Below are positions 1 to 64,000 of a DNA stretch of 64,000 nucleotides, one piece after another. The notes below the pieces were generated by a model. It searched no databases. It was not told the origin of the DNA and saw only the letters and a list, made by a program, of their open reading frames with translations. A program made the position numbers and the translations under genes. Source of the DNA: Eledone cirrhosa. Lineage: Eukaryota. The stretch lies in contig OZ024740.1 in the NCBI GenBank assembly GCA_964016885.1, positions 350,300,001-350,364,000 of the forward strand. Direction: 5' to 3'. Each line of letters opens with the position of its first letter. Position 1 is the stretch's first letter.

Positions 1-1335
1 TGGGGCATATTGGACCAGCTATAATAGGTCTAAGTTTTAAGTCTTTTGGGTGTAGTAATTTAATGTACTCACTGTTTTGTTCTCTTACTGCCTGTTGTAT
101 TTCTTTTGACTTATGAACTTTCGGTAGGCCATACAGGTTGCTGGGTTTTGGTTCAAAATTGGTGATGTAGTCTCTTTCCTTATCAGTAAATGAGTTGTGG
201 TATTTTGAAGCCAGGTTGTTGATCTTCTTCATGATGTTGTGGTCTATATTTGACGGTATTTCATGATAGAATGTTGTGTCTTTCAGTTGTTCCTCAACCA
301 AATCCGTGTAGTATTCAGCATCCATTATAACAACTTCACCCCCTTTATCTGCTTGTTTAATTATTATTGTTTTATCATTTTGTATACGTTTAAGTGCAGA
401 CATTTCTGATTTGTTAATGTTTGGCCTAACATTAGTATTACGTCTAAGATGAAATTTAGACAGGATGTCAATGTATTGGTCGAGATAGATATTTCTTCCT
501 TTTGACGGAGTGAAATTTGATTTATTCTTTACTAGTGATTCATCACTCTCATTACTTTTATCAGCGAAGAATTCTACAAGACGTAATTTTCGACAGAATT
601 CTTGGGTATCCTCCTTCAGTTCTTGGTGGTTGACTGTTGGAGTCGGTGTGAATTTCAGTCCTTTTCACAGAATTTGCATTTCATCATTGTCAAGATCTCT
701 CTTGGATAAATTAATTATTTTAGGATCTACGTGTACAGTTGTTTTGGGTATGTTTCCTCCTGGAGTTTTTCTTTTTCCGGTTTTTGTTGTCCTGACGTTA
801 AAAAATGGATTTTTCTCTGTTCAGGATTTATATTCCTGTTGGTGTTCGCTTGATGAACTTTTGGTCGTGATATCATATATGGTTTCTTTATGTATTTTGT
901 CCTATTTTTGGTATTATGTATATTATTTTTCCATTTCTTGTTAGCATTATTTTTAATAATCTGGGCAAATGACCTAGGTTTGCTTTCAGGTTTAGATCGT
1001 TTTTTCGCCCAGTTTCTTGTGGGTAATCTCTGTTGAGATCTTGAGAGTGATCTGGTTATTCTACGTTTTGTTTCCACATTCCTTGTGGGTAGTCTCTGTT
1101 GAGATCTTGAGAATGATCTACTGGTTTTACTACTTCTCATGGTCTGGTCAAAGGAATATCTATGGTGTTTGTGCTTTTTGTTCATGTTGTGTGCGATAGG
1201 GTGTTTTTGTAGAAAAAGCGAAGAGTTATTACCGTAGTTCTTCTTTGATTCAAGGTAAGGTGAGTGTTTGTGTTGGCACGTGTTCTGGCGTATGTTGTGT
1301 TGGTGATATTGTCCACTTTTAATGCTTTGTCTCAG
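1..1335 (-). mobile_element. Neptune-like PLE, N-terminal part of ORF, degraded; runs off the left edge
   Basis: Minus-strand translation by eye: KGLKFTPTP...IIIKQADKGGEVVIMD...LYGLPKVHK...LRPIIAGP, typical PLE pre-RT/RT N-terminal motifs; basic low-complexity N-terminus with duplicated RSxSRSQQRLPTRN (ORF 727-1368). Confidence 0.85.
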
Positions 1336-1339
1336 GGTT

Positions 1340-2460
1340 CCAGAGTCTTTACCGTAAATTGCATCCAAATTAGAGGCACAGCGATGGGAACAAAGTTTGC
1401 TCCCGTTTACGCGAACTCTGTAATGGGATACTTAGAACAACAACTCTACCAAGAAATAGAGGAAAAATATAGTACTGACTTTAGAAAGTACATTGAAAAA
1501 TCTTGACGACTGTTTCATCATCTGGACAGAATCTCTAGATACTCTGGATGAGTTCAATATCCTCCTGAATAACCTACACCCATCTCTCCAATTCACAAAA
1601 GAGATGAGTAGGACCAAATTACCATTCCTAGATATAATGATAATCAAAAACGACACCACCAATTACCACGGATATATATATTATAAACACACAGACACCC
1701 ATCAATATCTGAATTTTAAGTCGTGCCATCCATCTCATACAAAATGCAACATCCCATACTGCCTAGCCAGAAGAATTTGTACCATTGTAGAAGATACGAA
1801 TACCACGTACAAAGGCCTAACAGAACTAAGAGAATTTTTGCTCAAACAAAAATACGCATCTCTATTTATAGAAAATGGCATACAGCGGGCTATAAAAATA
1901 CCTATACAACAACTTAGGACAACCCAAGGAAGAAGAAACCAAGAACTGGCCATACCATTTATAATGACACACAAACCATGTCACCAGAATATCTTCAACA
2001 CTGCCAAAGCAAACCTACCGATCATTTTCCTCATTTCTAAAATTAGCAAAACAATTGATGCTTTGGATAGGATCAATTAGGATCAATTAGTGGTCGTTAG
2101 ACATGCTCAACCAACCGTGACGCCTAAACCAATCAGTGAAATTCAGTGAAACTACACACCTATTTGTCGAAATACAGTTTGCAAGATTTAGCATTCTGGA
2201 GCTACTTTTCACTGTATATAAGGTACAAAATTTACCCATCTCATTACAGTTGGAATTGCAAACTTGACTGTCACCACACATTATGAACCTGAAGATTGCG
2301 AAAGCATGAAAGGACTTGTTCAATTAACACTTAACATTTAATATTCTATCATACTATTTCATTATAATACCATTATAAATTTTAAAGGATTGTAAAACGA
2401 GTAAATCAGACAAAGTTGGAATTCCTCTTATTAATATAATCTTCTATACACAAACATACA
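1340..2460 (+). mobile_element. Neptune-like PLE, C-terminal RT/thumb plus 3' region, inverted relative to 1-1335, frameshifted
   Basis: GTAMGTKFAPVYAN (ORF 1264-1506); LDDCFIIW, LPFLDI, YKHTDTHQYL, SCHPSHTKCNIPY (ORF 1493-2080). Confidence 0.85.
2284..2322 (+). ncRNA. Minimal type I hammerhead ribozyme in PLE 3' region
   Basis: TGAAC-CTGAAGA-T-TGC GAAA GCA-T-GAAA-GGAC-TT-GTTCA; stem I TGAAC/GTTCA, GNRA-capped stem II. Confidence 0.75.
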
Positions 2461-2473
2461 CACCCGTGTATAT

Positions 2474-2590
<117 letters not shown>

Positions 2591-2622
2591 GAAGTGGTTA
2601 CACAACAGTTAGTTCACCATAC

Positions 2623-2660
2623 CGAGAACAATTGTTTCACCTTAGCTGATCTTCAGCTCG
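2623..2660 (-). ncRNA. Minimal type I HHR (left copy)
   Basis: Minus strand: CGAG-CTGAAGA-TCAGCTAAGGT-GAAA-CAATTG-TT-CTCG; stem II weakened. Confidence 0.6.
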
Positions 2661-2924
2661 TAATGGACATGGTTATACGGAACAGGAATGACAACCGTAC
2701 GAACGTAAGAGGTGTTCCGAAACGTGTGGACTTACATAACTACAAAGCTCCGGATTGAAACACAACATCCTAATTTTCTTATCAACTAGAAACTTTTTGG
2801 ACTTTCGCAGTTATCTCCCTTACACCTCTCGCACGCTTTTTAGTATTTCCTGTGGGAAGTGACAGTTTCTGCGCATGCACGTTCGTACGGTCGTCCTTCC
2901 TGTTCTGTATAACCATGTCCATCA

Positions 2925-2962
2925 CGAGCTGAGGATCCGCTAAGGTGAAACAATTGTTCTCG
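2925..2962 (+). ncRNA. Minimal type I HHR (right copy)
   Basis: CGAG-CTGAGGA-T-CC GCTAA GG-T-GAAA-CAATTG-TT-CTCG; palindromic stem III ACAATTGT. Confidence 0.7.
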
Positions 2963-3060
2963 GTATGGTGAACTAACTGTTGTGTAACCACTTCTACCTA
3001 ACTCGTCCCATGGACTGAGTGCTCTACCACTACGGATATTACCTTCCAGTGTGCTACCAC

Positions 3061-3266
<206 letters not shown>

Positions 3267-3270
<4 letters not shown>

Positions 3271-4969
3271 TGGATTAAATGCTCTGAAATAGCGATATAT
3301 ATGTGAAGATAGACATAGAATATTCGAAAATATTCTGTATGTTTATAATAAACATTTTGAAGACCTAATCGCTATAGAATAGAATACGTCACGTATTACA
3401 ATTAGATTCTCGATAAAAGCAAGGGAAGTAACCTACGCGTTTCATTCTTATTAGAAATCTTCAGGATTACATATCCAGTGCTTTTATCGAGAATGACACA
3501 GCTAGAGACTTATAGAATACTTAGCTGTGTAGAGGAACTGGTTTGAAAGAGCGGTTGCCGGTCCGGCAGAAATTAGAAATTGGATTAAATGCTCTGAAAT
3601 AGCGATATATATGTGAAGATAGACATAGAATATTCGAAAATATTCTGTATGTTTATAATAAACATTTTGAAGACCTAATCGCTATAGAATAGAATACGTC
3701 ACGTATTACAATTAGATTCTCGATAAAAGCAAGGGAAGTAACCTACGCGTTTCATTCTTATTAGAAATCTTCAGGATTACATATCCAGTGCTTTTATCGA
3801 GAATGACACAGCTAGAGACTTATAGAATACTTAGCTGTGTAGAGGAACTGGTTTGAAAGAGCGGTTGCCGGTCCGGCAGAAATTAGAAATTGGATTAAAT
3901 GCTCTGAAATAGCGATATATATGTGAAGATAGACATAGAATATTCGAAAATATTCTGTATGTTTATAATAAACATTTTGAAGACCTAATCGCTATAGAAT
4001 AGAATACGTCACGTATTACAATTAGATTCTCGATAAAAGCAAGGGAAGTAACCTACGCGTTTCATTCTTATTAGAAATCTTCAGGATTACATATCCAGTG
4101 CTTTTATCGAGAATGACACAGCTAGAGACTTATAGAATACTTAGCTGTGTAGAGGAACTGGTTTGAAAGAGCGGTTGCCGGTCCGGCAGAAATTAGAAAT
4201 TGGATTAAATGCTCTGAAATAGCGATATATATGTGAAGATAGACATAGAATATTCGAAAATATTCTGTATGTTTATAATAAACATTTTGAAGACCTAATC
4301 GCTATAGAATAGAATACGTCACGTATTACAATTAGATTCTCGATAAAAGCAAGGGAAGTAACCTACGCGTTTCATTCTTATTAGAAATCTTCAGGATTAC
4401 ATATCCAGTGCTTTTATCGAGAATGACACAGCTAGAGACTTATAGAATACTTAGCTGTGTAGAGGAACTGGTTTGAAAGAGCGGTTGCCGGTCCGGCAGA
4501 AATTAGAAATTGGATTAAATGCTCTGAAATAGCGATATATATGTGAAGATAGACATAGAATATTCGAAAATATTCTGTATGTTTATAATAAACATTTTGA
4601 AGACCTAATCGCTATAGAATAGAATACGTCACGTATTACAATTAGATTCTCGATAAAAGCAAGGGAAGTAACCTACGCGTTTCATTCTTATTAGAAATCT
4701 TCAGGATTACATATCCAGTGCTTTTATCGAGAATGACACAGCTAGAGACTTGTAGAATACTTAGCTGTGTAGAGGAACTGGTTTGAAAGAGCGGTTGCCG
4801 GTCCGGCAGAAATTAGAAATTGGATTAAATGCTCTGAAATAGCGATATATATGTGAAGATAGACATAGAATATTCGAAAATATTCTGTATGTTTATAATA
4901 AACATTTTGAAGACCTAATCGCTATAGAATAGAATACGTCACGTATTACAATTAGATTCTCGATAAAAG
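3267..4969 (-). repeat. 310-bp HHR-containing tandem array, left arm (~5.5 units, 5 HHRs on minus strand)
   Basis: TGGATTAAAT recurs at 3271, 3581, 3891, 4201, 4511, 4821; HHR reverse complement at 3428-3470 and every 310 bp to 4668. Confidence 0.95.
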
Positions 4970-7900
4970 ACCGGCAACCGCTCTTTCAAACCAGTTCCTC
5001 TACACAGCTAAGTATTCTATAAGTCTCTAGCTGTGTCATTCTCGATAAAAGCACTGGATATGTAATCCTGAAGATTTCTAATAAGAATGAAACGCGTAGG
5101 TTACTTCCCTTGCTTTTATCGAGAATCTAATTGTAATACGTGACGTATTCTATTCTATAGCGATTAGGTCTTCAAAATGTTTATTATAAACATACAGAAT
5201 ATTTTCGAATATTCTATGTCTATCTTCACATATATATCGCTATTTCAGAGCATTTAATCCAATTTCTAATTTCTGCCGGACCGGCAACCGCTCTTTCAAA
5301 CCAGTTCCTCTACACAGCTAAGTATTCTATAAGTCTCTAGCTGTGTCATTCTCGATAAAAGCACTGGATATGTAATCCTGAAGATTTCTAATAAGAATGA
5401 AACGCGTAGGTTACTTCCCTTGCTTTTATCGAGAATCTAATTGTAATACGTGACGTATTCTATTCTATAGCGATTAGGTCTTCAAAATGTTTATTATAAA
5501 CATACAGAATATTTTCGAATATTCTATGTCTATCTTCACATATATATCGCTATTTCAGAGCATTTAATCCAATTTCTAATTTCTGCCGGACCGGCAACCG
5601 CTCTTTCAAACCAGTTCCTCTACACAGCTAAGTATTCTATAAGTCTCTAGCTGTGTCATTCTCGATAAAAGCACTGGATATGTAATCCTGAAGATTTCTA
5701 ATAAGAATGAAACGCGTAGGTTACTTCCCTTGCTTTTATCGAGAATCTAATTGTAATACGTGACGTATTCTATTCTATAGCGATTAGGTCTTCAAAATGT
5801 TTATTATAAACATACAGAATATTTTCGAATATTCTATGTCTATCTTCACATATATATCGCTATTTCAGAGCATTTAATCCAATTTCTAATTTCTGCCGGA
5901 CCGGCAACCGCTCTTTCAAACCAGTTCCTCTACACAGCTAAGTATTCTATAAGTCTCTAGCTGTGTCATTCTCGATAAAAGCACTGGATATGTAATCCTG
6001 AAGATTTCTAATAAGAATGAAACGCGTAGGTTACTTCCCTTGCTTTTATCGAGAATCTAATTGTAATACGTGACGTATTCTATTCTATAGCGATTAGGTC
6101 TTCAAAATGTTTATTATAAACATACAGAATATTTTCGAATATTCTATGTCTATCTTCACATATATATCGCTATTTCAGAGCATTTAATCCAATTTCTAAT
6201 TTCTGCCGGACCGGCAACCGCTCTTTCAAACCAGTTCCTCTACACAGCTAAGTATTCTATAAGTCTCTAGCTGTGTCATTCTCGATAAAAGCACTGGATA
6301 TGTAATCCTGAAGATTTCTAATAAGAATGAAACGCGTAGGTTACTTCCCTTGCTTTTATCGAGAATCTAATTGTAATACGTGACGTATTCTATTCTATAG
6401 CGATTAGGTCTTCAAAATGTTTATTATAAACATACAGAATATTTTCGAATATTCTATGTCTATCTTCACATATATATCGCTATTTCAGAGCATTTAATCC
6501 AATTTCTAATTTCTGCCGGACCGGCAACCGCTCTTTCAAACCAGTTCCTCTACACCGCTAAGTATTCTATAAGTCTCTAGCTGTGTCATTCTCGATAAAA
6601 GCACTGGATATGTAATCCTGAAGATTTCTAATAAGAATGAAACGCGTAGGTTACTTCCCTTGCTTTTATCGAGAATCTAATTGTAATACGTGACGTATTC
6701 TATTCTATAGCGATTAGGTCTTCAAAATGTTTATTATAAACATACAGAATATTTTCGAATATTCTATGTCTATCTTCACATATATATCGCTATTTCAGAG
6801 CATTTAATCCAATTTCTAATTTCTGCCGGACCGGCAACCGCTCTTTCAAACCAGTTCCTCTACACAGCTAAGTATTCTATAAGTCTCTAGCTGTGTCATT
6901 CTCGATAAAAGCACTGGATATGTAATCCTGAAGATTTCTAATAAGAATGAAACGCGTAGGTTACTTCCCTTGCTTTTATCGAGAATCTAATTGTAATACG
7001 TGACGTATTCTATTCTATAGCGATTAGGTCTTCAAAATGTTTATTATAAACATACAGAATATTTTCGAATATTCTATGTCTATCTTCACATATATATCGC
7101 TATTTCAGAGCATTTAATCCAATTTCTAATTTCTGCCGGACCGGCAACCGCTCTTTCAAACCAGTTCCTCTACACAGCTAAGTATTCTATAAGTCTCTAG
7201 CTGTGTCATTCTCGATAAAAGCACTGGATATGTAATCCTGAAGATTTCTAATAAGAATGAAACGCGTAGGTTACTTCCCTTGCTTTTATCGAGAATCTAA
7301 TTGTAATACGTGACGTATTCTATTCTATAGCGATTAGGTCTTCAAAATGTTTATTATAAACATACAGAATATTTTCGAATATTCTATGTCTATCTTCACA
7401 TATATATCGCTATTTCAGAGCATTTAATCCAATTTCTAATTTCTGCCGGACCGGCAACCGCTCTTTCAAACCAGTTCCTCTACACAGCTAAGTATTCTAT
7501 AAGTCTCTAGCTGTGTCATTCTCGATAAAAGCACTGGATATGTAATCCTGAAGATTTCTAATAAGAATGAAACGCGTAGGTTACTTCCCTTGCTTTTATC
7601 GAGAATCTAATTGTAATACGTGACGTATTCTATTCTATAGCGATTAGGTCTTCAAAATGTTTATTATAAACATACAGAATATTTTCGAATATTCTATGTC
7701 TATCTTCACATATATATCGCTATTTCAGAGCATTTAATCCAATTTCTAATTTCTGCCGGACCGGCAACCGCTCTTTCAAACCAGTTCCTCTACACAGCTA
7801 AGTATTCTATAAGTCTCTAGCTGTGTCATTCTCGATAAAAGCACTGGATATGTAATCCTGAAGATTTCTAATAAGAATGAAACGCGTAGGTTACTTCCCT

Positions 7901-8944
7901 TGCTTTTATCGAGAATCTAATTGTAATACGTGACGTATTCTATTCTATAGCGATTAGGTCTTCAAAATGTTTATTATAAACATACAGAATATTTTCGAAT
8001 ATTCTATGTCTATCTTCACATATATATCGCTATTTCAGAGCATTTAATCCAATTTCTAATTTCTGCCGGACCGGCAACCGCTCTTTCAAACCAGTTCCTC
8101 TACACAGCTAAGTATTCTATAAGTCTCTAGCTGTGTCATTCTCGATAAAAGCACTGGATATGTAATCCTGAAGATTTCTAATAAGAATGAAACGCGTAGG
8201 TTACTTCCCTTGCTTTTATCGAGAATCTAATTGTAATACGTGACGTATTCTATTCTATAGCGATTAGGTCTTCAAAATGTTTATTATAAACATACAGAAT
8301 ATTTTCGAATATTCTATGTCTATCTTCACATATATATCGCTATTTCAGAGCATTTAATCCAATTTCTAATTTCTGCCGGACCGGCAACCGCTCTTTCAAA
8401 CCAGTTCCTCTACACAGCTAAGTATTCTATAAGTCTCTAGCTGTGTCATTCTCGATAAAAGCACTGGATATGTAATCCTGAAGATTTCTAATAAGAATGA
8501 AACGCGTAGGTTACTTCCCTTGCTTTTATCGAGAATCTAATTGTAATACGTGACGTATTCTATTCTATAGCGATTAGGTCTTCAAAATGTTTATTATAAA
8601 CATACAGAATATTTTCGAATATTCTATGTCTATCTTCACATATATATCGCTATTTCAGAGCATTTAATCCAATTTCTAATTTCTGCCGGACCGGCAACCG
8701 CTCTTTCAAACCAGTTCCTCTACACAGCTAAGTATTCTATAAGTCTCTAGCTGTGTCATTCTCGATAAAAGCACTGGATATGTAATCCTGAAGATTTCTA
8801 ATAAGAATGAAACGCGTAGGTTACTTCCCTTGCTTTTATCGAGAATCTAATTGTAATACGTGACGTATTCTATTCTATAGCGATTAGGTCTTCAAAATGT
8901 TTATTATAAACATACAGAATATTTTCGAATATTCTATGTCTATC

Positions 8945-8948
<4 letters not shown>
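4969..8948 (+). repeat. 310-bp HHR-containing tandem array, right arm (~12.8 units, 13 HHRs on plus strand); retrozyme-like
   Basis: Reverse complement of the left-arm unit; HHR begins at 5062, 5372, ... 8782; no ORF of 60 aa or more in the track. Confidence 0.95.
5062..5104 (+). ncRNA. Minimal type I hammerhead ribozyme (representative of 18 array copies)
   Basis: GTAATC-CTGAAGA-T-TTCT AATA AGAA-T-GAAA-CGCG-TA-GGTTAC; intact core, stem I GUAAUC/GGUUAC, palindromic stem III ACGCGU, predicted GUA cut after 5098. Confidence 0.88.
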
Positions 8949-8993
<45 letters not shown>

Positions 8994-9027
8994 AGATTTG
9001 AATGGATACAGTTTAGTTGAAAGGAAT

Positions 9028-9147
9028 TTATTGACACGTGTTTCTATAACAGTTACATAACCTAAAACAGTTGCTATCTACAAACTTTTAGTTATGCAGA
9101 CATTCAATATTTCAATGTTATTATTTACTGTCATTTCATCAGAATAA
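9028..9147 (-). ncRNA. Type I HHR with long stem II insertion (left copy)
   Basis: Reverse complement of 12923-13042. Confidence 0.7.
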
Positions 9148-9709
9148 TATTACTGAAGACCTATTTAGTTTTTATAGAGAATATTAGGAGGGAGGGGTGA
9201 AGTTGTTAGAAGAATAGTTGAAGGAGTGGTTTTTCGATAGCAGTGAGAATTCTTGGTGGCAGTGAGTAATTAGATTCCCATCTGTTGTTTTGACATTTTT
9301 TATAGAATATATTATTGGTTATTTTTCTAAATCTATAGAAGGATTAGAGATAGTAAAGATATGCGTGGTTGGTTTTGTGTTTGCACTTAATTAACATTCA
9401 GACTTAAATTTTTCTTTCAAGTGTACGTATCCTTTCACCCACGCATTCACACACAAATATATTTGCACACCTCTACAAAATACATATACTCACAATTCAC
9501 ATATTCATACTTACATATATATACACATGCATACACATATATATACACACATGTATTCATGTACATACATACGCGCTCATGTGTATACATTTTCATACTC
9601 AACTTATCTTTATATACACACGTATAGACACACACATATATACATACATACTCTAGTCCATGTGTACACACATACACATACATACACATCCATATACACA
9701 TATATACAT

Positions 9710-9748
<39 letters not shown>

Positions 9749-10015
9749 CACTTTAATACATGAATACACTTACATCTAACTATACACATCAAACATATAT
9801 ATATATTTACTTATTTATATACATTTTCACATATATATACATACTTATGGACGTTTTTAGACACATTCATTATCGCATATTTGCACCTATTCTCATCAGC
9901 ATATCTTTCCATTATTAGTGTGGTAATTTAAGGTTATTAATATATGTTGAGAAGAGATTGTTTTTATATTTTTCTAACTAGATTAAGGTTTATATAGTTG
10001 GGGGATGTCCCTCTT

Positions 10016-12002
10016 TTATGTAATATTCGGCTTGTAGTGGAAAAAAAGTGTTTTAGTTCTGTGACGGCAGAATAATGTTCGTTCAATTCTGTTATTCAGC
10101 AGTTTCTTCTTGTGTGTGATTATGTAATAAATCTCAAGATTACACAATTTGCAGAAATTTTGGCTCCTGGAAAAGCTTTGGGTTTTAGCTAATTTCTCCT
10201 ATTTTAGGGTAAACTTTTGATCGCTATCCCTGAGCGTCCAAGCTTTTTCTGCTAAAGTTGTTACATTTCTTTGGCTCTGGTGTTTTATTGAGTAAGAATG
10301 CCTATACAATCGAGATTTAAACGATGTTGCCGTTGATCCCACGTAATACCACTCGTTGCCTCCGGATTTAATGGTACACTTATAAATAATATTTTTTTCC
10401 AGGCAGTTATTGCCGAGGGGGCAGTTGTCAGGATAGGTGCAGTTACAGTTGTGTACGTTGGGTTTTCTCTGGAGTAGTATTGCGGACGAACTTAGGTGTG
10501 GTTTATTTATGTTCTGTAGTGTATTGTCTACTGTTTTTTTTTGTGTTCTTTGTACTTAAGTTCTTAGTGTTTTCGTTTAACCTTCTAGTATTGATCTTTT
10601 TTATGTGTTGTTCAAGGTTTAACGCTGTAGAGTATGACAGTCTTATAGTGGTAGGGTTTAGGATTTTGTGGTATTTGTGTGATGTGGGAAAATGTCTTTT
10701 AATTATTTTAAAGAAGAGTACTGGTAAATTTGTACTAATGGAACTATTGTATTCAGGGTTATACCATAAGTACTCTTTGCATCGCTTTCTATTAGTTTTG
10801 TTTGTTGGTTTACTGGTGTGCATACTATGGTAGTAAGTGTGGTTTGGTGTTGTGTTATTATATCTACCTATGTGGGATTTATTTTGGGTGTTTTGATTGT
10901 TCCCATCTATGTACTCTATTTTGTTGAGGTAGCCTGCTTTACTAAGGGCGTTATCGTAGTACTCGACGTGTTCCTTAAATACTTGTATGTTAGAAGATAG
11001 ACCCGAGATTCTAAGGGAAATATTTTTAGGGATAGATTTAATTATAGAGATGGGGTGGTTAGACCCAACATTTACGTATTTGAGATTTTCATTCAATTTA
11101 TGAAACGGTTTAATCAAACCAGAGTTTAAATTGAGTGTGACATCCAGGAAGTTAACTACTTTAAGGTTGTATTCATATGTTATAGTTAGTCCTATTTCGA
11201 GTAGTAGTTTTCTTATATCTTTGCGTAGTTTTTCTAGTCTTTCGTTATTAAGGTTTTTAGCTAGGAGGAGAACATCGTCGCGGTATATTCCGCCGTGGAG
11301 ATTGCTGAATTTTTCCTGGAGTCTAAAGGCGATAAATAACCCCACAATATCAGTTATTTCCGCCGAATCGTTAGAGCCCATTGTTATGTCAAAGTTAGAG
11401 GGTCTATCTTTACGTACCCAATAACTGTTCTCAAATTTGACTATAGTTTTCCTAGCTTCTAATATAATCTTAATTTCATCGTTTGTAAGGTCAGAGTTAT
11501 CCTTAGCAAACTTAATGGCTCTATTCAAAGTTTCAGGTGATATCGATGAGTAATATTCATCGATATCAAACTGGATAAACTTAGATTTATTCTTATTGCT
11601 AATGCTATTAAACCATCTTATTGCTTCTTGGGTCTTCCCCCAGAGTTTAATGTTAACCTTAGCCTTAATTTGGGGGATGATTCTATCTAAGATATATTTG
11701 CTTATTTTACCTATATCTGATTTAGAGGGGCAGATTAATCTAATTTTAGGGTCATTATCAAAGTTTACCTTGTGGTCCTTAAGATTGAAGGTGGGTACCG
11801 CCGGTAAGAGTGGTCCTGTCCTATCTTCGATTCCGAGATTTTTCACTATTTCGCATGCCTCATCATTGATGTGCTTAAGGGTTACTTCACTCGTTTTTCT
11901 ATATTTTTTATGTAATTCTTTTCGAATGAAGTTGTTGTATGTAGTGCAATCCATAGTGTACAGGTTTGATGTTTTGTCCGCTTTTACTACAATTCCTTTG
12001 GT
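10016..12002 (-). pseudogene. Naiad-type RT + GIY-YIG endonuclease (frameshift near 10510, in-frame TAG near 10200)
   Basis: ORF 10503-11954: IQFDIDEYYSSI, FDITMGSNDSAE, GIYRDD, VNFLDVTL; continuation in another frame: CNC..CPLGNNC..IIYKC..YYVGST..RLYRH..CKLCNLE..LLNNRIE..CRH. Confidence 0.9.
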
Positions 12003-12306
12003 GTTTTTTTCCCACTACAAGCCGAATATTACATAAAAGAGGGACATCCCCCAACTATATAAACCTTAATCTAGTTAGAAAAATATAAAAACAATCTCTT
12101 CTCAACATATATTAATAACCTTAAATTACCACACTAATAATGGAAAGATATGCTGATGAGAATAGGTGCAAATATGCGATAATGAATGTGTCTAAAAACG
12201 TCCATAAGTATGTATATATATGTGAAAATGTATATAAATAAGTAAATATATATATATATGTTTGATGTGTATAGTTAGATGTAAGTGTATTCATGTATTA
12301 AAGTGG

Positions 12307-12366
<60 letters not shown>

Positions 12367-12922
12367 ATATGTGTATATGGATGTGTATGTATGTGTATGT
12401 GTGTACACATGGACTAGAGTATGTATGTATATATGTGTGTGTCTATACGTGTGTATATAAAGATAAGTTGAGTATGAAAATGTATACACATGAGCGCGTA
12501 TGTATGTACATGAATACATGTGTGTATATATATGTGTATGCATGTGTATATATATGTAAGTATGAATATGTGAATTGTGAGTATATGTATTTTGTAGAGG
12601 TGTGCAAATATATTTGTGTGTGAATGCGTGGGTGAAAGGATACGTACACTTGAAAGAAAAATTTAAGTCTGAATGTTAATTAAGTGCAAACACAAAACCA
12701 ACCACGCATATCTTTACTATCTCTAATCCTACTATAGATTTAGAAAAATAACCAATAATATATTCTATAAAAAATGTCAAAACAACAGATGGGAATCTAA
12801 TTACTCACTGCCACCAAGAATTCTCACTGCTATCGAAAAACCACTCCTTCAACTATTCTTCTAACAACTTCACCCCTCCCTCCTAATATTCTCTATAAAA
12901 ACTAAATAGGTCCTCAGTAATA

Positions 12923-13042
12923 TTATTCTGATGAAATGACAGTAAATAATAACATTGAAATATTGAATGTCTGCATAACTAAAAGTTTGTAGATAGCAGC
13001 TGTTTTAGGTTATGTAACTGTTATAGAAACACGTGTCAATAA
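12923..13042 (+). ncRNA. Type I HHR with long stem II insertion (right copy)
   Basis: TTATT-CTGATGA-A-ATGACAGT...ACTGTTAT-A-GAAA-CACGTG-TC-AATAA; GUC site, palindromic stem III. Confidence 0.7.
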
Positions 13043-13189
13043 ATTCCTTTCAACTAAACTGTATCCATTCAAATCTTTCTATTTTTCTCCGGATTACTTT
13101 TGGAACTACAACTGGAACCGTCGAGCAAACTCTACGTGAGCTGATAATCTACTGTGTGTAATATTTATATTACAACACAACGGAAAATA

Positions 13190-13271
<82 letters not shown>

Positions 13272-13559
13272 TCTGTTGAGAAGAATTTTGACTGCTATTT
13301 CTAGTTGTCTAATACCTTTTCACGTCACTGAAACGAAACCGCTAACTTGTGTGGACGCAACACGTGGTAACGAATAGTTGAAGATTTGATCTCGCTGTTG
13401 AAGCTCGAATAGCTGGATAATTATCTGAATTCTGACATCCCAGCGAACTAACCATATTCACTGAACCAGAACAATTATCCCACCCCATTTCTCTTGACCA
13501 TTATCTTTTACTTATCATAAAATTCTCTAAAAAGGCTACAGAATGGATTTCCAAATAAG

Positions 13560-14335
<776 letters not shown>

Positions 14336-14385
14336 CTCTCTCTCTATATATATGTATGTGTATATATATATATATGTATATATAT

Positions 14386-16954
<2,569 letters not shown>

Positions 16955-16962
16955 TACACACA

Positions 16963-17017
<55 letters not shown>

Positions 17018-17416
17018 CGGTTGTATATGTTTTTGAATTTACTACCGAAAATTTCATTTTGTTCATTTGAGCTACTTTATAAAAAGAAATCCACTTCTTT
17101 TTGAAACTTATGAATCGTTTCTATTACTTGTTATGAAATTGATTTGAGAAGCTTGATTTGTCGTTCCTTGCAATAAGATTTGTAAATACACACAAAGAAA
17201 AGTATAATGTCGTACGCATTAAGGCCACCAGATGTACCATAGTACTTACAAGAAAAGTTTATCATTTTGTCATAAATAATCGGATTATATTTATTCAATT
17301 TTCATGATAATTGTATCGTATTGTATTAGTTATTAAAAATTTATTATATCTTGTTCAATAAATCATTTTAGTATATATATATATATAAAGAATCTTGCTA
17401 AACAAATCCAGAAACG

Positions 17417-17459
<43 letters not shown>

Positions 17460-17467
17460 CGCACCCG

Positions 17468-17502
<35 letters not shown>

Positions 17503-17636
17503 GCAGACGTTATATTTAATTTGTTGGGATTCAACAAGCTTAAACATTTTTATAACTGATATAAAGCACTCAACAGCTTAGTGGAATAAATACACAATAT
17601 ATTAATAAATGGAAACTATATTTATAAAACCATATT

Positions 17637-17702
17637 TATTTTATTATACATATTTCAAGGGCAACCAAGGCAAATTATGGTGCGCTTTCATCAGATAAAA
17701 TA
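17637..17702 (-). ncRNA. Type I HHR in solo pLTR-like fragment (~17505-17830)
   Basis: Minus strand: TATTTTAT-CTGATGA-AAGCGCACC...GGTTGCCCTT-GAAA-TATGTA-TA-ATAAAATA; 8-bp stem I. Confidence 0.65.
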
Positions 17703-17954
17703 CAGATTTGTTTTATAAATAAATATTGACATACCCGGAAAAAAAAGACAACCTTAACGGTTGGAGCTTCCTGGATAGTGGAGATAGTACATTTATTGAG
17801 GGTGATACAAAATTATGAGTGAGTATGCAAATATATATATATATACATATAAATAAATATATATATATATATATATATACATATAAATAAATATATATAT
17901 ATATATATATAGAACAAAGCGCTTATTTGAAGATGTTAAAATATACATAATAAT

Positions 17955-18110
17955 TGTTTCTACTTTTGGCACAAGGCCAGCAATTACATTACTTGTACCT
18001 TATTTTTTCGACCCCGTAGAAAGGCAAAGTGAACCTCGGCGGGATTTGAACTCAGACTATAAAGGGGCGTAACCCTATGCTACAAAGCATTCTACCTATA
18101 CTGCCAATCC
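17955..18110 (-). mobile_element. tRNA-derived SINE fragment (octopus-type family)
   Basis: Reverse complement of GAGTTCAAATCCCGCCGAGGT..CTTTGCCTTTC..GGGGTCGA..GTAC..GCTGGCCTTGTGCC; B-box GTTCAAATCC. Confidence 0.75.
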
Positions 18111-18152
18111 CCCTAAACGAAGCATAATACTATTTATTAAATAGACTTCTTA

Positions 18153-18332
18153 GGGCGGTGGATTGGCACTATCGACAGAGCGTCGGACATGCTTTGCAAC
18201 ATAAAATTACGCCCCTTTACGTTCTGAGTTCAAACGAGGTCGATAAAATAAGTTACCAGTAATTCACTGGGTTCGATTTAATACTTTCCGCTTCCTTCAA
18301 ATTATTGCCCTTGTGTCAAATGTAGAAACTAT
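18153..18332 (+). mobile_element. tRNA-derived SINE, degraded (same family)
   Basis: GGCGGTGGATTGGCA..TTACGTTCTGAGTTCAAA..GGTCGATAAAATAAG..CCTTGTG..TAGAAAC. Confidence 0.7.
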
Positions 18333-20264
18333 TAATTAGAAGCTTTCAGTGTATAATGAATGGCGTGTTCTCCTTTAGCATTTCCTTAGGATTATATGTA
18401 CTTTACACTTCCTTATTTTCACGGCGAAGGCCTCTTATTAAAAATAGGTAGTAATACCTACATTACATTTTCCTTAATTTTTGTAGTTGCGCGTTGGTGA
18501 CTGACTGCATTGAGTAGGAGATTGTACATATTATTTGATTTAGTAATATTGGAATTAGTAGTTAAAAGGCAACTGCTAGTGACGTGTATTCCATTTATAT
18601 ATATTTTTGAATTAAAGGGGCACTTTTAATATGAAGTAAAAAATGAACAAGGGGTCAAGCACCTCCTTCCCCGAGCGTACTCATTCTACACATGTATCCA
18701 CAGATGTCAATATATAATTCGTTCCTGTTTTCCAAACCGTGTTTACTCTTGATTACGCACTTTATCTAATTCTCTCTAATTTCTAATATTCTCTAATATA
18801 TCTTCATCTATTCTGACAAAACTCATTAGATGTATAGATGTCGTTTCATGTCTTGTTTGAATGCTATTTGAATTTCGTTTTTAAAATATCATTTCGTTTT
18901 GCCAAAGAAAAATCTTTCATTAATATAACTTGTCTGGTCGTCTAATATCGGTTTTGCCCGAGGACAAAAAGTTACTATAGTAATGTTTAAAAAAAAAAAA
19001 CTAACATGAGAGTAAAAAAAAAAGATGAAACTGTTTATTGACAAAAGTTTAAGTAAATGAAAAAAAGATAAGGTAACTAAATTATATTATTTATCAAATA
19101 TGATTTTGATTTCTAATAGAGGAATAAAGGTCAGAATATTTCTGGGGGAACTAAAGTTGTTCATTTGATCCTCAGTTCCTCAGTATTTGCCTGGCAGTTA
19201 TTTTATTGACCTCGAAAAGAAAGGCAAAATCGTCCTTGATGGAATTTTAAACTAAAGAACTTTTAGCAGGGTAGAAGTATGAAGGTTGTCAGTGTGGCAG
19301 TGTCCAGTGTAGCTGTGGCCAGTGGTCACAGTGTGGTAAAGTGATCGTATCCTCGTTGGATTGTCTTGTCGACATAGACGTGAGGGAAGGTCCCTCGATC
19401 TATTTATCATCTTTGTATTTACAATATTCCTTTCGTCAGGTCGCCAATTCCAGCAGCATGGATTATAGATGTTATTGAGACACGAGTAACACAATAATGA
19501 TTTCAACAGCAGAAATTAGAGATGAAATGTATGTTTATTTTTGATGTAGCACAAACAATGTTTGTTAACTTATATGGTTGAGGTTACACATAAAAAGAGG
19601 TTACAAAAGGGAATGTGCCATTGCGCCGGAAAGCCGGCGAGGCTAGGGTGCAAAATCTCACCGTTACATTATGCGTGTTGCTGGTTCGAAGTTCCCGGTA
19701 CAAGAGACAGATTCTTCAAATCTTCGCGGGGAATTTCTTCCTCAGGGCGCGTAGGGATACATCCTCTTCTACTGGCGCTGATTGAACTGAGCCAAATCAC
19801 GCACAGAGAATGTATGTGAACCCGCGGAATGTAGGTCACTACAAACTATTACGAAATCTTAAGAAATACCACGAGAAATTCCGTTTTGCCTGCTGCTCTT
19901 CTAATTCTATCATTCACCACCCAAATAAAGCACAGGTTAACAATAAAGAATAAAACTTCAAAGGTTATACATACCCACTCATCTAATAGGACTTAATTAG
20001 AATTTTAAAGAAATACGAAAAACAAAATGGATTCGAAATTAAGACATACCTGATGTAAAAAATTAATAACTACATAAATACATAGATATGAAAATAAAAA
20101 GAAGTCAAGTAAGAGGCTAGAATTGAATAACTAGAAAGATAAACTAAAATATTTTCTATTTGAGAGCTTTATATGATAGGAAAGTAACGTAGAAGGATAA
20201 TGAAAAATAAGTTACAAACACACACTCACATACAAACAAATCTATCCCCCCTCTCTCTCTATCG

Positions 20265-20373
<109 letters not shown>

Positions 20374-20401
20374 TCGCTTACTTAAATATATAAAAAAAAA
20401 A

Positions 20402-20830
20402 AATTAAGTTAGCGACAATGTCGCTACTTTAAAACAATAGCACATGGTCTTCAAAATGCTTTTAATTAAGCATACAGTGTATTGCAAAATACACTATATA
20501 TACATTCATATATATATATCGCTATTTCAGAGCACCAATTCTAATTTTCAATTTCTGCTGGGCCGGCGACCGCTCCGTCAAATCAGTTCCTGATTGTTAC
20601 TGGAATTCTATAAGAATCCAACATACATAATTTTCGGCAGACAGGGAGAGTACTGAGTTTTGACAAGTACCAATCAGTATTAAATAGCACTGTCAATTTA
20701 TCTCCCCCTGCCTGCCAAAAATTTAAGTAAGCGACAATATCGCTACTTTAAAACAATAGCGTATGGTCTTCAAAATGCTTTTAATTAAGCATACAGTGTA
20801 TTGAAAAATACACTATATATACATTCATAT
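20402..20830 (+). mobile_element. 319-bp sister unit of the 310-bp array (~1.3 copies), without an HHR
   Basis: AGCGACAAT at 20411 and 20730; shares GGTCTTCAAAATG, ATATATCGCTATTTCAGAGCA, AATTTCTGC, CCGGC.ACCGCTC, CAGTTCCT and ATTCTATAAG with the array unit, in the same order. Confidence 0.8.
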
Positions 20831-20854
20831 ATATATATATAGATAGATAGATAA

Positions 20855-23800
20855 ATCTACCAAAATATACGGTAGTGTCTAATCCGTATGAAGAACTCAA
20901 TGTAATCCAAATATCATGAAAAGAGAAGATGCATTCAAAGATTTTCGATGAAAATCCCAGGAAAACAGAGTCAAGATAAATTAATAAAAACAATGAATAA
21001 AAACAAAGAACAAGTTCCTTATATTAAAAAATGTCATCATTTTACGATCGTTTCTAGGATATATATGTGTGTTGGTATGTATATCATATAGATCTATGTA
21101 AAAAATTTACAAACTATCAGAGGAAATATACATACCTTCACATATATATGCTGTCTTAAGAAATAATGATATTTGTTTATTGAAAAAAAACAACAAAGAT
21201 TTAATATAATAGGTCTGTTTGGGAAGAGGTTTTGAATTGACCAATAGAAAAGTAGTAAGAGGTCAAGTTGATAGAATAGTAGTAGTAGAAATTTAATTTA
21301 GGGGTAGAGGAATGCAGACTTAAGTTTTGAATGGAAAGAATACTTTGAATGAAAAGAATACTTTGGGGATGAAAAGAGGTCAAGCCGGTGAAGGGTACAC
21401 GAAAATTTGATGCTATTAAAGAATAATGTTAATGTTAAAACCGAAGGAGAATAAAATTTTAGGGTAAAGGTGTTAGTGAAAAATACCAATCTTATTTAAA
21501 ACACAAGGAATTTAGATCTATAACAAGAAATTAAAGTAATTGATAGGTATACTTATAGGGATACATTTATATTAATTCATATGGGTGTGATAAATAAGAA
21601 TTAGATGTTATTAAAGAATGTTGTTAAAAACGAGGGAAAATAAAATTTTGGTATAAATGTAGTAGTGAGAAATACCAATCTTATATCGACTACAAGGAAT
21701 CTAGATTCATAACAGGAAATTAAATTAATTTATATGTATACTTTTAAGTATTAATTTTAGGAAAAGAGAACTGTAAGAAGGAAATAAAATTATGAAGTTC
21801 TCTGTAGTAAAGTACTAATTATAGGTTAACTAAATAAAAAAAAAATAATTATAATAATATGTAAAATATAAGTGTAAGGTGTATATTAATTAGGTTTATA
21901 ATATTTGAAAGTTCTTCTAATTCTATGATTGCAAGATATAATTAATTCTTGTCGCTTATTTAATAGGATATCCTTAGATTTCATTATTTCAAAAAGTTCC
22001 TGGGAGCATAATCTACACTCATATCTGTTATTTTGATAAGGAGTGGCCCTTTTGAGCACACTCCAGGTCAGGTTGTAATCGATATTCTTTTTTCTATAAT
22101 TATTAATTGTTTCAGCCAATGATGTTGTATTAGCTAATGCGGCATTTAAAAAACTAAATTGGTTAGACGTAGCTCCTATATATGAATAAATTGAGTCCTT
22201 AGTGCTAATTTTACATTTATATACTATGTTATTAATAAGACAATTTCCCTTTAATGGGCAATTTCTTTTGTTTCTACAGTTACAACCATTTAGTCAAATT
22301 TGGTGTGAAATTTACTCGAATTGTTATATGTGAAGGAGATGGTGGTTTGTTGCGGTTTATTTTAGTATTATGGTTGGTTTGATGTGTTGGTGGTATATTC
22401 GTGGTTTTTTTACATTTATATGCATTGTGCGCACTTATATTTTGTTGTACATTTTAGTAGTGGAGTAGGAAAATTTGACAGTTGATCTATTTAAAATTTG
22501 ATGGTGTTTATGGTTTGGCTGGAAGTTTTTCTCTAGGATAGTAAAAAATGTTTTAGGGATATTATCTTTAATTTGTAGATTAAATGGAGCATTATACCAA
22601 GTAACTCGTCTATTACGGTTTCGATGTTGTTTTTTATATTTATACGATGTATCAGGATGTTTACTAAGAGAATTAGTATTAGTGAATTTATTATATATAG
22701 GTTTAGTTAGATTAACTGATTTAGGTGTTTTAGTCTGATTATTAGGAATTTTGTTAGTAATGTTATTTACGTATATTGGAGTATTAGGATGAATGGTTTT
22801 TTGAAAGTTATATTTTATGTGAGAAGAGGTAGAAAAATTAAGTTTTAGGTTGGTAATTTTGGGTGTAGTGTGAGTGGCATTTAGGTGTGTGTTTTTCATT
22901 TGGTGTTTGTTGGTAATATTGGGTTCTATGTTTGAAGTATTATTGGTGCAAGGTATATAGACTAATTTGTTTTTGTCGCCGCTTCTAGCTAAAGCTTCGT
23001 TATAAAAGGGCGCATTTTTATCGAATACATCATGGTTAGTTGAAAGGTTAGAAATTCTGAGTGAGATATTATATGCTAGGTTTTTAAGGATAGATCTAGG
23101 GTGATTGGATTGTGAGTGTATGTAATGTAAGTTTTGGTTAGGTTTATGGTACCCGTAGATAAGTCTAAAGCTATATCTAGGAGATTAACTATTTTACTGG
23201 TATTTTCAAATGTAATAGTGAGACTATAATAGTCTTTGAGGAAAGTTCTAATAAGTTTTTTTTATTTTTTTCAATTTCTGATAGGCTAATGTTAGTGGAG
23301 AGAAGAAGACAGTCATCACGATATAATCCACCTTTAAGGTGGGGAAAAGAAGAATTTATGTTAAATAGAAGAAAGAGGCCCACAAGATCGGTAATTTGGG
23401 CAGAATCACTAGAGCCCATAGTAATGTCGAATAGATTATTATATGTATTATTATTAATATTAATATTATCACGCACGCTAGACAAACACTACTGGAATTT
23501 CAGAAGGAATACTGGACCAGAAATACATCTAATTCTTATTTATCACATCCATATGAATTAATATAAATTTATCCCTATAAGTATACCTATCAATTAATTT
23601 AATTTCTTGTTATAGATCTAAATTCCTTGTGTTTTAAATAAGCTTGGTATTTTTCACTAATACCTTTACCCTGAAATTTTATTCTCCTTCGGTTTTAACA
23701 TTAACATTATTCTTTAATAGTATCAAATTTTCGTGTACCCTTCACCGGCTCGACCTCTTTTCATCCCCAAAGTATTCTTTTCATTCAAAGTATTCTTTCC

Positions 23801-24165
23801 ATTCAAAACTTAAGTCTGCATTCCTCTACCCCTAAATTAAATTTCTACTACTACTATTCTATCAACTTGACCTCTTACTACTTTTCTATTGGTCAATTCA
23901 AAACCTCTTCCCAAACAGACCTATTATATTAAATCTTTGTTGTTTTTTTTTCAATAAACAAATATCATTATTTCTGAAGAGAGCATATATATGTGAAGGT
24001 ATGTATATTTCCTCTGATAGTTTGTAAATTTTTTACATAGATCTATATGATATACATACCAACACACATATATATCCTAGAAACGATCGTAAAATGATGA
24101 ATATTTTAATATAAGGAACTTGTTCTTTGTTTTTATTCATTGTTTTTATTAATTTATATTTATAT
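20855..24165 (-). mobile_element. Second Naiad-like PLE, degraded, with ~630-bp inverted 3'-end copy
   Basis: FDITMGSSDSAQ, GGLYRDD (23189-23485), WYNAPFN (22435-22899), CNC..CPLKGNC..IVYKC..YIG, CRLCSQE..LLNKRQE..CNH (21886-22119); ~20980-21610 inverted at ~23525-24153. Confidence 0.88.
23966..24099 (+). ncRNA. Type I HHR with long stem II insertion; left copy (21035-21168, minus) has mutated core CTTAAGA
   Basis: CATTATTT-CTGAAGA-GAGCATATATATGTG...CACATATATATCCTA-GAAA-CGATCG-TA-AAATGATG; 8-bp stem I, palindromic stem III. Confidence 0.7.
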
Positions 24166-25319
24166 ATATTTTTTTCCAGAATAGTAGGAGGGGGCGCACA
24201 CAGGACACAGAGAACGGAAAAAAAACAACAACGGAAAAAACGGACATTCCCATCTCCTCAGTTAGCCTCTGGAAATCGTTATAGTTACACTGTATTAATA
24301 TTAATACTGTTCATTCCTGTGAACATTGGGGCGCAACAAAAAGAATAAAAACACAGGACAAGTCACACCTTTCAATTGATTACGTAAATCAAGACGGAAA
24401 TAATTCAAAGTGCATCAACTGAAAAAGAAGAGAAAGAGCGGTGTGCGAAGGCTTAGCCAAAGGAGAAAAGTTTATATATATATATATATAGCTAGGTGAA
24501 TAACTATAGTTACAGGCGGCGTGTCGTTCTTGTTATAAAGTGCATACAATTATTTATGCGAATATTCAGTCTTTTATATGGTATGAATAGAAATATATAA
24601 ACTCAGTTGAATTTAGCGACACTGATAGATCGTACATTATGAATGCATTACATGAAAGTTTCACGAGATAACGGTTTATTATTATGGACTTTTAATACCC
24701 TATTATTATGGACTTTTAATACACTATAGGAAGCTCTCCGAAAACAGACCATTTCTTCTCACCTTATGAAACTTTCAAATCTATTTTTATTTCATGTTAT
24801 CCTCACAATAACAGCTGAAATATATATTCATTGTTATACACAACAACAATGTATTCTCACTAGCAACCATAGTTTGTTAATAAATGTAGTTTCCTTACTA
24901 TGCAAGAATAGATTTGAAAAATCATACAATATTGACTAATATTCCCAGAACTTCGATCATAACAGGTTTCATACATTCGTTTAACTATTTGAGCCTAGGC
25001 GCAATTCTTGTTCTTATTGCCAATATATTTGTTTAATTATTAACTTAGCTATCCATAAATTCTTAATACAAGAATTTATTAGGGATCATTAAATTTATGC
25101 TAATGTCATTAATTTTATTCCACAACTGGCTTCGACCAACTCTAATTTAATTGATTATTTAAGTACATACCCGGTGATTATTTCAGTTAATGCAGCGGCA
25201 ACATTTACATGTAACTCTTTGTATAGCGAAGTTGTCATAGGATGTATAATATACCTACATATCAAAATTATTTCCATTTTTCTGTTTTTATGCCATGTCA
25301 TGCTATGAACCCTGAACTT

Positions 25320-25542
25320 CAGGTGGAGCCCATTCCTCTTTTAACAGGTACTATATCTATTGGTTTTGAATGAATCGATCCCAGTACTGGACAGGTATAT
25401 TTTGTATCGACCTCGAAAGGACGAATGGCAAAGTTGACCTCGGCGCAATTTGACCCCAGAACATTGAGAGCCGGAGCGAATATTGCAAAGCAATCTTTCC
25501 AACGTCGTAACGGCCCTGAATTTGCCACCTTTTTCTGCCAAT
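25320..25542 (-). mobile_element. tRNA-derived SINE (octopus-type)
   Basis: Reverse complement of GGTCAAATTGCGCCGAGGTCAACTTTGCC..TTTCGAGGTCGATA..CCAGTACTGGGATCGAT. Confidence 0.7.
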
Positions 25543-26149
25543 TCGACGCCGTATTCCGCTAATACACCGCTTTTCCTATTTCTCCTGTATTCAATCCAAT
25601 TTAATTTGTAATTTAATATCGCATTTTATATTCATTACGTTATTAATTTTACTATTATACTATTAATTTTATATTCATAGATTTATTAATTGTACTATTG
25701 AAACATATAACAAATTAGAAATATTGAAATCCAAATACAGATTCGCTTCAATGACCATAGCGATAGAAAATCTGGTAAAATGCCTTTAGGTACAGAAATA
25801 TGTGGCTTGCAGTCACTACAGAGAATCTGTATCTTTTGAATTCCAAATGGCAGCTGACAACAGCTTCTATATCAGATAGAAACTATTTACAATAGCTTTA
25901 GCTATTAGAGCCAGAAGTAAACATATCCTACGATTGTAGTTTCTATATAAACTACGTCTCCCAATTAACGCAACTGCCTTTCTTACATATTTACGCACTG
26001 CAGGATCACATGATTAAGTGGTTCCACAAGGAAATATTCGCTATTCACTACATCGTAAATGTCGTAACTGGCAGTTGATCAGCCTTTTGATGTGACGATG
26101 ATCCAGTGTGTAGCTCTCAGCAGAATACAACAAACAGGATAGCATTGTT

Positions 26150-26900
26150 GCTCAATAGACTTGAATTTTGTTGACAATTTTATGCTGAATTATTTGCAAA
26201 ATCAGTCTTTAAGTTTCCCCAAAACGACCGCAGCAGACTGGATGAGGCGATCAAGCTCCCTGTCCAGGGTGTGTCATCAGAATAGTACGGACGAAACATG
26301 TGAATATCTTCACTACTCTTAGAAGCTGATTTGCGATAAAGACAGTTGGCACGCTGGATATTGGTTGGTACATCACTTGATTCAGTTTTACTTTAATTGA
26401 CTGGCCTAAGGTTGTCGCTGCATATTCAAAGGGATGCATAATGTCTGGATATCTTAGAGAGATTGAGCCAGTCATTAGCAAAGAGAAGTTAGCAGATGCA
26501 TATATCACGGCACTTCCTACTGCCTAGAAAGTTTCATTAAACCACTACCCATACTTGTGTGGAAATATATTCCAGCCATGAGCTTGCTCGTCATGTTATC
26601 AAACACACCATCCAGAGATAATGTAAAAAGCACTGGAGCGAATAAACAGCCTTGCTTTACTCAATGGATGACCTTACACTCATAGAATCCACACTGACTT
26701 TCAAGAGGTTTTCTTTCAGATATATATAGTAGTTGTCTGAGTAGTATTTTTGCTTTCCTGCAATGAACTGTGACTATATGAGCGCCTATGAAATGTTTCA
26801 GGTAGATACTATATTGTCATAATTCTTTGAAGAATTAGAAAAGTTCATTGTATTTATAGATTTTCATGTGAATGTTGTCAAAAACAGGAGGCTTCCCCGA
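26150..26900 (-). mobile_element. Highly degraded RTE-clade RT fragment
   Basis: Minus strand VKQGCLFAPVLF, LLFAND-like, and QSIKVKLNQVMYQP matching TVSLKKTVVMYQP of the RTE at 45.6 kb. Confidence 0.55.
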
Positions 26901-27378
26901 TTTTATCTCGTGGATGGCAGTTTACATTTACTCAGTACTGCGTGGTAAAACTATATCTCAGACAGTCAGAAGAAAATAGCTTTTAATCAATTGAAATTAT
27001 AGACCTTAGTATTTAGTGTGAATAAAAAAATATTTTCAGAAGATGCAAGGAAAAAAATCCCAAAATATCGGAAATATTTATGGTAAAAGTGAACCTGATC
27101 TTCGGGAATCATGGTAATATCTCATGTCATGTTTCAGTCTTATTGTACATGTTTAGTCTATTCAATCTATGTCAAGAGCTCAGAACGATTTGTAGGAATA
27201 ATATTTCCTTTCCTGGTTAGGTAAATTAGAGTGATGACATTGGGAAATCTTCCAAGGGTGTATTCTGTGTGAAGTTAAGTGCAGGTTACCATGCTGTAAG
27301 TGATGAACCGAAAATAGTTTTTACTTAATTGAACTTGTGTACATTGAGTGGAAATGCTTCGAAGAGAAGGTGCTACGC

Positions 27379-27422
<44 letters not shown>

Positions 27423-27428
27423 TTGTTG

Positions 27429-27460
<32 letters not shown>

Positions 27461-27485
27461 GGTGGTGGTGGTGGTGGTAGTAGTA
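27379..27485. repeat. Compound (TAG)n(TTG)n(TGG)n microsatellite
   Basis: Direct reading. Confidence 0.95.
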
Positions 27486-27797
27486 ATTTTGGTAATGGTG
27501 GTATCGTTTCAATTTATCTACATTCATCACGTGTAAACAATTACAAAACAACACCACACTACTATATCAAAACGTAAGATACAAGTCAATGAAAAAAATA
27601 CCCTCAGCATTATAGAATATATATGGACACTAAAGGAAGCCTACTAGTGTAGAACATAAAATATCGGAAACATAAATTGAACCATTCATATGGAAAACAT
27701 GTCGCATAAAAACAAACATACTACGAAAATAATATAACAGAATTAACCATATGTGAAGATAATAAAGCAATACATAAATAAACAAATGAATGAATGA

Positions 27798-27946
<149 letters not shown>

Positions 27947-28306
27947 TAACAACAAAATGAAAACTGATGTAGACAAGATATAAGAAATCTGTACTAATAA
28001 GCAAAAAGACACGCATGATTTAATGGAAATAACGAGATGTTTTTGTATATTTTCTTTTCCATTTGTAGAATCAATAAATCGTTGGACGAATGCCTTGCGG
28101 TGTTCAGATATATACCTATATGTTCTATGTTCGAAACCTACTAGGCCCGACATTCACTTTTTATTCTTCAGAAGTCGATTAAATAAGTAAATTCTGGTGT
28201 AATCGTAGGAGCACCGTTGAGATATACGGCGTATCTTATGCACTGTAACCCTGGCAAAGCTCATCTCCTCTCAAAGTGTGAATACAACCAATTTCTTTGA
28301 GAGAAA

Positions 28307-28343
<37 letters not shown>

Positions 28344-28705
28344 CAGAAGAATCGATCTCAGTACTGGGCCAGTACTTTTTTTATTGACATCAAAAGGATG
28401 AAAGTTGATCTTGGTGGGATTTGATCTCAGAGAGCACAGAGAACTGAAACAAATACCAACGTTTTAACGACTCTGCCGATTAGCTGCCTTCAGTGAAGTA
28501 TTGGAGACATTTAAATTTACTATATCCCCCAGCTAGAATTCGAGACCTTGTGCTTATCTTAAAATTGCATTAATACATATAAGGAAATGGCTAACAGACA
28601 GAATCAGTAGTATCTTTTAAATAATGTTGCCGTATTTAGTTAGGTCATTTTATAATTTGAGTTCTAAATCTGAACAATTTTGCTTTTTTTACTTTCGGTA
28701 GTGAA

Positions 28706-29026
28706 TGCGCGTGGCTTTGTGGTTACGGTGTTCGGCTCACGATCATAAAGTCGTGAGTTTGATTCCAGGCGGCGCGTTTTATCCTTGAGCAAGACACTTT
28801 ATTTCACGTTGCTCCAGTCCACGCAGATGTCAAAAACGAGTTCTACCTGTAATTCGAAGGGCCAGCTTTGTCACAGAATGTGTCACACTGAATCTCCCTG
28901 AGAACTACGTTAAATGTACACATGTTTATGGAATACTCAGCCACTTGCACGTTAATTTTCCGAACAGGTTGTTCTATTGATCGTATCAACAGAAATACTC
29001 GTTGCCGTAACCGACGGAGATCCACT
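28706..29026 (+). mobile_element. tRNA-derived SINE with CORE-like central domain (second family)
   Basis: A-box-like GTGGCTTTGTGG, B-box-like GAGTTTGATTCC, then TCCTTGAGCAAGACACTTTA. Confidence 0.7.
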
Positions 29027-31280
29027 ACTCCTACTTTTAGTAGTATGAATAAAATGAATACCAGACTTACTTTACAAAAATGTATGGCTTTGTATCTACG
29101 TTATGCGTCAGTCGGTTAATTTGCAGAGACATTATAGTGTGTGATAAAATGTCTCACGGCATTTATTCCAAATTCGAATTCCGCCGTTGTTTGCTTTAAC
29201 TCGGTGTCAATAACATAAAATATCAGTCGAGTATTGCTGATTGTTATACTTGTTAGAGCTGCGTGTGAGGTACCTTGTGGTATTCAGGCTCGTTGCCTTC
29301 TAAGTTGTTGTGTGATAGTCTGATACTGCTGCTGGTTTAACACCACCATCAGATCCGTAACGAAATTACTCATGTTGCAAGCGTTCGGACCATGACTTTG
29401 GCGTGATAGTACCTTCTACCTTAGCTTCCAACCATTCTCGGACACTCTGGAGAATTTATAGTTTCTACCATAAATATCGAGTTAACAAATAGGCATTTAC
29501 GTGATCGTTTGAGCAGCTACTAAGTAGAAGCTAAATCTTCCTCGAACATCAAACTGCCGTGCAAAATGAAAACTGATGAATATATTTGATAAATTATTTT
29601 ATGACAGAACACGATCATTATATTACAAGTGCCAACCACCGTCGCAAGTGATCATCTTATGAGCTAATACATGAAAAGAACAACTGTTTGTGAACATCAC
29701 GCCATCTGGTTGTTAGCAATGTTTGGTCGTATCTCACATTTCAGAATACTGCAGAAGCTATTTAACAATAAAAGAATGTTTTAACAACTCAAATACTTAG
29801 TTCTGCATGCGATAAATAAATGGAAGCATGAATAAATAAAATGTCACCTTCTCTTCTTAAAAGTTTGCAAATTTCAAGAAAATACTTTATCGCTTGTACT
29901 CGTCCTTATATCATTTCTAATATCTTAGACCATTATGTATATATGTATATATACAAATTAACTCGAAAATAGAGTTTTGAGACGCGAGTGTATTAGCATT
30001 CTCAGGGAAATAGGAAAACTCGGCTGTTGGAAGCTGTTGGAACAGCAAAATGCCGTCGATATGGCGTTGTGTAAAATATTACCTCGAAAGACAGAGATCA
30101 GCGGCTTGATGTAAGTTGACTCGAAGGAAGGAAGAGAAGATAGGAAGGAGGAAAAAGAATGTATGAAAGTGGACATGTCACAAACATTAAAATATGCTCT
30201 TCAGATCTCAACCTCCTGCAGTTTCGACGAATTAATGAGATTACTGCGGGGAATAGGAGGCTCGTAACGGAGAAACAAATATCTTCGTTCATATATTGTT
30301 TGTGTTTGGACAGGTTAGAGAGAGAAAGAGGACGTGCGTTTGATCGACGCCAAATCGTCGCGAGAAAGGAAGAATATTGGCTTCAGTAGAGCTGGCCTGT
30401 AGAAGAGAGAGAGAGGGAAAGAAGAAGGAAACAGTCGAAGGAAGAGGGGGGAATGATAGGGAGCAGTGATATATATATATATAACGACAACACAAGGCCG
30501 GACTGGAAGATATGCCTTAAAAATTTTGATTCCGTGAAATCTCTATCCATATTTCCAAGGGCCTTGTTTCAGGAGGGTACCAGGGGACAAGTCCCCACCC
30601 CACTTTTTCAAAAGTCTATATTTTATTTTTTGTTTATTTGATATAATACATTCTTTTAAAGTTTTTTTTTATATCTGAACTTCATTTGAATATATACAAT
30701 ATAATTAGCGTAAAATTTTACTTTTGTGATAGGTTCTGTGAAAGGCACCATAAAGCAATTTATGCTCCTTTAAGAAACAACAAATGTTGGTTTGTCCCCC
30801 TCACATTTTTAAGGCAAATGAGGCTCCTGTATATTTCAATGGCCCAGCTCCTTCATCCAAATATGATGCAATACAGGACGATCTCATCAGTAACTTCGAC
30901 AGAATTACAGACAGGGTTATGTTGAACACAAACATACATGGAAGATAGGGAAAAGAGAATAGGAAATTGAAAAATGAAAAATGAAAATTCGACCCTGGCA
31001 CTGCCTGTAAAAAAACTGTTGTAGTGCAATATAGCAATAGAGATAAGGAGATGGAATAATCTGCTATTATTTTGGTAAGGTGAGTTAAGCTAGATGCGTT
31101 AATAAGGTCGACAGCATGCAGGAATCCGAGTCAAATGTGTACTCCGATGGGTTACAGTACCGGTAGATGAAGACGGTGAAAGCCGCAGAGCAATTATCAT
31201 TCCTTGACCTTTTTCTCATACATGGTTGGTACGAACATAGCAAGAGATTTTTTTCTGTATACATACATACATGCATACAT

Positions 31281-34200
31281 ATCGTCAGTACGTCAACGCG
31301 ATCAGTCGCACATTTTGACGTGGGAGATTATTCATTGAATTAAAGATGAATACTATCTCCTACAGTAATGGCACAACTACCAGTCATGTTGAATAACTGG
31401 ATATTCTTCTAACTATATCCACTGAAGATACCTTTTATTCGAATTCGTAGAGATATCCGATTAAATACATAATACATTTTACAAGGATTTGCTAAAAACA
31501 GTATGGCCGGACACAATATCAACAAAGACAGTTTATCGAACACAAGGAGCGTAAACAATTTACCGGAGAAAACCAGTAAGAAAATCAATGAGAAAAGTAA
31601 ACAAAATTTATTCAGTTGTAGCTACAGAAGAAACCGAAATTATAAATCCCATTTCGCTTGGAGTTGGTCGCCATGCTACTAGACTTCCTAGTAGCCAGGT
31701 CGAACAGTGCCTTGAAACAACTATGCTTGTAAGAAATTTGACACCACGTGTACCATCTGAGTCTACCCCGACTGTTGTGGAAAACACAATCGATAATAAT
31801 AATAATCGGAGAAATAATAATAATAATAATTAAGAAAGTTGATACCACGTGTACCATCTGAGTCTACCCCGACTGTTATGGAAAACACTATCGATAATAA
31901 TAATAATCAAAGAAATAATAATAATAATTAAAAAATTTGACACCACGTGTACTATCCGAGTCTACCTCCACTGTTGTGGAAAAAACAATCGATAATAATA
32001 ATAATCAAAAGTATAAACAATTGAAAATTTCCCTCAACGAAATCTTCCAGAGGGAAATTAATTCATCTATAAACATTTCTCTTGCTGAACGTAATAAAAC
32101 AACAACACTAAATAAAATAAAATAAAATAAAATAAAATAAAATAAAATAAAACCAAATAATGAAATCTTATGTGCTATTGACGAAATTCAAAAGAACTAT
32201 TGCTCCTACATTATACCAAAAGTATACGAAATAATGAGAATACCCTTGAGACTGTGATAGGAAAACTCCAAGATAAGAAAACGCCAGGAAGAGATATTTT
32301 TGTCGGTTACTGGTTAAAAAAACTGATATTCTATCGGAGGTATCTTATCGACCTCTACCAACAAGTTCTCAAGGGGGATACCCTTATACCAGAATGGTTG
32401 ACATTAGCACAAACATTACTGGTCCCCAAGAACAAAGACACCCACTTGGCAAAAAGCTACCGACCCATAGCATGCCAGAACCTGATGTATAAGATGTATA
32501 CAGCCTGCCTGAACCTATTCCTCCAAGATCACTGTGAAAATAATAACATCATCACAGATGAACAAGTAGCAGGAAAGAAAGGTATTTTTTGGTGCTGAAC
32601 AACTCCTAATAAACAAAACTACGATGTCGGAGGTTCGACAACTTAGGAGGAATATGGCTACAGTCTGACAATTTAGGAGGAATATGACTACAGGAAAGCT
32701 TTTGATTCTGTTCCCCACTCTTGAATGATAGAGGCCCTCCGACTTGCTAAAGTATCAGACATTATTATCAGAGCCATAGAGAAGCTGTCTTCTTCATGGG
32801 CTACTATCCTAAAGTTAAAAGCAGAGAAGGAGGACTCTATTTTTACTGATAAAGTAGAATATCACAGGGGTATATTTCAAGGAGACAGTCTCTATGTGAT
32901 ACTATTTATCCTGTCATTAAATCCCTTGTCATCTTGGCTCAAGAATTGTGAAGGATACAGCATTGGCTCACCGGAGGACAGAAATACAGACTTAACTATA
33001 ATTTCTTTGTGGATGATCTGAAACTCTATGCCAAGAACATAGATGGGATGAAGAAAAATCTTGAATTGGTTACAACATTCTCAAAGGATATAGGAATGGA
33101 GTTTGGCCAAGATAAATGCTCATATAAAGCGGGGAAAAAACTACTCTCTGCGCACAATAAAACAGTGGCTCACAATGTGTTTGCTGTGCCTGTCCTAACA
33201 CCAACGTTTGGAATACTCAATTGGACGATAGACGAAATCCTAGCAATTGATGTTAGGACTCGAAAAATACTAAACAACACTGGAAACTTCCACATCAACA
33301 TTGACATAGACCGCCTTTACTTGAAACGTAAGCAGGGAGGCAGAGGCCTAACATCAGTCCAGTCAGCATCTGAATGTCGCATCATATCCCTCCAACAACA
33401 TTTACGAACCTCAAAGCGTAGGAGCCCGTCTATCGAGCAAGTCTATCTGCATGAGACAGATAAGATCATGAGAGTTGGGAAGGAACTCCTAGAAAGATAT
33501 TCCCTGTCTGATAATCAAAAACTCCCACACAGGAAAGTTGCCCAGCAATACCGCAGTGAATCCATGGATGAAATACTGCATGTTTATCAGCAAAAAAATC
33601 ATCCATGGATATGTTGCCAGGAAGCTCCAGAGTGAGAGTAATATAGATAAACAAAGTAGTCTATCTTGGAACAACAACTGCTATATTGGCTCCCATTTTG
33701 AAGGATACACATTTGCAATCCAAGAACAGGAATTCAACACGAGATCACAAAAGAGATAGGGATGCAGGCAAAACACCTAGATGTGACAACAAGTGCAGAC
33801 TCTGCAGAACTAACATCGAGCATATCACCCACATCAGCAGCTATCCAAAGATGTCATCGCGTACTATCTACCTATGAGGCATGATGTAGTGGTCAAAACA
33901 CTGTACAATGCAATCCGTAGAGAAGATAGCCCCGATAATAAACACATTAAAAGCTACAGCAATCTGGAAGAAATACATATTCATAATATGAAAGTGTACT
34001 GGTGGAATGTTCCAGTAAAAACCCCACTAAAGTGAAGGCATAACAGACCAGATATTATGATATGGGACAGGGAAAAGAAGGCATGCACAGTAGTGGAAGT
34101 TAGCTGGTCAGCAGATGCTAATATAATATCAAAGATTAGCGAAAAGGAGAATATCTATGCAGAACTAATGAGAAATCTGCAGATACTCCACCCTGATTAT

Positions 34201-34575
34201 ACCTTCATATTTATGCAATACAAATCTTGAGAAGCTGGGCTTCTCACAAACAGAAAGAACACGACCAACTAGGAAATTACAAGTACAATCCATTAATGGA
34301 ACAGTAAAAATATATAAAACATTCCAAAAATTCTGCATTTAATAATTGCATATACACTTATACAGATATAAAGCATATGCACATGCACACATACAACTCA
34401 AAACATCCACATCCACACATACAATAACATCCATACCTGCACACACATACATGCATGCATACATGCATACATATCTACCTAGTTGATGTGCAAATTTCGA
34501 TGAGAGCGTCTTCTATCTATGTTAGACACCGACTCTCTCTATTGGCAAAAATTTGTGAAATTATAAAACCAGAAG
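31281..34575 (+). mobile_element. R4/Dong-clade (RLE) non-LTR retrotransposon, degraded, bounded by (CATA)n remnants
   Basis: TPGRD..GYWLKK, YRPIAC, KAFDSVPH, GIFQGDSL, DDLKLYA, DRLYLKRKQGGRGL, CRLC, RHD, RPDI; 3' end AAAACCAGAAG then (TACA)n; CATA run at 31260-31280. Confidence 0.88.
31739..32006 (+). repeat. Three ~99-bp tandem units ending in (AAT)n inside the R4 N-terminal region
   Basis: ACCACGTGTAC.ATC.GAGTCTACC..ACTGTT.TGGAAAA at ~31743, 31843, 31942. Confidence 0.85.
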
Positions 34576-35646
34576 TATATACATACATACATACATCCAT
34601 GCATGCATGCATACGTACATACATACGTACATGTATGCATGCATGCATACACACATGCAGGCATACATACATACATACATATATATATACTGTATTTCCA
34701 AGTGTCTTTGATGCTCCAGTTTTGTGGACGCATCCACATTCTGAGAAGCTGCCTTCCCCGTCATGTATTCATTGGAGATGAAACCGGTATTTTCTGAGAT
34801 ATTATTCTGAACGTTCATCTCGCTTTTCTTATCAAGGTCATATCAAACATTACTTCTTGGCTATAATGCTTTAGGATGCTTCAAGCTAAAGCCAGTGTTG
34901 GTTTATCATTGCGAAACCTAACGATTAATGAGAGAAATATAAATGCATCGGCATGTGATTTAGAAATCAAACAAGGAATAGGTGGTAAAACCCAATGTTA
35001 CGAGAAATTAAAACATTAATGTCAAAGAGTTGGAGTTAATAGAATCTTATAGCAAAATCCTATCTGTTAAATATCTCCAAGGGTTAGTCAGTAAGGCACT
35101 CAAAACTGACTAAATACTATACCTTAGAATCAATGATACAGGAAAGGATTCTTACTATTGAATGTCTCAGTTATTGCATCATGAAGTTATAGGAAATCAT
35201 GAACAAATTTATTGTGAAATATTTTAACTGGGAGAGAAGCAGCCACACAAAGAACGACTTTTAAGACATAATATCCTGCTATTGTGAACTGCATGACGAC
35301 GGATGAAAAGTAAAGCAACCAATATGTGAGGAAGGAGCACAACCTGATCAATCGTCTCAACATCTTCCGTTTTACTTTTCACTTAGGCTTTTCAGCAGAA
35401 TTTATAGCGGGTAGGCGGGGCTGTTGATGGTTAAATTAACTTAAACGGGTTCATTAGATCTTAATTAAACATATTTTCTAGTTTTATCACAATGTATGAC
35501 ATCACATTATGTGACGTTATCGAAAATTAGATGGCTTGACAGCGAGATTCTCGATTTGTCAATCATTTAGTGATGTCTATTATGTTACAATTAGCCTATC
35601 AAATTGAGTATCTTTATTTATGACATATTATTTCGTCCTCATATAT

Positions 35647-36137
35647 GGTAAACCCATACGTACATATATATATGTGTGCATGTATGTGTATATATACATA
35701 CTACTGTACGTCTGTATACATATATGTATGTATACATACTTATATTTAAGTAACAGCCGTACTAAGAGTGAGAAATGAAATTTCGTTTCATTTTTTCCAT
35801 TTATCGTTTTCGGTGCGCCCGGCCGACTAGCTCACTGGATATGCAAATTAGGCTGCTCAGCCGTTAATATACATAAGGAAAGTATATACTTTTAAACTTT
35901 CAATCATCTGGCAGGAAGGTATACGATACTGACGATAGCTAATAAGCTTGAAACTAGTACATCGTTCCTTTGTCAGTGTTGAACAAAAGGGCAACGATGG
36001 TTGCTAAATACTGTAAGGCTTAATTCGGGCTGTTTGTTTACAAACAAACCGAGCATTATAATAAATGTTCGGTGAATCCACACGTACATATAAATATGTG
36101 TGCACGTATGTATATATATACATACTACTGTACGTCT
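35647..36137 (+). mobile_element. ~424-bp HHR-containing unit (~1.15 copies), retrozyme/pLTR-like
   Basis: Terminal direct repeat (35647-35715 vs 36071-36137); a family fragment recurs at 39372-39595. Confidence 0.7.
35924..35964 (+). ncRNA. Minimal type I HHR
   Basis: CGATA-CTGACGA-T-AGCT AATA AGCT-T-GAAA-CTAG-TA-CATCG; one A-C mismatch at the base of stem I; palindromic ACTAGT. Confidence 0.72.
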
Positions 36138-36190
<53 letters not shown>

Positions 36191-36564
36191 GTTTGTGTAA
36201 GTGTAGAAATAATTGTCTGTATAATAGAATATAGTGGGAATAAGATCGATATGTAATCAGTAGAGTGAAGGCTAGCGAGACGAAACACAATTGCAAAAAT
36301 ATATAATGGGAAAAATAAAACCTAAAAATATCTAAAAGCGGATAGAATAACAATTAATAATAGCTAGAGAATGGCGAGAAAAATTCAATGGAAGGAATAA
36401 AGGAATTAAAATCTACAGGTAAAATTAATGATTATCAAATACACGCCAACAATGATAGGTTAAAAAGAAAAAAAAAATTGAGTCCGGAGAAACTAATAGT
36501 TTATGAGTTCAGATAAGTTCATATGCCGCGAGGAGAAAAGGAATCTCATGTTGAAAAACGTTCT

Positions 36565-36596
<32 letters not shown>

Positions 36597-36607
36597 CTCT
36601 CTCCCTT

Positions 36608-36722
36608 TCTATTCTGAGTTCAAATCCTACCGAGGTTAACTTTGCCTTTCATCCTTACGGGGTCGATAAAATAAAGTACCAGTAATGTACTGGGTATTTG
36701 CTGGCCTTGTGCCTAAAATATA
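36608..36722 (+). mobile_element. Short SINE variant (also at 53543-53645 and 56428-56522)
   Basis: GAGGTTAACTTTGCCTTTCATCC.TACGGGGTCGATAAAATAAAGTAC..GCTGGCCTTGTGC in all three copies. Confidence 0.75.
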
Positions 36723-37450
36723 AACAATTAATATTGATAACCAAATCAACATCAATATTTAGCGATAATCACCATCAATGCTGGAGGGAACTGTTAGGTT
36801 GTAAGTCCAGCAGTTCTAAAGAAAATCTCACACTGTCCCGAAGACGGCAGGAGGAGGTTACCGCCAAAAATAATACACACATATATATTAAAAAATTTAA
36901 GATATTCCTCAGTGAAATCAAGTCGATGATTAAGTAATAATCAAATGGATATTATCAAATTACATCACAGATGACATTATATGGTTGCTCGACTTGTTAG
37001 AAATAGTACCCATATCTGCCTCAAATCAAACCTTTGAAAAGAGAGTGATTATGTAATCTTCGATACATATGTAAATTCTATTAACCTACCCAGCATGCGT
37101 TACTGGATACGAGAGTCTTAGATACATGCATAATGGACGCGGTGGTAACGACTTGAATGATTTTGGTAGTGGATATACTCAATCACAGAGAAAACAATAA
37201 CGTTTGTGTTGGCTTATCTTGTTGAGCAAAGTGTAAAGGCCACATTATTGTTAAATTAAAGTACCAGTAACGCTTTGGTGTCGATTTAATCAACTCTCCC
37301 TTTCCCTTCAAATTGTTGGCCTTGTGAAAAAAGGAGAAACAATTAGTATTATCGTTGTTACAGTTATTATCGTTGATAGTCAGGCTTAAGCCGTTACAAT
37401 GGCGTAATGGAAAGTTAGTTCGTAGGATCTGTTTTGTAATAATATCTACA

Positions 37451-37476
37451 TTCTTCTTCTTCTTCTTCTTCTTCTT

Positions 37477-37507
<31 letters not shown>

Positions 37508-37760
37508 GACGATCGTTGGAGCAGAGTCTTCAAACACATCTTCCAGTAGGTCCTATCAGAAGCAACCATCTCCATTTGATCCGGCTGGTATCTACCCTTG
37601 GGTCTCCTGTCGGTTGGTTTTGTCCGTAAAATCTGTCCAGCTATTCTTCCTGAGACGTTCTAACCATATGCCCATAGTATCGGGGCTATGATCTCTCAAT
37701 TCAGAGAAGTAGCGGCTTTACCTGGACTGACTCGCTGATCTCCAAGCTATGCACTCTATC
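37451..37760 (-). mobile_element. 3' fragment of RTE-like LINE with (GAA)n tail
   Basis: Minus strand ...MVASDRTYWK...LLQR followed by (GAA)n at 37451-37506. Confidence 0.5.
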
Positions 37761-37978
37761 GAGTAATGTTACTTCAAAACCCTTTGAATGAACCCCATTT
37801 CGGCCACTTGCCGAAGATTCCTGACCATAGGTAAGGGTTGGCACAGATACCAAATTGAAAATAGCTTCTTACCGAATACTAAGTTGAATAATAATCTTAC
37901 TAGTATCAACTAGTAATACTGTATCCATATCGAATAATGTACACCATTTTAACCAGTATCACAAAAATACTGGTCCAT

Positions 37979-38069
<91 letters not shown>

Positions 38070-38257
38070 CACACACACATATGCACACACACATACACAC
38101 GCGTACACTAACATACAAACAGACATATACACACACACACTTCTCCGTATAAGACAAGAGCTGAAAAAATCTTTCAACATGTTAAAATATCCCCCTCCCC
38201 CTCCACACGTACAGACACGTTCCTACTGACCGAATCCATCTACCACGAACCACTCTG

Positions 38258-38331
<74 letters not shown>

Positions 38332-38479
38332 GTGTCTTAATAGACACCTGAACTGTTGACCTTTCAACATGACTGCAATTCACACACACATCCCTACTGA
38401 CCATTATCACAACAATGAACCTCTTTACTACACACACACACACACACATATTTGTCTTAAAAGACTTATTTTACAGGCG

Positions 38480-38935
38480 AAAAAGGACACTCTTCGACAA
38501 ACCTACATTTGGCGCAAAATCAATTTTAAACATTCACGTGACCTCTACCAACCAATCAAAATTGTTTTGACTTCAAGAATTTTTGCAACACGAATTGGCT
38601 CGAAACTTATAGTACTCATTCACGTGACATTCAACAACCAAGCAAATCTTAATACCTCTGGAGCAACTTTTTTCACATAAAACAGGTAGAATTTCCCAAA
38701 CTGATCAGATTAGAGCAAACATCACGGGCGCTCTATCTCAAAATAATTTTTGAAAAGCATTAGAAATGCGCAACCGGTAAAAACTTAAAACTAAAACTGA
38801 ATACTAACCAATACTTATTACTAATTTTTACTTATTCCTAATTAAAGTATTTTTCACTGGGAAAAATACGTCACCATTTTCTTTTCCTTTTACTAATATA
38901 TCACAAGTCGTGTGTTACACCTCTATTCCTTTAAA
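38480..38935 (+). mobile_element. Dispersed non-coding repeat related to 13560-14078; ends at (TA)n
   Basis: Shared blocks with 13.6 kb; 3' part recurs in both orientations at 41950-42270. Confidence 0.6.
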
Positions 38936-38943
38936 TATAATAT

Positions 38944-39000
<57 letters not shown>

Positions 39001-39097
39001 AATGAAATAATTCCGTCGGAAAAGTCCAGGAAAAAAGAGTGCTCTATGTAGGTAACAGAGCTTAATAGTTATGTAATAAACAACATAAGGCAATTAT

Positions 39098-39155
39098 TCC
39101 ATTTACCAGTGGTTTCTTAAAAGCAAAAGATTTTGCTTTCAATCCTCAGAATGAA
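39098..39155 (-). ncRNA. Type I HHR in solo pLTR-like fragment (39000-39166)
   Basis: Minus strand: TTCATT-CTGAGGA-TTGAAAGCAAAA TC TTTTGCTTTTAA-GAAA-CCACTGG-TA-AATGGA. Confidence 0.72.
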
Positions 39156-39163
39156 AAAATCCT

Positions 39164-39272
<109 letters not shown>

Positions 39273-39319
39273 ATAATGAAAGCAGCGATTCTTTGCTTAA
39301 ACATTAATCTTTGATTTTA

Positions 39320-39371
<52 letters not shown>

Positions 39372-39374
<3 letters not shown>

Positions 39375-39592
39375 TATGTATACGCACATACATATATATG
39401 TACGGACGTACAGTAGTATGTATATATATACATACATGCACACATATATATATGTACGTATGGGTTTACCGAACATTTATTATAAGACATACTACTGCAC
39501 GTCTGTACACATATATGTATGTACGTATACATACTTATATTTAGGTATCAGCCGTACTAAGAGTGAGAAATGAAATTTCGTTTCATTCTTTT

Positions 39593-39595
<3 letters not shown>
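39372..39595. mobile_element. Divergent inverted pair of fragments of the 424-bp family between (TA)n runs
   Basis: 39372-39485 matches 36055-36135/35647-35740 reversed; 39487-39595 matches 35697-35800 directly. Confidence 0.75.
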
Positions 39596-39649
<54 letters not shown>

Positions 39650-39652
<3 letters not shown>

Positions 39653-39750
39653 GAAATAAAAATGGCGTAGAGATTAAACTACAACGGAAGCAAACATAAT
39701 AGTACGACTGATGATGTCACAGATGTGTGACTAAAGAACTTTGATAGACT
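39650..39750 (+). mobile_element. Relic pLTR with degenerate HHR related to 16375-16417
   Basis: ATGGCGTAG...CTGATGA-T-GTCACA GATG TGTGAC-TAAA-GAACTTTGA; GAAA mutated, stem I lost. Confidence 0.5.
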
Positions 39751-39960
39751 ATATATATATATATATATATATGTATGATAAACATTGATTGCCAGAAAAA
39801 TTAACTATGGAGATATAAAAAGATACAGAAGCGAAAACCGACTCTTCCTTCCTCTTCTTTCTCTATCTTTCTATTTCAGCTTTTATTTCCCAGTATATCC
39901 TCTGAAACAAATTGTACTGTATTGTTTGCTTTTTTGATTCCGTTTACTTTATATATATAT

Positions 39961-40104
<144 letters not shown>

Positions 40105-41135
40105 TTACGTATTCTATTCTCGTGTTTTTCAACCACTACGTTATGGGGTAATAACACAAACAATTACACAAACGTAAACTTGGATGGACACACACATACA
40201 CACACATGCACACACAGATCCACACACACGCACAAACACACATGCACACAAACACACACACACACGCACACATACACTGACAGAAGCATAATATATCTTT
40301 CCAATTTGATGTACATTAGTCGACACTACTCGATATTTCTCCTAAACTTGTATTCTTATTGTCAACTGTAAGTAATTTTACCGTTCTCACTTTCCATACT
40401 TCTTTACCTTTATATCGTTCCCTTCTCCTCAACCTCTTGTCTTTCCAATCCATCATTTCCCCGTCGCTACTACTGAGGTAGCGCGCTTTTGTATCGATGG
40501 GTCATAAAAGCCATATATATTCATATATTTTAGCGTTGTATTTCTGAATATTCCGTTACTTTTGCTTTTAGACTAACATCTCGGTTGTTTTAATATATTA
40601 TGTTTCAGCCATTTTGTCTCAGCGATATGTGTAATATTTTTCTTTCATAACGTCCCTGCAACCTGTCACAGTAGTAATTTAATGATTATACTTAGTTTCG
40701 GTGTTTATCCTCGGATTAATACCCAGCGCCTGATTTATCGGGGGTGAATGCCCTGGGGCCCCCTCACCAAACAAGCTCCCCCCCATCTCAGAACAGAGCC
40801 CCTTCTTTGAGTTTCTGCTACCTTTTAAGAACATATTTTATAAACAAATTTTATCGTTTCCAGAGTATATTTTTAAAAATGTAATTGATGTCACCCTTGT
40901 GCCAATCCATCAACATTTGATATTGACGTAGCGGTTACCTTCCATATTATAACGAAAGCGATTGGCATAAAATGGATGTTGGTGGTCAGAAATGAGGGCT
41001 GATTATGGAAAATTGTTTGTTAGTTCCGTTTGCTTTGTTTTGTTCCGCCGCCTCCAATATATATATATATGTTAGACGTGGCCGAAACCTATCAAAGTTA
41101 TATATATATATAATATATATATATAATATATATAT

Positions 41136-41714
41136 ATATATGTGAAAAAATGGGGAGAAGAATACTGCAGGTTGCACATGGATAACATGTTATAAAATGA
41201 GTCCCTCATCAGTGATTTACCGACGATCATAGATATTTCATTGCATTAAAAATCATATACCTCACGTCGGTGCAATAATAACTAAATTAAGTTATTAGGA
41301 CAATTAAAACACGTAAAGCGAGTGAGACAAGATAACAACAAAGAGGAAAGCTAACCGTAGAGAGGAAGGGAACAAGCTACATAGTTATTCTGTTAGCATA
41401 AGCTAGGTGGATATATGAGCGCTTAGAAAAAAGACCTTTCGAGATGAATCCAAATGTAAGAAAGAAGGGAAATGTATTCGTCGCGAACGGGGTGAAGTGA
41501 GAAGGGGAGAAACAGTGAGTGAGTGAGTGGAAGTGTGAGGAAGAGTTAACTGACATGACAGAGGGGGCGAAAGAAAGTAGGAGAAACAGAGAGGACGAGG
41601 GAGCAGTAAGAGAGAGAGAGAGAGAAACACAGAATCGCAGTTTAGGTAAATATATGTGAAAAAATGGGGAGAAGAATACTGCAGGTTGCACATGGATAAC
41701 ATGTTATAAAATGA

Positions 41715-41716
<2 letters not shown>
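41136..41716 (-). repeat. ~514-bp unit with terminal direct repeat between (TA)n runs; pLTR-like
   Basis: ATGTGAAAAAATGGGGAGAAG...TAAAATGAGT at ~41140-41203 and ~41654-41716; CTGATGA on minus strand at 41206-41212. Confidence 0.6.
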
Positions 41717-41758
<42 letters not shown>

Positions 41759-41914
41759 GTCAAATATGCAAATTTGGCTTCGTTTATTATAGATTATAGA
41801 TATACTCCTATATATATATTTCGGTGACAGCCCCGGAGTAAATAAACCAACCTGCGTACTTCGTCGAGTGCCCCAATCTGCATGCTGAGATGTCGGTAAA
41901 CAACCAGCATATAC

Positions 41915-41949
<35 letters not shown>

Positions 41950-41952
<3 letters not shown>

Positions 41953-42270
41953 TAAAAAGGAAAAGAAAATGGTGATAAATCTTTCCCAGTGAAAAATAGC
42001 TAAATTAGGAATAAGTATAACTTAGTAATAAGTATTAGTTAGTATTCAGTTTTAGTTTTAAGTTTTTACCGGTTGCGCATTTCATATGCTTTTCAAAAAT
42101 CTATCTCAAAATTATTTTTGAAAAGCATAAGAAATGCTGAATACTAACTAATACTAATTGGTAATTTATACTTATTCCTAATTAAACTATTTTTCACTGG
42201 GAAAAATTTGTCAGCATTTTCTTTTCATTTTTACTAATGTATCACAAAACGTGTGTCACACCTCTATTTA
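41950..42270. repeat. Divergent inverted pair of 3' ends of the 38.5-kb repeat family
   Basis: 41950-42099 approximates the reverse complement of 38745-38900; 42100-42270 approximates 38731-38927. Confidence 0.8.
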
Positions 42271-42275
42271 AAAAA

Positions 42276-42309
<34 letters not shown>

Positions 42310-42684
42310 TATCAGAAAGGGTGTGGTAAAGAGATAAAAATATCAGGTGGACCATAACCCACGAGAGTACTCGATATTTGGGGTAGTAAAGTGGGTAATA
42401 TGAACAATTCAGGACCCCGACGGTTGGATCTAGCTGTCAAAACGGCCCGAGCTCACCCGTCTGGGTCCTGAATCTTTTTATATATATATTATATAAGCCG
42501 CCGTCTGTCCAAACGAAAGAAAAGACCAATCAACTCATAAACAGATAGTGTGAAAGTTGAGTATTTATATTAAGTTTGACTCAACCCGCTCTTTCAGTGA
42601 TTTCAACATGGAAATACATCTAAATCATCAGCTGCACCTGACCAATACTAGTATTGCAATCATGACAAACTACTAACCCCCCCC

Positions 42685-42835
<151 letters not shown>

Positions 42836-43174
42836 CAAATTTTAGTACAGCATCAACGAAGCTTTTGGCTGCGGCCAAGCTAACGAATGCAGATTCGGAA
42901 TGCAACTTAGCACTCGATGGAGAATAATACCCCAGAGTTATAACAATACGTTTAGACAGCTTTGCAAATCAAATATAGCGACCGACAGTCTGACCGCATT
43001 GCCATAACAACGAAAAAAACTGAACTCAGGAAAAGATATATATATATATGTATGTGTATATATATATAAGGAAAACAGATGAAATCGAAAATGCAACTGG
43101 AGTCTTTTTAAGAATATTTATTTGGTTTCGCAGTTCTTATACGTTTCAAAAGTAGAATTGAGATGGAGGGTTTG

Positions 43175-43255
<81 letters not shown>

Positions 43256-43308
43256 TCTCTCTCACACACACACACACACATATATACATATATATATATA
43301 TATATATA

Positions 43309-43385
43309 CAGGGTGTCCCCAAAAATGTATACGCATTTATTTGAATGCTGTTGAAGTATGTATACATTTTATGGGACACCCGCTG
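43309..43385. mobile_element. Tc1/mariner-type MITE (~77 bp)
   Basis: TIRs CAGGGTGTCCCCAAAAATGTATAC / GTATACATTTTATGGGACACCC(G)CTG, preceded by TA. Confidence 0.7.
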
Positions 43386-43409
43386 TGTATGTGTGTGTGT
43401 GTCTGTGTG

Positions 43410-43443
<34 letters not shown>

Positions 43444-44213
43444 AAAAGTGGGAGAGAGAAAGTGAGAAAGAGATATGTATGTATGAATCCAGTTCTTGGT
43501 GTTTCAAGCTTGGAAGGTATGTTGGCAGGTGTGTCTACAACTCAGCGATCTACACACATTTATAGGTTTGATAGCATTCAATGACTTGTCCAGATGCACT
43601 TGTGTCGCTCGATGGGGAATCTGTTGGTGAATATATTGTACATACATGTAACCGACGAGGAAGAGAGATTATATATTTATATAAAGGTGCGCCTGCGCGT
43701 GTTTGTGCACGTTTGCGTGCGTATGTATATGTAGGCGCGTGCTTATGCGTGTGTGCATGTGTGTATTCATGTGTGTATTGGTATGAGTATGTGTGCTTAT
43801 TACCCGGACCCTTTCGCTGCAATTCCCATCAACATCATGTATTTCACATGGGATTTTTAGGTTATTTATTTAACACAATCAGTCAATTTCCTTTACTGAT
43901 TGACTGACACCTGTGGTGAATAAACATAGACAGGAACAGTTCCTGAACAACTGCCCCGTTTCCTTCTACAACATAGTAAAGGAAGCAGCAACGCCTAAAA
44001 GTTACTTTCTTCGCTACACACACACATACACACACACACATACATGTATGCATACATATAATCATACATGCATACACAGACACAAACATACACATACATA
44101 CACACACATATATATATATATACACACACGCACACACACATATATATATATACAAATATATTACACAGAGAGAAGTGTGTTCCGCTAATTCCGAATACTC
44201 TAATTCCGATCCT

Positions 44214-44259
<46 letters not shown>

Positions 44260-44260
<1 letters not shown>

Positions 44261-47200
44261 GATGGCTGCCCCCTCGTTATCGAGTATGGCCATTGCACGA
44301 GGAGAAAAAAAATAAAATATATATATATATATATACATACACATACAATACACACACACACACATATATACACACACACACATACATTAATAACAATAAT
44401 AATAATAATAATAATAACAATAATAATAACGACAACAACAATAATAATATACATATACATATATATATACACATACACGCACACACATAAACATATCTAT
44501 ACACACACACACACGATAGCAACTAACAGCGCTGCGATCGAATGTGGCTTTTTAGCCCAGCCAATGATCTAAAATGTCTTGCACAGAGTCGGCAACCAAA
44601 ACATTCACTGGGAATAGTCGGCTGTGGTTGGAGTTCGTGTACTTTTGCATGTCGCTTGAGCCCTCCTGCTGATTTACATTCTCTACCACATGTTTGGCAA
44701 GCATGATGAGTAGCATCTCCAACAGCAGCCTGGTAGTCAACCACTGGTCTTACTTTATGACTGCGAAGATGACTTTCGAGTCCAGCTTTGCTTAGGCAGA
44801 GTCTCGCACAGACGCTGCATGTCAGCACCATAGGAGGACCCTCGCCGTCTGGAAGTGCAACAGCAATGCCCTTCCTCACATCCCGCTTTACTTTCTCGTA
44901 TGCGATTCGAGATGCCTCAAAGGCAACTTTTCCCTCATATACAGTCTTTCTCCATTTATTACGATCAGCAGCAATATTTTCCAATGTATCAGCAGAGATG
45001 TTAGCGTCTTTCAGAGAGGCTTTCAAGGGATCCTTATACCCCTTTTTTGGTTTATGTAGCGGTCGTTTTCCTTTAACCAACTCTCCATAAAAGAGTTGTT
45101 TTGGTATTCTAGAATCCTTCATCCTGGCAAGATGACCACTCCAGCGGAGTCGTTGCTTAAGCACAAGAGCTTCTATACTGTCACACATAGAGCTTTCCAA
45201 AATCTCGACATCACTGATGTGGTCCCTCCAGTGAACGCCATGGATCCGTCTGAGACACATCTGATGGAAACGCTCCAATTGCTTAAGGTGGTGTCGATAT
45301 GTGACCCAGGTCTCGCAGGCATAAAGAAGACAAGAGAGCACACATGCCCTGTACACCTTTACCTTTGTCCTCTTGCATATGTCTCGCCGACCCCAGAGTC
45401 GCCTTTCTAGCTTTCCGAAAGCATCACTTGCTTTCCTAATCCTAAGTGAGATTTAACTGTCAAGGTTGCTGTATCGATTGACAGTGCTTCCCAGGTAGAC
45501 AAACTGATCAACCACTCCAAGTCGTTTGCCATACACATAGATGTTTGGTTCAGTGTACTGCTTACCAGGGGCAGGTTGGTACATGACCACGGTTTTCTTG
45601 AGACTTACAGTCAATCCTAGGGCAGGGCAAGCGTCAGAAAATGCATTCAAAATGTGCTGCATATCACTCTCTGTGTGCGCTACAAGATCGCAATCATCTG
45701 CATACAAGAGGTATATACTTTTGTCTTCGCAGCAAAGCGCCTGATGTTAAATATGCTGCCTGAGGTTCGATATCGGATGTAAACACCATGCTCGCAATTC
45801 CTGAATGCAATACAGAAAACCATTGCAAAGTAAATGGCAAACAGGGTCGGTGCTGGAATATCCCCCTGTTTCACACCATTTTTTACTGAGATAGGCTCCG
45901 ACATGTTACCTCCGACATTAACTCAAGCCTTCATGTCGTCATGGAAAGACCTAACTAAGGCAAGGAACTTATCAGGGCAACCAAGTTTCTGGAAACCTTC
46001 CATAATGCATCTCTGTTAACAGTATCGAAAGCTTTTGTCAGATCGACAAAAACCTGATACAGATCCAAGCCTTGTTCCATGCACTTCTCCTGGAGCTGTC
46101 TAGCTGAAAAGATCATATCAGTAGAGCCGCGTCCAGCACGAAAACCAGATTGACTTTCAGGAAGAACACAATCTGCAATGTGTGTCAGCAGACAGTCCAG
46201 AAGCACCCTACATAAAACTTTCCCTACGACAGAAAGCAATGATATACCTCTGTAGTTCCCACAATCATTCCTGTTACCCTTTCCCTTGTACAAGACCACC
46301 ATTACTGCATCTCTCCAGTCCTCAGGTACGGATTCATTAGCCCATATCCTGCCAAACAAAGAGTGAAGATGTTCCAGGAGTCTCTCACCACCACATTGTA
46401 GGAGCTCAGCATGTATGCCATCCATACCTGGAGATCTTCCACTGTTCAGCTTCGAAATAGCCACTGCAACCTCCACAAGCGTCGGAGGTTCTGCGAGAGC
46501 TACTTTCACAGGACTTTCTGGAATGAGATTGAGGAAATCTTCACTGACGATGGACGGCTGATTCAAAAGATCATCAAAGTGCTCTCGCCACCTTCGTAGA
46601 ATTCCTTGTGAGTCACGAAGAAGTTCTTTGCCATCCTTGCTGCGAAGCGGTGTCACCAGAGAAGAAGACGGTCCATAAACCTCACGCAAGAGACTGTACA
46701 ATAGCTTTGTGTTATTGGAATCTGACGCAGTTTGTATCTCACCAGCCTTCTCACTCCACCAGTGATCCTTCATCTGAGAAAGACTCCGCCTAACACGTGA
46801 TTTTACATCCCTGAGTTCCTCAAGACCAATTCAAGACCACATGGATGCATCCTGCATCTAAGGAATGGCATCTTTTGGACTACGTCCTAGTCAGGATGCG
46901 TGACAGACAGGATGTGCAGTGTGTTCGTGCTCTTCGTGGAGCTGAGTGCTGGACGGACCACCGCCTGGTACGCGCAAAAGTAAAACTAATCACTAAACGT
47001 AAAATCCCGGCTCCTGGTGTTGCTCTGCCCAAAAGATTGAATGCTGCTCGTCTTAAGGATAAAAATGTGAAGAGGACATTGGAAGAAGAGATGCAGGCTG
47101 CAGATCTTGGTGAGGATTGGCCGACCCTTCAAAAGTCGGTTTATGATGTAGGCAGGCGTGTTCTGGGATTGGCGCAGAGGAAACATCAGGACTGGTTTAA

Positions 47201-47298
47201 TGAGAATGATGTACATATAGAAAACTTGTTGGCTGATAAGAGGCGTGCTCTGTCACGCTACTTGACGGCAAAACCACAGGAGAGGAATACGTTGCATG
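44260..47298 (-). mobile_element. RTE-clade LINE with three C-terminal C2H2 fingers and 5' inversion
   Basis: Minus: SPGMDGI, NYRGISLLS, QSGFR, DLTKAFD, GVKQGD..APTLF, YADD, LLYACETW, RLRWSGH, 3x CxxC..H (44523-46820). Plus 46830-47298: APE C-terminus HLLDYVLVR, TDHRLV. 3' terminus at 44260-44305, separated by microsatellites. Confidence 0.92.
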
Positions 47299-47345
47299 AC
47301 ATACATACATACATACATACATACATACATACATACATACATACA

Positions 47346-47378
<33 letters not shown>

Positions 47379-47518
47379 GTATGTGTGTGTTTGTAAAAGG
47401 TAAACAGAAATAATAACACAATCGGTCCAGTATATGGAATATATTAGGTTAACGCTTGAAATAGCAGGAAGAGGGTCTTGACGTTTCGGACGCCAGTCAT
47501 GTGTATGTGTGTGTGTGT

Positions 47519-47638
<120 letters not shown>

Positions 47639-47887
47639 GTATGTGTGTTTGTGTTTGTTCAAATTCCTTTCTGGTCACCTTATAGAGTAAAAAAAGCGAC
47701 GCTTACCATATTTATATTTATATATAAATATATAGTTGTGTATGCATGTACACACACATACATGTATATATACACAAACATATACACACACATACATGTA
47801 TATATATATATATATTCTTCTATATACACATACTCGAATACGTATCATATGTGTGCATATATGCATGTATGTGTGTATGTATGTATG

Positions 47888-49304
47888 TTCTTCTGGTTTT
47901 ATAATTGCACACATTTTTGCCAATAGAGGGAGAGTCGGTCTCTAACATAGATACAAGACTCTCTCATTGGAATTTACACAACATCAACTAGGTAGATATG
48001 TCTGCATGTCTGCATGCATGTGTATGCAGGTATGGATGTTATTGTATGTGTGGATTTGTATGTTTTGAGTTGTATGTGTGCATGTGCATGTGCATATGCT
48101 TTGTATCTGTAGAAGTATGTATGCAATTATTAGATGCAGAATTTTTGGAATGTTTTACATATTTTTACTTGCAATTTCCTAACTAGTCGTGTTCTTTCTG
48201 TTTGTGTGAAACCCAGCTTCTCAAGATTTGTATTCAGGCAGTTACTAACATATCCCAGTGCCCCAATAATCACAGGTGTAAATCTGAAGATATGGTGAGG
48301 GTGGAGTATCTGTAGATTTCTCATTTGTTCTGCATAGATATTCTCCTTTTCGCTAATCCTTTATATTGTATTGGCCACTACTGTGCATGCCTTCTTTTCC
48401 CTGTCCCATGTAATTATATCAGGTCTGTTATGCCTGCATTTTATTGGGGTTTTTACTCGAACATTCCACCAGTACTCTTTCATATTATCTATGTGTATGT
48501 CTTCCAGATTGCTGTAGCTTTTAATATGTTTATTATCGGGGCTATCTTTTCTACGGATTGCATTGTACAGTGTTTTGGCCACTACATCATGCCTCATAGG
48601 TAGATAGTACTGCGATAACACCTTTGGACGGCTGCGTATGACATGGGTGACATCTTCGATCTTAATTCTGCAGAGTCTGCACTTCTAGGTGTTTTGCCTG
48701 CATCCCTATCTTTTTTGTGAATCAGGTATTTTGTGTTGATTTCCTATTCTTGGTTTGCAAATGAATAAGATGGGAGCCAATATAGTGGTTTTTGTTCCAA
48801 GATAGACTACTTTACTTATCTATATTACTCTCACTCTGGACCTTCCTGGAAACATATCCATGCATGCATTTTTGCTGATAAGCATGCAATTATTTATACA
48901 TGGATTCGCTGCGGTACTGGTGGGCAATTTCGCTGGGTGTGTGTTTTTGATTATCAAGCAAGGAGTATCTTTCAAGGAGTTCCTTCCCATCTCTCATGAT
49001 CTTATCTGTCTCATGCAGATAGACTTGCTCAATGGATGGGCTCCTACGATTGGAGGTTCGTAAATGTTGTCGGAGGGATATGATGCGACACTCAAATGCT
49101 GTCTGGACTGATGTTAGGCCTCTGCCTCCCTGCTTACGTTTCAAGTAGAGGCGGTCTATGTCACTGTTGATGTGGAAGTTTCTGTTGTTGTTTAGGATTT
49201 TTCGAGTTTTAACATCAGTTACTCGGATTTCATCTATTGTCCAACTGAATATTCCAAACGTTGGTATTAAGACAGACACAGCAAACACATTGTGAGCCAC
49301 TGTT
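47888..49304 (-). mobile_element. R4/Dong copy 2 (same family as 31.3 kb), 5'-truncated, in (CATA)n
   Basis: [35 protein letters not shown]; (TATG)n on both sides. Confidence 0.9.
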
Positions 49305-49376
49305 GTATGTATGTATGTATGTATGTATGTATGTATGTATGTATGTATGTATGTATGTATGTATGTATGTATGTAT

Positions 49377-49464
49377 GTTATGGTCAGGTCACCAGTTGGT
49401 GCTACTGGTAACATGTATCCCAGTACAACCTGTCTCATAATCGGGTCGTTGGCGACTAAACTGG
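49377..49464 (+). ncRNA. HDV-like ribozyme candidate at the element's 5' end
   Basis: P1 GTTATG/CATAAT, P2 CCAGT/ACTGG, GG, P4 TCG TTGG CGA, J4/2 CTAA; P3/L3 imperfect. Confidence 0.5.
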
Positions 49465-49992
49465 CAACCCCACCAAGGTTTCTTGGTGAGGAGGGTGACT
49501 TTGGACATCCTGCAGGACTAAAAACAAAACCTGGAAAAGGGCAAAGGAGCTCTTAAGAGTCAATGGCCATCCAAAAATCACCGGGAGAGATGACCCCTTA
49601 GCCTTTGTCAAGGCAGAATTCTAGGAGAAGGAAAACTCTGATATAACACCTGCAACCCTGATGGTATCCAATGATGTTGACTTGTTCTTCTTTTTGGTAA
49701 ATATCATCTTGGTTAAGTGAGTGGGACTGGCTTTGTGCATTGCCTTTGCTCACTATAAAAGCGTCACGGCACAGGTATTTCTTTATATCTGGAGATCTCT
49801 CTGCACTTGTCGTCACATGGTACCATGGGCCCAGCACTATGTGTCAATAATTGTCACAAGTGTAGTGTTTGTACCAAAGTTTTCAAGTCGCTGGCTGGAC
49901 TAAAAAGTCACACTCGTTCAGCGCATCGGTAGGGGTTCTCCTACATGGATATAAAGTAGTGGCCGTACTCGAAAACGAGTTGGCAGCTACCA
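49377..49992 (+). mobile_element. Internally deleted (bipartite) RTE derivative: 5' UTR-like part + terminal zinc finger + 3' end, (ATGT)n tail
   Basis: Ends HKCSVCTKVFKSLAGLKSHTRSAHR* (cf. SLAGLKSHIRS at 44.5 kb); 3' GGCCGTACTCGAAAACGAG..GGCAGC.ACCATGTA matches 44258-44290 reversed. Confidence 0.7.
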
Positions 49993-50066
49993 TGTATGTA
50001 TGTATGTATGTATGTATGTATGTATGTATGTATGTATGTATGTATGTATGTATGTATGTATGTATG

Positions 50067-51117
50067 TTCTTCTGGTTTTATAATTTCACAAATTTTTACC
50101 AATAGAAAGAGAGTCGGTTTCTAACATAGACACAAGACTCTCCCATTGGAATTTACACAACATCAACTAGGTAGATTATGTATGCATGTCTACATGTGTA
50201 TATATGGATGTTATTGTATGTGTGGATGTGTATGTTTTGAGTTGTATGTGTGCATGTGTATATGCTGTGTATCTGTACATGTGTATATGCAGTTATTAGA
50301 TGCAAAATGTCTGGAATGTTTTACATATTTTTGCTGTTCCATTAATGGATCGTACTTGTAATTTCCTAACTAGTTGTGTTCTTTCTGTTCCTGTGAGGCC
50401 TAGCTTCTCAAGATTTGTATTGAGGCAGTTACTAACATACCCCAGTGCCCCAATAATCACAGGCATAAATCTGAAGGTGTAATCAGGGTGGAGTATCTGC
50501 AGATTTCTCATCAGTTCTGCATAAATAATCTCCTTTTCGTGAGCCACTGTTTCGTTTTGCGCAGAGAGTTCCGATGACCAGATCTTTCTTAATCAGGTGT
50601 AGTATTCTCTGGTTACGCGTTCTTTATTACAGATACCATTATAGGATATGTTCTCATCTATCCCCAGGTATTTGTAGCAGTCCTCATCAGATATCGGTGA
50701 AACAGTTAGGCCATTGATGGCAATGTTGCTAGATTGGGTTGTTGTTTTTCCCCGCTTTACAGTCATGTATGAGCATTTATCTTGGCCAAACTCCATTCCT
50801 ATATCCTTTGAGAACGTTGTAACCAGGTCAAGATTTTTCTTCATCCCATCCATGTTCTTGGCATAGAGTTTCAGATCGTCCACAAAGAAATTATGGGTTA
50901 GGTTCGTATTTCTGTCCTCCTGTGAGCCAATGATGTACCCCTCATATTTCTTGAGCAGAAAGGACAAGGGGTTTAATGACAGGTTGAATAAAATCACAGA
51001 GAGACTGTCTCCCTGAAATATACCTCTGCAATATTTTATTCTATCAGTGAAAATAGAGTCTTCCCTCTCTGTCTTTAACCTTAGGATAGTAGCCCAAGAA
51101 GAAGGCAGCCTCTCTAT
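50067..51117 (-). mobile_element. R4/Dong copy 3, 5'-truncated with ~1-kb internal deletion, in (CATA)n
   Basis: GIFQGDSL, FVDDLKLYA, YKYLGI, then TVAH joined to EKEIIYAEL; (TATG)n at 49993-50066 and 51116-51210. Confidence 0.9.
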
Positions 51118-51849
51118 GTATGTATGTATGTATGTATGTATGTATGTATGTATGTATGTATGTATGTATGTATGTATGTATGTATGTATGTATGTATGTA
51201 TGTATGTATGAACGTCTGTATTTATTCGTGTGTGTATGTATAGTCATTTGATCATTTGATGAATCCACACGCTCTACTTATTTCATCGGTTCTACATGCT
51301 TGAAAAACAAACATTTTGCCATTTCTATTAAACATGTTACACTTCTATTGAACTTCCCTCATTCTTTTGCTTTAATGAGTGAAATACTTATGGGTTTGAT
51401 ATTCCAGAAATGGAAGCTAGATCTCCCTCAAATGAAATATCACTCACTTTGAAATGAACATCTACGGTACATTAACCCTAGATATATTACAATACCTTTC
51501 AGTAGGCCAATGATCAAAAGCCACGACTAGAAGACTGTTAGCTACAGACCGGCTAAACTAGAACTGCGATATTAATACTACCACTATTAGTCTCAACAAC
51601 ACACTACAAACCATCGAGCGTGTCTCTAAGAGGTCACTCAAACGACTATAGATAGCAGCTAAATGCCACTCAAATCACATTCTACTCTTTACAGAAATGA
51701 CACATTAGATGACATAGTTGGAGGTACACTATTATTGAGAGAGAAAGAGAGAGAGAGAGTAGGAGAGTGAGTGATATATATATATATATCTTTATGAAGG
51801 TGCGGTGGTAGCGGTGGTGGCGGTGTGTTCAACAGGCCAGGATTCAATT

Positions 51850-52720
51850 GAATTCACTTGGTTAAAAATAGGAAATTCTCTTACCATTCATAGTAATGGT
51901 CCAGATCCCAATGTTGGTGTGTGGGTATTACGGTGGGGTTCAATTAATCAAAAGGCCTCTGTTTGGGGTGTGTGAAGGAAACTGAAAAAAGTTAAGGGTG
52001 GAAATAAAGTTTTTCTTTTATCTAGTGGTATGTGTGTGTGTGTGTGTGTGTGTGTAGGGGTGGGGGAGTCCTTGGAGTTATGTGAATTGGATGTTGATGT
52101 TAAGGTTAGTAATCATATATATTTAATTCTGTGAGTGTAGCGTGGTTTTCCTGTCATAAAATAAATTAATTATCCAGGTACCTTTTCCAGTTGTTTTTAG
52201 TTGTCTGGAAAATGTGTCTCCAAATAGTAATAAAAATTGGCTGTAAATATTTTGTTCATGGAATCCCATGACTAAACTGGCGTATATAGGGCTACTTTCG
52301 TACCCATTGCGTTTCCTGATATTTTTCGGTACGCAGATCCATTGAACAAAAAGTAATTGCTATTTTATGATTTCGAATCCATCAAGGATGAAGTCGTTTT
52401 TAATGCGTGTCGTTAATTCAGATTGGCGTGTGGCTAGCCTATATTTCATTGTAGTTATTCCATAGTCATGCAGCACGTTCGTGTATAAGTTTACAATGTC
52501 AAAGGAAACAAAAATTGTGTGCTAGCTTACTGCTTTGGGGAGATGATTTAGCACCTCTAGATCATCTCGTATGTAGATCTGCACATGTTTTAGGCAGGGC
52601 TTTAAAAGGATGTCCAGAAAATTACTCAGTCTGTGTGTTTCACAAGCAGGGCCTGCTTATAATCGAGTTGAGTTTTATATCATTAGGAAGTGTTAACTGA
52701 ATATATTTGGTTGTCTAGAT
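51850..52720 (-). mobile_element. Highly degraded Neptune-like PLE RT
   Basis: Minus strand SFDIVNLYTNV, NYFLFNG, SGNAMGTKVAPIYASLVMG. Confidence 0.7.
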
Positions 52721-53708
52721 TGACAAGCGTCAATTATCCGTTTGCATTTGTATAGTTACGGGAGGCTATAGAATATGCTAGCTTAGCATTTGAAGTGACT
52801 TGTGCAATCATATCAACGTGAGACACGATGGTTATTGTTCTAATGCTTTTATTCTGAGATCTCCATGAACAGACTTCATGTGGAGCTGAACAATGACAAT
52901 AATTAGAAGCAAAATCTCTCCCAAATTCCACATTAACACCTTTATGAAGGAACAAATTGGACAATGCAGCGCTAAATACTGTGATATTTCTTATATTTGA
53001 ATATAAGATAGGTTCGTCACTGGTGGGGCGTCATTGCTAATCGTTTTTTTTTTTTTTAACATGGCTTACCCAGGATTAAATAACTGCAAATAACAACATC
53101 AACAACAATTAATATTATTCCGCGTGAGTGTGTGTGGGGTGTGTGTGTGTGTGTGTGTGTGGGGGGGGGGGGGTTAGGTTTATATTTAATATGTATTATA
53201 TATAACGTCCAACAGTTACGGGGGGAGTGGCTCAATGAATAAACTAGAGCATTATAAATTCATAAATGGAAGAAGCCATTGAACTAAATTCAGAAGAATT
53301 ATCTATACTGACTTCACATACTCCTACTGCAGTTTTCTAATGCAAAGATTAATATCAGCCGTCTTAACATGCCAGGGCATCTAACACGGAAGAACAATAA
53401 GCGAAAAAAAATCTTCAAGTGGCCGCAATATATGTGTTTTTGCAGATGAGAAAACATCAAATGCTTAGAGATTTTGGTTTTGCACTACAAAACTAGTAAA
53501 TGAGTTTATTCATCAAAACAGTTTAAGGGCATTATATCCTTCCCGCCGAGGTTAACTTTGCCTTTCATCCATACGGGGTCGATAAAATAAAGTACAAGTA
53601 ATACACTGGAATATTTTGCTGGCCTTGTGCTAAAAGTAGAAACAATTATATCCAATAATACATATACGCACACACATACACATACATACATCTATCCATC
53701 CATAATTG

Positions 53709-53767
<59 letters not shown>

Positions 53768-53854
53768 TATATAAAGTATGTATGCTCCAAACATACTTTT
53801 TTCGTTTACATATCAATATTAAGTTATAGCCTCTAAAAGTAACGAAAAATGCTT

Positions 53855-53940
53855 GGATGGTTAATGACGTAATGGTAGTGTACTCGTCCGGCAAGCGAGA
53901 GCTGTGGGTTCGACTCCTATGTGCGCTGATACCCATCTTA
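53855..53940 (+). other. tRNA-like SINE head or tRNA pseudogene
   Basis: TGACGTAATGGTAG (A-box-like), CTCG..CGAG arm, GGGTTCGACTCC B-box; no convincing acceptor stem. Confidence 0.45.
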
Positions 53941-54061
53941 TTCTGTTCAGTGGGTTTATACGCCTCATTATTAGACTATGTTATATGGTCAATGTTACGG
54001 CGCAGCTTCTATTTCAATTCCCTTTCTCTCTCTCTTTATATATATATGTATATATATATAT

Positions 54062-54513
54062 AAGACCTGAAAATCCGCCTCTTCATTGCTGTAGTGGAGT
54101 CTGTGCTGCTGTACGGGTCTGAGACATGGACACTGACCAAGAAACTCACTCAGATGGTGGATGGGTGCTACACGAGAATGCTGAGGATGGCTCTGAGCAT
54201 TAATCAGTATACACTGAGGATGAAAAACTCAGAGCTGTATGGGAGCCTCCCAAAAGTCAGCTCAAAAGTGACACAGAGGAGATTGAGGTTAGCTGGACAT
54301 GCTCACCAACATCCAGAGTTGACATTGCACTCTGTGCTCCTGTGGGAGCCCCTACATGGACACACTGGAAGAGGAAGACCAAGGTTAGCGTATGTTGATG
54401 CCATAAGGACAGACACTTGTCTGTTGGAGACGTAGGACATGGCAGCGATAATGAGGGACCGAGACCGCTGGAGAGAACTCGCCCATGGATCTCGGGAATT
54501 TTACCCGCCCTAG
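54062..54513 (+). mobile_element. 3' fragment of RTE/RTEX-like LINE between (TA)n runs
   Basis: ESVLLYGSETW, RMLR, RRLRLAGH, LLWEP..GRGRP (ORF 54094-54435). Confidence 0.8.
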
Positions 54514-54525
54514 ATATATATATAT

Positions 54526-54728
54526 ATTTGAAAAAAGGAAAAGAATGACTTCACTTGTTGTTCTAAACAATTGATTTAATTTTATAATATTATGATTTGG
54601 TTTATTTACTAGATCTACCAAATCATAATAATATAAAATTAAATCAATTGTTTAGAACCACAAGTGAAGTCATTCTTTTCCTTTTTTCAAATGTACCTAA
54701 CTGTACCAAGGATGTCACATTTTCCAAT
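54526..54728. repeat. ~75-bp-arm inverted repeat between (TA)n runs
   Basis: TTTGAAAAAAGGAAAAGAATGACTTCACTTG...ATGATTTGG and its reverse complement at 54618-54692. Confidence 0.85.
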
Positions 54729-54792
54729 ATATATATATATATTATATATAAAATATTAATAAATGAAGACGTTCACATAATCAAAATGTATG

Positions 54793-54853
54793 TTTTATTA
54801 TATATATTTCGGAGGTACTGTGCTGTTTTTTCAGTACGTCTCATCAGATAAAA
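54793..54853 (-). ncRNA. Type I HHR, same type as 17637-17702
   Basis: Minus strand: TTTTAT-CTGATGA-GACGTACTG...CAGTACCTCC-GAAA-TATATA-TA-ATAAAA. Confidence 0.62.
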
Positions 54854-56730
54854 TATATGAATTGATGTATGACATACCTCAACTGTCTTGATTGTCAATT
54901 CCAGTATTGGCAGTGATTTATTACAACAAATCTCAATATTTATATACACGAATAATAACATGATAAATTTAAATATGATGAAGAAGAGGATGTGGAGCGA
55001 GATATAAGTATAAGGAGGGGGTGAGAATGAGAAAATGTAAGAATAAATAAATAAACACATACGTACATAAATATTTAAATATTTAAATGTGTAAATATCT
55101 GTGTTAGGGGAAAAAAGGAAGAGAGGGAGAGATAGAAGAGAAGGAAGAAGAAGAGAGAAAAAAGAAGACAAGATAGAAGAAGGAGAGAGAGAGAGATAGG
55201 AGAGTGAAGAGGGAAGACGAAACTGCAAAAAGGAAAGAATGAAAGAAAGAAAGAAGAAAGGGACATGATGCGTGGCCGTTGTTTTCAAATATTAAGTCAC
55301 ATAGAACCAACCAATTAAATACCGTGAAATTTTTAATATCTTTTGTATTTGGCTATGTTTGAGCTAATTATACTAATATATTATATCAAAATTAAACAAT
55401 ATAAAAATATTTTCTATAATAATCAGAAGCATAGTGCAATTAATTAATATATTCAATATTTTGTTACAAAATTCAAAAACCAAAAACATTTTTACCTATC
55501 AAGCAAGTTTACAAACATATTAAATATTTATAAGGATATTTACCACACTTTATCCGCATATCACCATCAGTATATGCATTTTATATAATGTTTAGAATTA
55601 TTATCTGAATTATTCTTTTTACATTATAAACTGTTGTCATTTACTTTTAGGATTAATAAGTAGTTATATTTACTCTTGAAAGTATTATTATTTCGATTTT
55701 AATTCCGTAAGTATATCATAATATCATATTATATGTAGTTTCCCTTTAAGGATTAATATTATAAATCATGTTAAATATACATTATTAATTCATTTGGATA
55801 GAACGGAAATTATTTACGAAGAATAATTGATTATTTATATTAACTAAGTGCTTTGAAAGCCAGAAGATACATCAAACCGCAAATTCAGAAAATTCTAGTT
55901 ATACAATGACCATTCTAAAACCGAACTTAGGATAGTGACTCACATCATGAGATTAATTTACTATATAAAAACCGATATACAATTTTTAAGGTAAGGCAAA
56001 ACATTATACATATAATAATAATAATAATTCAAGAATTATTAATAATAGTCAATATTTTTTTCCTTCTTAGTCAGTATTTTTTCTAAATTTGTATGATGCT
56101 TGAAATATCTTTTCAGATTTATGGAGACAAGTTGCAAATAATTCATTCTTTTTATTAATTAAATTATCATAATTGGTAATTATTAATAGAGTTTCTAAAT
56201 TGCAAAGATTGCAGTTTGGTGAAATGGAAGCGTTCCGATAGGAATCAGAAATTCCTAAGTTTACACCAAGAAATTGAGTATTTAAAATTTTTCTCTTTTA
56301 CAGATCATATTAATTGTGATAATGAAGTAGAACATTTTTTATCTGGATTTGAGAAAGAATGTTTATGATTGGAAAAGCGAAACTTAAAGTTCGAAGAAGT
56401 GGCACCTATGTAGTTATAAGTATTATTGAGTTGACTTTGCCTTTCATCCTTACGGGGTCGATAAAATAAAGTACCAGTAATACACTAGGTAATTGCTGGC
56501 CTTGTGCCTAACGTAGAAACAATTATTATTTGTCTTAATATACAAAATTCTTATCAAGGCAATTATTTTGTAAAGGACATTCAGATTTCCTTCTACTGTT
56601 ACAGTTCAATTCCGTGTTATTTCTATAGCCTAAACTATTCGTATTATCATTGTTATTATTTCTAGGTGTTCTACTATTATTCGTATTTAAACTAATGTTA
56701 TTCCCATTAACTACTGTATTATTATTATTA

Positions 56731-56792
<62 letters not shown>

Positions 56793-56799
56793 GTTATTA

Positions 56800-59302
56800 C
56801 TCTTTGAGTCTCAGTCATTGATGTTAGTTAACTGGAAAGTTTGTTGAAATGAATATCAAGCCACTACCTGCAGCCTCAGATATTCAGGACGTATCGGAGG
56901 GTTCTTGCTGTTCCCAGCAAGCATGCCTTTTGAAGCGTTCCAAAAAGCGTGGCGGGGCCAATTTTCTTTAACCATCCCTGGAAGCTTTTTGAGATAGTCC
57001 CTAGTGCGCCTATGACAATCGGGATCACTTTGACTTCATGGCAGTTCCAAATCCTTTTTACCTCCCACTTTAAGTCCTGGTATCGGTTAATTTTCTCCCT
57101 CTCCTTCTCTTGCACTCTCGTGTCGAATGGGCAGGCCACATCCACAATCAGGCACGATCTTTTTTCTTTGTCCACAACCACCAGGTCAGGTCTATTGGGA
57201 TCCAGTTTCTTGTCCGTCTGTATCCTAAAATTCCACAGCACATTCACCTGATCGTTTTCTATCACCGCCTCTGGCTTATGCTCATACCACTTCTCAGAAT
57301 GTGGTAAATTGTTTACTTTGCGTAGGTGCCAGTGGATCACCCTGCCCATCACATCATGTCTCCAGCCCTTATAGTGAGTCTGGGCTAGGTGTTTACACTC
57401 GGATACAATGTGAGCCACAGTCTCCTCTCTCCACAGATCCTGCACAGTGGGCTAGCCTCCTCCTTGTAAATATGGTGTTTCAACCACTTCGTTTTGAGGG
57501 CCTGCTCCTGCGCAGCCATTAACATTCCTTCTGTAGCCTTTTTAAGGTCTCCTCTTTTCAACCAGTTCCATGTCTGTGGATCTCTAAATTCAGTTTTCTC
57601 AAAGAAGGTACTATGAAGGGATTTTTCCTAAACGCTGCTCTTTCTCTTTGATGTTATTTCCTCCTTGGACATCCCCTGGCATATTGTCCCCTCCTTCAGT
57701 ACAGTTCTGAGCATTGGCTCCTTACTATCAGTCACGTATTTGTGTAGGTTGTTTTTCTCCATCTGAACACAGTCCTCTATGCTGATAAGACCTCTTCCAC
57801 TCTCAGATCTCCTTAAGTAGAGTCTATCGACATCACCCCTCTTGTGGAACATGTTGTAGATAGTCAATAGCTTCCTAGTCTTCCTATCCATTTCTTTCTG
57901 TTCAGCAACATTCCATCTCAGAATTCTCGCACTGTACCTAATAATAGATACAGCTCGGGAATTTACTGCACTTATGGCATTCCTACTGTTCAGATGTGAC
58001 TTTAATACGCTCCTCATTCTCCGAATGTATTCAGTTCTTATCAATTCCTTCATTTTTTTGTTCTTGATGTCATCAGCCTCCAGAACGCCCAAATACTTGT
58101 ATCCTTCTTCAGAGTCAATTTCCTTTATCATCTCACACGTTGGTACCTGGATTCCGTCACTTCTGCTCAACTTACCCCTCCTCATCACAATGACTCCACA
58201 CTTACTAATACCAAATTGCATACATATATCATTGGTGAAAATACGGACAGTGTCAACAAGCACATCCAACTCCTTCTCACTCTTCACGAAGAGCTTAAGA
58301 TCGTCAATGAAGAGGAGGTGATTGATGGTAAGCCCTCCCTTTCCCAACCTGTATCCTGCCCTCACTTTTCGCAGTACACTGGTCAGGGGCATCAGGGCAA
58401 GGACAAACAACAGGGGGGACAGACTATCTCCCTGGAAGATACCTCTCTTGATCTTCACGCTTCCTAAGGATTCTCCAGTTGATGTTAACTCTGTTTCCCA
58501 GGACTTCATACTTTTGCCCAACAGCTGTCTGTTGTTATCTGCCATCTTGAAGATCTCCAGGCTTCTGGTGATCCAAGAATGAGGCACCATGTCAAATGCC
58601 TTTTTGTAGTCTATCCATCCCATGGCAAGACCAGTGTGTCTCCTCTTGCAATTCCTCATTACCATCTTATCAATAAGTAACTGGTCCTTTGTACCACGTG
58701 ACTTCTTTCGGCATCCTTTCTGTTCGTCCGGTAACAAATTGTTTGTGTGGAGGTGATGGTAGATTTCCTCAGACATAATGCTTGTCAACAGTTTCCACAT
58801 TACGGACAGACATGTGATAGGTCTATAGTTGGTAACATCATTACCCTTGATTCGGTCTTTCATTACCAGAACTGTGGTACCTTTTGTCAACCACTCTGGT
58901 ACCTCACCTGACATCAAGCAGTCATTGAACATAGTTGTCAGTTTCGGGTGGAGGGATGTTATATTTTTAATCCAATACCCCTGCACACCATCTGGGCCTG
59001 GCGATTTCCAGTTGGTTAGTTTTTTGGCCTCCCCATTAAGAGTTTCAACTGTGATACTCAAATCAGTTTGTTGGTGTGCCTGTTCACTAATCTCCTTCTG
59101 TACTGTCTCAATCCACACTGCCTGGTCATTATGTTTAACATCCTGCTCCAATATTCCTCTCCAGAATGTTTTAGTTTGTTCCGCCTTAGGGATCAAATCG
59201 TTGCCTCTTTCTTTCCCTTCAAGCTGTCCAAAAAGCATCTTCTGGTTGTTGTCGAACATGCGGTTCTGTCTATACTGGCTAACTCTGTTCTCGTATCGCC
59301 TG
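56800..59302 (-). mobile_element. R4/Dong element A, 5'-truncated, in (TAA)n
   Basis: ORF 57628-59259 (SPGPDG, YRPITCL, DYKKAFD, GIFQGDSLSP, FIDDLKL) + 56876-57445 (RHD, RPDLV, EKINRY); (TTA)n at 56718-56799 and 59303-59408. Confidence 0.93.
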
Positions 59303-61850
<2,548 letters not shown>

Positions 61851-62086
61851 ATTATTATTATTATTATTGAATGCTATGGTTGACGGAGGCTCGGCTCTGT
61901 AAGGTATTGTAAATTTTGAACGCTATAACAATTGTAAATTGTTTAAAACTTAGACCAACTTGTAGACAAAAACACCCTCCTCCTCGTGAGAGGGGTCTTT
62001 CTGCCCGTTATTTGGCCCTTCGGGGTTAAATAACTGCTTATTGGGGTTTTGTACCCAATATTTATTTTAAACAAAAAAAAAACAAC

Positions 62087-64000
62087 ATGGCTACGAAAAA
62101 GAAATTTCATAGGTCACTCCCACTCATTCCGTCTTCTTCTTCCTCAATCATCACTACAGCAGAGAGAAGATTGTCTCTCTCCCTCCCTTCTTTAAATGTG
62201 TCTCTCTCCCTCCCTTCTCTTTCGCAAGCGACGAAAGAAAAGAAAAGTCTCGTGCAAAGCGTGCAAGGTTTCTCCACGACGACGACAGCAACGAAACAGG
62301 TGTGCGGGAAATACGAAAACCCAGTTCATTCGTCTGACGTCAGGAATAATAGCAGTAGCAGCCGTAATAACAACAGCAACAGTGACAATGAAAACAACAG
62401 TAGCAGCCGCAACAGCATCACCAGCAGCATAAACAACAACAGCATTAGCAGCAGCAACACCAACAACAACCACAGCAACAGCGGCGGAGGCAGTAGTCGT
62501 AGTACCTGCAGCAACAACAAAAGTAACAGCAGCTCTGACGACAACAACAACAACAGCAGCAAAGAAAAACCAATCTCATTTGCAGGTATTGCGAAAAACT
62601 TGGAAACAATCCTCATAACAAATGAGGAATTAGAGGAAGCGAAGAAGATGGTGACAAAGACTGGACACCGACCAATCTGCAAGGCAGCGGAAAATTTTTT
62701 CGAAACCCAACAGCACTGTACGGTCACGTACCGTACAGTAAGTACAAAATCCCGTAGGGTGGAAAGAGCCACAGAGGCTCAGATACAAAAAGCCTTGGGG
62801 TCTGTGTGGCAGCGGAAAACGCACATCACCCGAGGCAAAAAATATGCCACCGTAGACGTACTTTTTGCTACACCCCAGGAGGCAAAGGCCCAATCCGTAG
62901 TGACCCTAAGGAGCGAGGAAATGGTGTTGGAGCCCTCCTACTGCGGGCAAAAAATTGTGAGGGTCAAACTGACCCACGTCTCCCCCGGGATGGCCCCTTC
63001 TTGGCTGGCCGCGTCTGTCCTCGTCGGAATCGAGGACAAAACAACTGTACTGCAAGTACAGAAAAAAGTAAGAGAAGATTGGGTCGGCTCCTCCATTGAG
63101 ATGCTAATCCAAACCAACCAGGAGTGCATCGAAGCTATCCCGGATGTGATAGACTTCGATAACGGCACTCAACTGCCCATAAGTGTTGAGGGAAAACGCC
63201 CAAAATGCTTTCGCTGTGGATCGAAGACTCACCTCAGGGCCTTCTGCAACGAGAAGACCCTGAGAAAGGAGAAAACCCCCCCTCCTTCCGAAACCGGCTC
63301 CACGGCTACCAGCAACAGGACAAGCGGCAACCAGGAACGATAGGTCCGTGGCACCCTTACCCACGCCACGGAAATCAAAAACAGCAGCAGCAGTGGAAAT
63401 ATTAACAACAACAACAGCAATACCAAATGCAGCTGCAACAGAGACTCCAGTGCAAACATCACCAACAACAACAAGTGAAAGAGTGGAGCTGGTACCCCTC
63501 CCCGACCTCACAGAATCAGACATGGAGTGTGAGGTGGGAAAGGGATGGCAAAAGGTCGTAAGAAGGCACAAACGCAGAAGCAGCGCATCGTCGCCTTTGA
63601 AAAGGGAGGAAAGAAATGAGAAAAGGGTAAAGTCTACTGCAAAGAGACCCACAGCAGTAACACCACCAACACCATCACCACACAAACTAGCACCACCATC
63701 ACCACCGGCGACAACCCCACCGCCAACAACACCTTCAACACCACCACCACAAGCACCAACATCGCAAACACAACAACAAAACACACCCACCCAGCAACAA
63801 CGACAAGAAAATAGCAGAACCACACCCCACCCCCAGAAAAACAAATGCACGGCAATAAATACACACAACAAGAAACTAATGACTTACATAATTGAACACA
63901 CAGACATTTCAAAACACGACTACATAATACCAGCACCAATCAAAACGCCAACTAACATAAGACTGCTAAAAATAGCACAGAAACAATACACAAACATTAA
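62087..64000 (+). CDS. L1/Tx1-like ORF1 (gag-like, CCHC zinc knuckle); probably continues by frameshift past 63343; runs off right edge
   Basis: 418-aa ORF with S/N-rich N-terminus, ISFAGIAK, CFRCGSKTHLRAFC; another frame continues ...GWQKVVRRHKRR... Clade is inferred because no ORF2 is in the window. Confidence 0.65.

What the first reader, a model, noticed from the sequence alone, without database searches (positions are those of the whole stretch)
3267..8948. Near-perfect 310-bp hammerhead-ribozyme array: a very young retrozyme-like insertion
Seen: about 18 units with only two substitutions noticed (4752, 6556) and no ORF. Each unit has an intact minimal type I HHR on top of a perfect 16-bp stem (ATTCTCGATAAAAGCA/TGCTTTTATCGAGAAT). 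Further hairpins are ACACAGCTA/TAGCTGTGT, AATACG-TGA-CGTATT, AGAATATT-TTCG-AATATTCT and TGCCGG-A-CCGGCA. Known: HHR satellites (newt satellite 2, schistosome Sm-alpha, Dolichopoda pDo500) and metazoan non-LTR retrozymes yield monomeric or circular RNAs, and palindromic short stem III implies dimeric cleavage. Inference: multimeric transcripts self-cleave into 310-nt monomers or circles, which a PLE reverse transcriptase copies by rolling circle. I cannot tell whether this family has been described.
Basis: partly seen in the sequence, partly recalled or inferred. Interest (0 to 1): 0.9.

Follow-up and report, generated by a model that had tools for sequence, protein, structure and literature searches.

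The report
Two-armed ribozyme parasite of Penelope elements
This 310-base non-coding repeat carries a predicted self-cutting RNA and sits at over a thousand places in an animal genome, mostly as two back-to-back arms ending at two fixed sites in TA repeats, the footprint of Penelope-type jumping genes, and the copy here was likely made by copying one small RNA circle many times over.

Summary
The array is real (18.3 units, 18 type I hammerhead motifs, two substitutions) but is not one head-to-tail run: a minus arm (3267-4969) and a plus arm (4969-8948) sit back to back inside a (TA)n tract. It belongs to a young dispersed family (11,617 exact HHR-core matches; 1,119 exact end junctions) that fits the animal non-LTR retrozymes. 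The insertion anatomy is the new part. Most insertions are two-armed; the arms end at two fixed sites 26-35 nt apart, one arm at each (53 of 54 held-out pairs). That is the Penelope-like-element (PLE) 'tail', and co-resident PLEs show the same geometry. Inner ends do not stop at the ribozyme cut (3 of 137; 4.4 expected). All 18 window units share an allele found in no other pair of adjacent units in the assembly, as expected if both arms were reverse-transcribed from one monomeric circle. Not shown: cleavage, circular RNA, expression, the helper element. Some arrays also lengthened in place. Verdict: new member of a known kind, with footprint evidence for how retrozymes are mobilised.

The parts
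3061..3266 (.). (TA)n tract, left target flank
3267..4969 (-). Left arm, 5.49 units in antisense. Its outer (sense 3') end is at unit phase 167, site B, so it carries the tail. Phase 1 = first base after the predicted cut (unit window:5099-5408).
3269..3303 (-). 35-nt tail (phases 131-165), terminal on the left arm and absent from the end of the right arm
   Evidence: PLE tail described in PMC8557442 and PMC11167929
4969..4969 (.). Inversion junction: sense 5' ends of both arms meet (phase 15 / phase 181) with a 1-nt overlap
4969..8948 (+). Right arm, 12.84 units in sense. Outer end at phase 130, site A (139 if the element's internal AT run is counted as microhomology with the target)
5062..5104 (+). 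First plus-strand type I hammerhead: stem I 5062-5067/5099-5104, core 5068-5074, stem II 5075-5088 with U.U at its base, GAAA 5089-5092, palindromic stem III, predicted cut after 5098; repeats every 310 nt (13 copies)
4668..4710 (-). Innermost minus-strand hammerhead, predicted cut at 4674; 5 copies on this arm
5038..5126 (+). 16-bp stem (5038-5053 with 5111-5126) enclosing the hammerhead
   Evidence: pair probabilities 0.68-1.0 at three tested pairs
5310..5310 (+). Phase-212 allele carried by all 18 passes of both arms; other arrays carry it only in single or alternate units
8949..8990 (.). (AT)n tract, right target flank

Best explanation
This is a young non-coding retrozyme insertion whose two inverted arms end at two fixed sites in a (TA)n tract, and it was likely made when a Penelope-like-element protein nicked both DNA strands and reverse-transcribed one 310-nt RNA circle repeatedly from both nicks. 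Steps: (1) inferred: arrays are transcribed into multimers; (2) predicted: the hammerhead cuts once per unit, probably as a dimer through its palindromic stem III, and monomers are circularised, as shown for axolotl and mussel retrozymes; (3) shown as a genomic footprint, enzyme inferred: two target 3' ends in (TA)n prime at two internal sites, A (phase 130-139) and B (phase 165), one each; (4) shown: copying crosses the cut site without stopping; inferred: because the template is a circle; (5) shown as a footprint: the two copies are joined head to head, usually over 0-6 shared bases. Confidence by layer: retrozyme-type family about 0.95, PLE machinery about 0.9, monomeric circle as template about 0.6.
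For: Family: 11,617 exact matches to a 28-nt HHR pattern, reversed control 0; 106 + 1,013 exact site-B/(AT)n junctions for two alleles; 168 site-A junctions for one allele. Anatomy: of 50 insertions (37 top hits including the window, 13 taken in chromosome order), 37 are two-armed, all minus-then-plus; 81 of 87 sense 3' ends lie at A or B; 32 of 37 two-armed ones pair A with B, 0 pair A/A or B/B, 5 have one unclassified end. Held-out sets chosen only by a B end: partner arm ends at A in 33 of 33 resolved (40 loci; 6 single, 1 ran off) and 20 of 21 resolved (40 loci; 5 single, 14 ran off). Co-resident PLE families with RT and GIY-YIG domains and a CxxxxCxxC linker carry a hammerhead and end in (TA)n at two sites, 124 and 164 nt after the cut in one family, about 122 and 180 in another. 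PMC11167929 shows a PLE protein nicks and extends both strands and starts at two internal RNA sites that define the tail. Read-through: 3 of 137 inner ends lie within 5 nt of the cut, 4.4 expected, over 294 crossings. One monomer: the phase-212 allele has 31 exact matches, 17 in the window and 14 elsewhere, none of the 14 in adjacent units; 7 of 8 locus-private fixed variants span both arms. Selection on the RNA: 0 of 29 propagated variants hit the 12 core positions and 9 of 12 in helices keep pairing, against 21 of 93 for singletons (Fisher p 5e-4; variants are not independent). The subfamily with the better predicted ribozyme fold (1.4-2.3 vs 4.05 kcal/mol above the ensemble) has about ten times more junctions and longer B arms (median at least 1,245 vs 298 nt), the direction expected if cleavage feeds the template pool. 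A paralogous arrangement (L073) has only a TA tract where the window has the array.
Against: No cleavage or RNA data exist here. Periodic variants in L040, L045, L050, L054, L062 and L068 show arrays can lengthen in place; L040 lacks its period-10 variant in the first expected unit, so it is not a rolled 10-mer circle. The window's arms are long outliers for their subfamily (1 of 40 B arms reaches 1,703 nt; none of 33 A arms exceeds 871), so later tandem growth cannot be excluded. L031 carries a core G12A change in 4 of 8 passes, on both arms, which a single functional circle does not explain. PMC11167929 found uncut RNA to be the main template in vitro, and the 2026 preprint saw cleavage in 1 of 9 Xenopus retrozyme dimers. 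The window's unit has a competing fold that pairs the core. No helper with sequence similarity was found: 20 of 150 scored GIY-YIG loci were fetched (10,595 candidates), and four families gave no alignment beyond shuffles. L049 has an 11-nt second arm, below the detection limit, that looks B/B. The arm-length contrast rests on two subfamilies sampled from different chromosome ranges. A parent array homogeneous for the 212 allele could lie on an unassembled haplotype.
Confidence: 0.6

Rival explanations
1. Same PLE two-site priming, but the template is an uncut linear multimeric transcript, and long arrays such as this one grew afterwards by tandem duplication. The ribozyme is then slow or incidental to mobilisation.
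For: Uncut RNA is the main PLE template in vitro (PMC11167929). Periodic variants show in-place growth. L031 propagates a core mutation on both arms. The window subfamily's active fold is disfavoured by about 4 kcal/mol. Lack of stops at the cut fits uncut RNA as well as circles.
Against: No array with adjacent 212-allele units exists elsewhere in the assembly. The window has no periodic variants and only two singletons, yet both arms exceed five units. Propagated variants spare the core and keep pairing. The better-folding subfamily has longer, not shorter, arms.
Confidence: 0.3
2. A LINE-type reverse transcriptase made the insertion by ordinary twin priming, with the inverted arm continuing where the first arm stops.
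For: LINE-like RT fragments are common in the window. In the window the right arm's inner end (181) lies near the left arm's outer end (167). Twin priming is recalled from the L1 literature, not read here.
Against: Both outer ends are fixed and inner ends are uniform (KS p 0.75), so the continuity in the window is not general; no poly(A) tails; the A/B offset matches the PLE tail and co-resident PLEs.
Confidence: 0.04
3. An ordinary satellite amplified by unequal crossing-over and moved as DNA; the hammerhead is a passive relic.
For: In-place duplication is seen in several arrays; the 2026 preprint discusses local amplification of a pLTR into tandem repeats.
Against: More than a thousand dispersed junctions at one exact site, strict strand geometry and A/B pairing, and pairing-preserving variation.
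Confidence: 0.04
4. The inversion and the near-identity are assembly artefacts.
For: The window locus itself was not checked against reads; near-identical arrays are hard to assemble, so the unit count may be off.
Against: Asymmetric A/B ends recur in 85 loci; arrays carry locus-specific variants; contigs of run X1 show (AT)n loose ends at the same two phases and raw reads of X23 show head-to-tail joints.
Confidence: 0.02

Closest known systems
Animal non-LTR retrozymes (coral, mussel, axolotl; PMC7229834; preprint 10.64898/2026.07.22.740005)
   Same: Non-coding 150-450-bp tandem units, low GC, one type I hammerhead per unit, stable predicted fold, dispersed in thousands of copies alongside PLEs. 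A U.U at the base of helix II also occurs in axolotl HHR_Amex2, which cleaves weakly as a monomer and better as a dimer.
   Different: The parts of those papers read here describe no inverted two-armed insertions, fixed tail ends or (TA)n targeting; they propose PLEs as helpers from co-occurrence and pLTR similarity. Cleavage and circles are shown there and untested here.
Penelope-like elements with endonuclease (Penelope/Poseidon, Neptune, Naiad; PMC8557442, PMC11167929)
   Same: Tandem and inverted insertions, a 30-40-bp tail at one end only, AT-rich or (TA)n targets, a hammerhead upstream of two internal start sites.
   Different: No ORF. The unit behaves like a free pseudo-LTR that repeats itself. 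No sequence-matched autonomous partner was found.
Non-autonomous Chlamys elements such as MRC1 (PMC8557442, passage)
   Same: Non-autonomous PLE dependants that often form multicopy head-to-tail insertions.
   Different: That clade lacks canonical hammerheads and resembles its autonomous partner at the 3' end; this one has a hammerhead and no identified partner.
Newt satellite 2, schistosome Sm-alpha, cricket pDo500
   Same: Hammerhead-bearing tandem repeats of about 330 bp with short palindromic helix III.
   Different: No sequence comparison was made; sequences of such repeats are species-specific according to PMC7229834.

Membership tests
Animal non-LTR retrozyme | Tandem non-coding unit of 150-450 bp, GC under 50% | tested here: met
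   310 bp, GC about 34%, longest open frame 59 codons
Animal non-LTR retrozyme | One type I hammerhead with intact core in each unit | tested here: met
   18 motifs by descriptor; core spared by 29 propagated variants; Rfam gathering score not reached
Animal non-LTR retrozyme | Dispersed multicopy family co-existing with PLEs | tested here: met
Animal non-LTR retrozyme | Stable self-paired predicted structure of the monomer | tested here: met
   z -4.41
Animal non-LTR retrozyme | Self-cleavage and accumulation of linear and circular monomer RNA | not testable with these tools
   needs transcription assay and RNA
Animal non-LTR retrozyme | Target-site duplication when present | tested here: inconclusive
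   both flanks are (TA)n, so a duplication cannot be read
PLE-mobilised element | 30-40-bp tail at one end only of an inverted insertion | tested here: met
   32 of 37, then 33 of 33 and 20 of 21 resolved pairs; offset 26-35 nt
PLE-mobilised element | Inverted 5'-truncated copy adjoining the 5' end | tested here: met
   37 of 50 insertions, all minus-then-plus; inner ends uniform
PLE-mobilised element | AT-rich or microsatellite target | tested here: met
   70 of 87 outer ends followed by TA-rich flank
PLE-mobilised element | Sequence similarity to the pLTR of an autonomous partner | tested here: inconclusive
   none among 20 fetched PLE loci; most of 10,595 candidates unseen
Autonomous PLE | ORF with RT and GIY-YIG domains | tested here: not met
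   no ORF
Minimal PLE hammerhead (PMC4209133) | Helix II 7-8 bp, helix I 4-5 bp, poorly defined loop 1 | tested here: not met
   helix I 6 bp, helix II 4 bp: canonical layout; loop-loop tertiary contact not tested

The most novel reading that the evidence does not exclude
The locus is a fossil of twin-primed rolling-circle reverse transcription: a PLE protein pair nicked both strands of a TA repeat, started at two sites 35 nt apart on one 310-nt ribozyme-made RNA circle, and went round it about 5.5 and 13 times in one event. The family would be direct genomic evidence that animal retrozymes are circular-RNA parasites of Penelope-like elements, and names the RNA sites the enzyme recognises.
Probability: 0.5. 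Interest if true: 0.78.

Novelty: new member of a known kind. Interest (0 to 1): 0.6.

Why it matters
How animal retrozymes get back into the genome is open: the 2020 paper calls PLEs a strong candidate and the 2026 preprint adds co-occurrence and pLTR phylogeny but says the mechanism remains to be worked out. This family supplies insertion-site evidence at scale (two fixed start sites, one per arm, in TA repeats), links it to the two start sites measured for a PLE in vitro, and gives an exact substrate and predicted start positions for a reconstitution. If the circle model holds, a PLE reverse transcriptase does processive rolling-circle synthesis of several kilobases from two primers on one circle, and dispersed satellite arrays can be born full length in one step.

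Tried and rejected
Rfam: nothing at gathering score, weak HH9 only. Sequencing runs: no RNA holder listed; 16 unlaid runs with shares of 0.26-0.37 or less are not used as evidence. RAD-seq pile-ups at 5129-5132 and 5264-5268 in X23 coincide with AATT sites and are treated as library cuts, not element ends. Helper search: 20 long-frame GIY-YIG loci, alignment against shuffles and a shorter-stem-II pattern (22 hits: 17 look like indel variants of this family, 14 of them checked; the 5 others lack stem I) gave no partner; one PLE (L072) ends in a similar short motif, not significant. Multimeric circles as the cause of periodic variants: rejected for L040 and doubtful for L050. Classical twin-priming continuity: not general. 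My first two junction patterns covered only one allele each; one search added the main allele for site B only. Dropped before counting: L032 (complex higher-order repeat), L098 and other fragments under 300 nt; the A and B windows were drawn after seeing the top-hit set, hence the held-out sets. Earlier-findings look-ups by sequence and by genome were empty. The host was not identified; 'octopus' and 'cephalopod' were search terms on an untested hunch. One search crashed before the left arm; searches replaced it.
Full report
Observation. Tandem Repeats Finder splits the feature into two arrays of period 310, 3267-4969 and 4969-8957. Mapping every base to one unit (window:5099-5408; phase 1 is the first base after the predicted cut) shows a minus arm of 5.49 units and a plus arm of 12.84 units meeting at 4969 with one shared base, and (TA)n on both sides. 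Only 4752 and 6556 differ within the array. A descriptor scan finds 18 type I hammerhead motifs with a 6-bp stem I, intact core, a 4-bp stem II closed by U.U and a palindromic stem III; two such palindromes are predicted to pair at -9.5 kcal/mol. The monomer folds better than 100 of 100 shuffles. Rfam has no match at gathering score and a weak HH9 match.

Family. A DNA search scored 40 of 393 candidates and returned 295 near-identical units on many chromosomes. A 28-nt HHR pattern has 11,617 exact matches, control 0. The window belongs to a minor subfamily; the main one differs at about seven sites, which shift the G.U pair in stem I, change N7 and loop II, and in some arrays close stem II with A-U. 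Within arrays, singleton changes are 110 in 363 units, so the family is young. Across 130 loci and 679 units, 29 variants were propagated (fixed in two or more loci, or over three or more passes): 0 in the core, 9 of 12 in helices keep pairing, against 7 core hits and 21 of 93 among 187 singletons. That suggests the RNA fold is selected during amplification; the core result alone is not significant and the variants share ancestry.

Insertion anatomy. Of 50 insertions, 37 have two arms, always minus then plus; 81 of 87 sense 3' ends fall at phase 120-141 (A, mostly 130-139) or 155-175 (B, mostly 165); 70 of 87 run into TA-rich flank; 5' ends are uniform (KS p 0.75); 32 of 37 two-armed insertions are A/B and none A/A or B/B (L049 may be a B/B exception with an 11-nt arm). 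Because those windows were drawn after the fact and the loci were selected for crossing the cut, I fetched 80 further loci by their B junction alone: the first 40 unseen of 100 listed for each allele. The partner arm ended at A in 33 of 33 and 20 of 21 resolved cases. Exact B junctions number 106 and 1,013 for the two alleles. This geometry is what results if both strands of a nicked target are extended with cDNA. PMC8557442 (passages) describes inverted 5'-truncated copies, a 30-40-bp tail at one end only and microsatellite bias as PLE features; PMC11167929 (parts 1-2 of 4) shows a PLE protein extends both strands and starts at two internal sites that bound the tail. PLEs in this genome carry RT and GIY-YIG domains, a CxxxxCxxC linker of the kind PMC8557442 assigns to Neptune and Nematis, a hammerhead, and two ends in (TA)n at 124/164 or about 122/180 nt after the cut, one per arm in inverted copies. 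None of the four families sampled resembles the unit in sequence.

Template. In the end-selected loci 3 of 137 inner ends lie within 5 nt of the cut, 4.4 expected, across 294 crossings, so the template has no free end there: it is a circle or uncut RNA. All 18 passes of both window arms carry one allele at phase 212. Genome-wide it has 31 exact matches, 17 in the window (the 18th carries the 6556 change) and 14 elsewhere, as single units or alternate units of L045, never adjacent. A read-through transcript of any assembled array could not give 18 in a row; one monomer copied repeatedly could. Seven of 8 locus-private fixed variants span both arms, and one array has a 2-bp deletion in every unit of both arms. 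The main subfamily, whose active fold is predicted to be less disfavoured, has longer arms. Against: periodic variants in six arrays point to growth in place, L031 carries a core mutation in half its passes on both arms, the window's arms are outliers for the subfamily, and a homogeneous parent could sit on an unassembled haplotype.

Independent data. Raw DNA reads of X23 (9,446 laid of 12.5 million) and contigs of X1 hold the family, with head-to-tail joints; X1 shows (AT)n loose ends at phases 139 and 165. They do not test the window locus itself.

What is in print. Searches. PMC7229834 (parts 2-4 of 6 and a term search; 0 occurrences of 'inverted', 'microsatellite' or 'cephalopod' in the main text; supplement unreadable, and it may hold insertion diagrams or more species) defines the class, shows cleavage, circles and RtcB ligation, and names PLEs as candidates. 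The 2026 preprint (parts 1-3 of 5; supplements not seen) adds co-occurrence and pLTR phylogeny in vertebrates and saw cleavage in 1 of 9 dimers. PMC4209133 (part 1 of 4) defines canonical and minimal motifs. PMC7761336 and PMC13282606 (passages) add no insertion anatomy; the latter has no mention of ribozyme or retrozyme. I found no description of this family or of two-armed tailed retrozyme insertions in these; subscription papers and repeat databases were not searchable. An earlier AI report (e1-7881736) notes PLE-type ends on a ribozyme-free tandem unit in another genome; I did not test it and do not count it as support.

Verdict. A real, young, dispersed retrozyme family: new member of a known kind. 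The PLE footprint is strong; the circle template is likely but indirect; cleavage and expression are untested. Interest 0.6.

Noticed in passing
window 2589-3060: A second, unrelated inverted hammerhead element directly left of the array: arms 2589-2706 (-) and 2879-3060 (+), motifs at 2656 and 2929, right arm 64 nt longer, between (TATC)n and (TA)n; relatives in L069 and L083.
   Followed up: partly
window 1-2483: Broken PLE in two inverted pieces with a hammerhead at 2289; 95-96% like L073, L074, L079 over the coding parts.
   Followed up: partly
window 8991-13000: RT-like frame 10506-12014 (-) between inverted repeats 9072-10047 / 12005-12998 (97.7%); no Pfam hit; PLE-like, clade not tested. 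L073 has the same neighbours with only a TA tract between them.
   Followed up: partly
runs X5 and X10: Two runs with other organism labels and other studies each hold one 340-nt contig covering the whole unit, with the same differences from the window and main-subfamily alleles, at depth 26-34. Related species, contamination, diet or transfer cannot be told apart; run kind unknown.
   Followed up: no
L070, L075, L081, L086, L088: PLE pseudo-LTRs with the U3-A8 core variant of the hammerhead, a covariation reported in PMC4209133; one family reads GCAA for GAAA.
   Followed up: partly
L086:3700-3830, L072, L075, L077: Another short inverted hammerhead element in (TA)n sharing the core and stem II sequence style of this family but with a long stem III.
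   Followed up: no
L032 (G000:C14:25022100-25032099): Higher-order repeat made of rearranged fragments of the unit and TA tracts; left out of all counts.
   Followed up: no
L094, L100, L140: Inversion junctions formed over the 16-bp stem (phases 250 and 13), a 16-nt overlap; 7 of 74 inner ends in one set lie at the stem edges, 2 of 63 in the other.
   Followed up: partly
window 16379 (+), 17694 (-), 39149 (-), 54847 (-): Four further single hammerhead-like motifs.
   Followed up: no
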